Shown: in pieces, positions 1 to 64,000 of the stretch
How the letters are laid out: the number at the start of each line of letters is the position of its first letter
Position numbering within the stretch: position 1 is the stretch's first letter
Source: Hamiltosporidium tvaerminnensis FI-OER-3-3
Taxonomy: Eukaryota; Fungi; Microsporidia
Assembly (NCBI GenBank): GCA_022605425.2
Contig: JAKIMF020000001.1
Location: 1,054,001 to 1,118,000 of the forward strand
Length of the DNA: 64,000 nucleotides
Direction of reading: 5' to 3'
Program-made: the position numbers and the translations under genes
Notes under the pieces: model-generated
The model's input: only the letters and a program-made list of their open reading frames with translations
Database searches by the model: none
What the model was told of the DNA's origin: nothing

Positions 1-2299
1 TATAATAAAAGTCGTTTTTTCTTTTGAAATTTATTTTAAAAAGCATATTATTGAATAAAATGCCTTTAGCATATCAGAGTAAGTAAAATTATAGAAGTGA
101 TTTGTTAAAATGACCTATCGTATCTGAAAGCATATATAAGTGAGCATGTTAAACCCATGAAGCATGCTACGCGTGCATTCTTTCAACACATTTCACCCAA
201 TATACCATATAACTAAATTTTTGATGATTTTATACTGGATTGTATAAACATCAGGTGTATGATTATCGAACTGATACTAGTTGAGGATTTCTAAATTCTT
301 TTAAATATACAAAATATCTTAGGTGTTTCGCGATGATTATAGGATCAAAGATTCATAAAAAATCCATTAAAATTTATGTTCGATATCTTTGGTGTTTCTG
401 TAACATATAATCTGATAACAGCGGTTGTTTAAAAATATACTTCTTGTCACATTTTTTATAGTTTAGGTACCATATTAATAGGTAGAACCTTATGCCTTAC
501 AAAGATGTAAAGCAAATTTTAACGTATAAATAAGTGTATAAATTTATGCCTAAAAAAATAATGACACAAACCAGATGGATTAAGATAGATCGAGCATCTA
601 AATATTTTAATTATCTATATAAGAATATAAGTAATAAACAAATAAACATTCATTTACGCATTTCTTAAGATAAACAGGTTTCAACGATCTGCTTTGTAAA
701 GCCATAAATGCTGAAAACGAGCTAGTATATTAGTGTTTATATCGAAGTAGATTCTTTTACAGTTATTGCAAAAGAAAATGCTGGGTTACATAGGGATGCC
801 TTGAATTGAGTTCTAATAAGCATGAATACCGATTGAACTAGAAATCATTACGATAAATGATTGAAATGAAAACGATAGTAAAATGGCTAAAAGATATCTA
901 GGCATTTTCAAATTTATAAAGAAAAGACTAATGAAGGTGAGAAGTAAAAAGTACATCTCAACTTGTCTATTGAGGAATAATTCTTCACAAATAAAAATGT
1001 GATCAACACAAAGACTAATTGAGTTATTTTTAACTTTTTTAAAAAATTCGGTTTTTAAACTTAAATCTTTTTTTTTGAAACACGTGATCGCAATAAAAAA
1101 CAGTATAATTAACATAATAACAGTTCCCGATGTGTAAAAATCATATTTAGTTTGTTTATTTTTTGCTTTGCAAATAATATATTTCCTTTTATATTGTTTA
1201 GATGTGCACAAAAAAATATTGCTCTCATTCGACTGAAATTCTTAAGAAATTCTTTTCTGGAAGTTTGAGATTTAAAGCACATAAGTTTTATTCAGCCTCC
1301 CTTATACATTTAAAAAAATGCTTTCTTTAAAAAAACCAATGTGGCATTAAGAAGTAATGAGTCTAAATAACGGGGATATAGAAAAAATAAGAAAAAACGA
1401 GATTGAGTATAGATCTAACCGAGGATATTAAACATGGACTTTATTAGATGATATAATTTAATAAAGACTTATACAGCTTGCTAAACACCTAAATTTTTAT
1501 CGTTTAAAGAATTCTAATATGATTATGACTCTAAATAGGATATAAATACTTTTTGGATTATATCTGCAACTTTTAAATTTATCATTGAACATGTTTTATA
1601 AACAACATAAACATGCAAAAATCACGAGCTATATCCTCTTACCCTATTTTTGATAGATATTTCGCTGTCTCAATTCATTTTTTAATTATTAAAACACCCA
1701 GTATTCTATGTTTACCTTAATTTTGTTCAAACACCTATATCTGCCCGATTCTCTCTTATTTCTATACATTTCTTGATTTTTCTTCTGTTTCGTTAGTTTA
1801 TATCCATTTAAAATTTGTATTTACCTGCCTAAAATACTAGAAAGTGATATATTCCAACATAATATCAAATAAATCGATTTTTTTGCCTTGTATTTGGATT
1901 TGGAATGTTTTTATAACAAAGAACAGGGGTATAGATCGTTATACTTTCACTAAACAGCAAAACACACTGCAAAGGCTAACTCCAAGCCAGTTATTACTGT
2001 TTCCATATGCTTTAAAGACCTACCTTTTATTTTTATAAATATTTGTTCATTCCATTGTGAATGTTGGTTCCTTTTAAAAAAGAAAGAATATGAGGACAGA
2101 TAATGGAATATAAAATATCGAACATTAGCTAGCGCAGTGCAAGAAAAGAGAAAATATATTTTGGAACAGAAAACTGCATGTTATTTGGGTTAATATGAAT
2201 TTGGTTTCAAGCAAGAATATATTCTATGAGAATCCTTTTTAAGTTTTAAAAAGCCTCGATCATGCAAATTAGTGAAACAAGCACACTATTACTCATATT

Positions 2300-3080
2300 G
2301 AAGTAAAAAATAAAATATTTTGAAAAAAACATCGATTACAGCAAAAAAATATGTCTTAAATATGTTAAAGCTTACTAAACACGTAACATAATTGATTTTT
2401 TCAAGTAACTCAGCCCAAATAGTTCAAAAATAACTTATTAATGAACTGCCTTTTTTCGATTCGACTAATTATCAGAAGATACTGAGATCAGTAATAATAT
2501 CGATAAATTTTTCACGTAAAAAAACATTAATAAGCCACCTCTTTGGTTTAAGAAAAAAAAGGCGCTCTAAAACCCGTAAATAAAGTCATATGGATGCAGT
2601 TTAAGGCTTTTTTTCTAACGGAAATAATATGAGTCCGTCGAATAAAAAAATTTTTACAAAAAAATTATTAGCTACTTGAACTGTCGAAGTATTATAAAAT
2701 ATATTAAACCTTAAAATCTAAACGTATGATCAACTTCAACATGTAAACCAGACCAAAGAAAAATGGATAAATAATATCAATGAAACAAAAGGTAAATTAT
2801 AGATTGAGCATTTTGAAATTTTTTTCCACAAATAACAAAATTAAACATCTATGCTGAATAAATATTAATTTATGCCTTCATTCTGACAAGGAGTGTTCCA
2901 CAATCAAATTTCAGAAGCTAAATGGCAGAAAAAAACAGCTATGTTTGTGCTTTGGTTGTGACAAAGTTCTTGGCAGTAGTTACATAAAAATATAAATAAG
3001 ATATACGCATGAGTTTTAAAATTTCCTTTACTGTGAGTCGAAGCGAAGGAAACCATCCAGGAAATTTATAAATGTTATTG
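2300..3080 (+). mobile_element. Highly decayed Tc1/IS630-like transposase relic
   Basis: Broken traces resembling the D..E (about 2440), MDN (about 2762) and LPPYSP-like (about 2870) motifs occur in the expected order. No ORF; boundaries approximate. Confidence 0.3.
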
Positions 3081-3508
3081 AATTATTTAACTGGGAGACT
3101 CTTATGAAATTCCAGTAATTAATTTAAATATTTTCTATAAGAATATTCTTAAAATATCTTTGTATTATTTTAAAAATCTGTGTGCAATTATTAAACATTT
3201 TTTCCAAAAATATTGATAATCAAAATTGAAAAATACTTTTCAATAATTTGGTGCAAAACCCAATGAATTTTTAGCACCGTAAATTTCTATAGAAGATCAA
3301 TATGTCCCTCAGGCTAAACTATTTGGCGACCCTGGTTCATATTATAAAGTTTGAAAATATTATTTATTCTATTTATATTTTTATCGTTTTGTCGAATTTA
3401 AAATTTAGTCCGTTTCTACGAGATTCAAAGTTAGTAGAAACATAAAACAGCAAATCAAATATTAAATAATTTTTAAAATTTTATAAAAAATTTACGGAAG
3501 ATATAAAT

Positions 3509-5602
3509 TTATTGGTTTTGTGTAACTCTTGTTTCATTTTGTAGCATTTCAATTCTTTGGGAATATTCGGATTCTGCAAGAATATAACTCGAAGAAGTAT
3601 TGTGACTTTCGAACTTTTTTAAATAAAAGGCAAACACATCGTTGCTTATTTGAAAATTTTTTATTCTTAAAAGAATGTTTGAACATCTTTCAAAATCATT
3701 TTCTCTGAAAAAGTCCCAAAAAACTTCCAATCCATATTTTTTTAAGTCAATCTCAGGTTTTTGAAATCTATAAGAAAAGATAAAAAGAACGTATTTATAC
3801 ACCAAGCTTTTGGATTCTGTTGCATATTTTAATAATAAATCTGCCAATTTATTTACTTTCAAAGAATCTTCATTGTATTTTATGAATGAAGAAGATTTTT
3901 TTTCAGTTTCCCCATGATTCTCATAAATTTTATTTCTATTCATTTCACTTCTTTTAAATTTATAAAAATTTAAATCAGTAGAACATTCTTCTTTACTACG
4001 TTTTAAAAAGCAACAAGCATCACAATTATAGAGTACGAAATCTTCTTTTTCTAAAAGTTTATTTATAAATTTTTCTATAAAAGATTCAGAAATTTTTATA
4101 AGTCCCATAATAAAAATACATTCGTTATAATATCTGTATTTAAGAGAAGTAAGAAAATAAACTCGTGCCATCGAATCATTAAAATTATATTTTAAAGCAT
4201 TTTTAAGAATATAAATTCCTTTATCATGAAATCCAAGTTCAAAATAACAATTCGCAAGGTTTACAGATGCTTTGTAATGTTTTTCATCTTTTAATAATAT
4301 TTCAGTAAAAATGCTAACTGCTCGATTTAAATTATTATTTTTTAAAAGAGCACATCCATAAGAAAATAATAATCCGGTATTGGAAGGAGCAACAGAAATA
4401 GCTTCTTCAAAACATTTTACAGCATTTTCATAATCATTATTTTTAAAATATTGTAAAGCTTTTAATTTTTTCGGTTCAAAATATTTATATGCATCATAAG
4501 CCAAATCATAATATTTAGAATTATTAGTTAAAGAACCCAGTAATATGTAACAATCTGAAATTTCTAATTTTTTAAAAAATCTATTTTTGTCATTTGGTTG
4601 CATTTTCTCCAATTCTTCAGTATTTATTTTTATTTTAAACAGTGCTTCGTTTATTGCTTCTTTTTCTTTTCCCATTCCTATGAGACAGATAATACTGTTT
4701 TTTAAATCTTTTAAATCTTTGAATATTTTCAATGCTGCATCGAAATAGAAAAGTTTTAAATTCAATTTAGCAATTTTTCTCATTTTTTCTATCATAAATT
4801 TAGCATTTATTTCAAAAATATTTTCATTCCAAGGAATTTTAGTATTTTTTGCGGTAATTTTTTGAAGTGAAAAGAGACTTTCATAAGATATATCATAAAT
4901 TGTGGAGTAAAATGCGGTATTTAATTCTATAATTATGTTTTTTTGATTTTCTTTATATTCCAATCTTTCTAAATACGAAATAATTATATCTTTTAATATT
5001 AATTCGTCATTTTCTACAAATAAAAACATTTCAAGTTCTGCAAGTAAAACGATTTGTTCTTTTATTGTCAATGGTTTGATAAAAACTGTAAAAAATTCAG
5101 CTCTTTTAGATTTTTTTGATAATTTGCCACAACATTCTTCCTCACTTTCTACATTCAAAAACAATATAGCAGATTCACGTATATTTGGTTTCAATAATCT
5201 AGCATCTACTCCTATAATTTCAGTTTTAATTTTATTCTCTTCTTTAAACTTTTCAATAAGTGATCTACATTCTTTTTCCAACTTTAATTCCGAATAAATT
5301 TTAATTTTTTCGAGAATTGAAACATCAGAAATCAACAATAAATCAATTATTTCAATTCTAAGAGATATTTCTTCCTCAGAAATACATTTATAAAGATAAA
5401 ATGCAGATCTCAAATGTAAATTGACAAATTTATATTGTTTTGCTTCTTCGTAAACTTCAATTAATTTTTCAATATTTTTAATACCATTTTTTGTTTTTAT
5501 GTTTCTGAAAATAAAATATGAATGTTGTTTAGTCATACCATTTAAATTCTCAAGAATAAATGATTTGAGTTGATTTTCCAATTCAATAAGCTTTTTTTCC
5601 AT
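3509..5602 (-). CDS. TPR-repeat protein (TTC27/Emw1-like), 697 aa
   Basis: Long ORF with TPR helices (YFKNNDYENAVKCFEEAISVAPSNTGLLFSYGCALLK; ASVNLANCY). CCCT immediately precedes the ATG. Confidence 0.8.
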   Translation of the reverse strand: MEKKLIELENQLKSFILENLNGMTKQHSYFIFRNIKTKNGIKNIEKLIEVYEEAKQYKFVNLHLRSAFYLYKCISEEEISLRIEIIDLLLISDVSILEKIKIYSELKLEKECRSLIEKFKEENKIKTEIIGVDARLLKPNIRESAILFLNVESEEECCGKLSKKSKRAEFFTVFIKPLTIKEQIVLLAELEMFLFVENDELILKDIIISYLERLEYKENQKNIIIELNTAFYSTIYDISYESLFSLQKITAKNTKIPWNENIFEINAKFMIEKMRKIAKLNLKLFYFDAALKIFKDLKDLKNSIICLIGMGKEKEAINEALFKIKINTEELEKMQPNDKNRFFKKLEISDCYILLGSLTNNSKYYDLAYDAYKYFEPKKLKALQYFKNNDYENAVKCFEEAISVAPSNTGLLFSYGCALLKNNNLNRAVSIFTEILLKDEKHYKASVNLANCYFELGFHDKGIYILKNALKYNFNDSMARVYFLTSLKYRYYNECIFIMGLIKISESFIEKFINKLLEKEDFVLYNCDACCFLKRSKEECSTDLNFYKFKRSEMNRNKIYENHGETEKKSSSFIKYNEDSLKVNKLADLLLKYATESKSLVYKYVLFIFSYRFQKPEIDLKKYGLEVFWDFFRENDFERCSNILLRIKNFQISNDVFAFYLKKFESHNTSSSYILAESEYSQRIEMLQNETRVTQNQ

Positions 5603-6264
5603 AGGGATATGTTTTTTGTTAGTTTTATATTTGAATACAAATTTATATAAATTTATCGTTTTTAATAAACAAAATATATTTTTAAGACATTTTTTTATTC
5701 TTGAAATAAAAATTTCTAATATTAAAATAATCTTATAAAAGTTTTTATTGAATTATTACTTACAAGCATTTATAGTAAAAAAATCATTTCTCTTATATTT
5801 TGAAAACAGAAAAAAAAATTATAGTTATTCAAAAAATGTTTTTTTTCCAGCAAATAATTTTATAGACTTTTACAGCAAATATATTTCATTTGTATATTTT
5901 TGTATTATCGTATAATGTAATCAAGTTAGCATATGGTTATTTTAAAATTTATTATGAATCTATCTTCTTTTTATAGAAATTAATTTTTTATCTTTGCTTT
6001 TTTGATTATTTTTTCCATTATAATAATATAATTCTAAAGAAGATTGTACTATTGTCTTTGAAAATTCTAAAATTTTTTTGTATTAGAATTAAGAAATTTG
6101 CTTCAACATAATAAAAATATTTATTTTTCCAATTATAGATTTATTTAGATTAACATATAATTTAGGAGCGAATTTTTACTTTTTGTTATTCATTTTAATA
6201 AATTTAGAATCAAACAACTATTTAATTTTAAATATTCTTAAAATCTATTATTTATATGATTGAG

Positions 6265-7170
6265 TAATGTTGCGAATGATAACGACCCATCTCGAAATGC
6301 TTAATTAGTTAAAAAAAGTGAAACGCCAATAACAGGGATCCGAATAAGAATGAGGCAAATTTTGATTTGTTCATAAATCTTAAGCTGCCAATAATATTAA
6401 GTAGAAGCAGAATATGAAAGACTGAAAATGTTTAATCGGATCAAAAAATCTTTTTTTAGATTGTAAGTTGTAACAAGAATGGCATATTAGATATTTTTTT
6501 TATTTTTCCTAAAGTGTTCATTTTTTCAAAAAAAAAATTATCAACAATTTACCCAGGTTTTTATTCTGAAAATTTTCACTATTTATACACAATTTTATAA
6601 TATGGTTGATGCTTTTTTTGAGAATACTCTGTACAAATTATTCATCTATTTAATAATAATTGCTAAAGACAATTATTGATTTAGCAAACTATATAATGGT
6701 ATACTTGATTGATATAAATGATTTACGTAACGATAACTATGAGGTTATATAATTATCGAATTCACTAATACACTTCGTTGAACATAAAATGTTGTTTCAC
6801 CCACATAAAATACTCCCCATAGACAATTTCAATCTCGAAGGAAGAAGATGGAATAAAAATTGATGTTAACCTAAACCGACTAAATATAAGATACCTAGCT
6901 GAAGGTCTGGAATATTGAAGGTAATCAAAACATAAGAAGAGAAATATGAAGGTTAAAAAAAGCCTAAATATATTTTGGGAAATTGCACAAAATCGGATAA
7001 TAATTCGGAAATGAAAAACTAGAAAAAATATACAAGAAAGAGGCCATCGGGTGAGAATATAAAATTATAATTGAAAAGATTGGGAAAATATGAGTCAGAT
7101 AAAATTTTAATATCATTTTCAAAATTACTACTTAGTTTGGCTAAATGTAAACCAAAGTTTATAACGAGCT
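6265..7170. repeat. Dispersed ~0.9 kb repeat, copy 1 (copy 2 at about 20327-21240); unclassified TE relic
   Basis: Colinear shared blocks, e.g. TTGTTCATAAATCTTA..CCAATAATA..AGTAGAA near the start and ACGAGCTTAAC at the end, in both copies. Confidence 0.6.
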
Positions 7171-8694
7171 TAACAGATGGTATTATTATGCTAGATGTTA
7201 CGATTCATTCTAAATAATTAGAACCATATAAATTAGCTTTGTAATGTATTTCGAAGTATATGTTTTATGATTTATTAATTTAGAGAAATACTTATATACT
7301 CCGGTCTTCTTTTACCTCTCATTATCCGAGATGAAGAAATGGAAGTTTTACATATGTTTGTTTTAATCGATTATTACTCGTAATTATAAGGAATTGGCCT
7401 ATGAATCCATTGTGTTTTATATTTTATTTAAATGTGAACAATAGTTTTTGAACAATTCTACACACTCATTGCCAAGCAGAAAAATTTAATGTCATTATCC
7501 TATTTACCAATTTGATAGAGATGCTAAATATAACTCCACCCTCTTAAACCACATTATTTTGTAGCTTGTTCATATATTTCAAATTTTTTTGAAGACTACG
7601 AGTTCTAGAGTTTTCAGAATATTTCAAATACAATCAAATGTAGACACCTAATCCTAAGTTAATGTAAACAGAAAAGTTTTTGGAATATTCAGTTTAAATT
7701 AGAAACATCCTGAGATATTAAAAATATTTGAACATTTATATTTCTTACTCAATTCATGTAGTTATTTATTTTTTCAGTGAATATTTTTCGAGTTAAAAAG
7801 TAGGACCGAGCTTTTAATTTCTTTATCCTCACTTTAACTACTTTAATTTATTCTTCTAAATCGGATTCTTCATTTAAATTTATCATCAGTTTCTTAAATA
7901 GAATGTCTTCAGCCAAATAAATGACATGATATTTCTTATCTCTACTGGATAAAAAATATAATACCTGTTGCTTGGTTTTCTCACATAATGTATTGGTTTT
8001 TCGCGCATACCGGCATCTTTTTAACATCTAAAGATGTTTTCGAAGCATTCTTCGGCATTATGTGCTGACTAAAGTTCTTTTCTCGGATCAAAATAAATTG
8101 TTTAGATGATCTTTTGAGCATTGATGATCGTATATATGCCTCTATATTTTTAGGCACACGAAGTCTTTTAAAATATATTTTTTGACATTATTTTACGATG
8201 ACATGTTCCAAATTAAACATAAGATATATTCTCAACACCCATTTGCTTTGTCGATTTAAGACCCACAAAGAACCAGGGCTCTATAACGATATTTGTTTAT
8301 TCTTACAGATTTAACGACAAACTTGCAAAAAATAGTTAAATATTTTCATAACTTTTTTCTATTCTGTGAAAATTCAGTTTTATAAGATAGGATCGTTGGC
8401 CATATCCGAACCTCCTTTCTTTATCTTAGATTATAACCAGCAAATAGTAGAGTGTCACGAGCTCTGTAGCGTTTATCTAGTACCTCTTCTATGAGAAAGA
8501 CCAAAAGTATTCACCTAAAAACAATAAATTTATAAATAATAAAAATTAAGAGTTTTTTTTAGAAAATGTCTATAATATTAGATAAAAAGTCCGAAATAAG
8601 ATCCAATTTAAATGGGAACATGTTGAAAAATTAATGAAATGATATTATCCCCATTTAAGAACTTATTTCTTAAGTAGAACCTCTGCGAATCAAT

Positions 8695-9372
8695 TTATGA
8701 ACAATAAAGGTAATACATTCGAAAGAATCTGCAAGTAATGTTTTTGTTTGATACAAATTCAAACGATTTGATACAATCAAAAACCGGCGCTCTTGGAACC
8801 GAATAGGATACTTCATATGCCTGTACCTTTTTTTCATCGAGTATATTAAAATAAACGCGCTTGGTTTCGTTTTCTCTGGTTTTATTGAAAGTTTTTTTGA
8901 GAAAATCTGATATTTCATAAATAAATTTAACATCCGGTGCGGATTTTAGCCAAAAACCAATTTTAGCAAGGAAACTTATATCTTCTAATATTTTAGATAA
9001 CCCTCTGTCCCTTGATTTATCAGCAAAATACAAATTTGCTTCTGGGCCTTTAAACAAAATCAGATCATCACTTTTTTGCTCTAACAGTTGAACCATTTTA
9101 TCGTATAAGGTCTGATTTCGAAATTTAAATCCCAAAACACCCACAAATGGTTTATCTTTAGCCAAAAAAACCACAATTTTTGAAGTTTTAAATAAAGACA
9201 ACATGTTTTTAAAACCATCTGATTTCGAGATTGTTTTAAAATCCTCTCGAAAATCTTTCACAATTTTACAAGCACTATTGTAGCCAATAAATCCAATTAC
9301 TACCCCAATAGTTATCAAAACAACACTAATAATAATTGCGATTCGAAATTTTTTGTTGTGAAAGAGTTGCAT
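8695..9372 (-). CDS. Lineage-specific protein with N-terminal transmembrane/signal anchor, 225 aa
   Basis: ORF with a hydrophobic N-terminal segment (IAIIISVVLITIGVVIGFIGY) and GCC before the ATG. No domain recognised. Confidence 0.65.
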   Translation of the reverse strand: MQLFHNKKFRIAIIISVVLITIGVVIGFIGYNSACKIVKDFREDFKTISKSDGFKNMLSLFKTSKIVVFLAKDKPFVGVLGFKFRNQTLYDKMVQLLEQKSDDLILFKGPEANLYFADKSRDRGLSKILEDISFLAKIGFWLKSAPDVKFIYEISDFLKKTFNKTRENETKRVYFNILDEKKVQAYEVSYSVPRAPVFDCIKSFEFVSNKNITCRFFRMYYLYCS

Positions 9373-10099
9373 GGCTTACATTTCTTTTAGATCTAGATTA
9401 TTTAAGTTCTTTTAATCCAAATAACGATAAAAAGATAGCATTTAATTCGCTTAATTTACTTTAATCATAAAAAATAAAAAATAGAAGAATCTCCTATTTC
9501 AAAATCATGTAAGATATAAGTTTATGTTGATAAACGGTCCGATTTTTTAAAATTCCGTCATATAATATATAAGGAATATAAAAATCTCCGATTTATATTC
9601 GAAAAAAAATATAATAGTTGGGATAAAAACATCCTATTTTACAACATTTTTATTATAAATTTTTTTTAATAAATAAAATATTTTATGAATTCTCTAATGT
9701 AAAAAATTTGTTTAATTATTAAACTTGAACGTCAGAGAATCAGCATTAATGCGTTTTGATTTGAACGGGAATTTTTAGAAAAAATTGACTAGGATCATTA
9801 AAATAACCCAACCGATTCTATGTTAAAATAATCAAAATATTTAATACGGCGATCTTTCCGTGTTTTTTGCTTCATCAAATCTCTCTCTAGTTATATTTGA
9901 CTTTTTTCTATATTTAAATCCAATGTCTTGATATGCGTCCTTTTATCCCTAAGTTTGGTTCGATGGTTTCTTTCTCTATCGATTAACCATGTTTTATTTG
10001 CTGCTTTACAATTAAAGTGGGTTTAGAACGCAAGCGTGTTTATTTTTTTGACCTCTATGTGCTCTTTTACATCCAATAGGCTTTTCATCTTGGCTCAAA

Positions 10100-13000
10100 A
10101 TCCATAATCGCTAAAAAAATTAAGCCTACATTTTTGCGCCTAATTCATTTGGGATGCTTGTAAGGCTATAGGGATTAAAAATTTTACGATTAAATTTTTT
10201 TATTTTATGTCAATACTATCCCAGGTCATAACATCAGAAATCACATCTTCACAAAATCTATGCATAAGACCAAGTTCATTAACTAAAAAATCAACCTTTC
10301 TTCGATTTCTATTTTCAATAGATTAAATAAAATCCTTGTGCTGATTCCTAGCTAATAAATGTAACATAATTAAATTTGTTAATCGACTAAATAAGATGGT
10401 GTATTATTCCGGATTTCGATAACAGCTTCTATTCTGGAGTTTTGGTCAATTTTCTAGAGTTTATTTTCAAAACCTTCTTAAAAAAGTTCAATTTCAAATA
10501 TGTTTTGAAGTATTAAACTTATATTTATTAATTGATGTAGGATTTTGATATCAGTTCACCTCTTTGTGGCATCTTGTATAGCCATAACTGAGCATTTACA
10601 TATAGCTGCCACATTAACGACCCTATTTTGAAGTTTTCAAAATGTTAAACTTTTATTCTGTACCCTACCATTGAATACATTTTATATTAAATCTAACAGA
10701 AGATTGTTTTGTCACGAGGCTTGATCTCTTTCTTTTAAGACATTTGAAAAATAATAATAGGAGCCAACCCATAGTTCTAAAATTATATAATTTTGAATTG
10801 ATTTTTGCGGTTCTATTTTGTTATAAAATTTGCTAGTTTAGTTTCTATCCGAAATTTATCTTTCAACCTATATTTTAACAATTCAAAGCCTTCTATTAGT
10901 GCAAAATATGACTATTTCCATTTTAAACTTTTTGATCGCTTTTCTTCTTGTAGTTATTTCCTTATTTATTTCCAAAAATTCAAACGTGACAAATCTTAAG
11001 TTTGATTCTTAATCCACACCATAAAAGTTCTTTAATTCTTAATATTTAGGTTAATTAGACATTCATTATATCATAGTCCTGAATATAACAGAATTTTCAG
11101 CAACGCAGCACTCTTTGCATCAGTAAGCCGAAAAAATAGCTAGTTCCTGTCGAAGCACTTTGGCATAATAATATGAACGATGTCGCATATTTACTAATCG
11201 CAAGAAATATATTTTGTGAATTTAATTCGATGTGACAAAGTTCTTCGATTCTTATTACAAGGTTCTGTTTTACTCATAAGAATGACCTTATTCATTGGTA
11301 TTCTTTAATATTTTCTATTTTATCAAGTATTTATAATCAAAAAAATTTTCTTTGAAGACTAGAAGTTCCTATATAACACATATCATTTATAGCGAATACC
11401 CCCTTGATATATAACCATGTTTCTTAAAAACAGATATTATACTTGGTTTTCAATAAGACTGGGTATTACTTATTATTCGGCTAAGTTTAAGATGATCTCT
11501 TAACTAGGGATGATTGGTCTTGTGTAATCTATATCCGCATATAATTCACTTTATATATTTCAGGTAAAGCCAGCGAGTCAACAGATGCAAAAAACGCTCA
11601 AGATAAACTATTCACAGATTTCTTATTTTAATCATTTTCATTTGATTTTTTAAGACTTTATTGATGTATAAACTATACATTTCGATATTAAAATCATAGT
11701 AAATTTTAGGATTCAATCAGAAAGTTGAGGTTTTCAGTAATTTGCCAAAAAAATCAATCATTAAATCACATGCCTTTTTTTAAATAAATATGTTGCTTTC
11801 TAGTTTTTTCAATATCTTAATTCAGTACAAAAATTATTAGAGCCTGCTTTCTATCTTCTTGCATCCTCTTGCATAATTAGTTAATTTTATAGCAGAAGCA
11901 ATAATCTTTCATTTTAAAGTTTTAAAACGCTGGTTACACATTTGTCATTACCTTATAAAGCCATAAGATATAAATTTGCCGTATATAGATATTGTTTCTT
12001 TATGGTATATTTTCAGAATCAAGAACGTAAGCTCATAGTGAGACATAATTCTTAATATGCTCTTTCAAGAGATGTAACTTTTATAATATCATAAAGATGT
12101 TTGCTAAGAGTTGTAAGTTTTGTGATTTAAAATATATGGTTACCCTCAATTTCAGTAGCTTGCTGAACAGGAAGCCCCAATTTGTGAGATCATTTTAAAC
12201 CCATCAAATGAAGAAAACGAGGCCCGAAGAAAATCTTGTACGGAGAGTATTATCTTCTATTTATATGTTAAATAATTTTTCTTGTTCGAAATCGTTGACC
12301 AAAAAACTTATAATTTCATCTCGATTGGGCATATACTCAAATCCACGACCATAAAATATCACGATAAATCGATTTGGAATTACAAAAACTTAAAATTCTC
12401 TTTTCGGAAGTACGCCACTATCTTGGATAGGTTTTAATTTATAGACATTAAAAAATTATATTGCTTTAACTAGAGCTACTGAAAACTAATTCTAATTCCT
12501 TAAGTTAACGTTAAAATCTCCCATGAATTTCTTGAAGATTTTTGTTTTAGAAGTGGAGAGTTTTTCTGTCTCGAGCTTTCTCCCGAAGTTCTTATCAAAA
12601 GTACTAACTTGGAAACTTCACCTTCTATAGTTCATTACAATGAATCTATGCTTATCTTTATATATTGTCACGCCATAGCATACCCCTTACTTGTATGATG
12701 AGCATGGGGTTAACAATTGACCTAGACAACACAAGAAAACACATATTCCCCAGTTATTCATTAATAAATTCAAGAGTTTTATATTCATATTTGGTAGAAA
12801 ATTTCAAGTTTAAACCACTATTTTTCAAATTACTTTTCTGTAATTTCTTTAAGTTTACCCAAATATTTGCCTTTTTGGTTCGCTTCTCGGCAGAGTCAGC
12901 CAAGAAACATATCAAATTGAGATAAAATAAAAATATATATGCGTTTTTTTATTCTCTTACTTTATTTTCGCTTCATTTGATCTAAGGTCTTCAACATATC

Positions 13001-13350
13001 GAGGGCTACGATAGAAAAAAGTTTCTCAAATTAGTATATGTGGAACACTTTACAACCATATGGGACATTTTTACAACCCTGTCTGTCTTGCAAAAAAAAC
13101 AACTCATCCAAAATTCTGACCATTGGCTGTTACAATCGAAGAGATTTCTCCGTATTTTTATCCGGTTTACTTCGGGAATAGCTAGTGAATAGGGGGTGTA
13201 AGAATTATACAAGGGTACGCACATAGATACCTTACTTTACAAAAGAGGTTTGTATATGACGGAGTTATATATTTAACCTTCTTTCAGAAAAATCGTGCTC
13301 TTTGTTGTGTTTGGTTAGTATGCGTGCGTTTTTTGTGGTGAAAAGAAATA
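10100..13350 (-). mobile_element. Decayed Ty3/Gypsy-like LTR retrotransposon pol region
   Basis: Fragmentary resemblance to RT (MPFGL-like near 12170-12205), RNase H (AD.LSR-like near 11230-11260) and integrase further downstream, in gypsy order. No ORF or LTR resolved. Confidence 0.3.
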
Positions 13351-13564
13351 TTTGGTGATTTAGTAGAGTTTATATATTATTTTGTATTCTATTTTTTCCG
13401 TTTCTCTTCAGTTCGTCCTATCGATTTTATTTTTTATTTTAACCTTTTTTCTCATGAAATATCAATTATCAAAAAAAAATTAAACTTATGATAAATATTT
13501 TATATTAAATTGTTAAGCTGTCATAAAATGCTTATTTAATTTAGATTTTAATTATACCATCAAT

Positions 13565-15863
13565 ATGTATTTCGTGAATAAAAGAATCTCTTTACATTTT
13601 ATTCTTCTTGCTACATATATACTGATAGTATCTTTAACCACAGTAACCGTTTATATTATAAACGAGAAAAACTTTATTTCAAATTCAGTCAATAACGATC
13701 ATAAAAAATTCATAGGCGAAAAAATAGAATATTCTGATGAAAATAGCCAAATTAAAATTGGAAAAAACAATATAATATCATATGAATCTGAGTTAGAAAA
13801 TAAAAAATACTATAAACCAAATATTATTACACTACCTTACGTCAATAACATGTTACTGAATTTAATTCATTTGAAATCTTTATTCGATGTTGAAAAAAAC
13901 AATATTAGAGTATTTATAAGAGATGTCTCATATTCCAGTTTTCTTCTTTTTTTAGATATATTGATAATTATTAGTATATTAGATATTAAAAAATCAAAAG
14001 AGAGAAATGAGCTTATCAAAGAATTACTAAGAAGTCTTTTATATGGAATAAATAGGGTATCTTTTGATTTTGACTTAGATAATGAATATATTAATTTCTT
14101 TAATTATACTGTAAAAAGATCTATAATGAGATATTTATTAGTATTTTTTCTAAAGTTTGTATATTTTTAGGAAAAAACAACGAGATTATATATTTTGATT
14201 AAAAAAGGAAATAATGTTTCTTTTGGAAAAAATCTTTGTCTATCGTATGAAAATTTTTAAAAAAAAATTCAAAAAAATCAAATAATTTTAAGATTGAATG
14301 ATTCGACTGTAAAAAAATTAACCAAAATAATGCATTCGCATCATTTAAGAAATATATGGAAGCTTTTTCTTAAAATCATAAGAATTAATCTTGTTTTCTT
14401 CGTTTTTAATTTAGAAGAATCGTTTGAAAATGTCTTTACGCTTTTAAAAAATGTAAGATTTTACTCAAAAAAATTTAATTTTTATTCGCAAAAAGATATT
14501 CAAGCAAGTAAATTCGAAATGATGAAAGATCACCTATTTTTAAAACATTTAAAGGTATTTAAATTTAATTTTTATTTTGGTTTAGAACTATTACAGCAGA
14601 TTCTATTTACATATAAGAATATAATAAATAAATTTACATTAAAAAAACGAAGAATTAGCTTTGAAATATTGCGCTTTCTGCTAGATTTTTGTTCAAAGAA
14701 TTCACATATATATATTAAGGTATATGCTTACTCTATTATTTCAGATAATTTGATTCTAAAGAACATAAAATATCCACTTGAGAACTTCATATTTTTTAAA
14801 TGTTGGTTTGACTACAGATATGATATTCTTTTCATTCCTGTGGAGTACATGTCGGTTTTTAATGACTATTGTTGTTATATAGTTTATGATTTTTATACCT
14901 CAGAGTCATATTTAAGGAAAACTTTCTGAGGTATATAAACGTGAGGGAATTGAATTTGCGGCATGAAAATTCAACTTATATGCCAAAACAGGATTTACAA
15001 GTTTTCAAATATTTAAAGTATATTAAAGTATTGAAAATACTTTCATTAGAAAATATTTTAATATGTGATAAAGAACGTTTTTATAATAGAATCAACTACT
15101 TTGATTTCTTTTGAACTTTCAAATTTCATATATATTTTTAATGATGAATTATTTTCTAAAAATGATACTTTGAATTATAATCTGAAGATTTTTAAACTTA
15201 AAAATTCTAAATTTTGGATTGAACCTAAGTTTTTAAATTTTTAGAAAAATTCAAATCCGTTTGCAGTTTAATAATATTTAATGGTCATATAGCTTCGGAA
15301 AATTGTCATTCAGAAAAATTTCTACCGAACTTTGATTTTGTCAATCAAAAAGCAAATACGAAAATATTTCTTAAAAATTTAGAAATAACAGCTTATTTTT
15401 TAAACAATACCCGTATAGAATATTATATGAGTTTTTTTTCTTCAATATATGATTTTTCTAAGCTTAACTCAATTTCATTGAATGTGCACAAACTGACCGA
15501 CATTGATTATGAATTTTTCTATCAGATGAAAAAACTGAAAGTTATAAAGATTCATTTGACGAATAAAACAGATAAAATTGATTTAAAAAACTTTTTAAAA
15601 ATCCCGATTTATTCAATACAGTATTCTAATTGGACATATTCATTACAAGCATCACGCCAGAAGATATCCAAATATTGAATTCTTTGAAAAATTTGTTATA
15701 TTTTACTCTTTCTACAGACAAAATAGATTATAAAACCAACCGAAATATGAGAAGAAAAAATTTTAAAACCTCAAAATTTGTTTTGCTGAAACCTTGTCAA
15801 ATTCTAAGATCCACCATAATAAATGTACATCTTAATTCTGAATTCAGAAGTGATTTTAACTGA
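13565..15863 (+). pseudogene. Fragmented lineage-specific gene (signal peptide plus Leu-rich-repeat-like C-terminal part)
   Basis: Four same-strand ORF pieces (13565-14170, 14294-14929, 15427-15678, 15630-15863) with similar composition. Hydrophobic N-terminus and LxxLxxIxL-type segments (FSKLNSISLN, MKKLKVIKIH, LKNLLYFTLS). Confidence 0.6.
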
Positions 15864-16970
15864 AAAATATGTTCGATATGAATATTTTTAATACACTTTT
15901 TCAAAGAAAATTAAAGGATCCGTAAAATATTTTTTGATAAGAATATATTTTATAGATATTTTTATTTTGAATATAATTGTAGAAGCTCAAAAATCTAGTA
16001 AGAATAGAGGCTTAAGTTCAGAGATGAAATTAAAAAAACCGTCTAATCATTTTTTGAACAAATATTCGGATTTTATTCATGCCAATTGCTTATAAGAAGT
16101 AATAAAGACCCATTCGGAGGTGTAATACACGAGAATGTAAATTTGCGAGCAACCAATATCTCTATTATTTTTGGCCTTCAAAGAGGTAGAAGATTTTAAA
16201 CAATCAAATAGCGAAATTTAAAAATCGAAGTAAAGATAAAATTACAGAAGTCAAAGCAGTTTGTCATAATATATAAGACGTGTAAAAAAGAAAAAAACAA
16301 ACGAGAAAATATTACAGTATTGGTAAGTTTATAATCCCATCTATATTATAGTGATATGATAAAAAAATATTAAATTTTTAGATCATATATTATAAACTAC
16401 ATTTTAAAACCTAAAATATTTGTCTAACTGCAAACATGCAAATTATTGTGTAATATAGAAAATCCATGTAATTATGTGATCAAAAGAGTAGATTCAAATA
16501 AAATTTCATTTAACTTATACAAAATATTCACAAGGATCAGTATGATATTGAATATATACTTTAAAAAATCTTGAATTATCGTAAGAGAATTTTGAGATCG
16601 TAAAATTTAAACTCATATTGAAAATTAAAGTGAAAATAGAAATTTGAAATGTTATCCTAATAATTAAAAAAACATTAAAAATACAAAATTTTCGGATTGT
16701 AATACCTTTATTTATATCTGAAAGCACGAGTTATATATTTGTTAAATGTTTTTATGTAATAATTTCGATAAGAATATATTTTACAGATTATTATTTTTTC
16801 AGTTCATTATGATGGTGAAAATACTTAAAGTAATATTTTTTTAGTAAATTTAAAATTTAAGAAGGTAACTCGATACTCCCTATAAATATAAATAGAATTA
16901 AAAAATATCTAGATAATTTTTTCCAAAGGATCAATTTCTAATCTAAATTAAAAATAATCTTCCCCTTAAA

Positions 16971-18587
16971 ATGAATTTTCTATATTTAATGATTTTATTT
17001 GATTATATGGTATTTGGATCTAAAAAAAATGCTAAAAAGAATAAAAATTCAATTCGTATTTCATCATGTAATAGAAAAACAGAAGAAAAGGCACAACATT
17101 TACATTCTATAGCAATATACATTAAGGGGTATAAATCACTACCGTTAAGAATAAAAAACCTTAAAGAAATGAACTTTATTGCTAAATTGTATTCGAAAAA
17201 TTATGTTAACAAAATTTTATCTGAAGAAAACCTGAAAAATAATATTTTTCCTAAATTGGTATCTAAGATAAACGAGTACGATCATAGTATTTTTGAAAAG
17301 GATAATAGAAAAATTTACATTTTATGCTGTTTTGAAATCCATAATATATTACGAGAGAAAATGACTCTGGTATTTCATAGTAAATTTGATTCGGTCACAA
17401 ATTTATTTTTTGATAAAATTTTCGAGAGCATAAAAAATATTAAGGTCTCAACTCTGGATGAAATGGAAACGAAAATGAGTAATGCAAATTTTAGTAAAAT
17501 AGAATACTGCATCGGAAAAATTAAAATTTTAACAAAAGAGTCTGAATTTACCAAGTCTTTTATTTTAAATTTGAACCAAATTTCATCGGCAGAAAGCAAA
17601 TTCATAAAAGGGTATGTTTTTAATATATTATTTAAAATTTTAAATATTATATTGTTGAATTGTGAGGATTATCAAATTACTAGCACGTTTTTGGAGAAAA
17701 AGGACAGCACTGCTTTGAATCTTGCGCTAGATTCAAATGATCAAATAATTTTTACAAAAGGTAAAGTCGATGCAAAATTTTTAGAAGATGGTCGGGATAA
17801 TGTTGTTATATTTAACGAAATCGGAAGATTAATAATAGAGAGTTCAAAATTTTTAACAAAGGAAATGACGGATCTTGATTTTTCTGAAAAAACCCGGCAG
17901 AATCTTATTTTTAATGGGCTTGACAGTTGCAATATTTTTGAGCTTAATCCCGAAGACGCAATCGAAAGTGTGAGAAAAAAAATCTCGGTATTTTTAAAAT
18001 CAAATATATTGAGAAAACTTAAAATATCAAATGAAATTTCTCCAAAAACAAAGATTTATTTAGTTATAGATTTAAACAAGCAAATAATTCAGTGTTCGGA
18101 ATTCTTTCTATTATATTTACATGGATTGAAATCTTCTTTGGATCGAAGTAAAATTTTTGAGGAATTGAATGATTTGAATTCAATTAGAAATATTTTAAGC
18201 GAAAATAATTCTTTGATTTTTAAGTATATTCAAGTAATTTTAAATGTCTTTCATCTGATTTTAGAAGAAATTGATAAAAAATTTAACTCAAGTTATGAAA
18301 TTTGTTTATTATTTGAAGATCTGGCAAGTATTGATTTAGAACACATCATTAAGCAACATATTAGCAATAATATGCCTAGAAATCCTGACTCAGAAAAACC
18401 TTATATTCAATCTTTTTGTGACAAGAAAATAAAAAACGTTAAAAGTAGTTTAATATCAATATTTATATTACTTTTGCGCGATTACTTCGAAATTAAATTT
18501 TGCAACAGATCCCCTAAATTATCTTTAAAAATTGAAAATTTTAGTAACGAAATGTCATTGGAAGAATCATTGAAGGTAATCATTTAG
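16971..18587 (+). CDS. Hypothetical, probably secreted protein, 538 aa
   Basis: Long ORF with a short hydrophobic N-terminus (MNFLYLMILFDYMVFG). CCCC lies 5 nt before the ATG. Confidence 0.75.
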   Translation: MNFLYLMILFDYMVFGSKKNAKKNKNSIRISSCNRKTEEKAQHLHSIAIYIKGYKSLPLRIKNLKEMNFIAKLYSKNYVNKILSEENLKNNIFPKLVSKINEYDHSIFEKDNRKIYILCCFEIHNILREKMTLVFHSKFDSVTNLFFDKIFESIKNIKVSTLDEMETKMSNANFSKIEYCIGKIKILTKESEFTKSFILNLNQISSAESKFIKGYVFNILFKILNIILLNCEDYQITSTFLEKKDSTALNLALDSNDQIIFTKGKVDAKFLEDGRDNVVIFNEIGRLIIESSKFLTKEMTDLDFSEKTRQNLIFNGLDSCNIFELNPEDAIESVRKKISVFLKSNILRKLKISNEISPKTKIYLVIDLNKQIIQCSEFFLLYLHGLKSSLDRSKIFEELNDLNSIRNILSENNSLIFKYIQVILNVFHLILEEIDKKFNSSYEICLLFEDLASIDLEHIIKQHISNNMPRNPDSEKPYIQSFCDKKIKNVKSSLISIFILLLRDYFEIKFCNRSPKLSLKIENFSNEMSLEESLKVII

Positions 18588-19049
18588 AATCAATATTTTA
18601 AAAAAATTTAAATAAAAAATAATTGACATTAATTTGAAAAATTAGATGTTTTGTTTCTATCTTGTTTACGTTTTAAATTTACTTACTCGCCGGAATTATG
18701 TTTAATTAATATCTCGAGCCTAATCTAAATCAACCACACGTTTAAAGATTATTAGCCAATATTTTTTATGATTCAAAACCAAGGCACCTGTGATTACTTT
18801 TTAAATTATCTAGCAATGTAAAATAAAAGCGATCCAAATTCATAGAACTTCGCGTTTGCGCAGGAACGCTTTTTTTGTTCCTCAGTTTTCTGACATTCGT
18901 AAGAGATAGCTCAAACACCGAGCTAGTGTTTTTGACTAATTTAAGAAAACAAGATTCCGAGAGGATTATTGAAATCAATATTATTATCATTCGTCACTTA
19001 TCTTACTGGCTTCCAGCATTTTGAAATCGTTTTAATATTTAATTAAATG

Positions 19050-20230
19050 GTGAAAGCGCACTTCATTTGTTAAAAATCAGAGTAAAATGATTTCGACTGT
19101 TTATATATTTTCTTCTACAGTTTGACTACCATATTTTATTTTTCTAAATCTAGCTTCTCTACAAATATGTTTATTGTCGTTTCCTTCAACGTAGTTACTC
19201 CATATGAAATAATGGGATATTATTTGTTATTTCAAATGTTTAAAACTTTCTTTCTCGTTACTCATTTGTTCTAATGGGGGTATTGGTTCTATAGGCCACT
19301 CGACTCTCTTACAATACCTATATACGCTCTTTCCAAGCCATCTTCGCCATTTTTTCCGCCGTGGTCCTCTTTGCAGATCAAAAAATTTGTTTCGACTGCT
19401 TTCTGAGCGATATCGACGGAATATATGACTCCTCTCATGACTATTTAAGGTTTTAAAGTCTTGTCCTGTGTTGTGAATATTACAAACCGTCCAGGGCTAT
19501 CACATAAGAGTTAAATAACATGACTTATAAATGAGACCCAGGTTGTTCAAGGAGTCATAGTTTCGAAATTTTTCAGTTTACAGTGTTTTAGGTGAATACA
19601 TGAAAAGCAATTCATACATTGATAAATGTTATTCTAGTTGTTCTCTATACTAAAATAAATATTCACATCTATTATACCGAATCTTAAAATCATTACTATT
19701 CGGGGGCCCACTCTTGGCTTCAAATTCTCGTTATCAAGAATTTCTTCTGCTGAATGACTCCCAATTCAGTTTGTAGATTTGAAATTAAATTTATTTAAAA
19801 GAATTTAGACTAGGCATCGAACAGCTTTATTATACGTCTAGTGTAGTCCTTACCGAGCCTTTTCTCGGATCGAGCTGCTAAAAAATCTAATTTTTACCAG
19901 ATTTATTACAGTGTGGTACATGCCTTCTGCTCACCAAAACATATTTCTATCCTGGATATAAAAGAGCACTGCTTCATCTCGTAACCCAATTTTTCCATTA
20001 TTTAGCAATTCTGAAGAGTAACTAACACTTAAAACTCCTTTTTTTCTTGCATTATTGGCTTTGAGTGAAATTTTTGTTTTTCTATTTCGCTATATAGTTC
20101 TGTAAATTGAACTTTCTCTACATTATCTCTAGTGACCATTTCGCCCAAACTATATTTAACCATAAAAAAGCTGTTTTTAGCGCAAGATGGGGTTTATTAG
20201 TATGTTATACCTCGAGGATTCTTGCTTCTT
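19050..20230 (-). mobile_element. Decayed 3' copy of the RLE non-LTR retrotransposon
   Basis: Nucleotide similarity to 37786-39060: ATATTTCTATCCTGGATATA (about 19941 vs 38681), GCAAGATGGG, and ACCGTCCAGGGCTATCACATAAG vs ACCGTCCCAGGTCATCACATAAG. Confidence 0.75.
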
Positions 20231-20326
20231 CTAGTTTATTTTTCGTTACATTTTTTTTAAAAAATACAAGAATTTCCGAAGAAGGCAGTTCAACTTCGCA
20301 AAAAAAGGCATCATTTATATAATTCA

Positions 20327-21240
20327 GTAATGTACTGACGACGACTCACCTCTAAATGTTTAATGGTTAAAATAATATAACCCCAATATGCGTGCTCTAA
20401 TTAAGATATGTCTCTTTCTATTTGTTCATAAATCTTATGCAACCAATAATAGTGAGTAGAACCAAACATAAAACAATTAAAAAGATTCATTGCTTCAAAA
20501 AAAGATTTAAATAAAAATCGTAAACATTCCTTCTAGACTGTATTAATATGAAAGTAAAAACAAATAAATATATTTTTTTATTTTTCTAAAGTATTCTGTT
20601 TAAAAAAAAATTAAATCACTTGGTTAAGTTTTCTTTTCTAAGAATTTACAGCTGCATAAAAAATTGAATGATACAAATGATGTTTTTTGCCGTTCTTCTG
20701 TGTAATATATTTATATTCTCAATAATAATTGCATAAAACAAATATTGTTTGAATGGCTTTATGTAACTTTATACTTATTAAATCAAAAGATTTTTAATAA
20801 AAATGACTAAGAATTTATACAAAAAATAAGTTTCATAATACAGCATATAGTTAAAAAAACTGTGTTTTCTGAGAGAAAATTCTTCATCTGAATAAATTTC
20901 TTCGAGAAAAAAGACAGAATTCAATAAAAATAGGTAGAAGGAAACGGGCTAAACATAAAACCCTGCGCTGAAGTTTTGAAAAGTTGAAAGTATATGAAAT
21001 AGAAGAAAGAGAATATGCTAATTAAAAAATATCTTAAATTTTATTGAGCACTTGCTTAAGCGCGGCAAATAATTCAGAAATGAAAGACTAAAAAATATAC
21101 GAAGAACAGAGTAGGTGCGACCGTAAAATTTCTTATGAAAATTTTAAGAATCAATAGCTCAGATAGTAAGTTTAAGATTTTATTCGAATTTTTTTCTTAG
21201 GCCTTTAGTAGAAAGTTCGTTTCCACGAGCTTAACTTCTA
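20327..21240. repeat. Dispersed ~0.9 kb repeat, copy 2
   Basis: Colinear with 6265-7170. Confidence 0.6.
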
Positions 21241-24200
21241 GTAAAATTATAAAATAGTTCTTGAAAAACACTATAATTTATCTCATAAAAGACCTAAAAA
21301 TCAAATTTCTAATAGTCGTATATATTCAATGTACAATAATTAAAAATGGACATAAATGTAAAGGAAAATTTAACTCGGTTAAGAAAAAATTGCTTTTAGT
21401 AAGTGATTGAAGCATTAGAAACTATAGAAGTTTGTTTAGAAGAAAAAAATGAATCCAATTTCTATAAGTTTAAATAACCAAATATAAAATTTGAGAAAAA
21501 AACTGGTATCAAATATATGATTCTATATGGCGTAACGGCTAAGTTAAAATTCAATATATGTCATATTTACTTTGAGTTATTCAACCAGAGCAATTTAATT
21601 TGTTTATATTCGCGATGATAATGAAACCATAACCAAATCTTAACATTAATTGGTAATATGCAAAAAGCCAACCATATAAAACTATTTAAGGTAAAGAGAA
21701 ATATCATGAAATAAAAATTATAATATCAAAGAAAAATCCAATAGGTGTTGTATAAAATTTTGATTTCAGATTGAATTTTTTATAACAAAGTAAACCGCTG
21801 ATTCCAACTGAAAAAAAAACACGATATTTATATAACGGCAAATTTAATACACAAAGAATAGGAAAAGTAAAAAGCAACCTTGAAAAAAAAATTCTTCGAT
21901 AATAAAATAATTATGATTGTTAGAGTTTATAAAAGAAAATAGTTTTTTTAAAAAAAAATGAAATCTGAATTTTAACTACAAATGACGCGATTCCTTTTAA
22001 GAAACTCTAATCTACAGAAAATTATTTGAGATAATAGAAACAATTAAAGATTACTAAATTATATATTTTTCTTCTGAAACATTTTTAATTTCCAAAAATA
22101 TTTAGAGAAAAGTTTAATAATAAGAATTCATTTCATACAATAAAGCCTAGAAATCTATCTAGGGGTGCCACAAAGAATCTATTTGTAAAAGTTTATTTTA
22201 ACATTTTAATAATCGATTTCCGTACTGCACAATGCAAATAAAACCATAAATGGCTTAAAACATCGACTTATTGAATATAAGTGTTCTGGGTTTCTATTTA
22301 CAAAGCTCAAGCCCTTGTTTATAGCAAAAACCTTACTTTCCTTTTATTTAAACAATCAATTTCTGCCTACTAATGAAAAATTTATCATTCGATCAATATT
22401 TTAAAATAATAAAAAAACTGCCAACACAAATAGAAAAACTTTACAAAGACTTATTTTCATTAAAACAAACTTTGGCCCGTTAAAATATAAATCAAAAGAT
22501 TTTTTTTATTCGCTGATTTCAAATAACTTATTTTCACTAAGACTTACTTATACGAATCCAAAAAAATAAATCTGCCGGTTGTAGATAATCAATAGAATTT
22601 AATCCTTAGTTAATTTGCTCAAGTTATTCTCACTTTTTAATAAATTTGTAAAGTCTCCCTTGAAGCCTATAAGTTTCAATATTTCTAAAATTTAAAATTT
22701 ATTCTGACTATAATAAAATTTACAGAAAATTAATTATTAATTGCAACAGGTGTTATGTATGATATCCAGGTACAACAAAATATCAATTTATCATTTTTTT
22801 ATCAACTTTATTATAGTTCCTGCTTTAAAGTTTATTTTGAGCCAGACATTACATAATTGCAATTTTAATTTGATCTTTGCTAAAAATAATCTTTTAAACT
22901 CAGACAAATGCTGCTAAAATATTTTTTAATACATCCAAATGCATATTTCTATAAAATGAAATCTAAATATATGTTTTAATATTTCAATTTATTCTTTCGG
23001 TTATGTTGGAGAAAAAATATTTATACTCTCATTATAAATGTGCTCATATAATTCTGATTTTCAATTTCTTTTTATATCTCGAATCTTATATAAAAATTTA
23101 AACCTTTATTTATGATGCTATTATTTAAAGTAGATTGATTAAATAATAATATAAAATACTATTTCTCATTTTAGTGATATTTTTTTTTGAAACTGCAAAA
23201 TCTGATTTGATTTCAAATATGGTTTGATTTTTTAAAAATAAGAAATGTTTACCTTTTGTATTTACTATATATGTAATATTGAACAAATTTATAAAGTAAT
23301 TTTACTAAAAAAAATAAAAGATTCGATTATTTGTGACTGAGAATGGAATATTTGATAAAAAAAAATTTTTTACTAAAACGGGCAAATGGAAGTTTATAAA
23401 TCCATAATTATCCAAAAAAATAAAAGATGGAAATAAAATTATAAAAAATTTTGTTGTAATTGTTTTAAGCATTTTATTACTCTACAAAAAAAAATTGTTT
23501 TATCAAAGTGACCTATACCTTTTAACTCGTCATATCAATAGCGTATTAATTAAATAAAATACTATAACCTAGCAGCTTCTTAATTGAGAATAAATGATTT
23601 TAAATTGTTACTGAATACAATTTGGTGGTTTTACCAGTAAATAATTGAATAAATATCAAGTCAGAATTAAAAAACGCATTATTACTTCTATTTTAGAATT
23701 AAGAATGGTAGAAAGTATTATTCCATACATAAATATACATCTGCAATCTAGTTTATCCAAAGGATATGAATTTGCAAAAATAAGCCAGAAAAGCAATAAA
23801 TTTAAATGAGAAGCAGAACAATGTAACTATGATGCAATAATTAAACAGATTACTAACCATAATAATAGATAAATATAGATTTTGTCGAATAAAAATTATA
23901 AGAGCTTTACTCGAATATAGTAAAACCAGATTAAACTTAAAGCCACATCAAATACACACAAAACTATAAATAATAAGCAGAGCTGTGCCTGAAAATTTTT
24001 CGACAAGTTCATGAAAAGTATTACGACGTATTTTTTTATATTTGAGCAGGAATTTATTCCCGATTATATAAGGCGGAATCCGAATCCTTTAAAAATAGTT
24101 GGTTCTGGTAAGCTTTAATATCAACTAAAAAAATTAAATTTAATCGTGGATTGCTATGAATGTATATGTGATACATAATCTATACCCGTTGAGTTACATA

Positions 24201-25116
24201 TCTAAATTTAAATAGCAAATTAAATGCTATTATCAGTTAAATAAAGTTTTGAAACTATACTTGCAAAATAATTGTGACTAAAAAAAGGAAACAACTGTCA
24301 AGAATAAAAAAATACTTCAGTTAAATCTATTTATTTTGATTTAAGATATTAAATCGGATTTGTTTGTTATTTGAAGCAGATACCAAATTTTAAAGCTCCA
24401 TTCGGATGATTGAAAGCTAAATTTTGAAAATAAATTTCAAAAAGATCAGACCGAGTTTTGGTTATAAATTATATGTTAAAATACATCCTTATCTGACATC
24501 ATTAAATATTATTATTGTAAAATATCACAAGCGTATCTTTTTGCTTGAATATCATCTATAGAAGTGTTTATAAATGTTTATCTCAATAAGCCAGTTATAA
24601 AAATTTCTATTGATCCATGCGGTGATTAGAGAGAACCAGATAATTTGGCAGAGATAAAAAAAGGCAAGAGATTCCATATAAAATCCGGGAATCTATAAAA
24701 ACTTATGATTATAAAGCATATATATACCATATGTAACCAAAAATGTCAGAAGGTTAAATCCAAACTTGTAACTTTTAATTAGAATAAAATAGCAGAATAA
24801 TATACACGATTCGAAAGATCGATAAAAATCGGAACTAAACCCTTGGTAATGAATATAAGATAAGAATAGAATATAAATATTTAGTAAATTAGCTTAATAT
24901 TAGAATTTTTTAGTTTATTCAGGCTTGTATTATACCTTTAAAAAAAATTATCAATAAAAATGTATTCAAAAATCCGGAATTTATTCTTCAGTCGTTTTTA
25001 AATTTTAAAATATAAATATATTTATTTTCAAATATTATGAGTTTCAATTTATCTTACCTTTTATTTAAATCATATTTTATTGAAGCATAGTACCATTATT
25101 TTATACACAATGAATT

Positions 25117-26383
25117 TCAAATATTTTCAGTTTTTTCAAAATTATCTTCGACATCTTTTTCTTGGGAAGAAGATATTTTTCTAAATCTAGCCAGTTTGGT
25201 GCTATAAAATTCTTCTAATTTTTGTGCACATTTAAAATATTGTGTAGATGGTGCATTATAGAAATAACAATTATTTATCATCAGAAAGAAATCATCTGCA
25301 AGGTCTTCAAATTTTTCATACAATTCATTTCTCAAATTTCTTTCCATTGTAGATAAATCCATCGGATTTTTAATGACATGGAAATAATCGGGAACTTCTT
25401 GTTTGTTTACTGGTTTTAGAAATGGCCAAGCCGAAGGATGTGCTTGAAGTTCTGAAATAACGAAATACATTATATCTCTTATTCTCTCACTGCTTGGTTT
25501 AAAAATCAACATTTCATTTGTCAATTTTGCTTCTTTTATTCCCGGAATATCATAAACATTATTCATTTTAGAAAAATCAGGGTGAATCTCTTATAATATT
25601 AAATTCTGAAATTTTTTCCAGTTTTGAAATTAATTCATCTCGTTTATTTTGTATAAACTCATGTTTTTTTAAATAATTCAATTCCCATATCAGCTTACAT
25701 TGCATGAGAGTACCACCATCATAATCTTTAATAAATCCGATCCAATTTTTAAATCTTATATCTTTTGAAAATCCCTGTTTTTTAAAATATCCGATAGCAA
25801 AGTTATCAGCATAAGTAAGAAAATATAATGGAGAAATCAACGGTTTATAATTTGAATTTAAATATGAATCAACATCTGCAATTTTACTGCAATTAGGATG
25901 TCGTGATATTCCAATACTCTTTGATAAAATATTATCTACATCTTTAATTGTTTTGTTTTCATAATAATATCTAAACATTTCTAATTTACAATGTTCTTTA
26001 AATAAATCCATCATGAAACCGCCCCTTCCTTTTACTTGGCACTCGTTTTCGATCGCGCAAAATACAATTTCACAAAAATATTTTTCATAAAATGGTCTAT
26101 AACAGATTCCACCAATAATCTTTGATGAATCATCAACTAAAAATAAATTTCTATGTTTCATGTCAAAAACTTGTCGTAATATATATTCCTTTGGCATTTT
26201 TGGTAATTGCCTTTGAAATATAGCTTTTATTTCAAGAAGATTATCAGTATTTTTTTGTGTGTGTTCAAAAGCTGTAGAAGCAACATCAAATTTTATTAAA
26301 CCGTTTTTAAATTCCAATAAAACGTCTTCTTCACGCTGAAATTTCGCTTTAAAAATCTCGTTATTATTTATTATAAAGCTCAT
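25117..26383 (-). CDS. GCN5: Histone acetyltransferase GCN5: HAT domain (25577-26383) and bromodomain (25117-25566) in different frames, joined by a +1 shift
   Basis: HAT motifs FQRQLPKMPKEYI, EIVFCAI, QVKGRG, FLTYADNFAIGYFKKQGF, IKDYDGGTLMQC. Bromodomain SAWPFLKPV..VPDYFHVIKNPMDLSTM..NCYFYN. CCC motif before the first ATG. Confidence 0.93.
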
Positions 26384-26949
26384 CTATGGGCTTTACATTA
26401 AAAATTTTAAGAACTCTTAAATTGCTATCTAATTTTATGGAAAAAACATATCTAAGACTTTTTTTTGAAAAAACCTTATTTAAATATAAAAAAAACGTAA
26501 CGATTAATAATACAATTACATGAAAAAATGAATTTAAACATTAAAAGTATTTTTACAAAACAAAATTTTTGATTAATACAATTTTAAATTTATTAAGTAA
26601 ATATAAAGGTTATTATACTGAATAATCAATAATATTTAAGATTGAAAATTGATTTCTAATTAAAATTTAAATAATGATTTTTCTATATTTGTACATGTAA
26701 ATTTAAATATTAGAACTTTCTATTTCTTTAACTCAAATTAATAAATACTTCTGTAATATTTTTTGATTTATTTATAGTAGTTTTGGTAGATACTAGTGGT
26801 TTTATCGATGAAATAAGAAAGAACATTAGAATCTGTAAGACTAGTCTTCTGTCAAATTATAAATATTGATATATTTTGGGAGGCAGAATTATGTATTAAT
26901 ATTCTCAAAACTTTGAAAAGTTGGTGAAGCGTTTGATAATTAATGTGAA

Positions 26950-27590
26950 AATGTATCTTAACGCAAGCATACGGTATAAAACGATGCCGAACTCTGAGTA
27001 TATTTGACTCTCTTAAATAAATACAAGTTTATGTCCTCATCAGATATTAGGAATCAATCTATTGCTAAAAGTCAGCTAAATATGGGTGTGAAAATAAAAG
27101 TAAATATTAGAAAGAATTTCATTTACGAATTTGGAGTGTAGATCTAGTTTATTTATATCAGATATGAAGTAAAGCATAGTAATACCGATTAGAATCTCAT
27201 ATCTTGATAAAACTTGATTAAATCTTACGGACGGAAAAACAAAAAAATCCGCGATTCTGGCAAAAATATTTGCTTTAATTATAAAGGTAAAGCCGAAATG
27301 AACAGTTATGCAATTTCTTAGTACGTATCCTTACAAAATAACATGTGGTGTACCTTAAGAAGCGGTTGGTATCATAAAGGCATTGATTTATATCGTTGAA
27401 ATGTTCTTTTCAACGAAAAACAGGGTCGGATTCATAATAAAATTAAAGTTAAGGCTAGAAACAAGCATAAATCAAAAACATAAAAAAACCAAAAAGATAT
27501 ACACACCCTATACTCTTTTAAAAACCCGATCGAATAGCAGAAGAATTCCGAATTTTATGTCCCCAATGTAGAACCCAGAATCGTGAATGA
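26950..27590 (+). mobile_element. Decayed 3' copy of the RLE non-LTR retrotransposon
   Basis: Degenerate equivalents of the KYDLLA..LIYK and MTWDG segments (27230-27360). Ends with AACCCAGAAT (27572-27581), as in the 3' UTR of the 37786-39060 copy. Confidence 0.5.
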
Positions 27591-27799
27591 TATAACCACA
27601 GATAAAAATCTAATATTATTCACACATTGAGCTAGGCATAGAAGAGTATGACTGTAAAGAGCCAAAAAGGTTGAATTTATTTGGATTACATAAATAAAAA
27701 AGATTTAGTTGGTATTTTAATCGAGTGTAGTTTATTTTGGTATACTACCAATTTTTCAGGTATAAAAAAAGTAAATTCTAAATCAAAAAATATACTTTA

Positions 27800-28520
27800 A
27801 TTAGAATCTAAATTAATCAAGTATATTTTTTATTCTAATTTCTCATACTTCTTTGGTAACTTTACTATCTTACTCCACATTTGAATTTCTTTTTTTTTTC
27901 TATATCGGTTCTCCAATGTGGTTACGTCATCTGAAATATGAGATAAAAAATTTTTGGTATTTTCTTTTTTAAAACCGAATCATCGTTGTTAATTGCTTTA
28001 AAAAAAGCTATTATATTCTGACCGCAGCTCCTTTCAGTAGACATAATGGTGTTTTATCCCAGATCTCTTCAACATTTGGTTCCGAATAATACCCTCTTCG
28101 CCAATCAAAATAAATCGTTTTGACTGTTTTCTGAGATTGTATCGGCCAAACGTATTCCTATCTATTCATAGACAAATATAAGCTTAAAAATACGTCAGAT
28201 GATATTTTGTTACAATACCTTTCCAGGTAACTACATAAAGAATTATCTCCACATACATTTATAAATAAAGCCTAAGTAATTTGCTAATATATTATAGGTT
28301 CTAGGTTTTTAAATTTCAAGAATGTAAAGATTTCTTGCATTGGATAGCTACTTGAGTAGGGGTTATCTTACCCAGCCTCTTATCTATTCCAAAAACTTGC
28401 CTTATTATTCTGCATTTTGATATCAGTTTTTATTTTGATTTATACTCTTATCACTGCATACTATATTTATTTTTATAAATATGATTTCTAGGATACGAAT
28501 TACATCTACTGTAAATATAA
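27800..28520 (-). mobile_element. Decayed 3' copy of the RLE non-LTR retrotransposon
   Basis: The minus strand at about 28200-28245 translates ILYVVTWKGIVTKYH, matching IIPYVMTWDGIVTKYH in the 38047-38277 ORF. Confidence 0.7.
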
Positions 28521-28934
28521 TTCCGATATTTAAGAAATATTTTCTTAAGATTATTGCGTTATATATTGTATTATAAAAAGATACATGAATTTTAGCTTGA
28601 TAAGAATAGAAGCAAAATCAAACAGATTGGTCACCGGTAAATCCGAAGCTATTTATTGTAAATAAAACATCTATTAAAATCATAAATAGGTACGATGAGA
28701 GCTAGAAAGAACTTTATGATAGTATATTTAACAGCAGGAACACAATAAATATCAATAAAAAAAGATTTAAATCCGAATGAATATCGAAATTATTATCCAA
28801 AAAAATTAAATTTAATTACCGAAATACAACCTATGACTCTAATTAAAGAGAAATAGTCAATCATAAGTTGGAAAAACCCGATAAAGTAGACTTGAGGATG
28901 GAAAGAAATCATTAAATATTAATTTAAACTATTT

Positions 28935-29006
28935 AAAACGATAATCTGGCTTCCAAACAAAATTCGGGTGAAAATACTCAAATACTGTTCGTTGAAACCA
29001 GATTAC
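28935..29006 (-). ncRNA. Candidate Pol III hairpin RNA, copy 1 (72 nt)
   Basis: GTAATCTGGTTTC pairs with GAAGCCAGATTAT; inner stems present; 3' end CGTTTT. CCACA lies 52 nt upstream (29058-29062). Confidence 0.6.
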
Positions 29007-29199
29007 TTGAAATGGTATAAAAATATTTATAAATAAAAATAAAATAATTTTTTATATTGTGGTTTCAATAAAGGAAATATAGAAAAAATCAATTTTTCTT
29101 CCAAAATCAGATTATTTTTTTATTATAAGAAAAATTTTATAACAATAAATTGGTTTTTTGTTAAATATCGAGATAATACTTGTTTTCTCTTAAAATATT

Positions 29200-29760
29200 C
29201 TTTTATTCCTTTAATATCTTTAAATTCTTGCGTAAAATATCTACATTTCAGATACGGTTATTCTTGGTTTCAACACTGTGGTTACGTCATTATATTTATG
29301 TAAAAAATATTTTTTTTCGTATTTACACATATAACCAATTATGACTGACTTAAATTTTTTTAAAGCGGATGTTTGTTGTTCAAGCCACTCTGCACCTTAA
29401 ATAACCCCCGTTGCTCAACCTCTTACTCTCTTAAACATATGATCATTATCGGGTCATTTTTTTTAACAAAGAAAATTGTTCAGACTAATGTTTTTGTGAA
29501 GTATCAAGTGGACATACAGCTCTATATTAATGGATATTGACGAATTTTTGGTATTTCTTATGGAGTTTTCCCATACACGACTTTAGATTATCGCATAAGA
29601 CGTCATCTAAACATTGCACATATGAATAAGATTAAACTCATTTTAAATAGAGTCATATTTCCTTGGTTTTTCGGCCAAAACCATTTAAAATATTTATGAA
29701 AAGAAGTCGCTTTTCAATGAATGGTATTCTACTTAAAATTTTACCTGACAAAAACATATC
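29200..29760 (-). mobile_element. Decayed 3' copy of the RLE non-LTR retrotransposon
   Basis: Shares GTGGTTACGTCAT and colinear blocks with 27800-28520. Degenerate EFNLIHMC (about ELGLIYKC) near 29620-29640. Confidence 0.55.
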
Positions 29761-29799
29761 GAGTCTATTATTTCGAAGCTTAATATTTTTTTTATTATG

Positions 29800-30930
29800 T
29801 TGTCTACTCTGACTTCTATATATTGATTATAATTAATTTATTAGGCGATCTCATCTAACCGTTTCGATTACCTAAAATAATTTATGTTTAAAAAAAGAAA
29901 GTGTAGAGAGCACATATCGACTTATGTGTTAATATAATCATGATCGAGTATCTTCTAACATCTTGTTGCTAAAGGATCTACAAAATTCATAGAATAATTT
30001 TCGTCTTTACACACACTTTCTGCTCCCGATGACAGTTTTATGCTGAATATTAAAGAACTCAGTTTTATCACGGATTTTAAGGTTACTTTATTTGAAAATC
30101 TAAGAAGTTATAATCACTTCCAAATCTTACCGATTCGAGAATAACATGATTTTGAAACTAGTCCCTCTTCTTCATTTTTAAATCCAAGTTAGCACAATGA
30201 GCTATTTCTAACTTCTTACTGTGAAATCCTTGGTATAACCGCAATTTGCTCGTGTGTCTTTTAAATGTGAAAGATTATTTAATATTTTTGTTATTCCTAA
30301 GATTTCCGCTTTTCTGGTGTACGCTTCTTTATATCTTTCATGACAATCTAGGAGTTGCAAAAACATAAGTTTGTTTTTGAATTCCAGACGATGTACATAA
30401 ATTCTAGATTCTTGAAGAGGAAATTTGGCTGTTCTTTAAAACATAAGAGTATGTGTTTTGTTATGAACTAAAACTGCACGCGCAGATACATGGTAGTTTG
30501 GACAGTTTTCAAATAAATTTTCAAGTTAAAGTATTTTAAATGATAAAGTATTAGCAAAGTTTCATCTGTATCGACATCTTATAAAAATTTAATCAAGTCA
30601 TCTTGGCAGAACGAATCTCTCTACTTCGCAATCAACCGTGTTTGCACTTTATGAATGAATAAATTATTGAATATCTCTGCTACTCTCGTAATTTCAAGAT
30701 ATTTTTTACTCACATTCCCTCAAAGAAAGAAGGCAAATCTTTTCATACAAATCCTTCATAGTCGAAACCTTTGTACCTATTTACAATTAAATGTTTTTCA
30801 TAAAGTTTTTCATTCCCTTAGCCAAATTTCAAGAAATGTTTTAACTTTAGCAAAGGGAATATTTCATCCTTAAAAAAAAGCTTAATATTAGAATGAGATA
30901 TCTTTGCATTTTTTGCCATTTTAGTGTGTT
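29800..30930 (-). mobile_element. Decayed retroviral-type (Ginger-like) integrase relic
   Basis: Weak traces of the H2C2 region and the integrase core, in the same order as in the 57802-59911 element. No ORF. Confidence 0.25.
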
Positions 30931-31239
30931 TCTAATTGATTTTCGACCCAAAAAACTATCCGTAACACAATTAATCTAGAAGAAAAACTATCTTTTGGCA
31001 TAAATTCTTCATACATCTCCTTTTCATGATTTTTTCAAGTTTTACCGACCTATAAATTAACCATTTTTATATTTTCACCTCAATAAATTAAGAAAAAATA
31101 AATAATTTGGGTTTTGATCCATGCTTTTATACACATCGATCTAACCGTCAAATGTTTTTGGACATCAATTTACATTGCAATTCAATTTATTTTAGAGATT
31201 TTTAATAGCGAACTTATCTGATTGTGTTCTTCCGCTCTT

Positions 31240-32700
31240 TTACACCACTGACGGAATATAATATGCTTAGGCTATTTTCCTTCGGGCGACCGGTTCAAGC
31301 TATACTACTTTTCAACTACACTTAGTTGTAAGCAAATGAAGATTAGGTATACAAGTCATTAGCCTGTAGCTAGGCACTTTTTGTTGTAAATATTTAGCGA
31401 TAGCATAAGTAAGCTACACTAAACCAATAAACTTTGATATTCCTTCCAAATAAATATAGGATTATCCATATCATAATGATATTTGTGAAGAGTTGCAAGT
31501 TTCTTGATATAAAAAATCTAGATACTTTGATTCCAGCAGCTTTCCAAGTAGAAAGCGAATAAATTCTGCCTAAGAGTTCATCAACCAAAGGAATGTGCTT
31601 GATGTATATATAATACATCAGTTATCAATTACCCAGCATATATAACTAATCTGGTAATTTTTTTGTATACTGTATACCAGGGACTTATAATGGCGTCGTG
31701 TTTGATCAAATACTCGGATCCCACAAGCTCGAATAGCCCGCGATATCTACCTTGAAATAACTCAAACATCATGGTTGATTTTAGGATCAACTTTCTACTT
31801 TCGTACATCCTAGATTTCCTTTCACTAAAAAGAGCCCATTCTTCATATTAGGACCAGGATGATACCATTTGTCTTGTTTTAAGTTAATATTAAACTCTCG
31901 CATAATTTTTTCGTGACTTTTTGATCTGAGAAAAAGATTTTTTTAATCAGTGTTGTCTATCGGGAAAATTGTTATGTTTTAACTCTGGGATGTTACTCAC
32001 GATGTTTTTTTGCAAGCGTACTTTTGCATTACTCGCGTTTTTCTAGCCATATCCTTCCTACATTGTGTGGAAGATTCGGGCGAGATCTATCATCGTCATT
32101 TATACATGAGAATCAGTATTTCCACTTACTATTCAATCAATTCTATTCAGAGTTTAGTTATCAAGTTTTCCATTTAGCAGCTTTCGAGTTTGACCTACTG
32201 ATTTTGGATTTATCTTCTCCGAAATTTCTTTAATTTTACTCAAATACTTTTTTCACGGATTTATGTACGAGTAGCATCAGATAAATAATGATTCAGTGAG
32301 ACAAGTGGCGATTAGAAGTCGCTCACTACCACTTTCCAGCCTAATTTCCCCTTGGTTAATTACATGCCGATTCTTTTGACACATTGACATTTCTGCTATA
32401 AGATAGCTTCTTGTTATAGTGCCTCTGTATCTATTTCATTAATTTTATAAATTTCTTTAAACCCTATCTGTAACCCAGAACCCAACACATCGATTGAATT
32501 CCTAATGTTCGATCTAAAAAATTCGAATATGAACTGGAGTATTACGAGCCTTTCGGACATAAATAAGGTACAAGAGTTAAACCTACTAGCTGCTATTTCA
32601 GATCCAGAGATCTCAGCGCTGGATTATGTTATAGTGAGATATGAAGGCAGGGTGACAAGAAAGCATACTAATGTGTTATAAATGATACTAGATGGTTTGT
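31240..32700 (-). mobile_element. Decayed N-terminal/RT half of a non-LTR retrotransposon (probably the same RLE family)
   Basis: WKAAGI (RT domain 0, KAxGxDG) in ORF 31394-31618, followed by a degenerate YR.MTCIPNL..LTTKC (RT domain 2, RPITC) near 31320-31370. Confidence 0.6.
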
Positions 32701-32903
32701 TGGAGTTTACTGGGTGGTTTATGCTTTATAAGGGCTTTTCCACTTAACTCGCTTCGTTTTTTTGGCTCGTTCCTGAGCCCGGACGGAACACGAACCAAGA
32801 GTAAATCGGTGGTTCACCTAGTTATGAGTGTTCCAATGGCATTTTTCGTTTAATTGGTCAAGTTTGCAGTCCGACGCAAACATTCTTGTACGAAAAATAA
32901 GAG

Positions 32904-32975
32904 CACACCAACCAGGGATCGAATCGGATCTTCGGATGTAAATTCCGATATATAATGCCACCAGATCATTTGCGT
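32904..32975 (-). pseudogene. Decayed tRNA gene (Gly-like body, anticodon unreadable)
   Basis: 72 nt. Acceptor ACGCAAA/TTGGTGT (6 of 7 pairs), A-box-like TGATCTGGTGG, perfect anticodon stem TCGGA/TCCGA with a 7-nt loop, TTCGATC T-loop with a damaged stem, T5 at 32893-32897. Confidence 0.55.
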
Positions 32976-33194
32976 ATTTGCTCTGCTTCACACATAATTT
33001 TATCTTTTTCCTTTTGCCCCCTACAATTTTTTTATACCCATTTTACCTCCACAATATTTCTTCGCGTTAATAAATGCCATCCCATGAATACAAACATCTG
33101 AATCAATTAAAAACAAAATATTAAATTTCCTTAAAAAAATATTTTTTTTAATTTACCTTAATTAAATTCTTATATATTTTTTTTTTCAAACCCC

Positions 33195-34667
33195 ATGGAA
33201 CTTTTAAATTGGGAAAATATTTACAATGTAGTCAGTAACTTAGATTCTGACAATAATGGTATGTTATTAATGTTAGAAAAAGAAGAAGAAGAATATAAAT
33301 TACACGGTGACTTACCTGACAATCTATCTAAAGATATAAAAACTTTTTTAAATAAAATAAAAGCAAAAGGTGACCTTTCCGAAGTATTTCTATTTGAAGT
33401 GAACAAAGACTATTCTCTTAACATTTCATTTATAGCCTTATGTGGTATTTCAAGTAAAAAAAGCAATTTGGCTGACTCTGTTATGCAAGCATCTGGTTTA
33501 GGGGTTGAAATTTTATCAAAAATAAAAATAACCGATATTGCAATTCCAGACTCAGAAATATTTGCTTCAGTAGTTCAAGGGGCAATTTTATCTTCGTATT
33601 CTTATAATTTTTTAAAAGAAAAAAAAGAAGAAACTAAAATTAGAATTGCACCATGGAAAAATGAAAACAATTTTAAAGAATCTGTTGAAATTGCAATTTC
33701 TCAAAACTTTGCCAGATTTTTAGCTGATACACCAGCAAATCTAATGACACCGAGTCATTTTGTTTCCTACGCTCAAAAATATTTGGATGATAAAAATGGA
33801 ATCTCGTTTGAAATTTATGAAAAAGATTTTCTTATTAAAAATAAAATGAATCTTTTTTTGTCCGTAACTGAAGGTTCAGAACAACCACCCAAACTTTTAT
33901 ATATCAAATATAAAGGAAATAATTCTGATAAAGTAGATCTTGGTTTGGTTGGTAAGGGAATTACATTTGACTCAGGGGGTATTTCTTTAAAACCATCTTC
34001 TAATATGGGTGACATGAAAGCTGATATGACAGGGGCAGCAGCTGTTTTATCTGTCATGGGGTTGGCATCTTTTTTTAAAAGAAAAATTAATATTTCTTGT
34101 GTCATTCCTCTTTGTGAAAATTTACCTTCAGGAAAGGCTTCAAAACCAGGGGATGTAAGAATTTCTATGTCTGGAAAAAGTGTAGAAATTGATAATACGG
34201 ATGCAGAGGGCAGATTGGTTTTAGCAGATGCAATTACTTTAATTCAAAAAGAAAAACCAGAATATCTTATTGATGTTGCAACACTGACAGGTGCTATATG
34301 TATTGCCTTGGGTCCTCTATATGCAGGATTATTTTCAAATGATTTTAAATTTACTGAAATGATAAAAAATGCAGGTATGAAAGCCAGTGAAGAGGTGTGG
34401 GAAATGCCGATAAATGAAAAATATAAGAAATTTATTACATCAAACGTGGCTGACTTAAAGAATACAGGAGAAAGTAGAGAAGGTGGATCTTGTACAGCAA
34501 CTGCATTTTTAAGTGAATTTGTTGAAGAAAATACCAAATGGGCTCATATTGATATTGCAAGTGTCATGTCAGGTTCAAAAGTAAATTCTAGTTTGTTTGG
34601 TAAAGGAATGACAGGCTATTCTGTTAGGTTATTGAATGCGTTGATGGAAACGTTGGAGAAAAAATAA
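33195..34667 (+). CDS. Cytosol leucine aminopeptidase (M17), 490 aa
   Basis: VGKGITFDSGGISLK, MKADMTGAAAV, NTDAEGRL, DVATLTGA and WAHIDIA motifs. CCCC-ATG. Confidence 0.96.
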   Translation: MELLNWENIYNVVSNLDSDNNGMLLMLEKEEEEYKLHGDLPDNLSKDIKTFLNKIKAKGDLSEVFLFEVNKDYSLNISFIALCGISSKKSNLADSVMQASGLGVEILSKIKITDIAIPDSEIFASVVQGAILSSYSYNFLKEKKEETKIRIAPWKNENNFKESVEIAISQNFARFLADTPANLMTPSHFVSYAQKYLDDKNGISFEIYEKDFLIKNKMNLFLSVTEGSEQPPKLLYIKYKGNNSDKVDLGLVGKGITFDSGGISLKPSSNMGDMKADMTGAAAVLSVMGLASFFKRKINISCVIPLCENLPSGKASKPGDVRISMSGKSVEIDNTDAEGRLVLADAITLIQKEKPEYLIDVATLTGAICIALGPLYAGLFSNDFKFTEMIKNAGMKASEEVWEMPINEKYKKFITSNVADLKNTGESREGGSCTATAFLSEFVEENTKWAHIDIASVMSGSKVNSSLFGKGMTGYSVRLLNALMETLEKK

Positions 34668-34724
34668 AAAAAGTTCGTTTCCATATTTAAAATTCCAAAC
34701 ATTTTTCTTTAAACCTTTTCTATA

Positions 34725-34880
34725 AATTATTTTCTATTAATTTTAAATTATAAATTTTCTTTTAATAAATTATTTTCTATTAAATTCAATTATAAATTTT
34801 CTTTTAATAAAACTTTTATATTAATTTTAATTGTAAATTTTCTTTTAATAAATTCTGTAGAATTTCAATTATAAATTCAT
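34725..34880. repeat. AT-only ~40-bp imperfect tandem repeat
   Basis: TAAATTTTCTTTTAATAAA recurs three times. Confidence 0.7.
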
Positions 34881-34978
34881 TGTTTCTATTCCTCAATTTA
34901 TTTTTGATAATAAATTTTTAATTTTTAATTGAATTCTCTTTCTATAAATTTTTTTCAAAATAAAAATTCCATTATTTT

Positions 34979-35170
34979 CCTTGTTTATACTTCTTTGTTT
35001 ATACTTCTTTGTTTATACTTCCTTGTTTATACTTCTTTGTTTATACTTCCTTGTTCAAACTTCCTTGTTTATACTTCCTTGTTTATACTTCCTTGTTTAT
35101 ACTTCCTTGTTTATACTTCCTTGTTTATACTTCTTTGTTTATACTTCTTTGTTTATACTTCTTTGTTTAC
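34979..35170. repeat. 14-bp minisatellite C(C/T)TTGTTTATACTT, about 13 copies
   Basis: Directly visible tandem array; it explains the two spurious ORFs here. Confidence 0.95.
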
Positions 35171-35284
35171 TTTAAAAATTAGATAAGAGATTAAAAAAAT
35201 ATAAAATTAGAAAAATAAAAGAAGATTTAAAGAAAAGTAAATCGGATAAAATAAAAAAAATAATTTAAATCTAAATTTACAAGT

Positions 35285-35515
35285 AAAAATAGAAAATAGA
35301 AAAATACCAAATTAAAAATTAAAAATACCAAATTAAAAAGACTGAAGGTAAAACTTAAAATAGAAAATAGAAAATAGAAAATTGAAAATTGAGAATAGAA
35401 AATTGAAAATTGAAAATTGAAAACTAAAGAAATATAAAACTAAAGAAATATAAAACTAAAGAAATATAAAACTAAAGAAATATAAAACTAAAGAAATAGA
35501 AAACTAAAGAAATAG
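35285..35515. repeat. A-rich tandem arrays (AAAATAG/AAAATTG 7-mers; AAAACTAAAGAAATAT 16-mer)
   Basis: Directly visible. Confidence 0.9.
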
Positions 35516-35538
35516 AACTTATAAAGTTACAAATCATT

Positions 35539-36765
35539 TTAATATCTCTCATTTATGAATCTCATCGATCCAATCTTATCATTGGAAGAGGATCCACTAT
35601 TATGAACTTTTAAATGTTGATTTAGGTTATCTGACCTAGCAAATGTTTTATAACAACCGGGGAATTTACATTTAAATGGTCTTTCTCCTGTGTGTATTCT
35701 ATAATGTCTTTTAAGATGTTCGAATCTTTTAAAGGCACTGTTACAATCTTTATAGTGACAAATGAATGGTCTACTGGATTGTCCTGTGTTCTGATTTATA
35801 TTTTGAAATTTAATTTTTTCATTTTTGTAATTAGAATCGGTTTCTATTCGATCGGGATGAATTAAATAAAAATCATCACAAAAATCTATTGTATTTGAAT
35901 TTATACTTTTATGAGCATTTTTTACAACTTTTTCTACAACTGATTCTACATATTCGTTATCCCAATCATTTGAAAAGGGATGTAATGTATTTACAGTGTC
36001 TGTATCTTCAAGAATTAAATCTGTTGGTTCTAAATTCATTAAAGAAGAATCGTTGAATGATGTGTTGTGATTTGTAGTTTGTTTATGTTCTTCTATGTTG
36101 TTTAAAGAAATATCTGACATAATTTTGTTGTCTTTGAAATATTTGAAAGATTTTGGTCTTCCTCGGGATATAGAATATTTTTTAACAAGAATATCAGATT
36201 TTTCTTTCTTAATTGGTTGTATATTCTTATCTTGTAATGAGATATCCTTTTGACTTCCCGTATTCGTATTAATTAGAGGTGTGTTGATATTCGATATGTC
36301 TAAATATTCGTTTCGTACTTTTTTCTGCAATTTAATAATTTCCGAATAAAATTTTTGATTTAACAAATTTAAAAGAACAACTTTTAGTTCTGAATTCTCA
36401 AAATCCTCATAAATATCTCCCATTTCACTACAAACAATTCTACTTTCAATTTCTTCATATAAATTTTTACTGATTAAAAAACCGTCTTTTTCTAAAAAAT
36501 ATTTTATCAAATTTACTGTGTCAGTAAACGGCAAATAATAATTTCTATTTACTATAAAAATAATAAATTTAAATGTAGAATTACTTTGCTCATCTTTTAA
36601 AATTATCTCATTTACTATATTTGTAGAATTATTTATTTCCTGAAAAATACTTTCTATTCTGTTTTCTAATGGTAAAATCTTCTTTGTATCGTCATTCTTT
36701 TTTCTGACTCTGTTTCTTACCATTTTTTTACTTTTTTTTTCTTTTTCTAAATAAATCTGAAACAT
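35539..36765 (-). CDS. Ste12/SteA-like C2H2 zinc-finger transcription factor, 408 aa
   Basis: Two C-terminal C2H2 fingers with helices FKRFEHLKRH and FARSDNLNQH, resembling fungal SteA fingers. The N-terminal segment YYLPFTDTVNLIKYF resembles a degenerate STE domain. The start could be the second Met (MVRNR). Confidence 0.8.
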   Translation of the reverse strand: MFQIYLEKEKKSKKMVRNRVRKKNDDTKKILPLENRIESIFQEINNSTNIVNEIILKDEQSNSTFKFIIFIVNRNYYLPFTDTVNLIKYFLEKDGFLISKNLYEEIESRIVCSEMGDIYEDFENSELKVVLLNLLNQKFYSEIIKLQKKVRNEYLDISNINTPLINTNTGSQKDISLQDKNIQPIKKEKSDILVKKYSISRGRPKSFKYFKDNKIMSDISLNNIEEHKQTTNHNTSFNDSSLMNLEPTDLILEDTDTVNTLHPFSNDWDNEYVESVVEKVVKNAHKSINSNTIDFCDDFYLIHPDRIETDSNYKNEKIKFQNINQNTGQSSRPFICHYKDCNSAFKRFEHLKRHYRIHTGERPFKCKFPGCYKTFARSDNLNQHLKVHNSGSSSNDKIGSMRFINERY

Positions 36766-37029
36766 TTAAATATCAAAAACCAATAAAAAATTCGTTATTT
36801 TTTTTAGATAAGAAAAGGAGATACTTTGTTAAAAAGATTGGATAATAAAATATCAGAAGAAATCAAACTTTTCACTATCCAGAAAACCAATATCAAGTAT
36901 TCTATCTCGTTTTTTTAATTTTGTATAATTTTTATTTTTTTAAAATTTGTTTTTTTTTTGTAATTTTTCAATTCATTTTTATAGATTTCTTACTTTTTAA
37001 GAAACTCAAAGTTTTTATCTTTGAAATAT

Positions 37030-37378
37030 GAGTCAATAGAAATAAAAGAATTGATTTAAGATTTTGGTAATCTTATTAAATAAAAAGTAATATTCAATGA
37101 ATCAATAGAAATAAAATTTAATTACGATTTATTTAAAAAATCTTAATTCATAATTTTAATAGAAAATATTAAACGAATCAATAGAAATAAAATTTAATTC
37201 AAAAGATTTATTTAAAAAATCTTAATCTTATTATTTCAAAACATTAAACGAATCAATGAAATAAAATTTAATTCAAAAGATTTATTTAAAAAATCTTAAT
37301 CTCATTATTTCAAAATATTCAATAAATCAATGAAATACAAAGAGTCTATTTAAGAATTTGATAATCTTATTATTTTAA
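37030..37378. repeat. ~74-bp imperfect tandem repeat, 5 units
   Basis: TCAAT(A)GAAATA recurs at about 37033, 37102, 37178, 37253 and 37327. Confidence 0.8.
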
Positions 37379-37598
37379 AAGAAAATTTATAAAAAGAAGA
37401 TGAAATTTGTAGAAAAAAAAGATTTTATTAAACATCTGTAATATAAGAAGAAACTTAAAAATAAAACATTTCTAATTAAATTGTAAATAAAATTTGTTTT
37501 TTTTTACAAAAATTAAATAAAAAATAAATTGAAAAAGAAAAAATAATTTTTTTTTTTTTAGAAAATTATTAAACAGAAACAAAAAAATAATTTTTTAG

Positions 37599-37708
37599 AA
37601 AAAAATGAGGCCGGAGCCTCACACCTCTCGAAGCACACATGTCGTCCTTGCGCAGGGGCCATGCTAATCTTCTCAGTGTTGTTCCAAATCAATAGCGTGG
37701 TTACCCAC
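37599..37708 (-). ncRNA. U6: U6 spliceosomal snRNA (variant ACUGAGA box)
   Basis: Minus strand: 5' stem-loop GTGG-GTAA-CCAC, then TTGGAACAACACTGAGAAGATTAGCATGGCCCCTGCGCAAGGACGAC (conserved U6 core with AGC triad and ISL), a 3' hairpin and a T7 Pol III terminator. Confidence 0.96.
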
Positions 37709-37711
37709 AAA

Positions 37712-37772
37712 GGGGGTCAGAAAAAAATATTTAAAATAAAAAAAGTAATTTTCAAATAAAAATTGTGGTTTT
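37712..37772 (-). promoter_or_regulatory. Putative U6 upstream promoter: AAACCACAAT (about -56 to -60), TATA-like tract, CCCCC at -4 to -8
   Basis: Position matches a PSE/USE plus TATA layout. The same CCACAAT recurs 52-56 nt upstream of three hairpin units. Confidence 0.55.
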
Positions 37773-37785
37773 AAAGAATTTAAAT

Positions 37786-39060
37786 TTTATTTAATAAAAT
37801 TCTGGGTTAAAATATTTTTACCATTTTTTACATGTTTTCTTCTACCTCCTTAACCACTGCTGTTTCTTCTTCCAAATCCGACTTTAAATTTATGTTATTG
37901 GTCGGTTCCTCTAAAGTGGTTCCTCCTTGTATAAAGGGTGCTTTGTTTTTTGGTTTAAAATTTTTTGCACCATCTTCCTCTCTCTTCTCTTCTTTTAAAT
38001 AAGGTTTTAATTCCTCATGCATCTCTGCTCTCATAATAACACCCATTCACGCTCTCTCCCAGCTCTCTTCGGCATTTAGTCCTGACTCAAGTCCTCTTCG
38101 TCGATCAAAGGAAATTGTTTCGACTGTCTTCTTAAGTACTATAGACTGAATGTATGCCTCTATCTTCATGGAGATTTCTAGTCTTTTAAGATGAGATTCA
38201 TGGTATTTTGTCACAATACCGTCCCAGGTCATCACATAAGGGATTATCTCAACACTACACTTATAAATAAGACCCAAATATTTGGCTAGCAGGTCATACT
38301 TCCTAAGTTTTTCCGTTTATCTATTTGAAGTGAATCTTGGGAAGTGATTCCTACTTCGATGATTGTTATCTTATTCTTCTTCTTATCTAAAATAAATATG
38401 TCCGGTCTGTTATTCCGAATTTTAACATCAGTTTTAATTCTGGTGTCCACTCTTATCTCTGCATACTCATTATCAAGAATTTCTTGAACTGAGTGACTCC
38501 TAATTCGTTTTGAGGACTTAAACTTATATCTATTTAGGAGAAGTAAGTGTATGCATCTTACCACTTCATTATGCCGTCTGGTGTAGTCATGACCTAGCAT
38601 TTTTTCACATCTAGTTGCTAGATGATCTACAGTCCTACCAGACTTCCCACAATGTTGACACACACCATCTGCTCCCCAGAATATATTTCTATCCTGGATA
38701 TAGCAGAACACAGCTTCATTCTGTGACCTAATATTCGCTCTCTTTAGCCATCTTGAAGAGTCACTAACACTCACAAGCTCATTTTTTCCTTGCATTATAT
38801 AACTTTGAATGAAGTTTTCGTTTTTCTATTTCGTTATATAGTTTTGCAAGTTGAGCTTCTTCTAAACTTTTCTTAGTGACTTCTTCTACCCACCTGTACT
38901 TTACTTTTAAGAAGCCTTTTATTAGTGCAAGATGGGTTTTATTATTATTCTCCACCTTGAGGATTGCTGCTCGTCTAGTTGATATTTCTTTACTTTTTTC
39001 CAGACAATCCAAGAGTTGCAGAAGCATATGTTCGCTTCGCAACTCAACACTATGTAGGCC
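37786..39060 (-). mobile_element. 5'-truncated non-LTR retrotransposon with restriction-like endonuclease (R4/Dong/NeSL-type), frameshifted, 12-bp TSD
   Basis: CQHC-x8-H-x4-C knuckle, RRHNEVV, and RPD..IIEVG (PD-D/ExK) across ORF pieces 38779-39042, 38286-38795, 38047-38277 and 37828-38046. Direct repeat AAGAATTTAAAT at 37774-37785 and 39061-39072. Confidence 0.92.
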
Positions 39061-39539
39061 AAGAATTTAAATATTAAAATAAAATCTTAAAATTATAATT
39101 TTTTTGAGAAATCAATGGAACTTAAACTATAATACTACAATTCAAATTGAAAAGTTTTGAATCACTAATTTGGTTTTGCTTAAGAATTTACAATTAATGA
39201 ATAAAATATAAGTTTATTCAAAATATTTATGAAATAAAAACTTATGATCTTAAATTATACTTAAATCTAAAGTTTATTCAAAATATTTATGGAATTACAA
39301 CAAAGAATTTTTAAAGTTTCCTTTGGAATAAAAATCCATGAAGTCAAAAAATGAAAAAATTCATGAGTCAAAAAATTAAGAAAAAAATCTAAAAATTCAG
39401 GAGTCAAAAAATGAAAAAAAAATCTAAAAATTTATATTTTTTAAAACACCTAATTATATTTCATAAATATACAATAAAAGACATATTTAATGAATTACAA
39501 AATATTTAAATTTTAAATTCCGAATATTGAATTGTGAAT

Positions 39540-42500
39540 TTAATTTTTTAAAGTAAGAAACTTATGTTTATAATTTTCAAATATTCTTTCTAAATTTTCA
39601 AACATTCCAGCGTAAACAATAATAACTTTCATATTTCTTGAAAATGACAAATCTGGAACAATTTTAGGTGTAATAATAAAAAATTGGGGTGAATTTGGTT
39701 GTTCAGAAATTTCTAGTAAAATGTCATGAACAAGTTTTTCGTTGTATCGATCCATTCCTTGATTTATTTCATCTACGAGTCTAAATGGAGCTGGTGATGA
39801 TTCTTGTAACGAAAGAAGAAATAAAATAGTGGTTACACTTTTTTCACCACCACTTTGTCTAAAACTACTGAGAATTTCAAAATTTTCATTTTCTCTAAAT
39901 TTTACTAAAATATTTATTCCCCATTTGGAAGAAAACAAATCTTTTTCGTGAAATTCTATTTTTCCTTCACAATTAATTTTTTTAAAAAAATATTGAAATT
40001 TTTCATTGATTGGTTTTATAATTTCTTGAATTTTTATTATCAAATCGTTTTTTAAGGAATCGATTTTGATTTGAATGCTTCTTTTTTCATTTTCAAAATT
40101 TGATTTTTTTAAATTTATTTCGTTTAAAATATTTTCTTTACTCGTAAAATCTTTAATAAATTCTGTATCGATATTAAAAAATGTAAGTTTGGCTGATTCA
40201 GATGCAATTTCTTTATCTAAATTTTCTATTTTATCTGGTAATTTATTTAATACCTGTGTTTGAAGAGGTGACAATTTATTTTCAAGAATTTCTTTTTTAG
40301 ACTTTTTCAAAACACTTTTTAATTCAGATTTTGAAGAAATAAATTTTTTTAATAAATCATTATATTCTTCAATTGAAATATTTATTTCTTTTAGTTTTTG
40401 TTTTTCAGAAAGAATTTTTAATTCTTTCTGTTTGATTTCCTGATGTAGAAAATATAAATCATTAAAAAATTCATAAAAATTTTCTTCTTTAACGTTTTTT
40501 ACAACTTCACTGATAGAATTTTGAATTTCAATATTTATTAATTTTATTTTTTCTTTAATTTCTTGTTCTTCAATTTCATATTTTGAAAAATCTGAAAGTT
40601 TTTTAAATTCAATTTCTAAATCTTTTATATTATTTGATAAATATTTCTTTTGTTCTGTAATATTTTCTATTTCCATTAGTCTTGCTTTATATTCACTTCT
40701 TTTAGAATATAAATCATTTAAAAAATCATCTTTTTCATTTATTTTTTCCATTATAATTTTATATTGAATTCGATTGTCTTTTCTTTTTAAATCTTTCGAT
40801 TTTAATATTTTTTCGATTTCAGAGATTTCCTGTTGAGGAAGTTTCGTATCAAAAAAATTTTTAGATGAAATTCTATTTTGTATGATAATAAAATCCTCTG
40901 AATTATATTTACTTCTTTTAATTTCAAAATAACTTTTATTAATTACCATTCTTTTGAAATCATGTGTTTTAAAAATTGCATTTTCGTTTAATGATTTTTT
41001 TGTGATCGGTATTTCATTAAAATGTCCCATAATATTAATAAATTCTTTAATTTCATTTCTTGTTTCTATAAAATCAATCAAATATCCATCAAATCCTAGA
41101 TTTTTAATTTCTTCTAAAGTATATTTGCTTTTACTTTCAGAAGTAATTTTTTCAAAAACATTAATTTTTAATTTTTTTTCATCTTTTAAAAATGAAGTTA
41201 ATTTTTCAAAATCTTCAAAATTTTTACAAATAAATGTTGAAAGAATACTGAAATTTAAAAACATTTCAACTTCTTGGGAATATTTTAAATCCTTTAAATT
41301 TATATGTAGAAATGGCGGTTCAATAATTTCATCTTTAAAAATATTTTTATTTGCTCGTAGCCAAACGACTGCTTGATACGTATCGTAGTGATATTTTTTT
41401 AACTGCTCAAGTTTCCTGGAATCACTTTCAGTTAACAAATTTCTTTTACTTGTCAAATCTTCTATTTCTTTTGAAATTTCAACCGATTCATTTTGAATTT
41501 TCATCATTTCTCTTTTCAAATTTGATAATTCTTCTTCTAATTCATCAATTTTATTTTTATCATTTTCATTTATTTCAATCGGTTTTGGAATCGAAATTTT
41601 ATTTAATTTATTTTTTAAATCTTCAATTTTTTTAGTCAAATTTTTTAACTCAGAATTTCTCGAATTTATTTTCTTTTCCAACGAAACCTTATCAATTTCT
41701 ATTAAATCTTTAGTCTGTTTTTTACTGCTAATATTTTTTATTTTACAATCTAATTTATTATTTCTATTTTTAAAATCAACTAATTTACCATCAAAATTAA
41801 TAAATTGACTGTCGTTTTGTTCTTCTTCTATCGCTTTATTAATTTCAATTAAATTTTCATTTTCTTCTTCAATTTTTTCTTTCAAAACTTTAATTTTATT
41901 TCCAATTTCTGTATAATTTTTTTGATTTATTTCAAAAATAATCCACTCTTTTTTTATTTTCATTAATTTTATTTTTTCTTCCATTTTCTCTTTTTCAACA
42001 AACTTCTCCACATCTCTTTTCATATCATTCATTACCTTTTCAATTCCTTCTTTTCTTTTATCTACAACATCGATATTATTTTCAATTTTTATCAAATTAT
42101 TTTCTAATAATTTCAAATTTTCTTTTTCTGAAATTATTATTTTGTCAGTTGAAGTCTCAAGGGTTTCCTGTAAAAGTTCCTCTGGAGATAATCTAGAAAA
42201 TTCTGAAACTTTTTCTTGAGGAAGAAATTGACATAAATTGTCCACATTAATATTTAGAGATTGAACTAACGATTGTATTTCTATCTTCGTTACCGGTATA
42301 TTGTTTTTAAACCAGTTAGATGTATTTGAGTGTGCTCGTATTGTTCTTTTAACTGTACATACTTCTTCATCAGATATTTTTATTACAGCTTCTACATAGC
42401 CATCTACGGTGTCAAACTTAATATAATCAGAAATATTTTTCGATTTTCCTATCGTTTTTGGCGTCCCCCCAAATACAAAAACCAAAGCATTCGCAATAGA

Positions 42501-42632
42501 ACTTTTTCCGGATCCGTTTGGTCCAGCTATAAAGTTAAGATTTGGTCCAAAATTAAATTTAATTTCTGAATATGTTTGGAAATTACGAAGTTTTAATGAA
42601 AGTATATTTCCTTTTCTATAACTGCAATGCAT
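39540..42632 (-). CDS. SMC5: Structural maintenance of chromosomes protein 5, 1030 aa
   Basis: Walker A GPNGSGKS, NLCQFLPQEKVSEF, long coiled coils, QSGGEKS signature, PFRLVDEINQGMD. CCC-ATG. Confidence 0.95.
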   Translation of the reverse strand: MHCSYRKGNILSLKLRNFQTYSEIKFNFGPNLNFIAGPNGSGKSSIANALVFVFGGTPKTIGKSKNISDYIKFDTVDGYVEAVIKISDEEVCTVKRTIRAHSNTSNWFKNNIPVTKIEIQSLVQSLNINVDNLCQFLPQEKVSEFSRLSPEELLQETLETSTDKIIISEKENLKLLENNLIKIENNIDVVDKRKEGIEKVMNDMKRDVEKFVEKEKMEEKIKLMKIKKEWIIFEINQKNYTEIGNKIKVLKEKIEEENENLIEINKAIEEEQNDSQFINFDGKLVDFKNRNNKLDCKIKNISSKKQTKDLIEIDKVSLEKKINSRNSELKNLTKKIEDLKNKLNKISIPKPIEINENDKNKIDELEEELSNLKREMMKIQNESVEISKEIEDLTSKRNLLTESDSRKLEQLKKYHYDTYQAVVWLRANKNIFKDEIIEPPFLHINLKDLKYSQEVEMFLNFSILSTFICKNFEDFEKLTSFLKDEKKLKINVFEKITSESKSKYTLEEIKNLGFDGYLIDFIETRNEIKEFINIMGHFNEIPITKKSLNENAIFKTHDFKRMVINKSYFEIKRSKYNSEDFIIIQNRISSKNFFDTKLPQQEISEIEKILKSKDLKRKDNRIQYKIIMEKINEKDDFLNDLYSKRSEYKARLMEIENITEQKKYLSNNIKDLEIEFKKLSDFSKYEIEEQEIKEKIKLINIEIQNSISEVVKNVKEENFYEFFNDLYFLHQEIKQKELKILSEKQKLKEINISIEEYNDLLKKFISSKSELKSVLKKSKKEILENKLSPLQTQVLNKLPDKIENLDKEIASESAKLTFFNIDTEFIKDFTSKENILNEINLKKSNFENEKRSIQIKIDSLKNDLIIKIQEIIKPINEKFQYFFKKINCEGKIEFHEKDLFSSKWGINILVKFRENENFEILSSFRQSGGEKSVTTILFLLSLQESSPAPFRLVDEINQGMDRYNEKLVHDILLEISEQPNSPQFFIITPKIVPDLSFSRNMKVIIVYAGMFENLERIFENYKHKFLTLKN

Positions 42633-42695
42633 GGGATATCATGTAAGTCATTTAATTTGGAATTTTTATTTATTTGAATTAAAAAATGGGTTTAG

Positions 42696-42892
42696 AAAAA
42701 AATTCGGTTATAAAAAAAATCGATTATAAAAAAAATTCGGTTTAAAAAAAAATCGGTTTTAAAAAAAAAATCTGTTATAAAAAAAAAATCTGTTATAAAA
42801 AAAAAATCTGTTATAAAAAAAAATAATTCACTAAAAAAAAAATAATTCACTAAAAAAAAAAAAATTCACTAAAAAAAAAATAATTCACTAAT
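42696..42892. repeat. A-tract tandem repeats (An-TTCGGTT/TCTGTTAT and An-TAATTCACT) upstream of SMC5
   Basis: Directly visible ~17-20 bp units. Confidence 0.85.
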
Positions 42893-43575
42893 AAAAAATG
42901 GTAAAAGAAGAATTTAAAATACATATTTATTTAAATGTATATTTAAGGCTAATTTGTCTTTTCCAGTAATTATTATACTTTGTACCGCCTTACTACCTTC
43001 TTACTTATCCGGCTATATAAGAGAATTTGAAAATGTATCAAAAGTTTTGATATGAGAATTCACAATCATTTATACTTACTTACTTATTCCGTTCCTCTTT
43101 TACCTCTCAGTGCCGAGCATTAAATCAATGTTTTCCATTTGTTTCTTTAAATCATTTGTAACTCGGGTAGAGGATTGGCCTATAAATCCGGTGTAGTTTA
43201 TATTCCACCATAATGGGAGTAATGACTTTACCCCGAATTGTACACATTCATTACCAAGCTGTAAGTTTCTAATGTGGTTTTTCTCCTTCCACTTCACAAT
43301 CATTTATGAAATGTATAAATAACCGTTACAACTAAATATCTAACAAACATAAGAATTATGAAACTTATTTACATTAAATATTATATTTCTATTTAATCTT
43401 AAAGTCTTTTATTTTATAAATTTTGGATGAAATTTTGATGAAAGCGAAGAAAATTGAAACAAAAATCATCCCACATTTAAATAACCAAATTATTTATAAC
43501 ATGTAAATGATAACACATCGGAATAATATCAATTTATTTGGTTCGGATTTCATAATAACTGTTAAAATTTTGAAA

Positions 43576-43800
43576 TTATTATTATTTGGCACTACGGTCC
43601 TGCACGAGCCTTGGCTGTTCTCAGTAATACCGCTCACTGGTCCTTTTTCGGTGGGTTTATTTAGTTTTTCGGTTTTCGTAACAAGGTGTTGTCAAAGGTG
43701 GATTGTTAGCCTTACGCCCTACCCCAGCATAGAGAACCAGTTCCTTTTAGTAGCCTTAAACGACAAGCAAAATTCTCCAAGCCAATTCTACTTCCAGTAT
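43576..43800 (-). mobile_element. Short non-autonomous RTE-type retroelement
   Basis: GC-richer island. The minus-strand 3' end GCCAAGGCTCGTGCAGGACCGTAGTGCC is followed by an (AAT)n tail and joined to a GTTAGCC..CGCCC.ACCCC block reminiscent of RTE ends. Confidence 0.45.
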
Positions 43801-46800
43801 GGCAGGGAAAATATTTTGAAATAGCTAAAAAATACCTATTATTATAATATAAGCATCTCTTTGTACACATTTATTCTTGATATGTCTATTTAAAACTAAT
43901 CAGAAAAAATATATAATATTTTGAATCTAAATTAATCTGATTGAGCCGAATTCCTTTACCGACATATTGTTTAATTAAATAACGGTAAATTATTTCAAAA
44001 AAATGAACCTTAGCGAAGTAATTGAAAAATCGGGGCTTGGATTAAAGACTGTATAAGAATTTGTTTTAAAATTTTTTAGCCCTTGAATTTCTATAACCAA
44101 TTTGTATTAAAATTTAAACACTGGGTCAATTAAGAATAATGTCTTAGCTGATCACAAATCAACAAAAAAAAACTTCAATCCGTTCAGAGTAAAACATAGA
44201 AGATTAATTATCGTTTTATAAGCTCCAATCCTTGTCTCATATAAACTGGGAAACAAGATAAACGTGCCTTTTCATGATAAAAGGCGATAAAAATTACATG
44301 GGAAGTAAATCAGACAAAATAATGAATTGACTTTTGCAAAGTTTTTCTTGAAAAATAGTTTCTGGTATTTGTGTAAAAAAACTATGTTATAAGAGAAAAG
44401 AATGTTTTTAAAGGAAGTGAATCGTGTGTTTGAGCTATTTAGAAATTATAATACTATGCATCACTATAAGTCATAAAATAAAATATTCCTAAGTATGAAA
44501 TTGCTTACTTCTAGTCAAAACCTAGAACATTTATAACGATAAGGTTATCCTATAACTTTTATAATTTGAAATTGAAATCATATTTTGTTAGCTGTGTTTA
44601 TTTATAAATATAATAAATCGGCTTTATATTTAGAAAAGCCATGATCTATCGTATTTATAATTTTTTCTTGAGGTTACAATTTAAGTGATTACTTAATAAA
44701 CATCGCATGTTTTGTAAAAGACGAATATATCGTGTTTTTTCATAGTATTAACGCATTTTTGAGTGTTTAATGGGTAATTGCATCATCGCAGCTACTGTTA
44801 TAGCTTAGATACCTGCATTTTAAAGTTTTGATCTAAATGATCTTAGAGCCAAGTTAATAGCCCGGACTGCCCTAGTCTTTTTCAACGTACGATTGCATAA
44901 GTAATATCGCAGGTCTACACACCCCTAACCTTATCTAAAGCAAGCAGCGTTCTCATTTAATCTACATTTTCCGAACCCAATAAACTTCTAGCTAAGATAT
45001 ATCTCGGTGGCTATCATCAAGTCCACCCATTCATTACAATTACACCCTCAAAGGTAAAACCTACTACTTTTATTCCTTTTTTATAAAACGTGTTTTTTTT
45101 ATTATATCAGGTGCAAATTTTCTAATCTGGTGGACAAAAGCTAGGTTTCTTTACTTTTCCATGGCAATTACCTATAATTTAATTCAAGGTTTTCTATCTA
45201 TTTATATAAAAAAGTACAAACTGAGTTTTTAGAATAATTTTTGCTATTTGGTAGACATTCTTCTTCTCAAAAAAAACCACAATAAATCACTGAAAATGTT
45301 ATTTATTTTTAATAAGAAAATTAATTGCGCATTGATTTTATTTAATTATTCTTAAGCCGATCATTTTTAATGTGATTATCTTGCCTCTATAAGATTTTTA
45401 TTCGAAAAATATTATCACATTTTTTTATAAATTTATATTCTAAAGGAAACATTGAGTTATCCGTTTTGATTTAATAGTAACAAAAAAAACACTATTTTAG
45501 TATGTTTGCATTCTTATGTGAGCTATACTTATTGTAATTTAATTTATATTGGTTTTATTCGCGTAAAACTTTATTTAGATATTGTATGAAAATCAGACTT
45601 GGTTTGCACATTAAAAAAAATAAATAAATCAAATATATTAGGTTATAAACCATGCAAATATATTCAATATAGTAAATTTAGGCATTTCCAATGTGTGTAC
45701 AATACTTTACTATATTTTACTGTCTTCTCTTTAATTTAAATATGTGGATTTGTATTATCGTATATATATGTGCTAAAATACATTTTTATTTTTTTTCATT
45801 CTAAGTAAATAAATTATTTATTTACAGGTCGGTTTTGATTGAATCTGCAGAACTTTATCTGTCTTACGTTGTCTGACAACCAATTTTAGAAATTTTTGCT
45901 GTCCATTATCAAATTTCTTTTGAAAAAAACATTTCTCAATCTTGAAAAGAAGTATTGGATTTATAAAACATTGTATTTGTATTTATTTTCTAATTTTTGA
46001 ATATTTTTACAGCGAGATGATCTATAGTCAGATCCTAAATTGTATAAATTTAATCATCTATTTCGAAATAGAAACTTCTAATGCTAATCTTAAATCTATA
46101 TTTAAACCTTCAAATCTAAAAATTAAAGAAAAAAATTGATGTATAAAATGCTAATTCTTATTTTTATATCGAGAAACTTCAATTGTGAAATTCATAAACA
46201 AATTTATCGAAAAATTAATAAACAAAATTTTAATTTAGGAGCAGTCACTCTTCGGTATTTTATATGCAATTATAGTATTTTAGCTGAAGCGGCATTTTTT
46301 TCTATAATATAATTTCCTATGATAAAGCTTTTTAAATAATTTAGACTTAGGAATACACATTTTTTATGTCATATTTTTTCGTTTTTTGAATTAAATTTTA
46401 TTAACAATCTTATTTTTATTATTTCACACTCAATATGGACTTTACAATTTCTTTAAAAATCTAAACCTATGCGATGACTAAACACTATTATTTTCGCAGA
46501 ATAATTTTATGTCTAGAAATGTTATAATATAATCAAAATGAATAAAAATGCTATACGAGGAAACACTATAAACTAGAATCACTGCTCCCTATCTTCGGCT
46601 ATTAGATTTAACTAAAAAGCCAAGAATATAAAATCTTAATACTTTTTAAGATAAATAAAACATTTTGTCTTAAAGTTTGAAACTAATTAGAGTGAAGTCG
46701 GCGCAGATGATAAGTTTTTTTAGAGAAAGTGCAGCTATATGAGTAAAAACGGTATTTACAGACAATTTGAAATAATATATGAATCATAACTGATTTTCAT

Positions 46801-48442
46801 AAAAACAAGTATACACGAAACTAATATAAAAAGTTGAAAATATATGTTATATAACATAATTACAAGAATATATTCCAAATGCTTATCTGTATCAAATATT
46901 GTGAAAAAGATCTTATGTGAACTATTCAATCCAAACAAAATGTATCGCAAGATTTTATGATCTAAAGTATGTAATTTTAGATAAAAAAAGATGCATCTAT
47001 CAACAACAAGATGTAAAATAAATTTATATATCAGAGCCTAGAAGAGGTATGTATACTTCAAGTTACTGGCAGGATATATTTTTTAGCAATTCATAATTTA
47101 TGCCAAAGATGTAAAGAAACTTCAAATCGAAGAACAAGAATCCCAAAAGTAAGAAAAAATGGCAAAACCTTTGTTAACCTGATTATACGCATCTTTCTAA
47201 TAAAATAAAAGTAAGCGATAAGGTGCTAACAGAAATGGCTTGTAGATTTCCAAAGGTATTTAAATTGTTCGGAATTCAAATTATAAGTACATTCAAGTTT
47301 TTAATGCTGTAAATAGTGAAATGATGTGCAATCAAGATTAATGAGCGTTTAAACAAGCAAGAAAACATTTGACCGTATAAAGAAGAGGCGTTCTGTTATA
47401 CCTAGGATATAAATATATTAAGAGGAGTAAAGTGAATGTGTCAGAATTCTTAAATATTAGCAAACACTGTAAATAATCTAGCTTGTAACTGTAGAAAATG
47501 CTTAACATGACTATAACAAAATATAAAAAGCGATAAACTGGTATTCTTCTATACACGTTTAGAAAAATGTAAATTAACATCAACAAAACGAATTAGTGGT
47601 TGCGATATTTTATAAATTCTATAAATATGCAAATGGAAAAAAGTAGACGCCGTAATAAACACATGTTTAAGTTCTGATTCAAAGACTCAGATATTTTTTT
47701 AAATATTAAGTCGAGTTAGAAAATGGTTATTTAGAATAGAATTACTTAAAGGACACGCCTTAAATTGTTAAATTGGCAAAACTTAGAAATTCGACTTTTT
47801 GTTTTGAGTTAGATCTTATTTAATAACATGGCGTATTAGATAATCTCAAAGGAGATGAAGCGACTCGGTATTGATACAGAATACTATAAAATATTCACCG
47901 ATAAATACCAAATACTAGCAATAGTCTATTATTTACAATATAGGGTGCTTGAAAATAAGCCGAATTATTTTTGATCGACATAGAAAATCATATTTAAGCC
48001 TAGGTACCAACTAGAGGTGACAAAAAGGTATTAATGAATGTTATATAGATTGTGAAACTGGTATAACACCTTAAAACTCTAGAAATATTTTCCATCTAAG
48101 AAGAAATTTCATAATAAAATAAACAAAGAAATTTTCGTACCTCATATTAAGAAAAGACCAAAATTCAAGAATTGAATGAATATATAAGAAGAACAATACA
48201 TATTATGTACAATAAAATAATTCGAGAGATATAATATAAACCAAGCATATAATAAGAAATAACTCATTCTTAAATTCATTAGATTTTTAGATACTTCATA
48301 TAATATTTGAAGCTTAAATTTTTTTAAAGATTTTATTCTTTCAATCAATTTTTCTTTGAAATTTTTGATTATTTATTTCATCACTAAGATTAAATATATA
48401 GATTACAAGATTATAATCAAACTTAAGATTTTTATAAATCAA

Positions 48443-48580
48443 AAAAATATGTTAAATAATATTCTCTAGAGATTCTAATAAATAAAATTTAACTGTTATT
48501 CACTTAAAAAAATATGTTAAATAATATTCTCTAGAGATTCTAATGAATAAAATTTAACTGTTATTCACTTAAAAAAATAT
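48443..48580. repeat. ~64-bp tandem duplication
   Basis: AAAAAATATGTTAAATAATATTCTCTAGAGATTCTAAT..AACTGTTATTCACTT occurs twice. Confidence 0.9.
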
Positions 48581-48850
48581 ATTTAATGTAGATTTTAATT
48601 CAGATAATTTCCTATAAAAGCTTCAAAAAATACATTTTTATTGTTTCATCATCACTTCTATAAATTACTTTATACTTAAAAAGTAATAGAATTGTAAATA
48701 TATTATCTTATATTCTAATTAAATATTTATTAATTAATTTAATCAATAAAATTAAATACCATATTTCTTATATTTAAGTCTTTTTTTTCAAAATAAAATT
48801 AAATGGAACTTTAAATTTAACAAAATATTTAAAGAATATTCAACTGAAAA

Positions 48851-49516
48851 ATAATATTCAATAATAATCAATAATATTCAATAATAATCAATAAGATTCA
48901 ATAATATTCAATAATAATCAATAATAATCAATAATCATCAATAATAATCAAAAATAATCAAAAATAATCTATAATAATCAATAATAATCAATAATAATCA
49001 ATAATAATCAATAATCATCAATAATAATCAAAAATAATCAAAAATAATCAATAAGATTCAATAATAATCTATAATAATCAATAATAATCAATAATAATCA
49101 ATAATAATCAATAATAATCTATAATAATCTATAATATTCAATAATAATCAAAAATAATCAATAAGATTTAATAATATTCAAAAATATTCAAAAATAATCA
49201 AAAATAATCAATAATGATCAATAATAATCAAAAATATTCAAAAATAATCAATAATATTCAAAAATATTCAAAAATAATCAAAAATAATCAATAATGATCA
49301 ATAATAATCAAAAATATTCAAAAATAATCAATAAGATTCAATAATAATCTATAATAATCAATAATAATCAATAATAATCAAAAATAATCAATAATATTCA
49401 AAAATAATCAATAAGATTCAATAATAATTTATAATAATCAATAATAATCAATAATAATCAATAATAATCAATAAGATTCAATAATAATCAATAAGATTCA
49501 ATAATATTCAATAATG
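48851..49516. repeat. 10-bp minisatellite ATAATAATCA with variant units, about 66 copies
   Basis: Strict 10-bp period over about 665 bp. Confidence 0.97.
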
Positions 49517-49776
49517 TTATAAAATTATTTTGATAAGCACTAGGATTAGATTTATTATCGAAATAGTAGAAATAAAAGCAAAACTATTGCAAACATGTTT
49601 AATATAAATTAATACATATATGTTGTATAGCAAATTAGATTAATCCCATAAATTTTAATTAAATATCTTTACTATTTGTTATAGTATATCTTTGTTCTCC
49701 TTTGTTTAACTAAATGAAAATATAACTTGGTATTGAAAATTTGTATTTAATTGAAAATTATGTGAAACCCATAAAA

Positions 49777-50805
49777 ATGATTTTGGATAATTTGTTGATC
49801 GTTAAAAATTATGACAAAGATTTTAAAAAATATGTAAAAATTGCAGCATTTGATCTTGACAACACAATAATAAACAATTTACCTAATAGAGCTGCTGAGG
49901 ATGAAAGAGGATGGGTATTTAGATATAAAAATGTTATTAGCAAGATGAATAATTTACATACCGAAGGTTATTTGGTTGTCATACTTAGTAATCAATCTGG
50001 ATTGATTTTGGCAGGAACAGTTTCTAAATTTAAAAGAAAAATAAAAAGAATTATGAAAAATTTTAATTTTCCGGTGATTTTTATTGCGGCTCTGTATAAA
50101 GATTTCTATCGAAAACCATCGATTGGAATGTTCAATTTTTTGGTTGAATATCATATTTTAGATGGGAATATTGATCATAAGAATAGTTTTTATGTTGGAG
50201 ATGCAGCAGGAAGATCGCATTTGCCATTTAACGATCATTCGGATTGTGATATAAAATTCGCGTATAATGCAAATATTGAATTTTACACGCCAGAAGAGTT
50301 TTTTGATGAACAACCAAAAAGTCATAAAAACATAGAATTTTTTAAAATAGATTCTTATCGAAATGAAATATCATTTGATACTAAAAATTTTATAAATTTT
50401 GATATTATTTTTGTGTATGGAAATGCTGTGAAATATTGTGGAAAAACACATTTCAGCAAAAAATATTTTCAAAATTTTTCAATTTTAAGAAATCCCCAGG
50501 GAATATCAAAAACAAATGAAAAAATCATATTTTTTGATGTTTATGATGAAAATTTAATCAAAAAAGTTATTAGAAATCGAAAAATACAAAATATTGGTGT
50601 TTTTCATTTGTCTTATGACAAGAAGGTTTTGAAATATTTAAAAAGACTTGGAGAGCTTAGCGGTAAAAAATCAGAGTCTTTAATCGAGAATTGTAACGAA
50701 AACTTTTCTTCGTTTTTTGATATACCGATCATATCAGTTCCTTTCATATTTGATGATACTGATTTCAGTCCCGAATTACGAAAAATTTCACAATTACAAT
50801 TATAA
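49777..50805 (+). CDS. Polynucleotide kinase/3'-phosphatase family protein (PNKP/Tpp1-like)
   Basis: HAD motifs AAFDLDNT, SNQSG, YRKPSIGM, FYVGDAAGR, HSDCDIKFAYN..FYTPEEFF. Start moved from the track's TTG at 49741 to the ATG at 49777, which follows CCC (49768-49770). Confidence 0.9.
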   Translation: MILDNLLIVKNYDKDFKKYVKIAAFDLDNTIINNLPNRAAEDERGWVFRYKNVISKMNNLHTEGYLVVILSNQSGLILAGTVSKFKRKIKRIMKNFNFPVIFIAALYKDFYRKPSIGMFNFLVEYHILDGNIDHKNSFYVGDAAGRSHLPFNDHSDCDIKFAYNANIEFYTPEEFFDEQPKSHKNIEFFKIDSYRNEISFDTKNFINFDIIFVYGNAVKYCGKTHFSKKYFQNFSILRNPQGISKTNEKIIFFDVYDENLIKKVIRNRKIQNIGVFHLSYDKKVLKYLKRLGELSGKKSESLIENCNENFSSFFDIPIISVPFIFDDTDFSPELRKISQLQL

Positions 50806-52224
50806 AATGTTATTGATTTATATTTTTTTAAGTTTTGAGTAATCCATTTCCTCCATTTATATTTCTTAAAAAATTTTAAAAGTTATATATTTGTTTACTC
50901 TATTATATATCTTGTCTTCGTTTGGTAAGGAAAAAACTCCTTTTTTTGAACAAAAAAACTTTTTTTATTTATAATTTGTAAGTCAATTATTAGAAATTAA
51001 ACAAAAAATATTTTTTAAAAGCGAACATTCTAAATTGGGAAAATTATAATTAAAAAATTTTTCTCAAATTACAAACATATTAAATTATTTGGGACAATAA
51101 GACAATTTTAAATATAAAGCTATTAAATCCTATTTTTTTTTAAACGAAAGAAGAAAATCCAAGTTCTATTATCTCAAATCAATGATTTCCTAGGTTTTAG
51201 TAAAATTTCCGCGTAGATAATTAAGAAAACCAAAAATCATAAAAAGAAGCTGATAATATCTACTGAAATCTAAAAAATATTTACATAAGCTAATAAAGAA
51301 ACGTTAAAACCATAAATAATATGAAATAATCTTAGCTTCAAGTTATAAAATAATGCTTTAAATTGAATGTAGGATATCTAACAAATGAAAAATTGTTTAT
51401 TATCATCTATTTTTCTTCGATAATCTATATATTAATCTTTAAAACCAATTAGTTTTCAAATTATATAAGAATGAATGACTAAAATAAATTTTTTAAAAAA
51501 TTATAACATGGCACATGATAATCAAACAGTTACTAATTATTTGATTTGATAAAATTGAGAAATATTTTAAATCTGAAAAATTACTTTTAATGATTCATCC
51601 GTGCTTCGTAAAGCAAAAAAATTTTGAAAATAAAATTTATTTGCTTTTATTTCATATTCGTTAATTAATGGTAATACATTTCGTATTCGAGAAATACATA
51701 TGTTCTTGCTCATAGACACATTAAATATATTCCTAGTTTTCTCGTATAAAAATATGATACTTGATCGAATTTAAATGTATTTTATTCATGATATTTATCT
51801 GAGTCTTATTTGAACTAAAGGTTGGCCAACTCACATAATACCACGAGTAAAGACAAGAAATTTTGATAAGAATGTCTAAAAAAAATAATGTAAATTTTTC
51901 ATTTTTTTATATTATTCAGAAAAAAAGATAAAACGAAGAATAAAATATCTTCTTTTTTTTCAATATTAAAGATGATTAAAGAAAGAGATATTCAAATAAA
52001 TACAAAAAAAAATATTCCAAAAATGAAAGTTTGGAAAACTTAAAGGAGTAATTTCACATAAAATTTGCTCTTTATGCTATACAGACTTTTTTATCATCGA
52101 TTACACCATAAGATAACTTATTCAGACAAAAAATTATTATTTCAATTCGTTTTTAATAAATTACTTAAGAACTAATCTAAATATAAACATTAAAGGAATA
52201 TTTTATAGAATATAAAGCATAACA

Positions 52225-52640
52225 TAACTAAGTCTGCGGCGCTAAATCTCTATGGAGTTCGGCGCTCTTAAACGATTCTCCTCTATTCTTCGCAATACTG
52301 CACCAAGTATTTCCATTTTAATATATTAAGTTTTCTTAGATCCCTTTCCGCCTGATCTAGCCATCTTGTTCTCGGTTTACCTCGTCTTCTCTTATTTTCG
52401 GGTACAGATCTAGGAATTTTGCTACAACACCTTCCTTCGAGATTCTGTCCAAGTTCCCTAGCCATCTAAGTCTTGTCTAATTGATAATGGTGACCAAATT
52501 TGTTTCTTCATAAAGCTCGTATAGTTCAAGATTTGTTCCAATCCACCACTTGATATTTTCAAAATTTAAGCCGTATATTCTTCCCAGTATCTTTATTTTA
52601 CATTATCTAGCTGAGCCTCGTCTCTTTTTGCCATAACCAG
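52225..52640 (-). mobile_element. 3' fragment of an RTE-clade non-LTR retrotransposon
   Basis: KRRRGKPRTRWLDQAERDLRKLNILKW matches the RTE C-terminal GRP..RW.D motif. Confidence 0.7.
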
Positions 52641-55600
52641 TGCTTCGGAAGATTTCAAAGTATACTTTCGATATATTTAAAAACACGTCTTTTTTGTGTG
52701 AATGCTTTATGAAAATTTAAATAAATTGCAACATATTAGGTAAATAATTACGTTGATATACTTTATGGACAAATTATGTTTTTTTAAATTTAATAATATG
52801 TTTGCTTCGTATTGTAACTTTGATTTCTAATTTATTTTTTCCAACTGAAGCAATTTTTTCTAGAATTATTACTGTATATTGCGATTTATGGAATTAAGAT
52901 ATAAATTTGAAGTGAAAGCTGTTATATCTCTGAATCAGTATTGTCTTATAAAACATTTAGATCATTTTTATTTCATTGATTATATATATTCAATAATCTC
53001 AAAATATTTTCATTTTTGTCATTTTATTTTCAATGTAACATTATGAGTTGGTGAATAAAAGAAAAATTGTAAATTTTTTTGAATGAATTTTTCTTTTGCA
53101 GAGAAAGATTCTACTTTTAAATATTAAATTATTTTATCGTTGGTATTTTCAAGGCTAATTATAAAAGATCTTTTTCACCAAATTATTTTTTTCAACTTTT
53201 TATTTTCTAAACTTTAAGATTAAATAGAAGTTTAATTTATCTTTGAGAAAAATAGATCATTCATTAAAGAAAGGTCTAAAGTGTTTACTTTTAGGAAGAA
53301 TTTTTCCAAGCATTTTAAAAAAAAATCTTCCAATTCTATATTAAAGCTTTTTGTTTAGATTATTCGTAGTGTAATTCGATTCTTTACTTTTTACTCATTT
53401 AGAATACTAAAATTACAATTTATTTTCTTTAAATTTACATTCATTAATTAAATAAATATATTACCTATGTGTAAATCTACACAAACTTAAGCTGTTTTTA
53501 TATCCAGATTCTTTATGAAATTCGTATTTATTAGTCTCGGACAAAAATAAATTTCCATTAAGCATTTATACATAGCTACAATTTAAAATATAAATAATAT
53601 ATTTTTAAATTTATGGTAGAAAAAAAATTTAAATCCTTTAATAATGAAATTCAAAGATATATTTCTTCTTTCATAGTATTTCTGCTTCTTTTCAGCAGTA
53701 ATTTATTTAAATTTCTAATTAGTTTTAAGCCCAGTGCTTTACTCCAACCCGATATTTCTTGTGCTTTAAAGCCAAAAGCTATGTTACTTTCATTTCAATT
53801 AGGTTTCAATTTTTGTCATAAATAATATCAGAAGCTATTTTTGCTCACAGATCAATTTTTATATTTAATTGAAATTTAAAATATTATACTATTGAATACA
53901 TTAATATAATCATTGAAAAAAATTGGTTTATAGTTTAAAAAAGTAAATTATGAATAATATGGTTATATATGTACTAATTGTTTAAAAAATGATTTTTAGC
54001 CTCGTTTTTGTGTTTTTTTTTGGAATTCGCTATAATTTTTTTAACATCTTAGAACAAATCAAAGTCAAAATTTCTAGAATATTTATTCTAATTTATAAAT
54101 ATTTTTTATATTCGGCCAATAAAACCTGAAATTTTTTACTTTCGAGGTGCATTTTCCTAACTTTGCTTTAATCATAGATTTATAATGATGAAAACCGTTT
54201 ATTTCGGCTTTCATCATTAAATAAGATTTAAACTATTCGGAATACAAACTGTGTATACAAAATAGTAGATGAAATATCAACCGAGAAAAAAGTATATTTT
54301 TTTGCCATTTATTAGGCAAAATTGGTCATAAGTTCATTGATTGAATTTTTAATGAGACAAAAACCAAAAAAATTTTACATTGTTTATTATATATTTGTAT
54401 AATAAAGAGATTTTCTACAAAATATTAAAATCTTTCCTGAAATAAACTTCGGAGTTCTTTATGTATCTAGATTAGAAACCACATTTTAAATTATATATAA
54501 TACTATGTAAAAACATATAAAACTAGTCTTCCCCACTTAGTTTAAAAACCAAACGCTTGAAGAGAAAAGCACATCCTTTAAAAAGTTCAAAATACTAATT
54601 AGTATGTAATGTCTACCGATTGGTTATTTCAACGCACAAATTTACCACATGTAAGTTGCTGAGATATATCTAAACTAAAAGTCTATTGGGTTCTGAAAGT
54701 GTAAAATAAGAAGAAATGATGTAATACAAAGAAAAATTAATGTAGCTTCGACATGTGATCGCACAACATGCAATAGACTTTAAAGAATTTCGAGCAACGT
54801 TCCCTTCATCAAATGTGTTTTTGATCAAATAGATAAAAAGCTTTGGGTCTTTTAAACGTAAGACATAACGATAGAATGCCAAGAACTCAGTTATATAAGC
54901 AAAACTTGGAGTCTTTCAATGTTATGAAACCAATATACCACACCTATTTTACCTAATGAAGTGAAATTTATTGAAAATATAAACATCATATTGTAAACCC
55001 TAACCTAGCTATTTATTGTAAAATACTATAATCAAAAAAATATGCATCAAAAATCACATTTTACGTTTAAACTTGGTTTTTAATATTGTAGATGGATTTA
55101 TTATTATAATTTCAATTAGAAAATTCGGTAAAACCATTATACTGATAGTTAAGACAAAATATTGAATGCAAAGTCTATCCAAACTTGTGAAACTAAATTA
55201 AATCAAATCAGTAAAACTAAAGGAGCATTTTGATCGATTTTTTGGCGAAAAATAAATGCTTATGTGAAAAATAACGAGATCTTCGTCAGATTTTTCTACG
55301 CATAAGTTTAAATTAAATATATAATCGGTTTTTATTTAGTAATAAACAGATAAAACATTATTCCACTTTTAAAAAGCTATTGAATTAGAAAAAATATAGT
55401 GATTGCAATACGTAATAAACATTCATAAATTTCATAAAGATTTAATAACAAAATATAAATTTTTTTTACTAAACATAACCATCAACATGTTATTCTTTAA
55501 TTTATGTAAATGAATATAATTTACATAAAATATTATTTGTTGAATACAATTTTTACACTATAATAACTGTTCTTCTAAGTTTTTCGAACAAACATTTTTT

Positions 55601-55967
55601 ATTATCAAAAAATAACCAATTTTATATCAATAAGAAGAGAGCCACAATCAAATCGAATGCTCATAATGAACTCTGAAATTTTTAATAGTCCGATGAAATT
55701 AACGTCATGATTAGATATTAATAGAAGCCAGAAAGTATCGCAAGATAATACAATAACAAACAGAAGGAACTGACAACCAATACAATCGAATAAGAAGTTA
55801 AATTCAACTCAAACAAATACATAAATTTTAAGCCCGTAAATTTAAATAAAAATATCGAAATCAAAGCACTGTCTTCAAATTTAAAAAGTGTACCTTATAA
55901 GTAAACAAGGCAAAATATATTATACATGAGCGGAGAGAAAAAAAGTTTCATACTAAATAATCTAAAT

Positions 55968-56039
55968 AAAACGGTAATCTGTCGCCATAGACAGTCTTGG
56001 AAAATATTTCCAACTAACTGTTAATTGCAACTAGATTAC
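55968..56039 (-). ncRNA. Candidate Pol III hairpin RNA, copy 2 (72 nt)
   Basis: Stems GTAATCT/AGATTAC, GTTGC/GCGAC, ACAGTT/GACTGT and TTGGAAA/TTTCCAA; 3' end CGTTTT. CCACA lies 56 nt upstream (56095-56099). Confidence 0.6.
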
Positions 56040-56199
56040 AACAAATTGTGATTAAAGGGTTTTATAAATTAAAACTCTCAATAAGCATTGGAATTGTGGT
56101 ATGATTTAACAATTAATAAAATTATTTTTTTCCAAATTTAGATATATTTTCTATTGCAAAAAAAATGTTTTTGAATAATACATGCCATATTTTCTTGAC

Positions 56200-57200
56200 T
56201 CTCTAACCCTTTTCTATTCTGAATTTTCCACTAATCAAAACACAATCCAGCAGATCATTACAACTTTTAAATCATATAAATTTTGAAAGAAATTATATTA
56301 GTGTTTTTTTACGCGAGAACTGCGTCTGTTTTAGAGGCTATTCAATTGTTTTATTAGGAAATAAAAACTCTTTATGAAATTGCCACATGTAAAACTGAAA
56401 GTTCCGTAAAATTAAAAATTTTATGAAAGTTAAAAACAATTTTTTTAGATTTTTTTTTATTTTAAAATATCAATTTCTATAAAGGGTAAGTTGTATTTGT
56501 TCTTCATAATTTTAACGCTTTTCTGGTTTAGTATTGATAACCGCTTCTTAAACCTTCCATCGATACCTATTGATACCTATATCTCAAGTTTTTTCAAAAT
56601 TTATTGCGTACAACTAATATAAATAGGCGAGGCAGTTGCCAAAGATCATTAATTTCTGTTGTATGAACTGCTATTATAAATTGAAATATTGCTCTTCCGA
56701 AATACAGCAGCAATTTCATTTAATCTAAACTTACTGAATTGAAATAACTTCCAGTCAAGATATATTTCGGATACTTACAGGGGTCTATTTTTGGTTGGAA
56801 ATGACATGTTACTGGACATAACCTGCTTCTAAGCTTTTCTGACCCCATACAATGTATGGTTTTTTGTATCCTTGGGCGCGATTCCTCTAACTTGAGTAGA
56901 AAGACTATGTTTCGAATATTTTTTCCTGGCATTCGTTACAATTTCAGTCGTAGTTTTCAATCTATTTACAAAAAAAACCAAAAAATATTTTTTGAGAAAA
57001 TATTTGATCTTTTTTACATCCGTTTCCATTTTATGAATTCACAAAATCAACCGAGAATTTGGGATGGTTATAATACCCTCAAAAATATAAGATTGACTTC
57101 ACATGAATTTTATCAAATAATTGCTAATCACAAAGTTTTGTATGTGGATATACTCGTTCTTCTTACAATATAAATGTTCTGTACAACAAATATAATTCAA
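56200..57200 (-). mobile_element. Strongly decayed 3' copy of the RLE non-LTR retrotransposon
   Basis: ORF 56829-57029 (METDVKKIKY..TTTEIVTNARKKY) is a remote echo of the K.RKYDLL..TWDGIVTKYH region. Confidence 0.35.
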
Positions 57201-57617
57201 ACTTTCAATAAATATTTTCACAAGTTGATATGAAAATATTTTGAAATAAATTTATACATAAAATGTTATTTCAATATGAATGAAGATATAGTTTAACAGG
57301 GTACGGAAAAGGAGAGCCGAAACGGTATATTATAATTAAACGTGTGTATTAAGCCATGAAAACGTATCAATGAGAGCTAGTCAAGAAATTGTTTATAAAA
57401 TAAACGTTGGGGGAAACGGAACTAACAAACAAGACATACTGATAAAAAATATGACTTGAATTAGAAGAATACCAAATATTTAATTTCTTCATTTTTCAAT
57501 AAAATGACAGGAATAAAAATAGTGAATACAAAGTCTTAAAAAAAATTTCATCATAAGCAAGCGGAACAGATTAGGAAATAAGAGCAGTGGGAGAAAACAA
57601 TGAATACTTTAGTTAAT

Positions 57618-57696
57618 AAAACGGTAATCTGGTCTCCTGCAACAGCGTTGGAAAGATAGGAACTTCCGATTAATTTGTGAAAAGAAACCAGATTAT
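57618..57696 (-). ncRNA. Candidate Pol III hairpin RNA, copy 3 (79 nt)
   Basis: 14-bp outer stem TAATCTGGTTTCTT/AGGAGACCAGATTA, inner GGAAG/CTTTCC, 3' end CGTTTT. CCACA lies 53 nt upstream (57749-57753). Confidence 0.6.
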
Positions 57697-57801
57697 ATAA
57701 TTCGGGATTAAAAAATTATAAAACAAAAAATATAAATTATTTTGAAATTGTGGTTTCAATAAAGAAAATATAGATATATTAATTTATTTTTTCATATTAG
57801 A

Positions 57802-59911
57802 TGTCACAGGCCAATAAAGCCTCCCAAGTCCAATAGAACCAACTTTATTTCATATGATTTATAGAACCTCGTTATTTCTAATGATTTTTAGAACCCCGTT
57901 ATTTTCATATATTTTACTTAAGGGCCACATATTTGAAAAGAAAGAAAGTGATTTTTTCTTTAAATTTAATAGGGATCTCTTTAAAAAATGCTTATCAAGT
58001 TTTTAACCTGTATTTTCCGCCAAAATAAAAATATTTTAAGTTTTGCTGGAATAAAAATAAAAACTTTTATGATAGTACTTAAATAATAAAAAAGGTCTAT
58101 TATAATTGCAAAGTAAATTAAATTACAAACGTTTTTTAAACTGTTCTGGTATTAACATCATTGTTTTTTACTTCAATCATGTTGTTCATCAAAATAGCGG
58201 CAACTTTAAAAACGGAATTATCGTAAAAAGAGTCAAAAGGCGCTACTTGTGTTTTAGTATTCATATTTAAGCCTTTTTTTTCAAAACTTGATCTCCAATA
58301 GACAAATCTTTCTTGAATTCATTTGAATTGTTGCTTTCTATAATTCTTTCTCTATGCTTTTTAAAATGCTTAGCCACATCCGAACGAATCTTACTATCGC
58401 TTCCGAGATCATCAGCTATTATAGTGGTGGTTACCGTTTCAATAAATTCTTAATGTTCATCCGAAGCGATTTCCAGGATCCATTGTGTATCCGCTGCATT
58501 TTCTTCGACTAAAACTATATCAGGATCTATATCAATAGCAGATCCTATCATACTGGCTTCGTATTTAACTATTATGCTTCCAGAAAGTGGATTGTTAAAG
58601 CCTAGTTTTCAGAAGAAAAGCATAAATAGAGATTTGTTTCTTGCACTATGTACTGAACTGTTATATACATAAAAAACATTATTAAAATTTTTCTTCACCT
58701 TTTTTCACCTGTTTCGTTCAATTTCTTCGCTGGCCATCTTTTTATGGTCTGATTTATACGTTCCACTTGACCTTGCGCCTTTAAATTGCATGGCATTTCA
58801 TGTATAAATTTGATGTTAAGATCAGTTAAAAAGGCTTCGAGTAGTGCATTTTTAAACTCTAGGCGGTTGTCGGATTGTATTGCCACCGAGACGCCGACGT
58901 TGTCAAATAAAAATTTTAATGAATCTTTTACAAATTTCAAAGTTTTATTAATCAGCTTAAAGCACCAGAGATGTTTTGTGTATCTGTCGATTACATTAAG
59001 ACACGAGCAATTTCGATCATTTTGATACTTATCTTTTTAGATCTACACAATCCATCATAAAAAGATAATATTTTTTGGTAATATGGTTTATATATACTGG
59101 CTGAATTATTTTTAGAGAATTAAACCGACTACATGCTTCACAGTCTTTTACATACTCTTTTATGTATGCTTTGGAAATCCCATAGTATTTTTGTACAATC
59201 AAACTCATCATTTTATTTACTCCAATGTGTGCAACAGCATGCTTCGTTTGAATAATTTGTTTAATCAAGGCAGTTTCAAATGCAAAAACAGCTCTGCTTA
59301 GATGATCGCGTCTTTTAGAACTAATATCATCTCCGAGCAAAGTAAAATGTTATGGCTCAATAATTATATTTCTTTGGTATACTCAGCTGGATACTGATCG
59401 GTGTTTTAATATGTTTTAAGAATTTCTTTTTCTTGCCTATTTTTACAACTTAAAATCTTTGCCATTTTGGTTGCATTATATTTTTATACATATAATCGAA
59501 ATACTTGAAAAAAACAAATAATATGAAAGCTTTAAATTAATTCATATAAAATTTTATGTGTTTTAGTGTCTGAATTAAATTTTACGACGAAATTTTGCTT
59601 TATGATACTAGCAAATGCAAAAAAACAAAAAAGGCAAATAAGAACTCAAAAGAATAATATTTATTTTATTAAATAATTCATTCATAATAAAATATCCTAT
59701 TGTGTATACAAAAGAAATTTTAAGAAGGATGAATAAGAAATATCGGAAAGGAAACTAAAATATAAGATGTAGGAATAAGAGAAATAAATAGGCTATAATG
59801 GTATAGGAATTCAAGGGCTATATGAAAAAATAAAGGGTTTTATGAACTTTAAAAAGATATAGGAAATAACGTGGGTTCTATTGGAGACGCGAGGTTTATT
59901 GGCCTGTGACA
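57802..59911 (-). mobile_element. Ginger-type DNA transposon (retroviral-like integrase), pseudogenised
   Basis: 17-bp perfect TIR TGTCACAGGCCAATAAA (imperfect to about 40 bp) and 5-bp TSD TTAGA (57797-57801, 59912-59916). H-x3-H..C-x2-C zinc domain and DDE core (MMDCVD, QSDN, QGQVERINQTIKR) in ORF pieces 59029-59340 and 58695-58940. Confidence 0.9.
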
Positions 59912-59989
59912 TTAGATATTTTGTTTTTCATAAAAATATTTTTTTCGAAAATTTTATGAAATGGTATTTAGTAAAAATTTAGAGTGGCA

Positions 59990-61400
59990 AAGTATTGTAT
60001 CATTTGTATATTTTCTCAAAAACTCTTTATATTTTACTTTCTTGCTCTAAATTCGAGATTTGATGTACATTTTGTCGGTTCCTTCATCCAAAATGTGTAT
60101 TTGTTAGCTTTTGATTTTAGACGTTTAAATCCTTCTTCCTCATTGCTGCTTGTTTATATTAAGGTATTTGTTCCATATGTTCACGTCTCCTGTTATAACA
60201 CCCTCTACACATTTCCTAAAATCTTTTTTTGCATTTTTTTCTGACACGGGTCTTCAGTATCGAACATAGAAAATTTACGATATTCTTCTTATGCACTGTT
60301 TACTGGCCATTCTTTTTTGAAAGATATTTGTCGTTTTTAAAGTATATCACGGAGTATTTTGTACAACCTCGTGCCAGTTTATCATATATAATATTACCAT
60401 AGTCCCAAATTCATCTACAAGACCTAAAATTTTTGCTCTTTGATCATACTTACTTGTTTTCTCGATTTTAACCATCCAAAGTGAATATATAATATATTTT
60501 CTCGTGTTTTGGTGCTTTCATATAATTTGCTGGTTAAAATATTAGATTCGGTCTATGCTTCCGAATTCTACATCGAGGATAATAAGAACCCAAAACCTAT
60601 TTATTCATAAAGATTTTAAAGAATTTCTTAAATACCATGAATCTTACTCTTAATTCGTTTTCTAGACCCAAACGTGTATCGTTTAAAGGTGTAAGTTGGT
60701 CATATACCACTTCATTATGTCTTGTGTCGTGTCTGAGTCTAATCTAAAATCTTTTCGTTAAATGAATTAGTGATTTAAAAGATTCATCGTTGTCTTGACA
60801 ATCTCATTCTGCTGCTCTAAAATAAATTTTATCTAAGAAATGACAGAAAAGCTGTTCATTACTTTTACTTATATTACTTTTTTCATTTGCGCGCTAGAAG
60901 AGTCACTATGACCCACAAGCTAATTCTTTCTTGCATTATATAACAATGAATAAAATTTTAATTTATTTCGTTAATAATTTTGCTAGCTAGTCTCTTCGCA
61001 GTTCTTTTTATTGAATATTCTTCGAAACTATATTTGAGTTTTATGAAACATTTCATTTGTGCAGGATAGAGTTTATTTTTGTTTTTCAATTGAGAATCGT
61101 TGTCTTGAAATTGATATTTACTTTTTTTTGGAAATCTAAGAATTGCAAATGCATATGTTCACATCGGAAGACAACACTATAGAGTTCTTCTCCAAATTTT
61201 TTCATTTATAGTTTACATATCTAAAGCTGCCAAACCTTTTATATGCTAATATTAAACCAAATTCTTTTTTTTTCAAATTCGAACAAGCAGATAATAGGCA
61301 GAGATATCGAAGCTTTGAATACTTTTGGCCGTTTTTTTATATTTTGTATTACATTCAGCGATAAATATCTTAATACACCGAATCCAGTCTCTAAATAATA
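59990..61400 (-). mobile_element. Decayed copy of the RLE non-LTR retrotransposon
   Basis: Shares TACCACTTCATTATG (RHNEVV), CACAAGCT..TTGCATTATATAAC and GCATATGTTC..CAACACTAT with 38560-39060. Confidence 0.75.
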
Positions 61401-61530
61401 ATTCCTCCTTCATAATCTTTTATTTTTAAAATATATGAAACTTATTTTTATAATACTTTTTTAAAATCTTCAGTCCCGGCTTAACATATAGCGAAAAAAT
61501 GATAAGTATCATAAATATATATAAATACCC

Positions 61531-62652
61531 ATGTCAGTTGTTTCACGAGAAGAAGAATATAATATATTAAAAGATTACATAACAGATTTTATAAAATCTG
61601 GAATAGGAAAATCGATATATGTTAGTGGTGTTCCGGGATCAGGAAAAACATATACGGTTACAAAGTTATTAAAAAATATAAAACAGAAAAATGTGTTTGA
61701 ATATCTTTATATTAATTGTGGACATTTAAAAACCAAAAATAGCATTTATTTAAATATTTTACGAAATACAAGTTGTATGAAATTAAATCAAAAACAAGGT
61801 TTTTTAAAAACATTACAAACACACTTTTTATCCTGCAAAAAACACCATATTATGGTTTTAGATGAAATAGATTTATTAATAACTCCAAAACAAGAACTAT
61901 TGTATAATATATTTGATTTACCGTATATTGAAAGCAAAAATATGTCATCAAAATTATTAATTATTGTTATAGCAAATACGTTAAATCTACCTGAGAAATT
62001 ATTTGAAGCCAAAGTTAATAGTAGATTGGGTACGGATAGAATATATTTTAAACCTTATACACACGAAAAAATAAATAAAATAATTGAATCTAAAATAATT
62101 TTAGATAAGAAAATTAAATCGTTAGATTCAAAAAGGAAATTTGAAAAAAATTCTATTGATTTATTGAGTAAGAGAATTAGTGCAGTGAGTGGGGATATTA
62201 GAAAAGTAGAACACATTTTAGATCAGATTAATTCTGAAACCAATCAAGATATTGTAAAAAAAAGTACAAAACGATTAAAATCTATCAAAGCCAAATCCGA
62301 ATTGATAACAATTTTTGATGTAGATAATACAATGAAATCTATGTATAACCCATTGTATTATAAATATTTAGAGAATTTAAATTTATATTCAAAAATTTTA
62401 CTTTTTTGTTTTCAAGATTCTGATATTCTTAGTAAAAATATTTTATTTGAAAAGTTCGATTTAAAATTTAAAATTCTAAATTTAGATAGAATTTCGTACT
62501 TTGAATTTCTAAATTTAATAGATTTTTTAATAAGTATTGGCATTTTAGAAGAATATTGTTCTAAATTAAGACTTAAGTTATTATATCCAGAAATAGAAAT
62601 ATTTTATATGAATGATAAAGAATTCAAGAAAATAAAAACCAATAAAATATAA
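61531..62652 (+). CDS. ORC1: Origin recognition complex subunit 1 (Orc1/Cdc6 AAA+), 373 aa
   Basis: YVSGVPGSGKT (Walker A), LDEIDLL (Walker B), IANTLNLPE, SRLG, SGDIRK. CCC-ATG. Confidence 0.88.
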   Translation: MSVVSREEEYNILKDYITDFIKSGIGKSIYVSGVPGSGKTYTVTKLLKNIKQKNVFEYLYINCGHLKTKNSIYLNILRNTSCMKLNQKQGFLKTLQTHFLSCKKHHIMVLDEIDLLITPKQELLYNIFDLPYIESKNMSSKLLIIVIANTLNLPEKLFEAKVNSRLGTDRIYFKPYTHEKINKIIESKIILDKKIKSLDSKRKFEKNSIDLLSKRISAVSGDIRKVEHILDQINSETNQDIVKKSTKRLKSIKAKSELITIFDVDNTMKSMYNPLYYKYLENLNLYSKILLFCFQDSDILSKNILFEKFDLKFKILNLDRISYFEFLNLIDFLISIGILEEYCSKLRLKLLYPEIEIFYMNDKEFKKIKTNKI

Positions 62653-62883
62653 TTATTGATATATAATCATTGATATTAAAATATATTTAACATTTCTTTG
62701 AACTTTGGTACGTTTTTAGATATAAATTAAATCAACAGTAATTTTTATTATCGAATTTCTTATAAAAACTTACTTTTATTAAAAATGCTAAAATTGTTAG
62801 TCGATGAAATATTTTTAACATTTGTATTTTCCTTAAAACCGGTAAAAAAAAATAATTTTTATTTCATTTTATAATTTGATTCG

Positions 62884-63726
62884 CTATTCTAAAATTTCAA
62901 TATCATTTAACGAAATTTTATCTTTAAAATATTCAAGAATAGTTTCTTTGGTTTTTTTAAAATTTTCATAATTTCCTGAAATCACAAGCGCTCTTCTTGT
63001 ATCATTTGTAGAAATATATGTTGGTTCAATAAATATTTTAGAAGGTACTTTGACCTGTAAAATTTTAAATTCTTCAGCTTTTCTTGCTAATAAATATAAA
63101 GCCATTTTTTCTGGAATTATAATTTTATATGAATTCTGCTTTTGTGATGAAAAGGAAAAATAAATATTTGATAAAATCATTTCTTTGGCTTGAAAACAAT
63201 TTTCTTCATTTCCTGTAATAACTATAATCTTATTTTCTGTATCGGAAGCTTTAGATAAAATAATTTTTGTGGATGTATTTTTTTGTATCTCGTTTAACGC
63301 ATTTCCATTTTTACCTGTAATATATCCCCATTTCTCACGAGATACAACTATTTCTAAAGTTTTTTCCACCCCAAAATTATATTTTTCAACATTTCTTTTA
63401 AACAATTCTTCAATTGTCTTTCTGATATTATATTTGGTTCCTTTGATAGCAACAACAATGATTTCTACATCTTCATCTAAAATAATCACTTCAGTATTGA
63501 AATCTTCAGATATTTTATAAATATTACGAGCTTCTATCTTTCTTAATACAATATGTTCTTCTACAATAATATCTGGTATAAGAAATTCGTTCAAATTCGT
63601 TGATCTATATTTGTCTTCATCATTGTAAAAAATATTTTTATCCAATTTAAAATTTACATATTTGTTGTACTTCCCATGTAAATTTTGAATAAATAAATTT
63701 TTTGAAAGCTTTTCTGGTGATTTCAT
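62884..63726 (-). CDS. KH-domain RNA-binding protein, 280 aa
   Basis: WGYITGKNGNALNEIQKNTSTKIIL..IIVITG (KH with GxxG) plus a second degenerate KH. CCC lies 7 nt before the ATG. Confidence 0.8.
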   Translation of the reverse strand: MKSPEKLSKNLFIQNLHGKYNKYVNFKLDKNIFYNDEDKYRSTNLNEFLIPDIIVEEHIVLRKIEARNIYKISEDFNTEVIILDEDVEIIVVAIKGTKYNIRKTIEELFKRNVEKYNFGVEKTLEIVVSREKWGYITGKNGNALNEIQKNTSTKIILSKASDTENKIIVITGNEENCFQAKEMILSNIYFSFSSQKQNSYKIIIPEKMALYLLARKAEEFKILQVKVPSKIFIEPTYISTNDTRRALVISGNYENFKKTKETILEYFKDKISLNDIEILE

Positions 63727-63839
63727 CTTTATAGGGAGAAATTATTAATTAAATGTCGAAATATATTTTTTTATAAAAAAAATACAAAGAAAGTAACCTA
63801 TAAATAAATTTTTATATATTCATTATTAATAATTTGCAT

Positions 63840-64000
63840 AAATAAGAAATCAAACACAATTAGAATTATCGAGTTCGTAATTATTTTACAAGATTCACTT
63901 CAAAGTGTTAAAACTCAAAACCGAAGAATTACGATATATTAGCCAATGAGTTAGGTCTTATTTATAAATGTGGTGTTGAGATAATTCCTTATGTATGACC
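63840..64000 (+). mobile_element. RLE non-LTR retrotransposon fragment running off the window end
   Basis: Translates to IRIIE..LQDSLQ and ILANELGLIYKCGVEIIPYV, matching 38047-38380. Confidence 0.8.

What the first reader, a model, noticed from the sequence alone, without database searches (positions are those of the whole stretch)
28935..29065. Candidate new family of dispersed ~72-nt hairpin RNA genes with a U6-type promoter (copy 1 of 3)
Seen: three loci (28935-29006, 55968-56039, 57618-57696; all minus strand) start (G/A)TAATCT, fold into one long rod with paired 5' and 3' ends, and end AGATTAYCG-TTTT. Copy 1 is GTAATCTGGTTTCAACGAACAGTATTTGAGTATTTTCACCCGAATTTTGTTTGGAAGCCAGATTATCGTTTT. Each has CCACAAT 52, 56 and 53 nt upstream, against 56 nt for the U6 gene at 37708, and a TATA-like tract at about -20 to -30. 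Outer-stem G.U pairs form only on the minus strand. The stems look better conserved than the decayed flanks. Known: type-3 Pol III genes (U6, Y, 7SK) use an upstream element plus TATA and stop at T4 or longer. Inference: a multicopy Pol III small-RNA family I cannot assign to tRNA, snRNA or 5S. The geometry (paired ends, short 3' U overhang, variable core) resembles Y/VA RNA or a natural shRNA/Dicer substrate.
Basis: partly seen in the sequence, partly recalled or inferred. Interest (0 to 1): 0.93.

Follow-up and report, generated by a model that had tools for sequence, protein, structure and literature searches.

The report
Parasite hairpin genes with host-microRNA seeds
These hairpins are one subfamily of at least 50 tiny RNA genes that a water-flea parasite drives from its U6-type promoter, and several sister genes carry the targeting sequence of a host microRNA exactly where Dicer would cut, so the parasite may make its own copies of host gene regulators; no RNA has been detected yet.

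Summary
Observation confirmed. The genome is Hamiltosporidium tvaerminnensis, a microsporidian of Daphnia. The three hairpins are real (z -3.9 to -6.4), have two more copies on the same chromosome and a relative on C1, occur in H. magnivora, and match no Rfam family. They are not transposon tails. Their upstream element also precedes U6 and RNase MRP, and genome-wide it precedes at least 50 different hairpins that end at T4: long rods (class A, like the finding) and ~50-nt leader-plus-hairpin units (class B, found before by this scan on C8, s1-599454). New here: 6 of 25 class A genes carry a 7-mer seed of a Daphnia magna microRNA (miR-1, miR-124, bantam, miR-279, miR-981, iab-8) 18-20 nt from the stem base, the Dicer register (0.4-0.6 expected; compared by eye). 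The finding's own copies have no exact host seed, but copy 3 and its paralogues vary about five times more than their flanks, mostly in that seed segment. Dicer, Argonaute and a SNAP50-like gene are present; Ro60 was not found. Best reading: Pol III pre-microRNA genes, some mimicking host microRNAs. Caveats: no expression data; all copies have internal T4 runs.

The parts
28935..29006 (-). Copy 1: predicted 72-nt Pol III hairpin RNA, paired ends, 6-nt 3' overhang ending in T4
   Evidence: identical in isolate IL-G-3, 1-2 changes in H. magnivora
28938..28960 (-). Copy 1: inferred 3p small RNA, starting with U 20 nt upstream of the last paired base
   Evidence: inference from the register of host-seed matches in sister genes
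29056..29065 (-). Copy 1: PSE-like upstream element (AAACCACAAT)
   Evidence: class-wide pattern 73 hits vs 20 control
29026..29031 (-). Copy 1: TATA box; CC dinucleotide follows at 29015-29014
   Evidence: TATA plus CCC signal before microsporidian ncRNAs in PMC5499648
28460..28930 (.). Downstream flank shared by descent among copies (about 61-65% identity); decayed, not a current repeat family
55968..56039 (-). Copy 2: 72-nt hairpin, invariant in five of six orthologues and paralogues of two species
56061..56100 (-). Copy 2 promoter: element at 56093-56099, TATA at 56061-56066
57618..57696 (-). Copy 3: 79-nt hairpin; hypervariable subfamily, variation packed 10-20 nt upstream of the stem base
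57716..57756 (-). Copy 3 promoter: element at 57747-57756, TATA at 57716-57720
37599..37708 (-). U6 snRNA gene, the reference Pol III gene with the same promoter layout
   Evidence: Rfam RF00026, 63.5 bits (model start 37718, promoter geometry favours 37708)
37762..37771 (-). PSE-like element of U6

Best explanation
The loci are individually promoted RNA polymerase III mini-genes that make pre-microRNA-like hairpins. Inferred steps: a SNAPc-like factor binds the upstream element and TBP the TATA box; Pol III starts 55-61 nt downstream and stops at the T4 just after the stem; Dicer cuts about 22 nt in from the paired ends, with no Drosha step; the 3p strand, which starts with U and gets a 5' monophosphate, loads into Argonaute. 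Shown at sequence level: promoter layout, fold, strand, machinery genes, and the register of the seeds. The shared terminal stem is a scaffold and the 3p seed is the variable part. Several sister genes carry seeds of Daphnia microRNAs, so part of the class probably acts on host mRNAs; the targets of these five copies are not identified.
For: Promoter pattern 73 vs 20 control, shared with U6 and RNase MRP. Sites chosen on promoter alone carry a hairpin ending at T4 in 15/40 and 13/40 cases vs about 5% of control positions (p 5e-10 and 3e-7). All 25 class A stems start at +55 to +61. G.U pairs 57 sense vs 29 antisense (p 0.003) and U at register -20 in 14/25 (p 0.015). Daphnia seeds at -18 to -20 in L111 (miR-1), L127 (miR-124), L113 (bantam; also a weak Rfam hit), L120 (miR-279), L104 (miR-981), L147 (iab-8), by eye against PMC6828783 supplement 3; 0.42-0.61 expected in 125 positions; 4 in 115 without the two genes that suggested the register, p 7e-4 to 3e-3. 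Copy 3 group: 23/81 variable columns vs 11/210 in flanks, p 3e-7, 10 of them at -10 to -20. Dicer-like ORF of 1245 aa with two RNase III domains and Argonaute ORF of 1040 aa, no stops. SNAPC3 Pfam hit, 26.1 bits vs cut-off 23.8.
Against: The five copies of this finding have no exact host seed. All have internal T4 runs. The seed comparison was by eye and after the fact; only one of eight class A genes in the replication set had an exact seed (0.13 expected). The SNAPC3 hit is marginal and found no homologue outside Hamiltosporidium. U2 and RNase P lack the element. Class B units do not fit a Dicer duplex well.
Confidence: 0.62

Rival explanations
1. The RNAs work full length as protein-binding or decoy RNAs (like Y, sbRNA, Dictyostelium Class I or adenovirus VA RNA), for example occupying host Dicer or its export factor.
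For: Same gene architecture as sbRNA and Class I genes; conserved terminal stem and an invariant ACA at nt 19-21 in all family variants; class B has a single-stranded leader.
Against: No TROVE/Ro60 hit; no motif shared across the class; 16-28 paired bases rather than a short stem; does not explain host seeds in one register or the variation packed into the 3p seed segment.
Confidence: 0.17
2. They are diced, but act inside the parasite on its own mRNAs or repeats; the host-seed matches are chance or incidental.
For: Parasite Dicer and Argonaute are intact; Neurospora milRNAs are Pol III products (PMC3547838); the 5' arm of this family matches 12 of 13 nt of a site in a dispersed ~730-bp repeat.
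Against: Seed excess in register. A 13-mer with one mismatch is expected to hit some repeat family of this genome by chance, and the match does not extend.
Confidence: 0.12
3. These five copies are promoter-bearing but mostly terminate at their internal T4 runs, giving 17-40-nt RNAs, or copy 3 and its paralogues are decaying pseudogenes.
For: T4 is the usual end signal in the class, and copies 3 and 4 have T4 at nt 14; copy 3 has lost the first base pair and folds less well.
Against: The 3' arm and final T4 are conserved across subfamilies whose flanks are near 60% identical; pairing of the outer stem survives the changes, with a double change in copy 2; decay would not outrun the flanks fivefold; copy 2 is invariant (0/72 vs 21/210).
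Confidence: 0.06
4. The hairpins are transposon debris: a MITE, a SINE or the 3' UTR of a LINE.
For: Decayed RLE-type retrotransposon pieces surround the loci; two promoters on C8 are followed directly by repeats.
Against: Only five close copies, all from local duplication with their flanks; the unit has no other genomic match; no target-site duplications seen; the intact RLE 3' end has no such hairpin; each of about 50 units has a different sequence behind the same promoter.
Confidence: 0.03

Closest known systems
Retroviral Pol III microRNAs that mimic host microRNAs (simian foamy virus, PMC3993851; bovine leukaemia virus miR-B4 from memory)
   Same: Short Pol III hairpin transcripts; seed shared with a host microRNA while the rest differs.
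   Different: Here a eukaryotic parasite; dozens of separate genes; an external U6-type element plus TATA; processing and function not shown.
Neurospora crassa Pol III milRNAs (PMC3547838) and Nosema bombycis milRNAs such as Nb-milR8 (PMC8549759)
   Same: Fungal-lineage hairpin small RNAs; Pol III origin in Neurospora; a microsporidian milRNA reported to act on a host gene.
   Different: A text search of the Nb-milR8 paper found no mention of a polymerase and no host-seed sharing; the compact promoter-hairpin-T4 gene form and host seeds were not found described for microsporidia in my searches.
Nematode sbRNA / Y RNA (PMC4450293)
   Same: Many small genes, each with its own putative Pol III promoter, paired ends, poly(U) tail, clusters.
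   Different: No Ro60 found; no shared UUAUC loop motif; sequences differ from gene to gene across the class.
Dictyostelium Class I RNAs (PMC7919456)
   Same: Multigene class of 42-65-nt RNAs with an upstream element about 60 nt before the start that is shared with snRNA genes, paired ends, T-run end.
   Different: Class I has a short stem and a conserved 11-nt box; these have long stems and no common box.
Microsporidian ncRNA set of Encephalitozoon and Nosema (PMC5499648)
   Same: TATA and CCC signals before the start.
   Different: That study found 18 housekeeping ncRNAs and no Pol III upstream element; here an extra element at about -57 and a large non-housekeeping class.

Membership tests
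Type-3 (U6-like) Pol III gene | Upstream element at fixed distance, shared with U6 | tested here: met
   55-60 nt on U6, RNase MRP (variant) and all copies; 73 vs 20 genome-wide
Type-3 (U6-like) Pol III gene | TATA box about 25-30 nt upstream and T-run at the 3' end | tested here: met
   the end is T4 only, and internal T4 runs exist
Type-3 (U6-like) Pol III gene | SNAPc in the genome | tested here: inconclusive
   SNAPC3 Pfam hit just over cut-off on 52 residues; other subunits not searched
Type-3 (U6-like) Pol III gene | Transcribed by Pol III | not testable with these tools
microRNA / milRNA precursor | Stable imperfect hairpin of 55-85 nt with two ~22-nt arms | tested here: met
microRNA / milRNA precursor | Dicer and Argonaute available | tested here: met
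microRNA / milRNA precursor | Reads from both arms with sharp 5' ends and 2-nt 3' overhangs; Argonaute loading | not testable with these tools
   no expression data obtained
Host-microRNA seed mimic | Seed (nt 2-8) equal to a host seed in the processed register: class A as a whole | tested here: met
   6 of 25 genes vs 0.42-0.61 expected; by-eye comparison
Host-microRNA seed mimic | Same test for the five copies of this finding | tested here: not met
   only nt 1-6 matches: copy 1 to miR-375 at -21, copy 4 to miR-3791 at -18
Host-microRNA seed mimic | Represses host targets | not testable with these tools
   needs reporter or Argonaute pull-down work
Y RNA / sbRNA | Ro60 partner in the genome | tested here: not met
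   no TROVE match, controls positive
Y RNA / sbRNA | Rfam model match or conserved loop motif | tested here: not met
Dictyostelium Class I RNA | Short stem plus conserved 11-nt box | tested here: not met
tRNA, snRNA, snoRNA, 5S | ARAGORN or Rfam match; C/D or ACA boxes at the ends | tested here: not met
   the ACA at nt 19-21 is paired and internal
MITE / SINE / LINE 3' UTR | Many dispersed copies with sharp ends, inside a repeat consensus | tested here: not met

The most novel reading that the evidence does not exclude
A eukaryotic intracellular parasite keeps a library of dozens of U6-promoter shRNA-like genes on a few shared scaffolds, has evolved seeds of its host's conserved microRNAs on them, delivers the products to host Argonaute, and is still changing seeds quickly at loci such as copy 3.
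Probability: 0.45. Interest if true: 0.96.

Novelty: new variant of a known kind. Interest (0 to 1): 0.9.

Why it matters
Host-seed mimicry by Pol III hairpins is known from viruses; I found no report of it in a eukaryotic parasite (limited paper searches). If true it gives a concrete, testable route by which microsporidia could steer host development, and it names the genes. Even without mimicry, the work shows an upstream Pol III promoter element in a group where none was found (PMC5499648), a candidate SNAPc subunit, and about 50 unannotated small-RNA genes that can be found by promoter alone in other large microsporidian genomes.

Tried and rejected
Rfam on the window, the copies and 60 promoter sites: only U6, and a weak bantam hit on L113. 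ARAGORN: none. Metagenome pattern scan: one hit, inside bacterial coding DNA and not a hairpin. Genome-wide model search found five copies but scored only 150 candidates and missed the C1 relative found later. The 'converging LINE tail' reading: the flank right after T4 did not match the RLE 3' end and has no other genomic copies. A fourth unit at 27572-27690: no model hit. L008 as U1: it fits class B geometry better. Sponge reading for class B leaders: about one 7-mer site by eye, chance level. One later 13-nt degenerate pattern also covers copy 2, and model R1 holds copies 2 and 3.

Full report
ORGANISM. The window is C12:1054001-1118000 of a 21.64-Mb, 17-contig genome. Its aminopeptidase falls in a cluster named Hamiltosporidium tvaerminnensis and H. 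magnivora, microsporidian parasites of Daphnia.

OBSERVATION. The upstream element lies 56, 60 and 57 nt before the start, against 60 for U6. Rfam and ARAGORN give nothing for them. Two points were missed: copy 3 is not one rod, and every copy has an internal T4 run.

THE FAMILY. Two more copies lie 32-34 kb beyond the window in an inverted duplication of copies 2 and 3. A model of the family scores a unit on C1 at 31.6 bits (L107; its promoter occurs three times) and a unit on C2 weakly (L111); these and a unit at C12:1123943 share the terminal stem. The copies arose by duplication of a ~670-nt segment whose flanks are now 61-65% alike. The segment has no other match in the genome, and the flank after the terminator does not match the RLE retrotransposon tail. 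So this is not a MITE, SINE or LINE 3' UTR.

SELECTION. Orthologues came from three other assemblies. Copy 1 changes no faster than its flanks (2/72 vs 7/210). Copy 2 is invariant in five of six sequences (0/72 vs 21/210, p 0.003; p 0.045 with one decayed duplicate included). The copy 3 group is the reverse: 23/81 variable columns vs 11/210, p 3e-7, and 10 of the 11 positions from 10 to 20 nt upstream of the stem base vary. The outer stem stays paired, mostly through G.U changes on the 3' side, with one double change in copy 2, and ACA stands at nt 19-21 in all variants.

THE CLASS. I tested it. The element plus TATA plus CC has 73 genome matches against 20 for the control. It precedes U6 and, in a variant, RNase MRP, but not U2 or RNase P. 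Sites picked on promoter alone carried a hairpin ending at T4 in 15 of 40 and then 13 of 40 cases, against about 5% of AT-rich control positions. A looser rule gives 20 class A and 30 class B units besides this family (controls 0.14% under a stricter class A rule, and 3.5%). Class A: 55-80-nt rods whose stems all start at +55 to +61. Class B: about 50 nt, a 10-13-nt free leader, then a hairpin closed by the U tail. G.U pairs favour the promoter strand, 57 to 29. A SNAPC3 match just over the Pfam cut-off offers a binding factor. A study of Encephalitozoon and Nosema found TATA and CCC signals but no Pol III element (PMC5499648).

HOST SEEDS. Rfam gave L113 a weak bantam hit (E 0.08) centred on the 3' arm. 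I then listed 3p starts 17-21 nt upstream of the last paired base and compared them by eye with the Daphnia magna precursors in PMC6828783 supplement 3 (guide arms). Exact nt 2-8 matches: L111 to miR-1 (-20), L127 to miR-124 (-20), L147 to iab-8 (-20), L120 to miR-279 (-20), L104 to miR-981 (-19), L113 to bantam (-18); five also match nt 1. Expected in 125 positions: 0.42-0.61 (p 5e-6 to 4e-5). Leaving out L113 and L120, which suggested the register: 4 in 115, p 7e-4 to 3e-3. Only L147 came from the replication set (1 of 8 genes, 0.13 expected), so replication is thin. Off-register matches, counted by eye, were about 7 in some 3000 positions, near the 10 expected. U stands at -20 in 14 of 25 genes, including all four subfamily sequences here. 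Three more seeds sit at predicted start sites (miR-263a, miR-125, miR-87). Matches end after 8-10 nt and the miR-1-like gene shares this family's terminal stem, which points to convergence on a parasite scaffold rather than gene transfer (inference). The copies in this finding have no exact host seed, only nt 1-6 matches.

MECHANISM. Shown: promoter layout, fold, strand, copy structure, selection patterns, intact Dicer-like and Argonaute ORFs, no Ro60 hit. Inferred: Pol III makes a hairpin with paired ends; Dicer cuts about 22 nt in; the 3p strand, free of the 5' triphosphate, is the guide (general knowledge of Pol III viral microRNAs); its seed is the part that changes. Whether parasite or host enzymes do this, and how RNA would reach the host cytoplasm, is unknown. 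The internal T4 runs must be read through for copies 1-5 to work this way; that is untested.

COMPARISON. It works like the Pol III retroviral microRNAs that share seeds with host microRNAs (PMC3993851) and like Neurospora Pol III milRNAs (PMC3547838). In gene form it resembles sbRNA and Class I genes but fails their defining features. Microsporidian milRNAs acting on hosts are reported (PMC8549759), without this gene form as far as my searches went. MicroRNA status cannot be claimed without reads.

LIMITS. Unit counts are lower bounds.

VERDICT. Real, and larger than reported. Pol III hairpin gene class: about 0.9. Diced to guide RNAs: about 0.7. Best explanation as stated: 0.62. Functional host mimicry by the class: about 0.45. 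Interest 0.9.

Noticed in passing
window 25117-26383: GCN5 is split into two ORFs here but is an intact 421-aa protein in four other Hamiltosporidium assemblies, so an assembly error is more likely than a programmed frameshift.
   Followed up: partly
window 37671-37677: The U6 box that pairs with the 5' splice site reads ACUGAGA instead of ACAGAGA.
   Followed up: no
window 37786-39060; L085; L090: An RLE retrotransposon ends just upstream of the U6 element, and two C8 promoters are followed at their start sites by repeats: possible insertion preference for these Pol III promoters.
   Followed up: no
G000:C12:1109551-1118511 and 1145711-1152565: Inverted segmental duplication (93-97% identity) carrying copies 2 and 3, ORC1 and a KH-domain gene. 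In isolate IL-G-3 the two copy-3 paralogues differ by 2 nt from each other but 12-21 nt from those of this genome, which suggests gene conversion.
   Followed up: partly
L046:718-1692 (G000:C1:704249-705223): SNAPC3/SNAP50-like protein, annotated as hypothetical in H. magnivora.
   Followed up: partly
L123, L104, L119, L091: Seeds at the predicted start site: miR-263a, miR-125, miR-87 (7-mers) and let-7 (6-mer). L104 has host seeds on both arms.
   Followed up: partly
L168 and L156: L168 3p begins like the miR-365/miR-2788 seed family (from memory, not in the Daphnia list); L156 3p has a miR-305 6-mer.
   Followed up: no
L070-L083: Dispersed ~730-bp ORF-less repeat holding a site that matches 12 of 13 nt of this family's 5' arm.
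   Followed up: partly
L109, L110, L180: The same promoter precedes longer GC-rich units with no early T4; an earlier agent names SRP among such genes; not verified here.
   Followed up: no
L066:6494-6569: One H. magnivora orthologue of copy 2 has two stem changes and an altered terminator while its paralogue is intact: probably a decaying duplicate.
   Followed up: partly
window 48822-49528: Tandem repeat array of about 700 nt.
   Followed up: no

What the first reader, a model, noticed from the sequence alone, without database searches (positions are those of the whole stretch)
55968..56100. Hairpin copy 2 shows compensatory substitutions: structure kept, sequence changed
Seen: GTAATCTAGTTGCAATTAACAGTTAGTTGGAAATATTTTCCAAGACTGTCTATGGCGACAGATTACCGTTTT. 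The outer stem is GTTGC/GCGAC here, GTTTC/GAAGC in copy 1 and GTTTC/GAGAC in copy 3, i.e. a U-A to G-C swap plus alternating U-A/U-G pairs. The apical stem is TTGGAAA/TTTCCAA here but ATTTGAGT/ACCCGAAT in copy 1. Total length is still exactly 72 nt. Inference: selection acts on RNA structure; a constant terminal stem with a variable core suggests a protein-bound scaffold with a variable payload or guide.
Basis: partly seen in the sequence, partly recalled or inferred. Interest (0 to 1): 0.8.

Follow-up and report, generated by a model that had tools for sequence, protein, structure and literature searches.

The report
New Pol III hairpin RNA family
The hairpin is one of nine genes in the Daphnia parasite Hamiltosporidium tvaerminnensis that use the same promoter as U6 and SRP RNA to make a roughly 70-base rod-shaped RNA whose folding, not its sequence, has been preserved; it matches no described RNA family and its job is still unproven.

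Summary
The hairpin at 55974-56039 (minus strand) folds far better than shuffled sequence (z -6.4). It belongs to a family of nine genes in this genome: three in the window, two in a nearby inverted duplicate, three on contig 1 and one on contig 2.

Each gene has an AACCACAAT box 58-64 nt upstream, a TATA box near -27, an RNA that starts GUAAUC and ends GAUUAC, then two bases and TTTTA. The same box precedes U6 and SRP RNA but is absent from U2, U4 and U5. The genes are therefore very probably RNA polymerase III genes.

Seven distinct members share four helices. P1 never changes. P2-P4 show many two-sided compensatory changes.

No Rfam family matches, and it is not a tRNA or U5. Ro60 and the major vault protein were not found in the genome. 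The variable arms have no near-complementary targets in the parasite genome, so the "guide payload" idea is unsupported there.

Function is inferred. It is either a ready-made Dicer substrate (Dicer and Argonaute are present, and no second RNase III gene was detected) or a protein-bound scaffold RNA. No RNA reads were obtained.

The scan had already found this promoter class on another contig (note s1-599454), but not this RNA family.

The parts
55974..56039 (-). Copy 2 RNA (the finding): a 66-nt hairpin that starts GUAAUC and ends GAUUAC. It has helices P1-P4 and a 3-nt apical loop.
   Evidence: z -6.4; 63.9 bits with model R1.
55968..55973 (-). Copy 2 tail: a CG spacer then TTTT, followed by A. 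It is the putative Pol III terminator.
   Evidence: NN-TTTTA follows P1 in all nine genes.
56060..56068 (-). Copy 2 TATA box (TTTATAAAA), running from -29 to -21.
56093..56102 (-). Copy 2 upstream promoter box ATACCACAAT (PSE-like), starting 61-63 nt before the RNA.
   Evidence: The same box lies upstream of U6 and SRP RNA.
28941..29006 (-). Copy 1 RNA: a 66-nt hairpin.
   Evidence: z -5.8; 66.1 bits. The H. magnivora orthologue differs at 2 of 66 positions.
28935..28940 (-). Copy 1 tail: CG then TTTT, followed by A.
29026..29033 (-). Copy 1 TATA box (TTTATAAA).
29056..29065 (-). Copy 1 promoter box AAACCACAAT.
57624..57696 (-). Copy 3 RNA: 73 nt, starting with A instead of G. It has a 14-bp terminal stem and a poorly paired interior.
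   Evidence: z -3.9; 75.6 bits.
57618..57623 (-). Copy 3 tail: CG then TTTT, followed by A.
57716..57723 (-). Copy 3 TATA-like box (TTTTATAA).
57747..57756 (-). Copy 3 promoter box AAACCACAAT.

Best explanation
What it is (well supported). The hairpin is a small-RNA gene. It is one of nine paralogues in Hamiltosporidium tvaerminnensis that are transcribed by RNA polymerase III from an external U6/SRP-type promoter: an AACCACAAT box at about -60 and a TATA box at about -27. Transcription starts at the G of GUAAUC and ends in the TTTT that follows GAUUAC plus two bases.

The 66-74-nt RNA is a rod of four helices:
- P1: 6 bp, sequence invariant.
- P2: 5-7 bp, covaries freely.
- P3: built around ACA/UGU.
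- P4: built around GG/CC.
- The apical loop varies in size.

How it most likely works (inferred, not shown). The transcript is a ready-made Dicer substrate, a natural 'shRNA'. Both ends are set by transcription, so no Drosha-type step is needed; only one RNase III gene, the Dicer, was detected in the genome. Dicer would cut about 22 nt from the ends, which is just above P3, and release a P1-P3 duplex for the single Argonaute. On this reading the invariant first bases are a shared seed, and P4 with its loop is the disposable, variable part.
For: Promoter:
- All nine genes have the box 58-64 nt before the RNA start and a TATA box at about -24 to -29.
- The box also precedes U6 in the window and SRP RNA.
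- It is absent upstream of U2 (2 genes), U4 and U5 (2 genes).
- A similar box precedes U6 in another genus, Astathelohania.
- A SNAPC3 homologue is present.

Gene conservation:
- Across the old duplicates in the window (about 60% identity over about 700 bp), conservation peaks at the box, the TATA box, the two strands of the terminal stem and the CGTTTTA tail.
- Between the contig-12 and contig-1/2 subfamilies, mainly the promoter and RNA remain alignable.

Structure.

Terminator: every terminal T4 is followed by A. All six internal T4 runs are followed by C or G (sequences).

Dicer reading:
- One Dicer (1241 aa, Dicer_dimer plus two RNase III domains) and one full Argonaute are present, and no second RNase III gene was found.
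- The top of P3 lies 22-23 nt from the 5' end in all seven distinct RNAs, even though P2 and the internal loops differ in length (sequences, helix assignment).
- Length variation is concentrated above P3.
- In Neurospora, a fungus, the major microRNA-like RNAs depend on Pol III (PMC3547838).
Against: - There is no expression evidence. The one RNA run laid gave no reads on the stretch, so it is no test. Small RNAs were never examined.
- The terminator is only T4, and the five contig-12 copies carry internal T4 runs.
- The rod is interrupted by internal loops. Copy 3 has lost most of P3, and the contig-2 member has a branched apex.
- Pol III transcripts carry a 5' triphosphate, and here would have a 4-6-nt 3' overhang. 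Neither is ideal for Dicer or Argonaute.
- No near-complementary targets exist in the parasite genome.
- Strict invariance of both strands of P1, with P2 free to covary, is equally what a sequence-specific protein site would give.
- Between H. tvaerminnensis and H. magnivora the RNA is no more conserved than its flanks (2 of 66 changes against 1-3%). That comparison has no power.
Confidence: 0.4

Rival explanations
1. A stable scaffold RNA of a ribonucleoprotein. The full-length 70-nt RNA is the functional form. One or more proteins recognise the invariant terminal helix, the ACA/UGU and GG/CC patches and the U-tail. The loops vary, as they do in Y RNAs, nematode sbRNAs, vault RNAs and dictyostelid Class I RNAs.
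For: - P1 is invariant in sequence on both strands, while the adjacent P2 covaries freely. This is the usual signature of a sequence-specific protein site next to a purely structural helix.
- There are fixed conserved patches at a constant distance from the end.
- The gene set has the same overall design as Class I RNAs: an upstream element about 60 nt away, a stem joining the 5' and 3' ends, a variable interior, many genes and a T-run (PMC7919456).
- No targets were found for the arms.
Against: - No partner is known.
- Ro60/TROVE is not detectable in the genome, nor is the major vault protein (though that search had no positive control).
- No Rfam family, including Y RNA, matches.
Confidence: 0.33
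2. The contig-12 copies (the three in the window and their two duplicates) are decaying or neutral duplicates of a gene whose working copies lie on contigs 1 and 2. On this reading the hairpin in the finding is a relic.
For: - Only the contig-12 copies carry internal T4 runs. Copy 3 starts with A opposite C and has lost P3 pairing.
- The H. magnivora orthologue of copy 1 has diverged as fast as its flanks, and one of its two changes breaks a pair.
- The copies sit among transposons in a segmentally duplicated region.
Against: - Across the three old contig-12 lineages, the promoter box, TATA box, terminal stem and tail are clearly more conserved than the surrounding roughly 60%-identical DNA.
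- Copies 1 and 2 keep fully paired interiors through different sequences.
- All internal T4 runs avoid the A that follows every terminal T4.
- In another strain, copy 2 has 0 changes in the hairpin against 26 in the other 469 nt of the contig.
Confidence: 0.1
3. One reading: a constant protein-binding stem carries a variable guide that pairs with transposon, parasite or host RNAs.
For: The interior is the least conserved part of the roughly 700-bp duplicated unit. Predicted 3' arms would begin with different sequences in different members.
Against: - No sites with up to 3 mismatches exist in the parasite genome for six 22-23-mers covering copies 1-3.
- The interior aligns into shared helices with conserved patches, not unrelated inserts.
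- Most of the interior is base-paired to itself, so it is not free to pair with a target.
Confidence: 0.07
4. A divergent copy of a known RNA, such as U5 snRNA, a tRNA or an H/ACA snoRNA. The 5' end of copy 3 resembles, from memory, the 5' end of metazoan U5.
For: A resemblance recalled from memory between the first 19 nt of copy 3 and animal U5. The apical loops are U-rich.
Against: - Canonical U5 genes lie elsewhere (contig 8, two copies, 42-43 bits). They have a loop 1, an Sm site and a 3' hairpin that the family lacks.
- Global alignment of the family to that U5 is no better than shuffled sequence (z -1.3 to 1.0).
- cmscan finds no Rfam family even at E 10 on 201 nt.
- ARAGORN finds no tRNA.
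- There is no ACA box or pseudouridylation pocket.
Confidence: 0.02

Closest known systems
Dictyostelid Class I RNAs (PMC7919456)
   Same: - Many small genes.
- An upstream element (DUSE) about 60 nt before the start, shared with other small-RNA genes.
- A stem joining the 5' and 3' ends, a variable interior, about 60 nt long, and a T-run downstream that suggests Pol III.
- Function still unclear.
   Different: - Class I RNAs have a short stem whose structure but not sequence is kept, plus a conserved 11-nt motif.
- Here the outermost 6 bp are sequence-invariant, there is no such motif, and the whole RNA is a rod of four helices.
- Class I RNAs are known only in Dictyostelia.
- No Rfam family of any kind matched.
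Y RNAs and nematode stem-bulge RNAs
   Same: From general knowledge: Pol III genes with an external PSE-plus-TATA promoter, ends paired in a conserved stem, variable pyrimidine-rich loops, a U-tail, and small multigene families.
   Different: No Ro60/TROVE gene is detectable. No Rfam family matched at E up to 10. The terminal stem has no bulged-C helix.
Engineered U6-promoter shRNAs and retroviral Pol III pre-miRNAs such as those of bovine leukaemia virus (PMC12498455)
   Same: A hairpin of about 55-70 nt whose 5' end is the Pol III start and whose 3' end is the T-run. No Drosha step is needed before Dicer.
   Different: The viral genes use internal type-2 promoters, and shRNAs are artificial. 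Here nothing shows that Dicer cuts the RNA, and the stems carry more internal loops.
Pol III-dependent microRNA-like RNAs of Neurospora (PMC3547838)
   Same: A fungal precedent for Pol III making precursors of small silencing RNAs.
   Different: The loci and promoter types differ. There is no sequence relation, and no small-RNA data exist for this family.
The array of Pol III small-RNA genes on contig 8 of the same genome
   Same: The same AACCACAAT box and TATA box, a T-run terminator, and small size.
   Different: Those RNAs have an unpaired 5' part of about 25 nt and a 3' hairpin of about 10 bp. They are not closed rods and lack GUAAUC/GAUUAC. Model R1 does not find them.

Membership tests
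Pol III gene with external (type 3, U6-like) promoter | An upstream proximal element shared with the genome's own U6 gene, at a fixed distance | tested here: met
   AACCACAAT lies 58-64 nt before all nine RNAs and 52 nt before U6. It also precedes SRP RNA. It is absent from U2 (2 genes), U4 and U5 (2 genes).
Pol III gene with external (type 3, U6-like) promoter | A TATA box about 25-30 nt before the start | tested here: met
   TATA-type boxes lie at -29 to -20 in the three window copies and are visible in the others. The genome is AT-rich, so on its own this is weak.
Pol III gene with external (type 3, U6-like) promoter | A run of T as terminator directly after the RNA | tested here: inconclusive
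   All nine genes have exactly T4 followed by A. U6 has T7. The contig-12 copies also carry internal T4 runs, all followed by C or G.
Pol III gene with external (type 3, U6-like) promoter | Transcription depends on Pol III | not testable with these tools
   This needs inhibitor, ChIP or run-on experiments.
Pre-miRNA or shRNA-type Dicer substrate | A hairpin whose stem reaches about 22 nt from the paired ends | tested here: met
   Helices P1-P3 reach nt 22-23 in all seven distinct RNAs. P3 is reduced to 3 possible pairs in copy 3.
Pre-miRNA or shRNA-type Dicer substrate | Dicer and Argonaute are present in the organism | tested here: met
Pre-miRNA or shRNA-type Dicer substrate | Small RNAs of 21-24 nt from both arms with a 2-nt offset, bound by Argonaute | not testable with these tools
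   No small-RNA data could be reached. The one RNA run gave no reads.
U5 snRNA (RF00020) | Match to the covariance model; conserved loop 1, Sm site and 3' hairpin | tested here: not met
   cmscan gives no U5 hit at E up to 10. The genome's U5 genes lie on contig 8. There is no similarity to them.
tRNA | Cloverleaf recognised by ARAGORN | tested here: not met
   0 genes in the window.
Y RNA / sbRNA | The Ro60 (TROVE) partner is present, and the RNA matches the Y RNA model | tested here: not met
   There is no TROVE match in six frames and no Rfam match of any family at E up to 10.
Vault RNA | The major vault protein is present in the organism | tested here: inconclusive
   PF01505 gave no match, but the control genomes could not ring either.
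Dictyostelid Class I RNA | A conserved 11-nt motif next to the 5' strand of a short terminal stem | tested here: not met
   The alignment shows no such motif. No Rfam family matches. The defining features are taken from PMC7919456.
H/ACA snoRNA | An ACA box 3 nt from the 3' end, with a pseudouridylation pocket 14-16 nt upstream | tested here: not met
   By inspection of the sequences there is no ACA box after P1, and there is a continuous 13-bp lower stem without a pocket.

The most novel reading that the evidence does not exclude
A eukaryote in which no Drosha-type enzyme was detected makes its microRNA-like RNAs from dedicated U6-type 'shRNA genes'. Pol III would set both ends of a Dicer-ready hairpin. 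The family would keep one invariant 5' seed and diversify the 3' arm. Because the parasite lives inside Daphnia cells and no targets exist in its own genome, the targets could be host transcripts.
Probability: 0.3. Interest if true: 0.8.

Novelty: new variant of a known kind. Interest (0 to 1): 0.55.

Why it matters
- Non-coding RNA inventories of microsporidia so far list a minimal set: snRNAs, RNase P/MRP, SRP RNA and a few snoRNAs (PMC5499648). They describe no upstream snRNA-type promoter box.
- This locus shows that a large-genome microsporidian has a Pol III-specific upstream box, shared with another genus. The box gives a simple way to find unknown small-RNA genes.
- It also shows that the box drives at least one structured multigene RNA family with no described relatives.
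- If the RNAs feed Dicer directly, they would explain how a parasite with no detected Drosha makes microRNA-like RNAs. They would also be the first natural cellular counterpart of laboratory shRNA cassettes.
- If they are scaffold RNAs, they point to an unknown ribonucleoprotein in a very reduced eukaryote.

Tried and rejected
- tRNA: ARAGORN found none.
- Any Rfam family: nothing at gathering score except U6. Nothing relevant at E up to 10 on short stretches of the window copies or the contig-1/2 copies.
- U5 snRNA: a remembered likeness of the 5' end to animal U5 did not survive testing.
- Y RNA and vault RNA: no TROVE match and no MVP match.
- H/ACA snoRNA: no ACA box and no pocket, by inspection.
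- A conserved 12-mer of the terminal stem as a dispersed target: 7 hits against 11 in the control.
- Targets of the arms and interiors in the parasite genome: none.
- RNA evidence: the only RNA run offered gave no reads on the stretch. DNA contigs of other strains were of limited use because the two paralogous pairs map onto each other.
- H. magnivora orthologue of copy 1: too close to be informative, with 1-3% divergence.
- Synteny in Astathelohania contejeani and Gurleya vavrai: U6 was found, but no family member in 38 kb.
- Metagenome pattern scan: 96 stretches, all at chance level with model R1, at most 23 bits.
- My guess that two other box-driven genes are U4 and U1: Rfam did not confirm it at gathering score, and a canonical U4 (47 bits) lies elsewhere, on contig 12.

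Full report
**Observation**

It consists of a 66-nt hairpin (55974-56039, minus strand), then CG, then TTTT. As RNA it folds at -26.5 kcal/mol, against -10.2 +/- 2.5 for dinucleotide shuffles (z -6.4). The other two copies in the window fold with z -5.8 (28935-29006) and z -3.9 (57618-57696). The opposite strands fold less well.

Two details need correcting. Copy 3 is 79 nt, not 72. Its interior, and that of its paralogue, is not significantly paired (core z -0.15 and -1.0).

**Organism**

The window is contig 12, positions 1054001-1118000, of a 21,638,905-base assembly in 17 contigs. The leucyl aminopeptidase encoded at 33195-34667 is 100% identical to a Hamiltosporidium tvaerminnensis protein. 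The assembly statistics match the published genome of that microsporidian parasite of Daphnia: 21.64 Mb, 17 contigs, 26.6% GC (PMC10542269). Earlier notes of the scan gave the same name.

**The hairpin is a gene with a promoter**

All three copies have the following, aligned at the same positions:
- an AACCACAAT box about 60 nt upstream of the first base of the hairpin;
- a TATA box at about -27;
- CGTTTTA directly after the hairpin.

The only Rfam hit in the window is U6 snRNA (37599-37718, minus strand, 63.5 bits). It has the same box 52 nt upstream and a TATA-like stretch.

I then checked which known RNAs of this genome carry the box.
- SRP RNA on contig 2 has it.
- The two U2 genes, U4 and the two U5 genes do not. 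They have a TATA box and CCC directly at the start, as described for Encephalitozoon (PMC5499648).

So the box marks the classic non-tRNA Pol III genes and not the Pol II-type snRNAs. U6 of another genus, Astathelohania contejeani, has AAACCCACAAC at about -55 plus a TATA box. The genome also encodes a SNAPC3 homologue (26 bits, above the Pfam cut-off). Together this supports a PSE-type external Pol III promoter. An earlier follow-up in this scan (s1-599454) reached the same reading for an array on another contig. I saw that array on contig 8. Its RNAs are of a different design.

**Size of the family**

The exact terminal-stem pattern of the window copies occurs five times. Three are in the window. 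Two lie in an inverted duplicate about 40 kb further along contig 12; one of these has a hairpin identical to copy 2 and the other is a diverged paralogue of copy 3.

While looking at other sites of the promoter box, I found genes on contigs 1 and 2 whose RNAs also start GUAAUC and end GAUUAC. A combined pattern (box, 38-58 nt, RTAATC, 45-75 nt, GATTAY) gives nine genes against two hits for the reversed control. A covariance model built from the seven distinct RNAs finds exactly these nine (64-80 bits) and nothing else at E up to 10. One caveat applies: the genome tool scores only the best candidates of a first look.

**Conservation pattern**

- The three window units are old duplicates, alignable over about 700 bp at about 60-63% identity.
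- Three-way identity peaks at the box, the TATA box, the 5' strand of the terminal stem, and the 3' strand with CGTTTTA (0.5-0.7). The downstream part of the unit is at 0.25-0.45. The hairpin interior is at 0.1-0.25.
- Between the contig-12 genes and those on contigs 1 and 2, mainly the promoter, the RNA and about 30 nt after it remain alignable.

This is what a gene made of promoter plus RNA would show.

**Structure**

The seven distinct RNAs share a rod of four helices.
- P1, GUAAUC/GAUUAC, never changes, apart from a G-U pair in copy 1 and an A opposite C in copy 3.
- P2 reads GUUUC/GAAGC, GUUGC/GCGAC, GUUUC/GAGAC, GUCAUU/AAUGAC, GUCAUU/AGUGAC and GCCAUAU/AUGUGGC. These are real compensatory changes at four or five positions.
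- P3 is built around an invariant ACA/UGU, with both flanking pairs covarying (C-G or A-U; A-U, G-U or G-C).
- P4 is UUGG/CCAA or a variant. In the contig-2 member both U-A pairs are replaced by C-G.

Three tests support this:
- RNAalifold on the unguided MAFFT alignment predicts the same four helices, with 7 of 19 pairs kept through two-sided change.
- On that alignment 84% of cells are paired, against 21-44% when the partner is slid by 1-3 columns. Eight pairs show two-sided change against 4.0 in shuffles (2 of 500 reach it).
- A hand-made structural alignment gives 91% paired cells and 11 of 24 pairs with two-sided change, with 0 of 5000 shuffles reaching this. That alignment leans towards the structure, and shuffles do not control for relatedness.

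**What it is not**

- tRNA: none.
- Rfam: no family matches the window copies or the contig-1/2 copies, even at E 10 on short stretches.
- U5: the first 19 nt of copy 3 reminded me of animal U5, but that was memory only. The genome's own U5 genes are on contig 8, with loop 1, an Sm site and a 3' hairpin. The family aligns to them no better than shuffled sequence.
- Y RNA and vault RNA: Ro60/TROVE is not detectable, nor is the major vault protein (without a positive control).
- H/ACA snoRNA: there is no ACA box or pseudouridylation pocket.

**The "guide" idea**

I searched the whole parasite genome, on both strands and with up to 3 mismatches, for six 22-23-mers. These covered both arms of copy 2 and the interiors of copies 1 and 3. 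The only hits were the genes themselves, one paralogue and one three-mismatch site on contig 9. The conserved 12-mer of the terminal stem is not enriched either. Extensive pairing to transposons or genes of the parasite is thus not supported. Seed-type pairing and host targets remain untested.

**The terminator problem**

All nine genes end in exactly T4, whereas U6 has T7. The contig-1 and contig-2 genes have no internal T4. The five contig-12 genes have one or two each. All six internal runs are followed by C or G, and all nine terminal runs by A. From memory, work on yeast Pol III showed that the base after a short T-run affects its strength; I did not check that paper. In H. magnivora one internal run of copy 1 is lost. 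This lessens the difficulty but does not remove it.

**Other genomes and reads**

- The one RNA run offered gave no reads on the stretch, so it is no test.
- In DNA contigs of other strains, the copy-2 hairpin has 0-2 changes. One of these turns a G-C pair into G-U and one breaks a pair. The flanks are at 2-5%.
- The H. magnivora orthologue of copy 1 has 2 changes in 66 nt, one conservative and one breaking a G-U pair. This is the same rate as its flanks, so the comparison is too close to be informative.
- No member was found in 38 kb of syntenic DNA of two other genera.
- A pattern scan of metagenome contigs gave only chance-level hits.

**Function**

What is shown: a nine-gene family with a Pol III-type promoter and an RNA structure under selection. 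What follows is inferred.

The genome has one Dicer (Dicer_dimer plus two RNase III domains), one complete Argonaute, and no second RNase III gene. The top of P3 lies 22-23 nt from the 5' end in every member, although P2 and the loops differ in length. Length variation lies above P3. The first six bases are invariant, like a shared seed. In Neurospora the main microRNA-like RNAs depend on Pol III (PMC3547838). Retroviral Pol III pre-miRNAs show that transcription-defined hairpins can enter Dicer directly (PMC12498455).

I therefore rank a natural shRNA-type Dicer substrate first, at about 0.4. A protein-bound scaffold RNA of the Y RNA or Class I kind comes close behind, at about 0.33. An invariant helix next to a covarying one fits a protein site equally well, and the stems are loopier than ideal Dicer substrates.

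**Novelty**

By design, the family is another case of a small Pol III RNA with paired ends and a variable centre. By sequence and structure it is unrelated to any described family. Neither the family nor the promoter box appears in the microsporidian ncRNA survey that I read (PMC5499648). I rate it a new variant of a known kind, of moderate interest until expression is shown.

Noticed in passing
window 37599-37718 (-), box at 37762-37770: This is the only U6 snRNA hit in the window. AACCACAAT starts 52 nt upstream, followed by a TATA-like stretch, and the gene ends in a T7 terminator. It served as the promoter reference for the hairpin genes.
   Followed up: yes
G000 contig 8, about 216900-280000, minus strand (L041-L047): An array of at least 15 co-oriented genes has the same AACCACAA(T/C) box and TATA box. 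Most encode an RNA of about 55 nt with an unpaired 5' part, a 3' hairpin of about 10 bp (often CUUUCU...AGAAAG) and T4-T7. Several start near ACCUUUG. No Rfam family matches at gathering score.
   Followed up: partly
G000 contig 10 (U2, two copies), contig 12:1687095-1687253 (U4), contig 8:352555-352665 and 382811-382921 (U5): The Pol II-type snRNA genes lack the AACCACAAT box. The U2 and U5 genes share a T-rich TATA stretch ending in CCC directly before the RNA start (TTTTTTATACCC in U2, TTTATACCCC in U5); U4 has a T-rich stretch ending in CCCCT. This matches the TATA-plus-CCC signal reported for Encephalitozoon. The genome thus seems to keep two distinct small-RNA promoter types.
   Followed up: partly
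L090:1700-1880 (Astathelohania contejeani contig SBIQ01000130.1): U6 (77.5 bits) has AAACCCACAAC at about -55 and a TATA box. It lies next to the Rad50-like gene, as in the window. The promoter box and this piece of synteny are shared between genera.
   Followed up: partly
G000 contig 12:1150350-1152200 against window 55900-57800: An inverted segmental duplication about 40 kb away repeats the copy-3/copy-2 pair. The copy-2 duplicate is 98% identical over 201 bp, while the copy-3 duplicate has diverged inside the RNA, including indels.
   Followed up: partly
G000 contig 1:705032-705187 (337-aa open frame, L075): A SNAPC3 (SNAP50) homologue scores 26 bits, above the Pfam cut-off. This suggests a SNAPc-like factor for the upstream box. 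From general knowledge, budding yeast lacks this complex.
   Followed up: no
G000 contig 5:624742-696948 and contig 8:727453-760250; contig 12:366883-467208; contig 1:1482036-1509052: Other sequences that contain the box occur as repeated families: one string eight times, and another seven times with four consecutive copies about 12.8 kb apart. They may be transposons or tandem units that happen to carry the motif, or further gene families.
   Followed up: no
window 57797-57802 and 37774: In copy 3 the homology of the gene unit stops about 100 nt upstream of the RNA, where earlier notes place a Ginger-type transposon. Another note places a retrotransposon just upstream of the U6 box. Insertions directly upstream of Pol III genes may be worth a genome-wide count.
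   Followed up: no
window 57419-57497 (-): There is a weak C/D-box snoRNA-like match (snoR09, 24.5 bits against a gathering score of 50, E 1.2) between copies 2 and 3. It is probably chance.
   Followed up: no
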